Shown here one piece after another: positions 1 to 25,049 of a DNA stretch of 25,049 nt. The stretch's first letter is position 1; each line of letters starts with the position of its first letter. The notes below the pieces were generated by a model. That model had not been told where the DNA came from, did not search any database, and saw nothing but the letters and a program-made list of their open reading frames with translations. This stretch comes from a virus. Taxonomy: Duplodnaviria; Caudoviricetes. Position numbers and translations under genes: made by a program. The stretch is taken from positions 1 to 25,049 of IMG/VR virus record IMGVR_UViG_3300005512_000306; one strand, written 5' to 3'.

Positions 1-1
1 G

Positions 2-157
2 ATAGACGAAGTTACTCTCCTAGAACTATTAGATATCTCAAGTGAAGAGATTGTTTATCATTTTCAAGACAAGATAGAAGACAAGATAGATGAGCTTGAA
101 GAATTAGTTAACGATAATAAGAAGGAATTTGATATATATGACGACAACATTACCTAG
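2..157 (+). CDS. Partial (5'-truncated) acidic phage hypothetical protein
   Basis: Hand translation of frame 2: IDEVTLLELLDISSEEIVYHFQDKIEDKIDELEELVNDNKKEFDIYDDNIT, TAG at 155-157. Overlaps the RNR start. Not in the ORF track. Confidence 0.75.
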   Translation: MDEVTLLELLDISSEEIVYHFQDKIEDKIDELEELVNDNKKEFDIYDDNIT

Positions 158-2018
158 TATTTACCAAGAAGTAATACATCAAAGTAGATATGCAAGATTT
201 ATACCAGAAAAAAACAGAAGAGAAACCTGGCAAGAAACAGTAGATAGACTAGTAGACTATCTTATACAGAAAGCTCCAGAACTACATAAAGAAATGCCAA
301 GTATCAAAGAGGCAGTACTTAACTTAGACGTAATGCCTTCTATGAGATTATTAATGACAGCCGGAGAAGCCTGTGAACGGGATAACATTGCAGCTTATAA
401 TTGTAGTTACCTTGCTATCAATAATAAGCGAGCCTTTAGTGAGGCACTCTACATTCTTATGAATGGAACTGGTGTAGGTTTTTCATGTGAAAGACAAGAC
501 ACTAATAAACTACCAGAGATTCCAAAAGATATAAAAGAATGTGATGATGTTATTGTTGTAGAAGACAGCAAACTAGGCTGGGCAAAAGCATTTAAAAAAC
601 TAATATCTTCTTTATATGAAGGGGATATACCTCAGTTTAATTTTTCTAGAGTCAGACCAGCAGGAGCTAGACTTAAAACCTTTGGAGGTAGAGCCTCTGG
701 TCCTGACCCTCTTAAAAAACTATTTCAATTTGTAACAGATACATTTAAAGAAGCTAAAGGACGTAAGCTTAACAGTATAGAAGTACATGATATTATGTGC
801 ATGATAGGTCAGATAGTTGTAGTAGGTGGTGTCCGTAGGTCAGCACTAATTAGTTTATCTAATCTAACAGACAGACGTATGAGAGAAGCTAAGATGGGAG
901 CTTGGTGGAATGACCATCCTTATAGAGCCTTAGCTAATAACTCTGTAGCATATACAGAAGCTCCAGATTCAGAAGTATTTATGGAAGAATGGTTATCTTT
1001 AGTTAAGTCTAAGTCAGGTGAGCGTGGTATCTTTAATAGACTAGCAGCACAAGCACAAGCTAACAAGTGGGGTAGACGAGACCCATCATTATCTTACGGG
1101 ACGAACCCTTGCAGCGAGATAATTTTGAGGGATAAGCAATTCTGTAATCTAACTGAAGTAGTTATACGTGAGACAGATACAGAAAAAGATTTAGCACGTA
1201 AGGTTAGACTAGCTACGATACTAGGTACTATACAATCTACTCTTACTAACTTTCAATTCTTATCAGCAGAATGGGTTAAGAACACAGAAGAAGAAAGATT
1301 ATTAGGTGTGTCATTAACTGGCATTATGGATAACAAATTAACATCAAACCCAGACCCAAAGATGTTAGAAAGGTTAAGAGATGAAGCTCGTAAAACTAAC
1401 GAAACAATATCAGAAACACTTGGAATACCAACGTCAACAAGCATTACATGTGTTAAACCTTCTGGCACTGTTTCTCAGCTCGTTGATGCTGCTAGTGGTA
1501 TTCATGCTCGTCATAACGACTATTACATAAGAACAATTCGTATGGATAAGAAAGACCCTATCTATGATTTTATGAAAGATAGTGGTATCAAAGTAGAAGA
1601 TGAACAGTTTCATCCTAATGAAACAGCAGTGTTTAGTTTTGCAATGAAAGCTCCTAAAAATGCCACTACTCGTAATGATAAGACAGCTATAGAACAGCTA
1701 GAAAACTGGTTAATATATCAGCGTCACTGGTGTGAACATAAACCTAGTGTTACCATATCAGTTAAAGATAACGAGTGGGTAGAAGTAGGTGCATGGGTAT
1801 GGAAACACTTTGATGAGATTAGTGGTGTATCTTTCCTACCTCATTCAGACCATACATATGCACAAGCTCCCTATCAAGATTGTAATAAAGAAGCTTATGA
1901 TGAGTTACATAAATACAATCCTAAAGAATTAGATTGGAAAACTTTTGTAGAAAAAGAAGACAATACAGTAGGAGCACAAGAACTAGCTTGTAGTAGTGGT
2001 TCATGTGAGATACTATGA
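138..2018 (+). CDS. nrdJ: Class II adenosylcobalamin-dependent ribonucleotide reductase, monomeric RTPR type
   Basis: Motifs MPSMR, YNCSY, GTGVGFS, VVVGGVRRSALI, TNPCSEI...FCNLTEV (catalytic Cys), TCVKPSGTVSQL and C-terminal CSSGSCEI redox pair. No beta subunit follows. ATG at 138 is preferred to TTG 129 (AAGGA at 122-126). Confidence 0.93.
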   Translation: MTTTLPSIYQEVIHQSRYARFIPEKNRRETWQETVDRLVDYLIQKAPELHKEMPSIKEAVLNLDVMPSMRLLMTAGEACERDNIAAYNCSYLAINNKRAFSEALYILMNGTGVGFSCERQDTNKLPEIPKDIKECDDVIVVEDSKLGWAKAFKKLISSLYEGDIPQFNFSRVRPAGARLKTFGGRASGPDPLKKLFQFVTDTFKEAKGRKLNSIEVHDIMCMIGQIVVVGGVRRSALISLSNLTDRRMREAKMGAWWNDHPYRALANNSVAYTEAPDSEVFMEEWLSLVKSKSGERGIFNRLAAQAQANKWGRRDPSLSYGTNPCSEIILRDKQFCNLTEVVIRETDTEKDLARKVRLATILGTIQSTLTNFQFLSAEWVKNTEEERLLGVSLTGIMDNKLTSNPDPKMLERLRDEARKTNETISETLGIPTSTSITCVKPSGTVSQLVDAASGIHARHNDYYIRTIRMDKKDPIYDFMKDSGIKVEDEQFHPNETAVFSFAMKAPKNATTRNDKTAIEQLENWLIYQRHWCEHKPSVTISVKDNEWVEVGAWVWKHFDEISGVSFLPHSDHTYAQAPYQDCNKEAYDELHKYNPKELDWKTFVEKEDNTVGAQELACSSGSCEIL

Positions 2019-2215
2019 TAACTGAGTTTGTATTAATATTAAGTTTAGTAGGAAACTTTAGTCCTTCTGAAAAGTATGAAGCTACCTTTAGTAGTTGTGA
2101 AGAAGCTAGTGAATACTATGAAACTTTTTATAGAGGTAAGAAAGAATATAATGGATATAGATGTATCAGAAAGGATTTAATTGTAGAAAGAGATAAACTA
2201 AAATTAGGAATTTAA
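2015..2215 (+). CDS. Small hypothetical protein (paralogue A; hydrophobic N-terminus, two Cys)
   Basis: 66-aa ORF with ATGA overlap on the nrdJ stop; similar to the next ORF. Confidence 0.75.
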   Translation: MITEFVLILSLVGNFSPSEKYEATFSSCEEASEYYETFYRGKKEYNGYRCIRKDLIVERDKLKLGI

Positions 2216-2218
2216 ATT

Positions 2219-2449
2219 ATGCTAGAGTATATATTAGTAATTTATTTAAATAGTAATCCAGAATATATAGGTACATTTCAGGATTGTTTTTCAGCTGAAC
2301 GATATGTAAGGCAAGTCTATCCTACATATAATAGTAGTTGTTTACATAAAGAATACATTTATTTACCTGAAGATTTACAAGAACATTTTTTTATAGAGCA
2401 ACCTGATGGTAGCTTTAAAGTTTTACATCAAGTTCAGGAGCATGATTAA
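2219..2449 (+). CDS. Small hypothetical protein (paralogue B)
   Basis: 76-aa ORF with AGGA upstream; shares the E[FY]xL...TFxxCxxAxxY...YN...C pattern with 2015-2215. Confidence 0.75.
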   Translation: MLEYILVIYLNSNPEYIGTFQDCFSAERYVRQVYPTYNSSCLHKEYIYLPEDLQEHFFIEQPDGSFKVLHQVQEHD

Positions 2450-2586
2450 TGGCAATTACAGCATACCCTATTATGGGAGTTCAATTCGGATTTGAATTTA
2501 CAGAACAACTTGTAGATGATAACGAAGTAAGCTATTTACTTATTGATTTATTTATTATAAGATTACAGATTGCGTGGTATAAATGA
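2449..2586 (+). CDS. 45-aa hypothetical protein
   Basis: Hand translation MAITAYPIMGVQFGFEFTEQLVDDNEVSYLLIDLFIIRLQIAWYK. AGGAG RBS, TAATG overlap upstream and ATGA overlap downstream; fills the gap exactly. Confidence 0.75.
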   Translation: MAITAYPIMGVQFGFEFTEQLVDDNEVSYLLIDLFIIRLQIAWYK

Positions 2587-2948
2587 AGATAGCAGTGATT
2601 GGAAGTAGAAGTATTAGAGACCCAAAGGTACTCGACATAATAGACAAGTACCTTTCAGTCTACAAAGATAAGAACTATACTATCCTTATGGGTGATGCCA
2701 AAGGAGTAGATGAGCTTACTAAGCACTACGCAGACGCACACAATCTAGACGTAGTTAAGTTCTTACCCTACCATTTACTAGATAACAAAACAGAGTTTGA
2801 TTCTAGACATTTCTTTATTAGAACTAAACAGTTAGTAGACAATGCTGATAGAGTCCTAGCAATATGGGATACTAAAAGTAATGGTACAGAATACGCAATT
2901 AAATATTCACAGAAACAAGGTAAACCTACAACTATTATAAAGTTATAA
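2583..2948 (+). CDS. SLOG-superfamily (YspA/DUF2493-like) protein
   Basis: MKIAVIGSR, GDAKGVD and R..LVDNADRVLAIWDTKSNGT match the SLOG Rossmannoid pattern (GSR; GxAxGxD; WDGxSxGT). Confidence 0.8.
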   Translation: MKIAVIGSRSIRDPKVLDIIDKYLSVYKDKNYTILMGDAKGVDELTKHYADAHNLDVVKFLPYHLLDNKTEFDSRHFFIRTKQLVDNADRVLAIWDTKSNGTEYAIKYSQKQGKPTTIIKL

Positions 2949-3927
2949 GATAGTCAGCTTCTCTTTTTCTTCTACTATCATATCTATCACCAAAATTTTT
3001 AAGTTCTGTTTCAACAGCATCCCAATTACCTTCAGTTATAGCTTTCCAAAACTTAGGAGTTTTAGTAGCTAAGTCTCCATATTGAAAACCAACAGAAACA
3101 ATAACAGTTTGTTGTTGTCTAGATAAGTCTGAAAACTTTTTACCTGTAGTTTTTTCATAGCTTTTAATTATTTTATTTGATTCTTTTTGTTTAATAGTTT
3201 TATCTATTAATTGTTGTTCTTCTTTAGTTATTGTTAATGGCTTTTCTTTTAATTTTTTATAAGCTTCTTCTTTAGTTAATCCTAAATAAGGACTAAATTT
3301 ATCTTGTAATTCTTGTGGAAAATCTTTTAAGTCCTCTGCATTACGTTGACCTAAGTCAAATCCTGTAGCTATAGTAACACCTGAATTAGAGTTTTTAGGG
3401 TCAGGTACATAACCTTCTAGTTTAGTTCCTTCTTGTTGTCCAATAAATTCCCAATCTATTTCAGTAGCTTTAGGCTCTTCCATAAACTTATGTAATTCTT
3501 GAGAGCGTTCATTAAGTTCTTCTCCTGTATTATAAATAGGAAACTTACCTGCTTCTATGTCTTTTTGCCAGTAGTTATAAGCTTCTTCTTCTGACATAAT
3601 CTTTTTTGTTTCTCTGTTATATCCTGGAACTGCTACAAATTTATTATCAGGTGTTTTAATACCAATACTATATACAGTAGTTACAGAACCATCTTCATTA
3701 ATAAGCTCCTTACCTTGTTTAACTGTATCAGTATGGTAATTAAGTATTTCTTGTTCTTGTGGGGTTACTGACTCTTGTTTTGATAACTCCATGTAATTAG
3801 GGGTATCATTAGGATTAGCTGTACCTAAAGGAGGAGGAGTTACTGACTCTTGTTGTGTAGCTTTTTTTTCTTCTTTACCCCATTTAAATACATCAAAAGT
3901 ATCTAAAAAATCAAGATTAATCGGCAT
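2935..3927 (-). CDS. Modular protein with C-terminal pesticin-type (T4-lysozyme-like) muramidase domain; likely virion-associated peptidoglycan hydrolase
   Basis: IDWEFIGQQEG...GYVP...SNSGVTIATGFDLGQRN and RRKREADYL. Start moved from 3957 to ATG 3927 (GGAG upstream, shorter overlap). Last gene of the internal-protein block. Confidence 0.8.
   Translation of the reverse strand: MPINLDFLDTFDVFKWGKEEKKATQQESVTPPPLGTANPNDTPNYMELSKQESVTPQEQEILNYHTDTVKQGKELINEDGSVTTVYSIGIKTPDNKFVAVPGYNRETKKIMSEEEAYNYWQKDIEAGKFPIYNTGEELNERSQELHKFMEEPKATEIDWEFIGQQEGTKLEGYVPDPKNSNSGVTIATGFDLGQRNAEDLKDFPQELQDKFSPYLGLTKEEAYKKLKEKPLTITKEEQQLIDKTIKQKESNKIIKSYEKTTGKKFSDLSRQQQTVIVSVGFQYGDLATKTPKFWKAITEGNWDAVETELKNFGDRYDSRRKREADYLITL
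3761..3854. repeat. In-frame direct repeat, 18/19 bp, 75 bp period
   Basis: ggggttactgactcttgtt (3761-3779) and ggagttactgactcttgtt (3836-3854); both encode QESVTP. Confidence 0.85.
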
Positions 3928-5695
3928 CAGTAACAAGCTCCAGATTATTAAGTTCATCTTTTAGTATCCGTTCTGCCATTTCAATAGGGTCAGTCCCTTC
4001 CATCATAGCTCTAATTTTAATATATAGGTTAGCTCTTTGAAGATTAGCTTCCATTGCTGGAGGTAATGCATCAGGGCTAGTTAAACGTCCTGTATTTTTA
4101 TCTAGTATAATATTGTAGTCAGCATCTTGGCTTTCTCTTTGAAATACAGCCATAGTATATTGTCTAAACTCACCTAAAGACTTTATAATAGAAGATTTAA
4201 AATCAGGATTACTATAAAAATGTTTAAAGACTTCAGGTTTTAATTGAGATAAAGCAGTTAATTGTAAATCATATCCTTTTAATTTAGTAGCAGATTTACT
4301 ATTAAAATCTTGAGCATGTATATTATTTAATGTAGCACTAACTAAATTAATATCACCAGGCTGAGAAGAAGTATCTGCTTTTCTAATAGCTTGTTCTACT
4401 ACTACACCCCAATCAGGGTCATTAATAACATCAACTTCAGTAGCTGAATAAGAAGTATTTTTAGGTTCAGACATAGCTTTAGCATACACTTGTAATTCTT
4501 TTCTAAAGACTTCTTCTAAGTCTTGACTTAAAGCTCCTGCTCCTTTTAATTTAGACAAGGTATCAGCAAGACCATTTAAAGTTTTTTGAGCAAGTTCAGC
4601 ATTTCCAAACTGCATCATAAATTTAGTATCTAAATCTGTTTTAACAATGGAAGCTACATTTTTTTTATATTTTTCTAAACCTTCTAAACTTAAATCACTT
4701 ATCATTTCTTTACGAAATAATTCAAAAGTAGCATTCATAGTTGTATTAAAAGATTTAACATCTTCTTTATCTTGAGGCAATTCATCATACATTTCTGCTA
4801 CAGCTGTTTCAAATCCAGCAATTAATTCTCTAGCTGCTAATACTTTTGAATTGTAATCAGGGTAATTAGTATTATCAAGAAGAATAGCTTTTACTCCTTG
4901 AGTAATTTCAGTATGTAGCATTTCTTTTATGTTAGCTGTACCTCCTGCATCTTTCCATATAGCATAAGTTTCTATTTTAGATAAGCCTTCAGAGCTTTCT
5001 AATAAAAATTTAGCTCGTTCATACTTACTTGATTTACTTTTATAAAAATCATAAGCTACTTCTAGTTTATCTCTAGGTAAATCATAGGCACTACCTTCAA
5101 TAAAGGGGTCAATAAATTCTACCTTTTGTTTATATTCTTCTAAAGCTATTTTTTGTGCAGTTTCTTGAGCTTTAATTTGATAAGCGTAAAGGTCATTTGT
5201 TCCTAATTGATTTGTAGTTTGTGCATATCTACTTACAATTTCATCTTGTGCCCACATATTGTTATTAACTAATTTTTGAATTTCAGTTTTGTTTCTAATC
5301 ATACTTTCATAAGGATTATAAATTCCTTGAGCTTCCCCTTTAGAAAGAGTACTAGTAATAGTATCAACTCTATCTAAAATTTTAGCACGAGCATCTCCTT
5401 CAAGACCAGGTAATTCATTTTGCAAAGCAGTTCGCTCTGATATTAATAAATTTCTACCATCAGGACTATTAGCTAAAGCTTCTTGATAGTGGTCATAAGC
5501 AAGGGCATTAGCTTCTTTAGTTACTTTATTTTTTTCTAATTGTTCATAATTACCTAGCCCAAGCATAGCTCCACCCGCTAAAGTAGTAATCAAAGAATCG
5601 TCTATAGCCCCAGATTTATCTACAACACCAGGTTGTACTGTTAATCCAGGATATAGCTTTTCCATTTTAGTAGTTTCAAAGTCTGATTTCGCCAT
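3917..5695 (-). CDS. Putative internal virion (ejection) protein
   Basis: 592-aa, helical-looking protein in the block after the tail nozzle. Function inferred from position only. Confidence 0.55.
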   Translation of the reverse strand: MAKSDFETTKMEKLYPGLTVQPGVVDKSGAIDDSLITTLAGGAMLGLGNYEQLEKNKVTKEANALAYDHYQEALANSPDGRNLLISERTALQNELPGLEGDARAKILDRVDTITSTLSKGEAQGIYNPYESMIRNKTEIQKLVNNNMWAQDEIVSRYAQTTNQLGTNDLYAYQIKAQETAQKIALEEYKQKVEFIDPFIEGSAYDLPRDKLEVAYDFYKSKSSKYERAKFLLESSEGLSKIETYAIWKDAGGTANIKEMLHTEITQGVKAILLDNTNYPDYNSKVLAARELIAGFETAVAEMYDELPQDKEDVKSFNTTMNATFELFRKEMISDLSLEGLEKYKKNVASIVKTDLDTKFMMQFGNAELAQKTLNGLADTLSKLKGAGALSQDLEEVFRKELQVYAKAMSEPKNTSYSATEVDVINDPDWGVVVEQAIRKADTSSQPGDINLVSATLNNIHAQDFNSKSATKLKGYDLQLTALSQLKPEVFKHFYSNPDFKSSIIKSLGEFRQYTMAVFQRESQDADYNIILDKNTGRLTSPDALPPAMEANLQRANLYIKIRAMMEGTDPIEMAERILKDELNNLELVTDAD

Positions 5696-5696
5696 G

Positions 5697-8600
5697 TTAG
5701 TCCTCTTTTAAATCTTGTAGTTCGTTATATAAAGTTTCTAAAGTGTTTCTGTATTCAGAGTTAGGTGCTAATTCTATAAAAGATTTTATAGCTTGTATGT
5801 CTTCAGTAGAATATTTAGGATTAGCATGTATTCTTCTACGTTCTAGTATGTCATTAAATAATGATTTAAGTCTAGATTTTTTAGATTGACTATCTAATTT
5901 AATTAGCTCTTCCCAAAACATGTCTCTTTGATTATCTGTGAATTCAGCAATAAAGTTAGCAGTTCTAAAAGATTCTGTTATTTCACCAAAAGTTAAGTCA
6001 TATCCATTAAGAATTAAACCTGATTCCCACCAGCTTTTAGCTAGTTCAGCTATACGTTCTTTTTCATCTTTTAAAGAAAACTTAGTTTCAAAAAAGATTC
6101 TATCTTTATCATTAGGTACTGAGAAGGCAGTAAGAAACTTATCAAAGTTAGACACAGGTGTACCTGTAGTTTGTCCTAGTCTACTAATTTTTTCATTTAA
6201 TTTAGTATACATAAAAGTATTCCATAATGAACTACCACCTGAAGTTAGTCTAGCTAACTGTACTAAACTAGATTGTAACTTATCATTAAATGCAATATTA
6301 TCATGTTCAGTAAACATAGAATCAATTAACTTAAATGTATCTATTACTTGTATTGCTGTACGTGTAGCTGGTCCTAATTGATAATTAGGTATGTCAGCAC
6401 CTAGCATTGTTGCTAAAGTTTTCCAGAATGAACGATAAACACCACCAGCCTCAGTACCAAAAGGTGAGTATACTTGTGCTATATCAGCAGTTGATGTAAT
6501 TAAATTACCATTATCATCATAAGTAGGGAAGACAGCATCAGCTGTTCTATTAATAATTAATCTAGTTAATGCTACATCATCTAACATTTTAGCTACATCT
6601 TCATTACCAGAAGCATTAAGACTATCAAGTATAAGTTCTCCAAGACCATACACTAAGCCTCCACGTACTCCAAATACAGCTAAGTTATATGCAGCTAAAG
6701 CTCCACGTTGAGTAGGTGAATAAGGAGAAGCTCCTTTATTCCATATAGATTCAGAGGCTTTCATACCAAATGCCTGAAACTGTCCAATGTATTGTAAAAT
6801 AGGTACACGTTGGAAAGCATATGTATTTTCTTTAATCATAGAACCAGCTAGTTGATTAGCATCAAATGTAATTTCATTCATAGCTGTTTTACTTCTCCAG
6901 TTTTTACCTGGATTATTTTTAACCCATAGTGAACGAGCAGCATGCCACATACCAACACGGTTCATATATTCACCAGCTTCAAAACCATACTTACCATAAG
7001 TTGATAAAGCTTTATTAGCTAGTCTACCAAAAGTAGTTCCTCCTGATAATGTATCTACTTTATGACTAAAGATACCTTTAGCAAAGTAGTGTTCACCAGT
7101 AATACCATGACCTACATCTTCAATGTATTTAATAATATATTGATGGTCTTTTAATGTAAGTTTAGAAGAGTCAACTCCTAAAGATTTTTCTATTTTTCCT
7201 TGTTCATAAGCATACTTAAATAACTCTGGATTATACTTAGCATATTTTCCTTCAATACCTTTACTTTGTAATAGTTTAGCATGTACTGTACCTACAGTAT
7301 TTACAAAAGTATTTAAACTATCAGGACCTACAATCATAGGACCAAATATACCAATAGGTTGTAACGTTAAGTTTCTCCACAAAGCCGCAAGTGTAATTTT
7401 AAATGTAGTAACATAACGTCTAGGAGCATCAAGAACTACATTAGGATTACGTTCCCATCTACGGAAAAATTTAGAAGCATGTAAAAACATTGGAGAATCT
7501 GTAGCACTACCAAGTTTATCAGCTATCATAGATAAATATCTAGCCCACATTTGCCCACTATGTCCTTGACCCATAGCATGCATACGTTCCCACTCAGCTA
7601 CAGCTTGTCTATATATGCGTTCATTACCAGGTTTTATTTGAATTTCACTAGCTTTAGTAGGATAAACTTCACTACCATGTTCTAATCTAACTTTACCTTT
7701 GTAAGCTTCAAGCCAACCAACTTGCATTTGTTCAAGAACAGGCTGCATAAATGCATCTGTACCTAGTCGTTGAGTAGTAAGTACAAAAGATTCTAAAGGG
7801 TCAGCATATATAGGATTATAAATATTATCATTAGATGCTTTAGCAGGTCTAGCAACAGCTTCTCTAATTAAATGAACTTCAAGATTATCACGTGCTGTTA
7901 ATTCTTCTGCTTTAACTACATCAAAATCATATTTAGTAGAGTCCATCTCTGGAAGAAGGTCTCTATTTTTATTCATCCAAGCATTAGCTTCGGTTTTAGT
8001 TTTAAACATAGCAACAGTATTAGCATTAGATTCTAACAATGGAATCTCACGAGCTAATGTACCAACAGGTGCCATAGTTAGTTTACCATTTCTTACTATA
8101 CGTTTAGGATAAGCTTTAACAAAGAATGTACCTTCTGATATTCTACTAAAGTGTCCAGTTTTAGTAGGAACAATCCAATCAGGTACTCCTGTTAACTTTT
8201 GTCCTTTAGGTAGTATAGCATAATCAAACATAGCTCCTGTTTCATCTCTAAAAGGTTTAGCTAATTTAACTATTTTCCTTATTGGTAAATCATTTTGATA
8301 TAAAAATTGCTCAACAGCTATTGTTTGATTGTTAGCTTCATGTGCATTCCATTTAAATGCAGTTTGATGTTCAGCATCCCATAATGTATCTAAATTAATT
8401 TTACCTGTATTTTCATCAATAGGAAATTGAAAGACATCTTGTACCATTATTCTTTGTTTGTTACCATCCATTCTATTTATATCTATATAATCTTTAAATC
8501 CTTCTGTGACATATCTGTTAATTTCACGTTGATTTAATAGTTGATAACTAAATTTATCTATTTGTCTCATCAAGGCAAGAGTATCTTGTAATCCACGAAC

Positions 8601-10796
8601 ATGTCTAATGTCAGGACTATAGTCTAATAGCTTATAAATTTCATTAGTAGTAAATAAATCAGATTGATTTCTAGAAGCTTCTATTAAAGTTTTAAGGTCC
8701 TGCCTAAATCTTTTAGTAGCTAACTTTACACCAAGTAAAGACTTATCATACATATAAGTAGACAATACTTCTAGTTGCCTTTTAGCTGCACGTTCTGCAA
8801 ACTGGTGACTCATTGTCCAACTTCGTTCTAAAGCTTTATCAGATTTACCAAAAACAGCTAACCAATTAAAGGCTCCTTTATTATCAAAGATAACTTCTCT
8901 ACCCTTAGTAGCTACTCTACCTAACCAATTTAAACTAGGGTCTTGTTCCCAAGGGGTCTTATTAAAATCGTCAGCTAATTGTCTTACTTCATCAAAGAAA
9001 TCTCCTGTTCTTTCCCATTTTATTTGATACCTAGCTGTTCCATACATTTTAATATCTGTTAAAATACTAGGTAGTTCGTCTTTAATAGGTACTTTGTATA
9101 AAGGATTACCAGCATCATCTAAGGCTTCCATAAATACTTTACCACCATCTGTACCTTCAGCTTCATTAAGACGTTTTACTTTAGCTTGAAGAGCAAGACC
9201 TGCTTGATGAGCTTCTACTATATTAGAGTAAGCAAACCCATCTTTATTAAAAGCTAATGACATTTTAATCTGTGTACCATTACTTACAATAGGTAATACA
9301 GTTTGACTAGGAGCCATTTCAATAGGTATATCACTAACTATATCTGAATATATATTAGCATTTTCTTCCATCCAAGAGTATCGTTTTTGATAATCTTTAA
9401 AATAAGGATTAAGTACAAAGTCTCTGGCTATTTCAGATTGTTCTAATTTAAGAGCTTTAAATCCAGGAGTAGCATCAAAGGTTTCTCCTTGATACGCATT
9501 ACGAACAAACTTAGGCATCATTAACATATTAATAAAACTTTCAACAGATATATTCATAGCTTTAGAAGCTTGTCCTGTTGTATCTTCCATAAATATTTTA
9601 CTTAACTCTTGAGCTGTAGACTTATTACTATTAATAGCATCAAGTAAAGGAGACTTTTTAGGAATAGTTATACCTAAATCTTCTACAGTTCTAGTAGATA
9701 AGTCATCTATAAAAGGTACATCTGGTTTAAAGTCAGGCTTTCCTTCTAATAGTTTAACTACTTGATATGCATTTGGGTCTGTAACTTTAAGGTAGGCATC
9801 TTTAGATAATTTTGTTCCTTTTCTAAAGATAGGAATAGAAAACGCTGTAAGAATTTCTAAAGGAATCTTAGCTTTATCTACATCATCAGGGGATATTTTA
9901 GTAGCAGCCCATGTTAAACCTTCATCTAGTTTAGTAAATCCTTGAGTAACCCAAGCTTCTTCTATATCTTCACGTTCAACACCAAGAGCATTAGCTACAT
10001 AGAAAAAAGCATCATATAAATCTTCACCCCAAGATTCATTAATTACTGTTCTAGCTTTAGTTCTTGCATCTGTAACTAATTGTATTTCTTCCTCAGTAGC
10101 ATAAAGGAATCCTGTATAAGCTAATTCACTAAGATAAGGAGCAAGTCCTACAATAAGAGTATTAAATAAGGCAAGAGGTTCTGCTACAACAGGGTCATAA
10201 ATAGACTCCATAATCTGGTCAAACATAGAACCATCTAATTTTTTATTAGGTTCTTGTTCAGGTACTGGAGTTTTACCTGTAACAATATCATTAATAATTC
10301 CAAGACTTTCTAAAAAATCTTCTTTTGTTTTATAATTATGAATTTTATAAGCAAGTCCATCAAGCTCTTCGTCAGTTATTACAGGGTTTTCGTCTATTTC
10401 TTTTTCTTGTAATGTTTCAAGATACATAGACCTAAGACTAGCTTGAGCTGGGTCGTTCAATCTTAATTGTTTATCAAGAATATAACTCTTTTCTTGTTTA
10501 GTAAAGCTAGGGTCAGCTATCATATTCTCAATAAACATAGCTCTATCTAAATCTTTTTTCTGTCTATATTGAGAACGTAAAGCATTAACAACCATAGAAT
10601 CTCCAGTTGCTTCTAGTTCTTCTATACGAGTATAATAGTCTTGTAATGGATTTTCTGACTCAGTAAGAGCTGTTGCATAGAAAGCATCATTTTTATTTAT
10701 AGGACTAGTTAAAGGTAATCTATTTTCACTAGGATTATAAATAGGAAGTTCTGCATCAACATCTAAAAAGTCTTGTTTAATTATGTTTTGTAACAT
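5697..10796 (-). CDS. Large internal virion (ejection) protein, T7 gp16-like analogue
   Basis: 1699 aa. C-terminal third has QYIGQFQAFGMK (QFxxF-type motif) and hydrophobic Gly-rich segments (LAVFGVRGGLVYGLG) like podovirus core proteins; position after the tail genes. Confidence 0.6.
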   Translation of the reverse strand: MLQNIIKQDFLDVDAELPIYNPSENRLPLTSPINKNDAFYATALTESENPLQDYYTRIEELEATGDSMVVNALRSQYRQKKDLDRAMFIENMIADPSFTKQEKSYILDKQLRLNDPAQASLRSMYLETLQEKEIDENPVITDEELDGLAYKIHNYKTKEDFLESLGIINDIVTGKTPVPEQEPNKKLDGSMFDQIMESIYDPVVAEPLALFNTLIVGLAPYLSELAYTGFLYATEEEIQLVTDARTKARTVINESWGEDLYDAFFYVANALGVEREDIEEAWVTQGFTKLDEGLTWAATKISPDDVDKAKIPLEILTAFSIPIFRKGTKLSKDAYLKVTDPNAYQVVKLLEGKPDFKPDVPFIDDLSTRTVEDLGITIPKKSPLLDAINSNKSTAQELSKIFMEDTTGQASKAMNISVESFINMLMMPKFVRNAYQGETFDATPGFKALKLEQSEIARDFVLNPYFKDYQKRYSWMEENANIYSDIVSDIPIEMAPSQTVLPIVSNGTQIKMSLAFNKDGFAYSNIVEAHQAGLALQAKVKRLNEAEGTDGGKVFMEALDDAGNPLYKVPIKDELPSILTDIKMYGTARYQIKWERTGDFFDEVRQLADDFNKTPWEQDPSLNWLGRVATKGREVIFDNKGAFNWLAVFGKSDKALERSWTMSHQFAERAAKRQLEVLSTYMYDKSLLGVKLATKRFRQDLKTLIEASRNQSDLFTTNEIYKLLDYSPDIRHVRGLQDTLALMRQIDKFSYQLLNQREINRYVTEGFKDYIDINRMDGNKQRIMVQDVFQFPIDENTGKINLDTLWDAEHQTAFKWNAHEANNQTIAVEQFLYQNDLPIRKIVKLAKPFRDETGAMFDYAILPKGQKLTGVPDWIVPTKTGHFSRISEGTFFVKAYPKRIVRNGKLTMAPVGTLAREIPLLESNANTVAMFKTKTEANAWMNKNRDLLPEMDSTKYDFDVVKAEELTARDNLEVHLIREAVARPAKASNDNIYNPIYADPLESFVLTTQRLGTDAFMQPVLEQMQVGWLEAYKGKVRLEHGSEVYPTKASEIQIKPGNERIYRQAVAEWERMHAMGQGHSGQMWARYLSMIADKLGSATDSPMFLHASKFFRRWERNPNVVLDAPRRYVTTFKITLAALWRNLTLQPIGIFGPMIVGPDSLNTFVNTVGTVHAKLLQSKGIEGKYAKYNPELFKYAYEQGKIEKSLGVDSSKLTLKDHQYIIKYIEDVGHGITGEHYFAKGIFSHKVDTLSGGTTFGRLANKALSTYGKYGFEAGEYMNRVGMWHAARSLWVKNNPGKNWRSKTAMNEITFDANQLAGSMIKENTYAFQRVPILQYIGQFQAFGMKASESIWNKGASPYSPTQRGALAAYNLAVFGVRGGLVYGLGELILDSLNASGNEDVAKMLDDVALTRLIINRTADAVFPTYDDNGNLITSTADIAQVYSPFGTEAGGVYRSFWKTLATMLGADIPNYQLGPATRTAIQVIDTFKLIDSMFTEHDNIAFNDKLQSSLVQLARLTSGGSSLWNTFMYTKLNEKISRLGQTTGTPVSNFDKFLTAFSVPNDKDRIFFETKFSLKDEKERIAELAKSWWESGLILNGYDLTFGEITESFRTANFIAEFTDNQRDMFWEELIKLDSQSKKSRLKSLFNDILERRRIHANPKYSTEDIQAIKSFIELAPNSEYRNTLETLYNELQDLKED

Positions 10797-10804
10797 ATAA
10801 TTTA

Positions 10805-11743
10805 TTATCCAGTTTTAATATCAAAAACTTGTTCATTTAAAAAGTTACTTTTATTAAATATGCTTTCCCCTAAAGAACTAACTTGTGCCCACTTACCTTC
10901 TTGTCCTTTAGCTGTAAAATAATCTGTACCATAATCAGAACCTAGTTGAGCTTGATTACTTATTGCTTGACTTGCTCCCTCACCAAAATCAACTGCTCCA
11001 AGATTTGCAGTTGTTTGTGTTTGTATAGCAGAAGTAGCTCCTAGTAACCCAGAAGTACCTACACCTAATCCTGCACCAGCAGCAGATGCTTGATAACCTC
11101 CTGAAATAATACGTTGTTGTCTAAGTAAATCAAGTCTTTGTCTACGTGCTAATGTTTCTTGATAACGTTGTTTCATTTTTTGTTCTTCTTTTTCAACACG
11201 TGCTTGTCCTTCTAAAGCTTCTGCTTGAGCACTTACAGCTTTACGTTGTTGAACATAACCCACACCTTGTAATGCCATACTTCCTGCTTGAAAAGGATTT
11301 TCAGAAACCAAGCCTCCAACTTTTGAAAGACCTGAAGCAATTGTACTACCTATACCTAATCCAGCTTGAGTTGTTTGTGCAGTACTAATTAAAGCAGGAT
11401 TAACAAATTTACCTACACTCATAGCTCCAGGTAAGGTTGCTGATTTTGCAGCAGCTGCAGCTGTATAGGCTTGATAGCCTCCATAAGCAGCTGCACCTAC
11501 AGCTACATAGGGTGCTACTTTTTTTACTACCTTTACTGCTTTTTTAGCTGCTTTTTTATACTCAGGTAATCCTGTATTAGGGTTAATTGTACCAGAACCT
11601 CCTAAAGCTTTAAGTAATGCTGCTTCTTGGGGATTAATATGAGCAAGCGTAGTGTCGCCTTCTCTACCCATGCTAGCAACATCATGATATAAAGCTTGTA
11701 AAGCTTCTACCTTTTGTTGTTGTGTTAAATTATTAATGTCCAT
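10805..11743 (-). CDS. Putative internal virion protein (T7 gp14-like analogue)
   Basis: 312 aa, Ala/Gly/Gln-rich with hydrophobic stretches and a coiled coil; N-terminal GDTTLAHINPQEAALLKALGGSGTINPNTGLPEY module. Confidence 0.6.
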   Translation of the reverse strand: MDINNLTQQQKVEALQALYHDVASMGREGDTTLAHINPQEAALLKALGGSGTINPNTGLPEYKKAAKKAVKVVKKVAPYVAVGAAAYGGYQAYTAAAAAKSATLPGAMSVGKFVNPALISTAQTTQAGLGIGSTIASGLSKVGGLVSENPFQAGSMALQGVGYVQQRKAVSAQAEALEGQARVEKEEQKMKQRYQETLARRQRLDLLRQQRIISGGYQASAAGAGLGVGTSGLLGATSAIQTQTTANLGAVDFGEGASQAISNQAQLGSDYGTDYFTAKGQEGKWAQVSSLGESIFNKSNFLNEQVFDIKTG

Positions 11744-11744
11744 A

Positions 11745-12050
11745 CTATGTCTCCAAGATTGTTATGTAGTTTTGTATTCCATCTTCATCAAAAACTACAT
11801 GGTCAGGAACTGTTATAGCTCCAAATAGTTCATTAAACTTACGTTCTTTTTCTCCTTCACATAAACCAAATACATAATTAATACCATTTGATTTAAGTTT
11901 TTGTTTTACTTTATTTAATGCTTTTAAATATCTTTTAAATTTATTGTGGGACCATTCAGTGCATTCAATATGCATTTGCCAAGCTTTCATTTCTTTACTA
12001 TAGGTTACTCCAATAAATCCATTACCTTTTTCTTCGTACAATATTACCAT
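11745..12050 (-). CDS. Hypothetical protein, possibly GNAT-like (T7 gp13 position)
   Basis: 101 aa between nozzle and first ejection protein; the KFNELFG segment resembles a degenerate GNAT C-terminal motif. Function is inference. Confidence 0.5.
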   Translation of the reverse strand: MVILYEEKGNGFIGVTYSKEMKAWQMHIECTEWSHNKFKRYLKALNKVKQKLKSNGINYVFGLCEGEKERKFNELFGAITVPDHVVFDEDGIQNYITILET

Positions 12051-14305
12051 TAAATAGTTTCATTCATAATAACTGGTAAACCCCAGCCTAGTATTTGCAT
12101 ATCTTTACCAGCTTCAGATTCTATTTTTAAACTTAATGTTTTACCAGAACCTCTAAGTTTATTTTTAGTTACGATAACACCTTCACCATAGTCAAAAGGG
12201 TCAGCAGGTCCAGTTGGTATGTAATGTCTAAGTAGTTTATATGCTTGAAATTGTGTTCCCCATTTACCACTATTAGCAGAGTTTGTCCAATTCCATTGTG
12301 CTTGTACTAAACATGAAGATGGGTTAGTTAATTCTAAAGTTCCACTTGCAGCTGTGTATCCATTCTCAGTACGTTTAAAATAAAATTGTATATAGGGTAC
12401 TTGTTTTTTTCTAAGAAAGTTTCCAAATAATTCCCAACCTGTTACAAGATAACTTAAATAAGATATACCAACAGCATCTGAAGAAACCCAATCTTTAAAC
12501 GTATCATCTTTATATTTAGATATAGTAAATGAAGTACCTCGTATTGTTAAATAACTAAATTGACTACTTCTATTTATAGCTAAATCTGAGTCTACTACTA
12601 CAGTATTTCCTGCTGTTACTAATACTTCATCTGTTCCTGTATACACAGTTTCTTCTGTAGATGTGACAGAGTATCCTGGAATAGGTATATAGTCTGCTAC
12701 ATAAGGACTATTACTTGCTAGTGTACTAAACGTATTTTTATACCAAGCTTGTAATGTAAGGTCATATATTAATTCTTTATTATAATTATTAATATAATTA
12801 GTTGTACTATAATTTTCACTATCATTATACAACCATCTTACTTGATTTTCTTTTTCATCATAAAAACCTTTACAATGATTTTTACCAATATCAGGTATAT
12901 TTAAGTATAATGTTTGTATTGTTTTAAGTGAAACAGACTCTGCTCTAAAACGACCAGAAGCACTATCAGGAGCTAATTGATATATACCAGCTTTAGACCA
13001 ATAAACAAAGTTACCATTAATATCAACAATAGATTTAGGATTAAATACACCATTTGTAGATATCTTAGATACTTGGAAAGAGGTTGCTACAAAGCCACCA
13101 GTGTCTCCATATACTTCATACACACCATTTTCAGCAAATACAAGTAATGAAGCCTGTGTTGAAGCTATCTTAATAATTCTAGTTACTTCTGGTAGGTGTA
13201 CAGTACCTCCATCATTAGCTATAATGTCATTAATACCTGGGTCAGTAGGGTCAGCTTCTTGATAGCACTTAATTAAATCATCATCAGAGGTTACAACTTT
13301 AGAAAAGAAAATATAACCAGAATAATTAGGAGACCTAGAATCTCCTCCATTAAGATTTGATACTATACCTGAATAAAAAACTCGTTGTGCATAAGATGCT
13401 ACAGTAGTAATAGTACCATTTTCAGAATCAGAAGGTAATCCTGTTACCCCTGATTCAGCTTGTCTAGAAGCTCCTCTATTAAAAGCATCAATAACATATG
13501 AACCTCTAGATACTTGATACTTAGATGTAGAATTTCTTTCTAATACTTCAGGGTCATATCTTTCATAATCAGCTGAACCTGGATTAGATACTTTACCTAG
13601 TGTCCATACATCAGAATTAGAAGGGTATACCAAAAGTTTAGTTTTAGTATAATCAATTGCATCTGCGCTACCTGCAGCTGCTACAGATACTACTTCAGGA
13701 CTCCAACCTTGATTACGTAAATTATATTTATGTGCATTAGATAAACTAGAGGGTCTTTCATCTACGTCAAGATTATCATCTACACCATATAAATCTCTAA
13801 TTTTTAAAATTAATTGAGATTGAGTAACTATACCTGTACTTGGATTATAAGTTAATTTAATAGGATGTAATAAATCTTCTGAAGCTATAACACATTTATT
13901 ACTAATAACAGCTGTTTCAATATTTGCATTAGATAAACCAGAAATAGTAATAGGACTACCACTATTTTTTAATGCTGCACTTGGAGTAGCTGCTAATAAA
14001 TTAACAAACCATATTCTATTTTTAACTCTAATTAATCCAAGAGATACAGTAGTATCTCCTCCTGGACTTTCCCATACATGAAATGATTGTTTACCATCCC
14101 TTAGGTCAGCAGTTGTAAGTCCAGTAACTGTTAATACATAAGACTCTTCAAAGTCTACACCAAGTCTGCGTGAACGAGACCCATCTCTGTTAAGAACAAA
14201 GTTTTGTTCATCAATAGAAGCAGACTCAGGAAAGGTTAATTCATTAGCTTCAGTAACAAGACCTTTAATGAAAGACCTAAATGACTTTTCTGTTTTTTGA
14301 GCCAT
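12050..14305 (-). CDS. Tail nozzle / tail tubular protein B analogue
   Basis: 751 aa, beta-rich. N-terminal SFIKGL...NFVLNRDGSRSRRLG fits the F.GG...N......G...RR.G start of podovirus nozzle proteins; position after the adaptor. Confidence 0.75.
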   Translation of the reverse strand: MAQKTEKSFRSFIKGLVTEANELTFPESASIDEQNFVLNRDGSRSRRLGVDFEESYVLTVTGLTTADLRDGKQSFHVWESPGGDTTVSLGLIRVKNRIWFVNLLAATPSAALKNSGSPITISGLSNANIETAVISNKCVIASEDLLHPIKLTYNPSTGIVTQSQLILKIRDLYGVDDNLDVDERPSSLSNAHKYNLRNQGWSPEVVSVAAAGSADAIDYTKTKLLVYPSNSDVWTLGKVSNPGSADYERYDPEVLERNSTSKYQVSRGSYVIDAFNRGASRQAESGVTGLPSDSENGTITTVASYAQRVFYSGIVSNLNGGDSRSPNYSGYIFFSKVVTSDDDLIKCYQEADPTDPGINDIIANDGGTVHLPEVTRIIKIASTQASLLVFAENGVYEVYGDTGGFVATSFQVSKISTNGVFNPKSIVDINGNFVYWSKAGIYQLAPDSASGRFRAESVSLKTIQTLYLNIPDIGKNHCKGFYDEKENQVRWLYNDSENYSTTNYINNYNKELIYDLTLQAWYKNTFSTLASNSPYVADYIPIPGYSVTSTEETVYTGTDEVLVTAGNTVVVDSDLAINRSSQFSYLTIRGTSFTISKYKDDTFKDWVSSDAVGISYLSYLVTGWELFGNFLRKKQVPYIQFYFKRTENGYTAASGTLELTNPSSCLVQAQWNWTNSANSGKWGTQFQAYKLLRHYIPTGPADPFDYGEGVIVTKNKLRGSGKTLSLKIESEAGKDMQILGWGLPVIMNETI

Positions 14306-14533
14306 CTAGCCCTCGTAGGATTTATGTGCTTTGTCAGCCTTTTTATCTGGTTGGTTATGAACAAAGGTAAGAACAGCAGAATCTACTAAATTCATAGATG
14401 TGTATACACCTGATAGTTCACTAGGTAATTCTCCTCCTCCATCCCATTGTAATTTGTAATGTGATGTTCCAGGTTCAATGTATGCTTGTAATTCTTTAAT
14501 ACCTTTTGTTTTATAACTTCTTATTACTTTCAT
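14306..14533 (-). CDS. Hypothetical protein (75 aa)
   Basis: ORF with AAGGA upstream, packed directly against the nozzle start. Confidence 0.7.
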   Translation of the reverse strand: MKVIRSYKTKGIKELQAYIEPGTSHYKLQWDGGGELPSELSGVYTSMNLVDSAVLTFVHNQPDKKADKAHKSYEG

Positions 14534-14542
14534 AAGTGGTCC

Positions 14543-15079
14543 TTATTTAGTTGGTCGTTTTAATAATTGTTGAGCCATACGAGTGGCTTCATGAATACGT
14601 CTTGGTTGCTTAATATCTCTAGCTTTTCTTGCAGCTTCTTTACGTTGATTATCTTTATATTTTTGAGTAGCGGGATAATAAGCATTTCCCGGTCCTGTAC
14701 CTACTTTTAAATCTGGTTTATTAGGAATGTTAGGAGTAGTACTTTGTGTATAAGGGTCTATTTTTTTACCGCCAACTCCTTTAAGAATACCAGGAACTTC
14801 AGGGGTTTTATAAGAGGAGCCTCCAATATTTCCAGGAGTAACTTTTAATGCTCCTTTAGGTGAAATAGATTCTCTATTCTTAAACATTCCTCCAGTAGTA
14901 TCTGTTGGTTTATAAGTATCAAATCCAGAAACAGTTTTCTTTTTTGATAAGTTTTTTCTGTTTTGTTCAATTTTTTTAGCTCGTTGTTTAGCTCTTTGTT
15001 CATCTATGATACGACCAAAAAAACCCTCTGGACCAAAAATTCCTTTAGGATTATATCCTTTTTTGTTTCTGTCAGCCAT
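14543..15079 (-). CDS. Basic, Gly/Pro/Lys-rich low-complexity protein
   Basis: 178 aa; TAATG coupling to the upstream mini-ORF; AGGA upstream. Confidence 0.7.
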   Translation of the reverse strand: MADRNKKGYNPKGIFGPEGFFGRIIDEQRAKQRAKKIEQNRKNLSKKKTVSGFDTYKPTDTTGGMFKNRESISPKGALKVTPGNIGGSSYKTPEVPGILKGVGGKKIDPYTQSTTPNIPNKPDLKVGTGPGNAYYPATQKYKDNQRKEAARKARDIKQPRRIHEATRMAQQLLKRPTK

Positions 15080-15216
15080 TACTTTTTCCTTTTAACTGGA
15101 GTTTTCTTTTTATTATATGAATGTTTTTTACCACAAGCCATAGTCTTTTTCCTTTTCTTTTTACCATACTGTTGACCTTCTATAAAAGCACCAGTATTGC
15201 TAGTTAACATACTCAT
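15079..15216 (-). CDS. 45-aa mini-protein: copy of the MCP N-terminus plus Lys/Arg-rich tail
   Basis: Hand translation MSMLTSNTGAFIEGQQYGKKKRKKTMACGKKHSYNKKKTPVKRKK. TAATG overlaps at both ends (15216 and 15079). Not in the ORF track. Confidence 0.8.
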   Translation of the reverse strand: MSMLTSNTGAFIEGQQYGKKKRKKTMACGKKHSYNKKKTPVKRKK

Positions 15217-15989
15217 TAATAGTTAGGACCTTTTTTAGATATTGTAGGTCTGCCATAATTAGGATATTTAATCCCACGTTCTAGTTTCCATGCATCTTGA
15301 CTCATTCTACGTTTATGAGAAACAGAAGTTTGTTCTGCTTTTTGATTAGCTATTTGTTTAAGAGTAATAAAAGAAGTTGATTTAGCTTCTGCTAAAAAAT
15401 AACTAAACATTTGTACAGGTAAATCAGCAATAAAGTTATCACTTAATGTAAATATAACAGCACGTTTACCAAAAGCTTGAGATTTAGATTTTTGTAAATG
15501 TGTATCTGTTGTTTGAATATAATTATCAAATACTACATACTCTTCATCAAAAGATGTATAGTATTCAGGAGCTCTATCTTTATAGATATTAAGTTTAATT
15601 CCTTGTAAACTATCTACTACTTGAACTTTACTATCTGTACTATTTCTGACATCTACATGATTAATAAACTCTTCAGGAGTTAAGTATTTAATTTCAGTAT
15701 ATTGATGTTTAGCTAACTCTGTTTTTCTTACATCATACTTAATCCAATGTACATTTTCAATTGTATCTGGTATTTTCATATGAGTAGGTCTAGTATCATT
15801 AGCACTGTCTAATTGAAATAACTCATTAAAATGTGGATAGTCTCTACCATTAACAATATTAAAATAAGTAGTTTTAATTATTTGAGCTACTTGCAAAGAC
15901 TCTACTGAATCATTAATGCTATTGACTTCATCTGAATCCATATCAGATAAGATATCTTGAGCCATTTCAAGTAGTGTCATCTTAGCCAT
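15216..15989 (-). CDS. Head-tail adaptor / tail tubular protein A analogue
   Basis: 257 aa; MTLLEMAQDILSDMDSDEVNSI N-terminus resembles T7 gp11-like adaptors; position downstream of the capsid genes. Confidence 0.72.
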   Translation of the reverse strand: MAKMTLLEMAQDILSDMDSDEVNSINDSVESLQVAQIIKTTYFNIVNGRDYPHFNELFQLDSANDTRPTHMKIPDTIENVHWIKYDVRKTELAKHQYTEIKYLTPEEFINHVDVRNSTDSKVQVVDSLQGIKLNIYKDRAPEYYTSFDEEYVVFDNYIQTTDTHLQKSKSQAFGKRAVIFTLSDNFIADLPVQMFSYFLAEAKSTSFITLKQIANQKAEQTSVSHKRRMSQDAWKLERGIKYPNYGRPTISKKGPNY

Positions 15990-16549
15990 TAACTATGTCC
16001 TTGTATCATTAATTGAATAGAAGCATAGTCAACTGTACATGCTCCACTTGCTTTTGAATATATTTCTAAATAATCTGATGTTACTAAACTGACAACAGTA
16101 GACAAAGTAATAGAACCCCAAGAACCAGTAGACAAACTTCTAATAACTCTTGAGCCTGTAATCTCTGTACCATTTTTAAATAATGCCCATTGTACATCTT
16201 TATTAGAACCTGATGCTTGTTTAGTAGCAAGAGATAATTGTACAAATGCTGTAATACTTTCTGTACCTGAATATGTAATTCTAAGATTAGGAGAAGTAAC
16301 AATAGTAAAACCATCATTAGCTCCTGTAGTTATTGTATTATTGAGTACTGTATCTGATGTAGTAGTTGTATGTTGATATGCTGGAGTTACCGCATCAAAA
16401 CCTGTGTATGCTCCAAGCCATTTGTCTTTATCTTTCCATGTACCTGAGCCTGCACCATTAGCTACATATACTTGACCTGATGAAGCAGTAGCTACACCTT
16501 TAGGTTCATGAATGTCTGGGTCTGTAATTACATTATGTTGTATTGTCAT
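15989..16549 (-). CDS. Virion structural protein, possible head fibre with C1q/BclA-like C-terminal domain
   Basis: 186 aa, Thr/Ser/Gly-rich; N-terminal IHEPKGV...GQVYVANGAGSGTW; C-terminal WALFKNG...VSL...DYLEIY beta-sandwich pattern. Confidence 0.55.
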   Translation of the reverse strand: MTIQHNVITDPDIHEPKGVATASSGQVYVANGAGSGTWKDKDKWLGAYTGFDAVTPAYQHTTTTSDTVLNNTITTGANDGFTIVTSPNLRITYSGTESITAFVQLSLATKQASGSNKDVQWALFKNGTEITGSRVIRSLSTGSWGSITLSTVVSLVTSDYLEIYSKASGACTVDYASIQLMIQGHS

Positions 16550-16560
16550 TTAAATTCCTT

Positions 16561-16590
16561 AAAAGGAGTGGGGTCCGAAGACCCCTATCC
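16561..16590 (-). terminator. Rho-independent terminator with cUUCGg tetraloop
   Basis: Minus strand reads GGATAGGGGTC-TTCG-GACCCCACTCC-TTTT, immediately after the stop of 16591-17049. Confidence 0.85.
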
Positions 16591-17049
16591 TTATACTTCT
16601 ACGTGATATTCAACAATAACTGTTGCAGTACCAGCAGTATATGTGCCAGTTGCAGCTACTGTTAGTTCACCAGCATTAGCACCGATAGTAGCACCAACTA
16701 ATGCCCCGTTGCCTTCAATAACAGCACCAGCAGTAGTTGGAGTAATAGCAGCGTCTAAGCCGTCAGCGTCAATAACTGTACCATCACCTTGGTATAAACC
16801 TACGTTAAGGCTTGTACCTCCAGCCCATGCAGTACCTGTAATCCATGTTGAGGATACGATAGTTGCATTTGCAGGAATAGCAAATTGTAAGTTAGTTGAG
16901 CCATAGGTAGGTAAATCAGAATAATCAAACTGCCATTCAGCACGTTTAACTTGTCCTGTTGATTTAGCCTGACCGCCCCATTTTGCATCTCTGTCTCTTG
17001 GTCCATAGTGATTAAGGACATTGATGCCAGCATTATTTTCATAAGCCAT
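16591..17049 (-). CDS. Capsid decoration / minor capsid protein
   Basis: 152 aa, Ala/Gly/Thr-rich and beta-like; directly after MCP with a strong GGAG RBS and before the terminator. Confidence 0.62.
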   Translation of the reverse strand: MAYENNAGINVLNHYGPRDRDAKWGGQAKSTGQVKRAEWQFDYSDLPTYGSTNLQFAIPANATIVSSTWITGTAWAGGTSLNVGLYQGDGTVIDADGLDAAITPTTAGAVIEGNGALVGATIGANAGELTVAATGTYTAGTATVIVEYHVEV

Positions 17050-17060
17050 TTTTATTCTCC

Positions 17061-18041
17061 TTAATAGTTAGATGGATGAGTTAAAATAACACCAAGAGTG
17101 TCAACACGTTGAGCACCTAAGCCATAACGTGATGTTACTTGATACTTGTCTGCACGTTCTTCGTTGTCTCTCCAGCCTTCTGTCTGAGGAGCTCGTCTCC
17201 AAGCATGCATAATTGGCTTACATGTATCATCTGCTACGCACATGAAGATGTTAGCCTTATCACCAACAGCTGCTGTTTCAGATGTTAAACCATATGAAGA
17301 AGCATTAATAGCTTCAGAAGCTGTTAATGTAGGTAGGAAGTTAGAAGTGTAAACATCCCAACCAAATACGTTTCTTACGAAACGATGGTCACGAGCAAAA
17401 CCTTCTGTTACCATACCTTCAAACATTGGGTTGTTTGATACGTTAACTAAGTTGGTTAAGCTATTTAATGTAGCTTCAACAACAGGGTCAACAATAGCAA
17501 TACGACCACCAGCTGGTGAGTTTGCTTTATCAAATGCAAGCTTCATAGAAATGAAGTCTTCCAATGTAATAGTTCTAGCATTAGATGCTGCAGAACCTAC
17601 CCAACGGTGTGGTCGACCATTAACTAAGTTAAGATTTGCACCTGTTTGAGCTGCATTAGCTACGCTTAGGAAACGTGTTTCATGGTTTTCACCAAGAGCA
17701 CGTGTTGATTCCATAGCACGCATAGCCATTAAAGTATCAACTTGAGAACCATCTTCACGAAGGTCATCAGAAACTTTCCATGCATCACCAACATAGTCAG
17801 TGATAGTAAGAGTTAATGTACCTGTGTCGATAGGACTATAGTTGAGAGGAGTATCCTCAGCTGCATCTTGAATTGTTACAGTACCTACTGTCTTGATGTT
17901 TAAAGTTGTACCTGAACCGAAGTCTGTTACATCTCTCCACATACCTTCAGGAAGTAGATAGTCATGTAAGTTCTCAAGAATAAACTGTGAATACTGTTGT
18001 GCTTCAATAAAAGCACTAGTATTACTAGTCAATTGTGACAT
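17061..18041 (-). CDS. Major capsid protein
   Basis: 326 aa following portal and scaffold; GTTLNIKTVG, RIAIVDP, VFGWDVYTSNFLP and YGLGAQR match podovirus HK97-fold MCP patterns; GAGGA RBS. Confidence 0.88.
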   Translation of the reverse strand: MSQLTSNTSAFIEAQQYSQFILENLHDYLLPEGMWRDVTDFGSGTTLNIKTVGTVTIQDAAEDTPLNYSPIDTGTLTLTITDYVGDAWKVSDDLREDGSQVDTLMAMRAMESTRALGENHETRFLSVANAAQTGANLNLVNGRPHRWVGSAASNARTITLEDFISMKLAFDKANSPAGGRIAIVDPVVEATLNSLTNLVNVSNNPMFEGMVTEGFARDHRFVRNVFGWDVYTSNFLPTLTASEAINASSYGLTSETAAVGDKANIFMCVADDTCKPIMHAWRRAPQTEGWRDNEERADKYQVTSRYGLGAQRVDTLGVILTHPSNY

Positions 18042-18051
18042 AATTTATCCT

Positions 18052-18768
18052 CTACGCTTGTTGTTTAATTTTCTCACCAGCTGCTCTCCAAGCATCAACT
18101 AAATCTTTAGTAGACTTATTTTTACCTACTCGAGCTGAAAACTCTCCTGTAGGTTTAGTTTGTGCTAAAGATTCAGTATTTACAGAACCAGAAGACTTAG
18201 CTACATTAGATGGAGCTGAGTCAGTAAGCCCTGCTAGTCGTAAGACTACACTAGGTGAACTAGTAGCGAGACTGTTAAGTTGTTGAGTTGACATACCTAA
18301 CTCACCAGCAAGTTTGTTATAAACAGTTTCTGCTTGAGACCCATACTTACCCTGAAATTTTTGAGCTACAGAGTCAGCATTTTGTTTAGCAGTCTTGGTC
18401 TGTTCATTACGCTGGAGTGTTTGATTTACCAAACTCATAATAGCGTCTTCGTTTAACTCAACCCCTTGAGTGGTGTTCTCTGCGGGTTGTCTAGTTTCAG
18501 ACTTTAATTCATCAAGAAGTTCTTGTGTAGTTTTGCGTTTAGTTAGTTCTTCTTTCAACTGCGACATCTCTTCCTCTAGGGTTTTGATGTGCTGTTGAGC
18601 ATGAGGAACTGACCTAAGTGCTTCCACTGCATTAGCATACTTCTTACCCTCACCAACTAAGTCTTGAGCTTCTGTCGGAATTTCAAATAGTTTTGCTTGG
18701 GTATCTGTTTGTTGAGTTTCTTGGGTATTTGACTCAACAGGTTGTTCTGTTATTGTTTCTTCTGTCAT
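18052..18768 (-). CDS. Capsid scaffolding protein
   Basis: 238 aa; acidic Q/T/E-rich N-terminus, coiled coil (HIKTLEEEMSQLKEEL), between portal and MCP; GGAG RBS. Confidence 0.78.
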   Translation of the reverse strand: MTEETITEQPVESNTQETQQTDTQAKLFEIPTEAQDLVGEGKKYANAVEALRSVPHAQQHIKTLEEEMSQLKEELTKRKTTQELLDELKSETRQPAENTTQGVELNEDAIMSLVNQTLQRNEQTKTAKQNADSVAQKFQGKYGSQAETVYNKLAGELGMSTQQLNSLATSSPSVVLRLAGLTDSAPSNVAKSSGSVNTESLAQTKPTGEFSARVGKNKSTKDLVDAWRAAGEKIKQQA

Positions 18769-18989
18769 GTGTTATCTCCTTGGTCAGGCAATAAACTATA
18801 CAGTTTTGTAAAAGCTTTTTGAATGCCTTGGAGATAAGCTTGATGGTATGACCATGAGGGCATACTAAAGTTTTCTTCATCCATTGCTTTTCGTTGAGCT
18901 AATTTAATCTGTTCGTTACAGTAGTTTTTAATCTCTTGTAATGTTTCTTGTTTACTTAGACTCTTACCTTTGTCAGATTTCAAATCCAT
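18765..18989 (-). CDS. Hypothetical protein (74 aa), first gene of the capsid operon, probably leaderless
   Basis: ATG lies 7 nt downstream of TATAAT with no SD; ATGA overlap with the scaffold start. Confidence 0.75.
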   Translation of the reverse strand: MDLKSDKGKSLSKQETLQEIKNYCNEQIKLAQRKAMDEENFSMPSWSYHQAYLQGIQKAFTKLYSLLPDQGDNT

Positions 18990-18995
18990 ATATTT

Positions 18996-19024
18996 ATTAT
19001 ACCATATAATTAACGAAATGTCAA
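18996..19024 (-). promoter_or_regulatory. Consensus sigma70 promoter with extended -10
   Basis: Minus strand TTGACA-tttcgttaattatatgg (17 nt, ending TGn)-TATAAT in the 39-nt gap after the portal gene. Confidence 0.88.
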
Positions 19025-19028
19025 GTAA

Positions 19029-20807
19029 TTAGTTACCTAACTGTTGGTCAAGTATTCTTTCATCAACAGTAGGAGCTACTTGAGTTTCTTGCAAGTCTTG
19101 TTGAATTTGCATTTTAAGTTTTTCTTGTTCAGCTAATTCAAATAATGCAGCATTATCTTTCATAAAGTCAAACTTTTCAAAACCCATATACTCTTCAACC
19201 ATATTTGCAAGTTTTTTAGCAGAAATATGAGGAGCAATCATTTGCCCTACTGGACTATTAAAGACTCCTAACATATTTTGCATTAACTGAGCACGTGTTG
19301 CGTAATGTCTAGCACCAATAGGTCTAAGTTTACCACGAGCAGTTAAATCTTCTTTAGTAACAGATAGAAAATCTATTACACCATAATCATCATCCATAAC
19401 TTTAGCTAGTTCTGGAAGATTCATATTACGTTTAGCAGTTTCTAGCATAGTATTTAGTATAGGTTCTAGAAATTCTACTTCAAATTGATTAATTTTATTT
19501 TGGAATATACGTGATGCAGCATTTTGTAACTGTTGCACTTCAAATGCAGTCTTCTCACCAGGACTTCTAAAGCCCATAGCCTCTTTAGGAGCTCCTGCCA
19601 TCTCTTCCATAATGTTTAATATTGCAGCAATCTCATTATTTACTTGAAAAGCAGCAGCATTAGGAGGCATAGTCTCTACATTACCATCTTCTGGTATATG
19701 AATAGTCTGTTCAGGACCCCATTCAAAGGGTTCTACATCACCAGTTATCTTAAGAGGAGGATGAATAGTAAGGTCTAAAGCATCTGCTTTAAGATTTTCA
19801 AGGTGGTCAACACGATATTGTAATCCAACAAGGTTGTCTAATGGACCCATAGCATATAAGTTGTCCGTTCTTTTTCTCCAACCTACATGATGTTTATTAT
19901 CACGACCAATATAACTAGGGTTATCAATATTTCGTAAGATGTAAGCTCTATCAATGATAGTAATAATTTTATTTTTATGTAATTTCTTTTCAACTGTATC
20001 ATAGAAATCACCTTCAAATTCTAGTAACTCTACATAACCGGACTGATAGTATTCTTGTAGTGTACCAAAACCTTCTGATATGTATGGACTAGCCTTATTA
20101 ATATCTTCTTGTCTAAACTGTGATAAACTATTTCTAATATCAAGAGCTTTATTTACAGCTTTTTGGTCATAACCTAAGTCTGGTCTTTCTTCCATATCAA
20201 TCATTAGTTCACCTACAGATTTAACATAGCGTGTAAACTTAGGAGACTTATCAAATGAAGGAGCAGTAGGATTAAATACAATATCAAATGGTGATATTCT
20301 AGTTAACTTAGGACCATTGTAAGTTGTAATAGTTTCTTTAGTTAAAGGGTCAATATGGTCTTCATTTACATATTGTACTTCTGCAAAAGCATTACCATAG
20401 TCAATATAATCATATACAAGTTTAGATACTGTTTCTCTAAATCCTGATTCTTTTAATTTAGTTTTAAGATAAGCTTCAATAGCTCTACGTTTTGCAGCAT
20501 AACTATCTTCTAGTGTAGCCCCTTCCCACTTCATCCAGTCATCATTAGGAAATAAAGCATCCATGTAGTTAGCATGTAAGTTATCTCTAATCTGTGTTAA
20601 CTTAGGTAAAGTAGTTTTGTTTTTCCAAGGAAGTTTAGAATTAGATGTAGTGGATGTATCAGTAGCAAAAATATAACTACGCAGTTCTCTCCATTCTGCT
20701 TCTTTACTTTCTCTTTGAATCCACCATTGATTATACAACTCAGCAAGATTTCTTGCCATTGTATCTGCATCTATAGCTTTTTCAAATTGTGCGACTCTGC
20801 CTGCCAT
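19029..20807 (-). CDS. Portal protein
   Basis: 592 aa directly after terL; WRELRSYIFATDT...PWKNKTTLPKLTQIRDNLHANY, DYGNAF, RISPFDIVF, GEKTAFEV. Confidence 0.87.
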   Translation of the reverse strand: MAGRVAQFEKAIDADTMARNLAELYNQWWIQRESKEAEWRELRSYIFATDTSTTSNSKLPWKNKTTLPKLTQIRDNLHANYMDALFPNDDWMKWEGATLEDSYAAKRRAIEAYLKTKLKESGFRETVSKLVYDYIDYGNAFAEVQYVNEDHIDPLTKETITTYNGPKLTRISPFDIVFNPTAPSFDKSPKFTRYVKSVGELMIDMEERPDLGYDQKAVNKALDIRNSLSQFRQEDINKASPYISEGFGTLQEYYQSGYVELLEFEGDFYDTVEKKLHKNKIITIIDRAYILRNIDNPSYIGRDNKHHVGWRKRTDNLYAMGPLDNLVGLQYRVDHLENLKADALDLTIHPPLKITGDVEPFEWGPEQTIHIPEDGNVETMPPNAAAFQVNNEIAAILNIMEEMAGAPKEAMGFRSPGEKTAFEVQQLQNAASRIFQNKINQFEVEFLEPILNTMLETAKRNMNLPELAKVMDDDYGVIDFLSVTKEDLTARGKLRPIGARHYATRAQLMQNMLGVFNSPVGQMIAPHISAKKLANMVEEYMGFEKFDFMKDNAALFELAEQEKLKMQIQQDLQETQVAPTVDERILDQQLGN

Positions 20808-20816
20808 ATGTATTCC

Positions 20817-22346
20817 TTAGAATGTTACTCCACCAAATCTGGAGTGTGTCATAACGTTTTTACTTAAATAACTAATATTGTTTCTGAGTTTTGGTACTAA
20901 AGATATTGAAATAGCATTAGCCATTGCATCTTTAATATCATCATGAGGTGGATGTGTCATAGTTAATTCTTCTTCAAGAGGTTGACAATTACCACCTTTG
21001 TAATGCCACATTTGTTGATTGTGATATTTAGGTTCTAGTATTGCATTGATACGTTGTCGTTTATCTCCCATGTATCTTGTAGGTCTAAACTCATCTATTA
21101 CTAATGGAATACCATTAGGTCTAAGATAACTATCTTTAAGTTCTTTAACAATAGTTTGTTGAGCTACTGTAATTTCAGCTCGTAGTTTTCTAAAACCCCA
21201 CTTCTCCCAAGCTCGTAAAATATGTTCATAGTATTCTACAATCCTATCAGTTTTAAATCTGTCAATATCTAATACGTAGTAATTAGCTTGATGGTCTACA
21301 CCTATAATAACAAGAGCTGTACTATCAGCTTGTTTACGTAAAGAGAATGCAAAGTCAATTGCTGCATAAACATTTAACTTTCTATCTCGTATATACCAAT
21401 CCCCTTCTTTATTTTGTAATACACTTCTATCATAATATTGAAAGTTATCTGTAGATATATTTGCAGTTTCTTTACTATTAGGGTCATTGTAATACTGTGC
21501 AAAGAACTGAGTTTGGTCAATATACTTAGCTCTAATTCTTGCTAATTCTTTTGCATCAAATCCAAAAGCTTTACCATCTTTTCTTTTTTGTTTAGCCCAA
21601 AGAAACTCACCATCTTTTTCTACTACTTTTTGAAACAATTCATATACTGGTTCTTCTGTTTCTAAATCGCCATCTTCATCATACAAAGATTCTTTCATGT
21701 TAACCATAGTATCATAAATATCCCTAGGATGATAACGGGTACCAACCACCCACTCAAGAGCTCCAGGATTTTCAATAGAAGCGAGTTGGGAATATGCTGA
21801 AGAAACTTTATCTCGCCCTTCTTCCGTATACGCATTACCAGGAACAACAATGTCATCAAGAACAACAATATCAGCATGAAATCCAGTAGTATTAGAAGTA
21901 AGCCCAACGGCTTTAACAGTAGCGTCTCGAACACCCTCTTCCTTTCTTCTTGGATGGTCTACTGCTATTTCAGCAACAGCCCACCGTTCACGTTTACCTT
22001 CCTCAGGATTAATCATTTCTGCCCAGTATCGTTTATAGATAGGACTATCTATAATATTTTTAATAGCATACAATTGTTTTTCAGCAAGGTCTGCTGTTGC
22101 AGATACGTATAGTATTGTAGTTTCAGGATGCTTAGTAATCCACCAAGCAGTTCTATAAGCTACTAACTTAGACTTCATATGTCCACGAGGAAGTAATACT
22201 AATTGATTAGCTTTAGCATCTTGCCTTTGCCACCACTGTATTAATTCTTCATGTATAGCACCTAACATTAAATGAGGAGCTACTAATCTTATAAAGGTTA
22301 GTAAATCATTTTCTGCTGCCTCTCTGATTTGGTCAATCTGAGTCAT
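20817..22346 (-). CDS. terL: Terminase large subunit
   Basis: Walker A LLPRGHMKS, Walker B IVVLDD, coupling motif VVGTRYH, nuclease acidic motifs AAIDFA/DSTAL/HDDIKDA. ATG 22346 (MTQIDQ) is preferred over 22406 because a separate small gene occupies 22348-22479. Confidence 0.93.
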   Translation of the reverse strand: MTQIDQIREAAENDLLTFIRLVAPHLMLGAIHEELIQWWQRQDAKANQLVLLPRGHMKSKLVAYRTAWWITKHPETTILYVSATADLAEKQLYAIKNIIDSPIYKRYWAEMINPEEGKRERWAVAEIAVDHPRRKEEGVRDATVKAVGLTSNTTGFHADIVVLDDIVVPGNAYTEEGRDKVSSAYSQLASIENPGALEWVVGTRYHPRDIYDTMVNMKESLYDEDGDLETEEPVYELFQKVVEKDGEFLWAKQKRKDGKAFGFDAKELARIRAKYIDQTQFFAQYYNDPNSKETANISTDNFQYYDRSVLQNKEGDWYIRDRKLNVYAAIDFAFSLRKQADSTALVIIGVDHQANYYVLDIDRFKTDRIVEYYEHILRAWEKWGFRKLRAEITVAQQTIVKELKDSYLRPNGIPLVIDEFRPTRYMGDKRQRINAILEPKYHNQQMWHYKGGNCQPLEEELTMTHPPHDDIKDAMANAISISLVPKLRNNISYLSKNVMTHSRFGGVTF

Positions 22347-22347
22347 G

Positions 22348-22479
22348 TTATTTTTTCTTTTTCTTTTTGCCCCAGTTGTTTTGCATATCTTTATATGCTT
22401 TAGCACTTATAGTAGATTTCTTTTTACTTCTACTAGTGCCTGCTTTTTTTCTTTTATTTATATTTTCTACTAAACTCAT
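22348..22479 (-). CDS. 43-aa highly basic protein
   Basis: Hand translation MSLVENINKRKKAGTSRSKKKSTISAKAYKDMQNNWGKKKKKK (16 K/R); TAATG coupling upstream. Confidence 0.8.
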   Translation of the reverse strand: MSLVENINKRKKAGTSRSKKKSTISAKAYKDMQNNWGKKKKKK

Positions 22480-22751
22480 TACCATTTCACCTTATCAGCC
22501 CAATAAGCTGCACTCATTTTACCTTTAGATATATTCTTAGCATGTCTAGCTTTAAATGATTTACGTCTAGCTTTTTGTTTAGCTGTGCTAGGATTTTTAC
22601 CAGCACCACTAACACCTTGTTGTCCAAACCTAATAATCTTTTCTTTACCATTAGCACAAGCTTTAACTACATGTGATTTAGTTTTATGCCCTGATGTACG
22701 TTTAGGTTTATTACATGGCATATCTTTTTTACTTACAGATTTAGTAGCCAT
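22479..22751 (-). CDS. Basic phage hypothetical protein (90 aa)
   Basis: IRFGQQG...ARRKSFKARH...SAAYWADKVKW pattern, which I recall from a widespread aquatic-phage family of unknown function; TAATG coupling. Confidence 0.78.
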   Translation of the reverse strand: MATKSVSKKDMPCNKPKRTSGHKTKSHVVKACANGKEKIIRFGQQGVSGAGKNPSTAKQKARRKSFKARHAKNISKGKMSAAYWADKVKW

Positions 22752-23143
22752 TACTTAGAGATGCCTTTTAACTTTTCAAAAGTTCTTAACCCTGCCATAC
22801 CTAACATAGCAAAGGTAAGTTCTAATAAAATGTCATGGTCTATTGTAGGAATAGGGCTTGTTACTCCATCTAATCCATCTACATAAACTACAAGAGGATG
22901 TCCTACAAATAACCAGAATATACCAATAGCACATGACCAACCAATCATAGGTCTCCAACCAGCAACAAAGACTGACCGGTGTTGTGCTTCTGCTTTATTA
23001 ATTTCTGCTTGTGCTAGATTAAGTTTACTAGCATTATCAATTAAAGTCTTTTCAATTTCTTGTTTAGCTTTTTCAGCACCAGCTTTATCTGGTATAATTT
23101 TATCTAATACTGGTCCTATTAATGGAAGGATAGCTTGTAACAT
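22751..23143 (-). CDS. Holin, GTA 3TM-holin family
   Basis: NKAEAQHRSVFVAGWRPMIGWSCA...MLGMAGLRTFEKLKG signature. Confidence 0.85.
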   Translation of the reverse strand: MLQAILPLIGPVLDKIIPDKAGAEKAKQEIEKTLIDNASKLNLAQAEINKAEAQHRSVFVAGWRPMIGWSCAIGIFWLFVGHPLVVYVDGLDGVTSPIPTIDHDILLELTFAMLGMAGLRTFEKLKGISK

Positions 23144-23290
23144 TTATTTCCACCATTTAAATTTATTTACTAAATTATTTAGTCTTACTTTATTTACTCT
23201 AATAGCTGTATCTAGTTTAGGCATTACCCACTTTCTAAGTAATACTTCCCAAACTACAACACTAACTATTACTACAATTAATGCATTCAT
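23144..23290 (-). CDS. 48-aa single-TM membrane protein
   Basis: Hand translation MNALIVVIVSVVVWEVLLRKWVMPKLDTAIRVNKVRLNNLVNKFKWWK; AGGAG RBS. Confidence 0.75.
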   Translation of the reverse strand: MNALIVVIVSVVVWEVLLRKWVMPKLDTAIRVNKVRLNNLVNKFKWWK

Positions 23291-23299
23291 ATTATCTCC

Positions 23300-23473
23300 T
23301 TAAATATGTAGAACACTCATAACTACAGCTACAGCAATAGCACCAAAGCCTGTTAGAATTCCCCAAATTAATTTCCAAAGCATTTGTTCAATACGGTCTA
23401 ATCTATGATGTATTGTGTCATATCTTTCTGCACAAAGTTTTTCGTGAGCTAACAGTTCTTCGCGTGGTGACAT
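23300..23473 (-). CDS. 57-aa XhlA-like membrane protein (lysis-associated)
   Basis: Hand translation MSPREELLAHEKLCAERYDTIHHRLDRIEQMLWKLIWGILTGFGAIAVAVVMSVLHI: short coiled coil plus C-terminal TM helix; GAGGAGG upstream; TAATG coupling. Confidence 0.75.
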   Translation of the reverse strand: MSPREELLAHEKLCAERYDTIHHRLDRIEQMLWKLIWGILTGFGAIAVAVVMSVLHI

Positions 23474-23640
23474 TAATTATCAGCCTCCTCTGGTGTATTA
23501 CCTTCACTCAACCATTGTAAGTATGTTGGGTTAGTGTCATCTACTGGAAAAGATGTAAAACTACCATTACCATTATCTATAATAATATGTTCTTGAGTTT
23601 CGCCTTTAATACTTTTTGTTGTTAATATTTTATATGTCAT
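23473..23640 (-). CDS. Small tail-fibre-associated (chaperone-like) protein
   Basis: FP.D..N..YLQWLSEGNTPEEAD C-terminus; start at ATG 23640 (GGAG upstream) rather than 23655. Confidence 0.7.
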   Translation of the reverse strand: MTYKILTTKSIKGETQEHIIIDNGNGSFTSFPVDDTNPTYLQWLSEGNTPEEADN

Positions 23641-23641
23641 G

Positions 23642-24760
23642 TTATAGCTCCGCATTAAACGCTATGTAATTAGTACTACCATTTGGCAATACAGCATACA
23701 TTTTTTGTGCTGTTAATCCTGTAGATGTAAAGTTCATAGTACAAGATGTTGTTCCAGATTCTGCTATTCCAACAGCACTAAATGCTGTTACTGCTCCTCC
23801 AAGCCACCAACCTAACCCAGAATAATCAATAGAAGAAGCATTACTTCTCATAGTAACTGGAAATGGTACATGACCATACATATTAGTCGTATTAGCAGCC
23901 ATTGCCCAAGCAACCCAGTTATTGCTTGAAGTTGAATTCCATTTATAATAATACCTTTGACATCTTGCTAACTCTATATCATAAGGTCTGTGCTCAAAGG
24001 GTGTGGCTGTATCCCCTACTTCTAGTTGTACGGCTGTAATGTTCATATAGTTAGAAGTAGTATCGGCTAAATTAGATACTCCAACAGCTCTGTTTGCACT
24101 TGTAGCTGCTCCCCATGATGTTTGTAATGTTCCTGATGTGTAAGTAGAGCCAGCACCCAACCAGAAATATAAGTATAAAGCACCACTATTATTATTAGCT
24201 AATGTTCCAGTAGTGTCGCCTGCATAAGTAATGGTTTTCTTTTCCCAAGTATCTGTCGTGTCTATTGTAAAAGATTTATTAATATGTCTTGCGTTAGTTC
24301 CATCAAACAATTCAGCAATGTATAGACCTGTTTTGTTTGATTTTACCCAAAACGATAGAGTAACTGATTCAGCATTAGCTGTACCTTTTTTAAGTTGTTG
24401 TAAATTTTGACCTTCAATACCTTGTGATAATAATAAAAAATCACCTGTTGCTGGACTTGCATCTGCTGTGGTACATAACATTTTTACGCTATTTGCAAAA
24501 CCTTGTCCACCAGGCACATCAGTATCTTGACTCATTGTCCAAGTACCTAGAGTTTGAGGTGAAAAAGCAAATCTATCAACACTATGATAACCACCAGAAG
24601 TAATACTGCTAGTACTTGTACCTCTCTGAGCCACCTGCATCGCACCATTGATGATAATGTTTTTTGTGCCTAGTGGTACTGTAGATGCAAAGTCAGCAGT
24701 AACAATACTGCCATCGGTTATCTTGTCTATGCCTGTATCGCCATTGATTATGACTGCCAT
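23642..24760 (-). CDS. Tail fibre / receptor-binding-type protein
   Basis: KNIIINGAMQVAQRG...DRF...TLSFWVKS...QLEVGDTATPFEHRPYDIELARCQRYY...FPVTMR...NAEL; carbohydrate-binding-like fibre domain common in aquatic phages. Confidence 0.72.
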   Translation of the reverse strand: MAVIINGDTGIDKITDGSIVTADFASTVPLGTKNIIINGAMQVAQRGTSTSSITSGGYHSVDRFAFSPQTLGTWTMSQDTDVPGGQGFANSVKMLCTTADASPATGDFLLLSQGIEGQNLQQLKKGTANAESVTLSFWVKSNKTGLYIAELFDGTNARHINKSFTIDTTDTWEKKTITYAGDTTGTLANNNSGALYLYFWLGAGSTYTSGTLQTSWGAATSANRAVGVSNLADTTSNYMNITAVQLEVGDTATPFEHRPYDIELARCQRYYYKWNSTSSNNWVAWAMAANTTNMYGHVPFPVTMRSNASSIDYSGLGWWLGGAVTAFSAVGIAESGTTSCTMNFTSTGLTAQKMYAVLPNGSTNYIAFNAEL

Positions 24761-24918
24761 TATTCTGCCTCCTCTGGTTCGTTTCCTTCAGCTTTCCACG
24801 CTAAAAATTCTTGGTAGTCTTTATTTGCTTCGTCTGCTGGAATTAAAGCATTATCAGATAGTCTAATAATTGCTCCAGTTTCTTCGTTTGTTATTGCATC
24901 TTTATATTTTTTATACAT
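24760..24918 (-). CDS. Small tail-fibre-associated (chaperone-like) protein, paralogue of 23473-23640
   Basis: Hand translation [52 protein letters not shown]; GGAG 8 nt upstream; TAATG coupling downstream. Confidence 0.78.
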
Positions 24919-24920
24919 AA

Positions 24921-25049
24921 TCATAACTCCGCATCAACTTTCCAGTTAGTAATATAATTTCCATCTCCTGTTTTTGTAAAACTAAAATCACTTATAGATG
25001 CAGTACCTGCTGCTCCAGTTCCACCAACAACAGTAACAGTTGGAGATGC
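24921..25049 (-). CDS. Partial (C-terminal end) tail-fibre-type protein
   Basis: Hand translation [42 protein letters not shown]; ends in DAEL, like NAEL of 23642-24760. Confidence 0.7.

Follow-up and report, generated by a model that had tools for sequence, protein, structure and literature searches.

Why should a tailed phage carry, directly behind a gene for its head-tail adaptor, a second and separate copy of the first residues of its own major capsid protein (MCP)? The question is raised by a stretch of viral DNA of 25,049 nucleotides (positions 1 to 25,049 of IMG/VR record IMGVR_UViG_3300005512_000306; Duplodnaviria, Caudoviricetes), hereafter called the window. The mini-gene (15079..15216, minus strand) encodes 45 amino acids, of which residues 1-17 (15166..15216, minus strand) copy residues 1-17 of the MCP (17991..18041, minus strand), i.e. 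the N-terminal arm (N-arm) and the start of a predicted N-terminal helix. The first-pass annotation had reported 14 of 17 identical amino acids, 39 of 51 identical nucleotides and four synonymous codon differences between copy and template, and all of these were recovered; three further codons differ non-synonymously. The likeness ends sharply on both sides of the 51 nucleotides, and the second-best 17-mer in the six frames of the window has only 6 of 17 identities. The mini-protein and the MCP form the stronger of only two repeat pairs between proteins of the window (blastp-short, E 2e-10).

The rest of the mini-protein (15082..15165, minus strand) consists of a Gly and a lysine-rich tail, together 28 amino acids with 15 Lys or Arg and, as reported, no Asp or Glu; across the family its length and sequence vary and its charge stays constant. 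The tail had been called protamine-like. It is basic, but protamines are Arg-rich and this tail is rich in lysine (13 Lys and 2 Arg; K:R 1460:194 in the family), so the label is a loose one. The TAATG overlaps described for both ends of the mini-gene are present in the sequence. An internal ATG preceded by AGGA, suggested as a possible start for a peptide of 20 amino acids, is also there, but the start is not conserved (35 of 79 loci have a Met within tail residues 1-12) and the peptide was rejected.

The mini-gene is a real gene under selection. An assembly artefact can be dismissed, since many contigs contain the mini-gene and a 924-nt contig of another sequencing run, with 9 differences, spans it. 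It had been described as unannotated, which is correct in the sense that it is uncharacterised but not in the sense that it had escaped gene calling, the exact protein having been called on 19 contigs and its orthologues being listed as hypothetical proteins in phages MEP401 and MEP402. No Pfam, PHROG or PDB family covers the mini-protein. Pfam gave three weak hits only (E~0.05), one of 35 family members had any match in PHROGs (phrog_3405, E 0.08), and the PDB sequences gave a single match (E 0.76). The best match in the ESM Atlas (0.83) was regarded as a lead only.

PHROG matches in the window included terminase, portal, MCP, adaptor, tail appendage, holin and reductase. The MCP (17061..18041, minus strand; phrog_267, PF25209) has a profile match to the MCP of cyanophage A4 (E 1e-12) and is of the T7-like HK97-fold type. 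The adaptor gene (15216..15989, minus strand; phrog_7592, called adaptor in the MEP401/402 annotation) overlaps the mini-gene start with its stop codon, and the scaffold protein gene (18052..18768, minus strand; phrog_7931) was named from its position and the MEP401/402 annotation. Among 117 phage records with an MCP match, the closest MCPs were those of ctOsX528 (79 % identity) and of the OM43 phages MEP402 and MEP401 (75-76 %), all others being below 60 %. The adaptor is 58 % identical to those of MEP401 and MEP402, and the other named Zobellviridae isolates have at most 56 % identity in the MCP and 45 % in the adaptor. The gene order (terminase, portal, a small gene, scaffold, MCP, two genes, adaptor, nozzle) is that of MEP401/402, which are filed under Zobellviridae and for which a new subfamily has been proposed (PMC10580990). 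Judged by these similarities, the source phage is a MEP401-type (OM43-phage-like) zobellvirus; the assignment rests on MCP, adaptor and head-gene order, the 25-kb record holding only the reductase gene of the MEP401-type replication arm.

Relatives of the locus were located with adaptor and MCP queries, because the alignment of the mini-protein was too variable for a locus search. The first adaptor scan gave 262 confirmed stretches, the best 80 of which were taken; 77 contained a complete mini-gene, L015 was cut by the contig end, L070 stopped 7 nt past the adaptor and L033 was without the gene. All scans pooled contained 300 loci, 160 of them distinct; 151 of the distinct loci continue for 150 nt or more past the adaptor. 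In 146 of these 151 a mini-gene follows the adaptor, identified in 142 by pattern and in four (L408, L426, L427 and L428) by eye, so that the second copy does recur at this place in relatives; it is missing from L033, L083, L098, L226 and L258. The start codon is ATG in 104 and TTG in 38 of the mini-genes; in 126 of 142 it lies at -1 or -4 and so overlaps the stop of the adaptor gene. Complete proteins of the family have 30-74 amino acids. A profile of 35 members, searched against 1.84 billion representatives, found 43 clusters at E <= 0.001, all of 30-72 amino acids and every one with the two-part build. Expression as an adaptor fusion by frameshift or readthrough was considered and rejected, the start offsets (-14, -7, -4, -1, 2, 3, 8, 28, 42 and 328) being in different frames and L006 and L007 holding a whole open reading frame between the two genes.

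A profile search was also made of 18 whole records. Two hits, the mini-gene and the MCP start, were obtained in MEP402, L013 and L096, and a single hit, the MCP start alone, in 12 (L033, L083, L098, L099, L226, L258, CW02, PA11, ICP2, Pecta, 521E56-1 and KZY1); L106, P12053L and ICBM2 gave no profile hit. The records of L226, L258 and L106 are 63-77 % complete. MCP queries added 101 loci, seven of them without a usable MCP start, and among the other 94 a copy was found only in L201 (MCP 78 % identical, within the clade); about 69 of the remaining 93 extend 300 nt past the adaptor, and the sensitivity of this search was low, the copy of L201 itself scoring within background. In an adaptor tree of 63 rows all carriers fell into one clade (SH-aLRT 100), with five state changes in total, and the non-carriers L033, L226 and L258 were placed among the carriers. 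The mini-gene has been lost at least three times within the clade, a lineage of aquatic phages, and is therefore both clade-specific and dispensable, i.e. an accessory gene. Other Zobellviridae tested have nearly the same MCP arm and no copy of it.

The codon differences had been taken as a hint of selection at the protein level, and such selection was found. In the two bins of closest relatives pN/pS was 0.29 and 0.23 for the arm copy, 0.24 and 0.23 for the MCP arm and 0.15 and 0.25 for the adaptor, and 0.45-0.51 for the first eight tail codons, as uncorrected values from non-independent pairs binned by adaptor identity; these bins replaced bins by the motif's own identity, which were circular. 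All 56 distinct sequences keep the frame of the mini-gene open, compared with 0-13 for the other five frames. At shared residues the codons were identical to those of the phage's own MCP gene in 306 of 536 cases (57 %), compared with 52.5 % expected and 59 % for the MCP genes of other phages. There is no codon excess with the own MCP gene, so the duplication is old and has been kept at the protein level; recent gene conversion was rejected on the same figures. The tails have 15-57 amino acids, and the net charge of the whole protein ranges from +8 to +19 in the family. Asp and Glu make up 1.6 % of the tail residues compared with 10.5 % expected from base composition, an approximately six-fold depletion, and Lys 38 % compared with 21 %; the DNA of the tails is 53 % A.

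The residues kept in the copy are those that are near-invariant in the MCP arm, as would be expected if both fitted one kind of site. Among 66 distinct copies, T5 was found in 52, N7 in 57, T8 in 61, I12 in 56 and Q16 in 47, and F11 and Y17 in all 66, the pattern used to find the copies having admitted only Phe or Tyr at positions 11 and 17. In the arms of 91 capsid proteins the counts were 90 for N7, 84 for F11, 87 for I12, 84 for Q16, 84 for Y17 and 91 for S18. The copy ends at a conserved Tyr17-Gly18, with Gly in 59 of 66 copies where the MCP has its invariant Ser18. Glu13, kept in 84 of 91 MCPs, is kept in 9 of 66 copies and is mostly Asn or His in the others. This pattern would correspond to a copy that keeps one binding face, drops an acidic contact and ends where the subunit's own helix would go on.

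The suggestion that the copy co-varies with the MCP of its own phage was not borne out beyond a trend. A permutation of own-versus-other scores without correction for kinship gave p 5e-5, which was set aside because kin share both genes. With independent pairs on three trees, the small set gave 9 positive and 1 negative, 7 and 2, and 7 and 3 pairs (one-sided p 0.011, 0.09 and 0.17, respectively), and the larger set 10 and 5, 11 and 5, and 9 and 3 (one-sided p 0.15, 0.11 and 0.07, respectively), none of the three trees being significant in the larger set. For tests of co-variation at single positions the pairs were too few. With phylogeny controlled, tracking of the own capsid arm by the mini-protein is a consistent trend and not a demonstration.

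The position of the mini-gene relative to the head-gene transcription signals bears on how much of its product may be made. A consensus sigma-70-type promoter (18996..19024, minus strand; 12 of 12 positions) precedes a 74-aa gene, the scaffold gene and the MCP gene, and a terminator-like UUCG hairpin with a U-rich run (16570..16585, minus strand) follows the 152-aa post-MCP gene; the two bracket these four genes, with the mini-gene downstream of the hairpin. A similar promoter was found 700-1200 nt before the MCP gene in 94 of 98 loci, and within 500 nt before the mini-gene in none of 144. A hairpin (z <= -2) was present after the post-MCP gene in 67 of 72 relatives and after the mini-gene, which served as control, in 8 of 69; this count superseded an uncontrolled count of a terminator pattern (51 of 90). 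The conservation of these signals around the scaffold and capsid genes suggests that the host polymerase drives head-gene expression. Since the mini-gene lies outside this unit, it would be expressed with the neck genes and not with the capsid, and its position suggests a low copy number, for which gene position is only a rough guide. A Shine-Dalgarno-like word, by a loose pattern and with no control, precedes 77 of 81 starts. Translation of the mini-gene is presumed. Of the contigs from RNA libraries, X15 touches the region at low depth and X16 and X19 cover only ~16.5-18.1 kb; no listed RNA piece spans the mini-gene, and such contigs cannot show strand, level or absence.

The model of the MCP obtained with AlphaFold had a pLDDT of 51 at first and of 72 with a deeper alignment, and in a Foldseek search its matches were P-SCSP1u (top), A4 and Kp7, followed by PhiM1 and T7. 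A helix is predicted at residues 11-23. Residues 1-28 have a pLDDT below 50, so that the model does not fix the site of the arm in this capsid. The MCP is acidic (net -15). In P-SCSP1u, the N-arms are described as binding to E-loops and P-domains in adjacent capsomers. One penton is replaced by the portal, which together with the adaptor is surrounded at this vertex by five hexons through their N-arms, P-domains and E-loops (PMC10575957). Antiparallel N-arms are reported to make most of the penton-hexon contacts in R4C (PMC10276861). In P74-26, rearranged N-arms make up for the missing penton together with a portal vertex protein, Lys2 of which reaches into the DNA ring (PMC12407722).

We propose, with a probability of roughly 0.45, that the mini-protein is a minor head protein, the arm copy of which fills N-arm sites, most probably the empty ones of the portal vertex, while its lysine tail lies on nearby DNA. 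The arm copy would dock in the N-arm sites that become vacant where the portal replaces a penton, and the tail would continue from where the absent pentamer subunit would have the start of its body, heading for the portal opening with its surrounding DNA ring, and would there bind packed DNA. The proposal fits the place of the gene outside the capsid unit and, by analogy, the N-arm contacts of the closest solved capsid fold. Against it, residues 11-17 are predicted to start the subunit's own N-terminal helix, the pocket of which may be occupied at the portal. The lack of significant co-variation with the own MCP arm in the larger set of pairs, and the low confidence of the modelled arm, also count against it. 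From the Zobellviridae that have a similar arm and no copy, and from the losses in L033, L226 and L258, it follows that portal vertices can be built without the mini-protein. A place for the protein in the virion, in this or either of two other ways considered below, is quite probable.

The first of these other ways is that the scaffold, or the procapsid interior, recognises the arm copy as an address and so brings the polycation into the head as loose cargo, where it would ease DNA packing or be ejected with the genome, much like a protein with a T4 capsid-targeting sequence. We consider this unlikely, though it has several points in its favour: the copy spans the start of the predicted N-helix, a helix that in T7 is reported to contact the scaffold; the MCP is acidic; and a tail free to vary between 15 and 57 amino acids suits a charge carrier. 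In T4, N-terminal regions of the capsid protein are inside the prohead before expansion, in the course of which N-arms and gp23 N-fists go from the inside to the outer surface (PMC9958956), and short N-terminal tags carry basic proteins into the head (PMC9026906). A label for the scaffold is harder to reconcile with a gene that is coupled to a neck gene and is not part of the scaffold-MCP unit, with the fact that T5, N7 and T8, in the distal arm before the helix, are retained, and with the lack of a leader or protease site before the copy.

A quite improbable reading is that the mini-protein acts outside the virion as a regulator or decoy, the free arm competing with MCP subunits or binding a host factor that recognises the MCP. 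It would then pace assembly, prevent aberrant shells or blunt a defence, attached by its basic tail to DNA or membrane. An accessory, repeatedly lost gene next to a hypervariable insertion site could be of this type, and the loss of Glu13 from most copies is what a capping decoy might show. The gene nevertheless has a fixed, clade-wide place in the neck-gene cluster, with overlapping start and stop codons, and a decoy against a defence should either follow its own MCP closely or evolve fast, whereas purifying selection and weak tracking were observed. No evidence turned up for satellite hijacking, also raised in the first-pass annotation.

That the protein lines the whole shell is very improbable. 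As such a liner, one molecule per capsid subunit would occupy the groove vacated by the N-arm on expansion and neutralise DNA like the microvirus J/VP8 proteins, with which it shares the anchor-plus-polycation anatomy (PMC11281519), and the acidic MCP would suit this. Hundreds of copies would be needed, yet the gene lies downstream of a conserved hairpin and has no promoter of its own, and the net charge of the MCP is similar with the gene (mean -14.7) and without it (-7 to -20). That the mini-gene is a leftover of a partial MCP duplication with no function, or came from recent gene conversion or an assembly artefact, would agree with the losses in some lineages and with the A-rich tail DNA, which favours lysine, but is already contradicted by the open frame, the low pN/pS, the codon identities and the depletion of Asp and Glu, and has practically no chance of being correct.

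It had been stated that no equivalent of the mini-gene was described. This holds in so far as the nearest counterpart, gp61.1 of T4 (NP_049649.1, 54 amino acids), is likewise annotated only as hypothetical; it does not hold for the design, which is the same. T4 gp61.1 is a small stand-alone gene product in which a copy of the N-terminal arm of the phage's own MCP (17 of 37 residues identical to residues 57-93 of gp23, E 6e-9) is followed by a lysine run. It differs in copying an internal stretch of the gp23 precursor, where the copy in the mini-protein starts at or near MCP residue 1, in having a tail of KKKK and acidic residues (glutamates) in place of a strongly basic one, and in the location of its gene, which adjoins a primase gene and not the adaptor gene of a podovirus. 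An N-fist has been described for gp23 (PMC9958956). No leader or copied protease site precedes the arm of the mini-protein, with at most 10 residues before the conserved Phe. No homology between gp61.1 and the mini-protein was detectable (E 0.25), which points to independent invention. The mini-gene is a clade-wide, selected gene of unusual design with an apparently independent counterpart in T4.

True orthologues are present in the cultured OM43 phages, namely MEP401 gp37 (WBF78090.1) and MEP402 gp39 (WBF78159.1), with the same position, motif and basic tail; they differ in having 55 amino acids and a TTG start. No discussion of them was found in the available text of PMC10580990, the main text of which contains neither 'mass spectrometry' nor 'hypothetical', and the supplements may list both. 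No description of the family, or of an N-arm mimic, was found in the open literature, to which the search was confined, with subscription journals and supplements outside it.

The mini-protein can be likened to three groups of head proteins and, by its sequence, appears to lack a defining property of each. Portal vertex proteins (P74-26 Oshimavirus PVP gp34 and crAss001 gp57) are accessory and make up for a missing penton (PMC12407722; PMC10172136), and in the PVP an N-arm joins the MCP sheet and Lys2 contacts the DNA ring (PMC12407722). The PVP has a globular T7 gp2-like domain, however, and no MCP copy is described for it, whereas the mini-proteins, of 30-74 amino acids and mostly low-complexity tail, lack this domain and have no notable match in PDB or Pfam. 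The T4 internal proteins IPI-III with their capsid-targeting sequence (CTS) are small and basic, carry a short N-terminal tag, are non-essential and vary among relatives (PMC9026906). The CTS is a propeptide of 10 residues that is cleaved from the mature protein behind it, and each of these proteins is present in about 300 copies, whereas the tag of the mini-protein is the MCP's own arm, with no cleavage site evident and only a basic tail to follow; among the head genes scanned there was no match to a protease. The J/VP8 proteins of Microviridae are of ~5 kDa and combine a hydrophobic capsid anchor with an Arg/Lys-rich DNA-binding part (PMC11281519). They belong to ssDNA viruses with another capsid, and have a C-terminal anchor and no coat-protein copy; the mini-protein also has a polycation, but its anchor-like part is N-terminal and its phage has a portal, a terminase and an HK97-fold capsid. 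Patience/Adjutor gp4, another small accessory protein (54-102 amino acids), is unfolded when free and reinforces an HK97-fold shell; it fills split hexamers across the shell, and neither an N-arm copy nor a polycation is described for it in the available parts of PMC11965321. Nor was an MCP-arm copy found in the accessible accounts of Patience gp4 (PMC11965321), A1002 (PMC13730344) and crAss001 (PMC10172136), or in that of the two A4 cement proteins, both on the outer surface (PMC12002296).

The zobellvirus mini-proteins and T4 gp61.1 could be independent inventions of one solution, and we tentatively suggest, with the odds somewhat against it, that stand-alone 'arm rivets' are an unrecognised and repeatedly invented class of head protein in tailed phages. 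An HK97-fold N-arm would have been duplicated, cut where the subunit body would begin and provided with a polycation, and the product would fill empty arm sites at special vertices and tie them to the packaged DNA. The 17-mer would in that case be a portable capsid-addressing tag; should the arm copy serve for docking, cargo could be placed with this short handle at a defined position in an HK97-fold shell. Two open questions are how capsids compensate for the contacts lost when a pentamer gives way to the portal, and which roles small basic proteins have in the heads of tailed phages. For both, the mini-gene family offers a minimal, testable case, with two cultured carriers (MEP401 and MEP402), natural losses and an unrelated T4 gene of the same design. 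The family is also an example of structural genes of 30-70 amino acids that PHROGs and Pfam miss, and lysine-rich tails such as these would be missed by tryptic proteomics.

The site directly after the mini-gene is an insertion hotspot, with extra open reading frames in 34 of 70 loci. In the window it holds a variable, basic ORF of 178 amino acids coupled to the mini-gene stop (14543..15079, minus strand), one of the interchangeable inserts found there. The hotspot ORFs are very diverse, mostly of low complexity, lysine-rich and of ~60-200 amino acids, and share a few short, mostly C-terminal motifs of five types, each found in 4-12 of 109 loci. Their products may be additional cargo proteins, disordered and tagged at an end. 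The resemblance of these C-terminal motifs to the C-terminus of the scaffold, judged by eye, is weak. A Gly-Tyr C-terminus was present on 30 of 112 distinct complete mini-proteins, and some of the downstream inserts end likewise, a hint that small basic genes exchange their tails. The ORF between adaptor and mini-gene in L006 (5774-6100), also present at the same site in L007, encodes 109 amino acids with an alternating beta-strand pattern and has a weak Pfam match (PF13557, E 0.005, below the cut-off).

Other small genes were noted in the window and its relatives. Two small basic ORFs lie just upstream of the terminase gene on the minus strand (22348-22485, phrog_25774, net +14; 22479-22751, phrog_7595, net +22), with no capsid-arm copy in either. 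The zobellvirus Vibrio phage 521E56-1 (L088, 1622-2045) has two lysine-rich small ORFs between terminase and portal and no arm copy. Zobellvirus-like head modules were also found in contigs binned to Woesearchaeota, Saccharibacteria, Flavobacteria and others (L201-L221), which are probably mis-binned phage contigs. In the window, two small paralogous proteins (23473-23655 and 24760-24924, minus strand; 48 % identity over 27 amino acids, E 0.001) flank a gene of 372 amino acids (23642-24760). A two-part protein of 340 amino acids is encoded at 2935-3957 (minus strand); its C-terminal half matches phrog_24780 and presumably resembles the pesticin-type muramidases.
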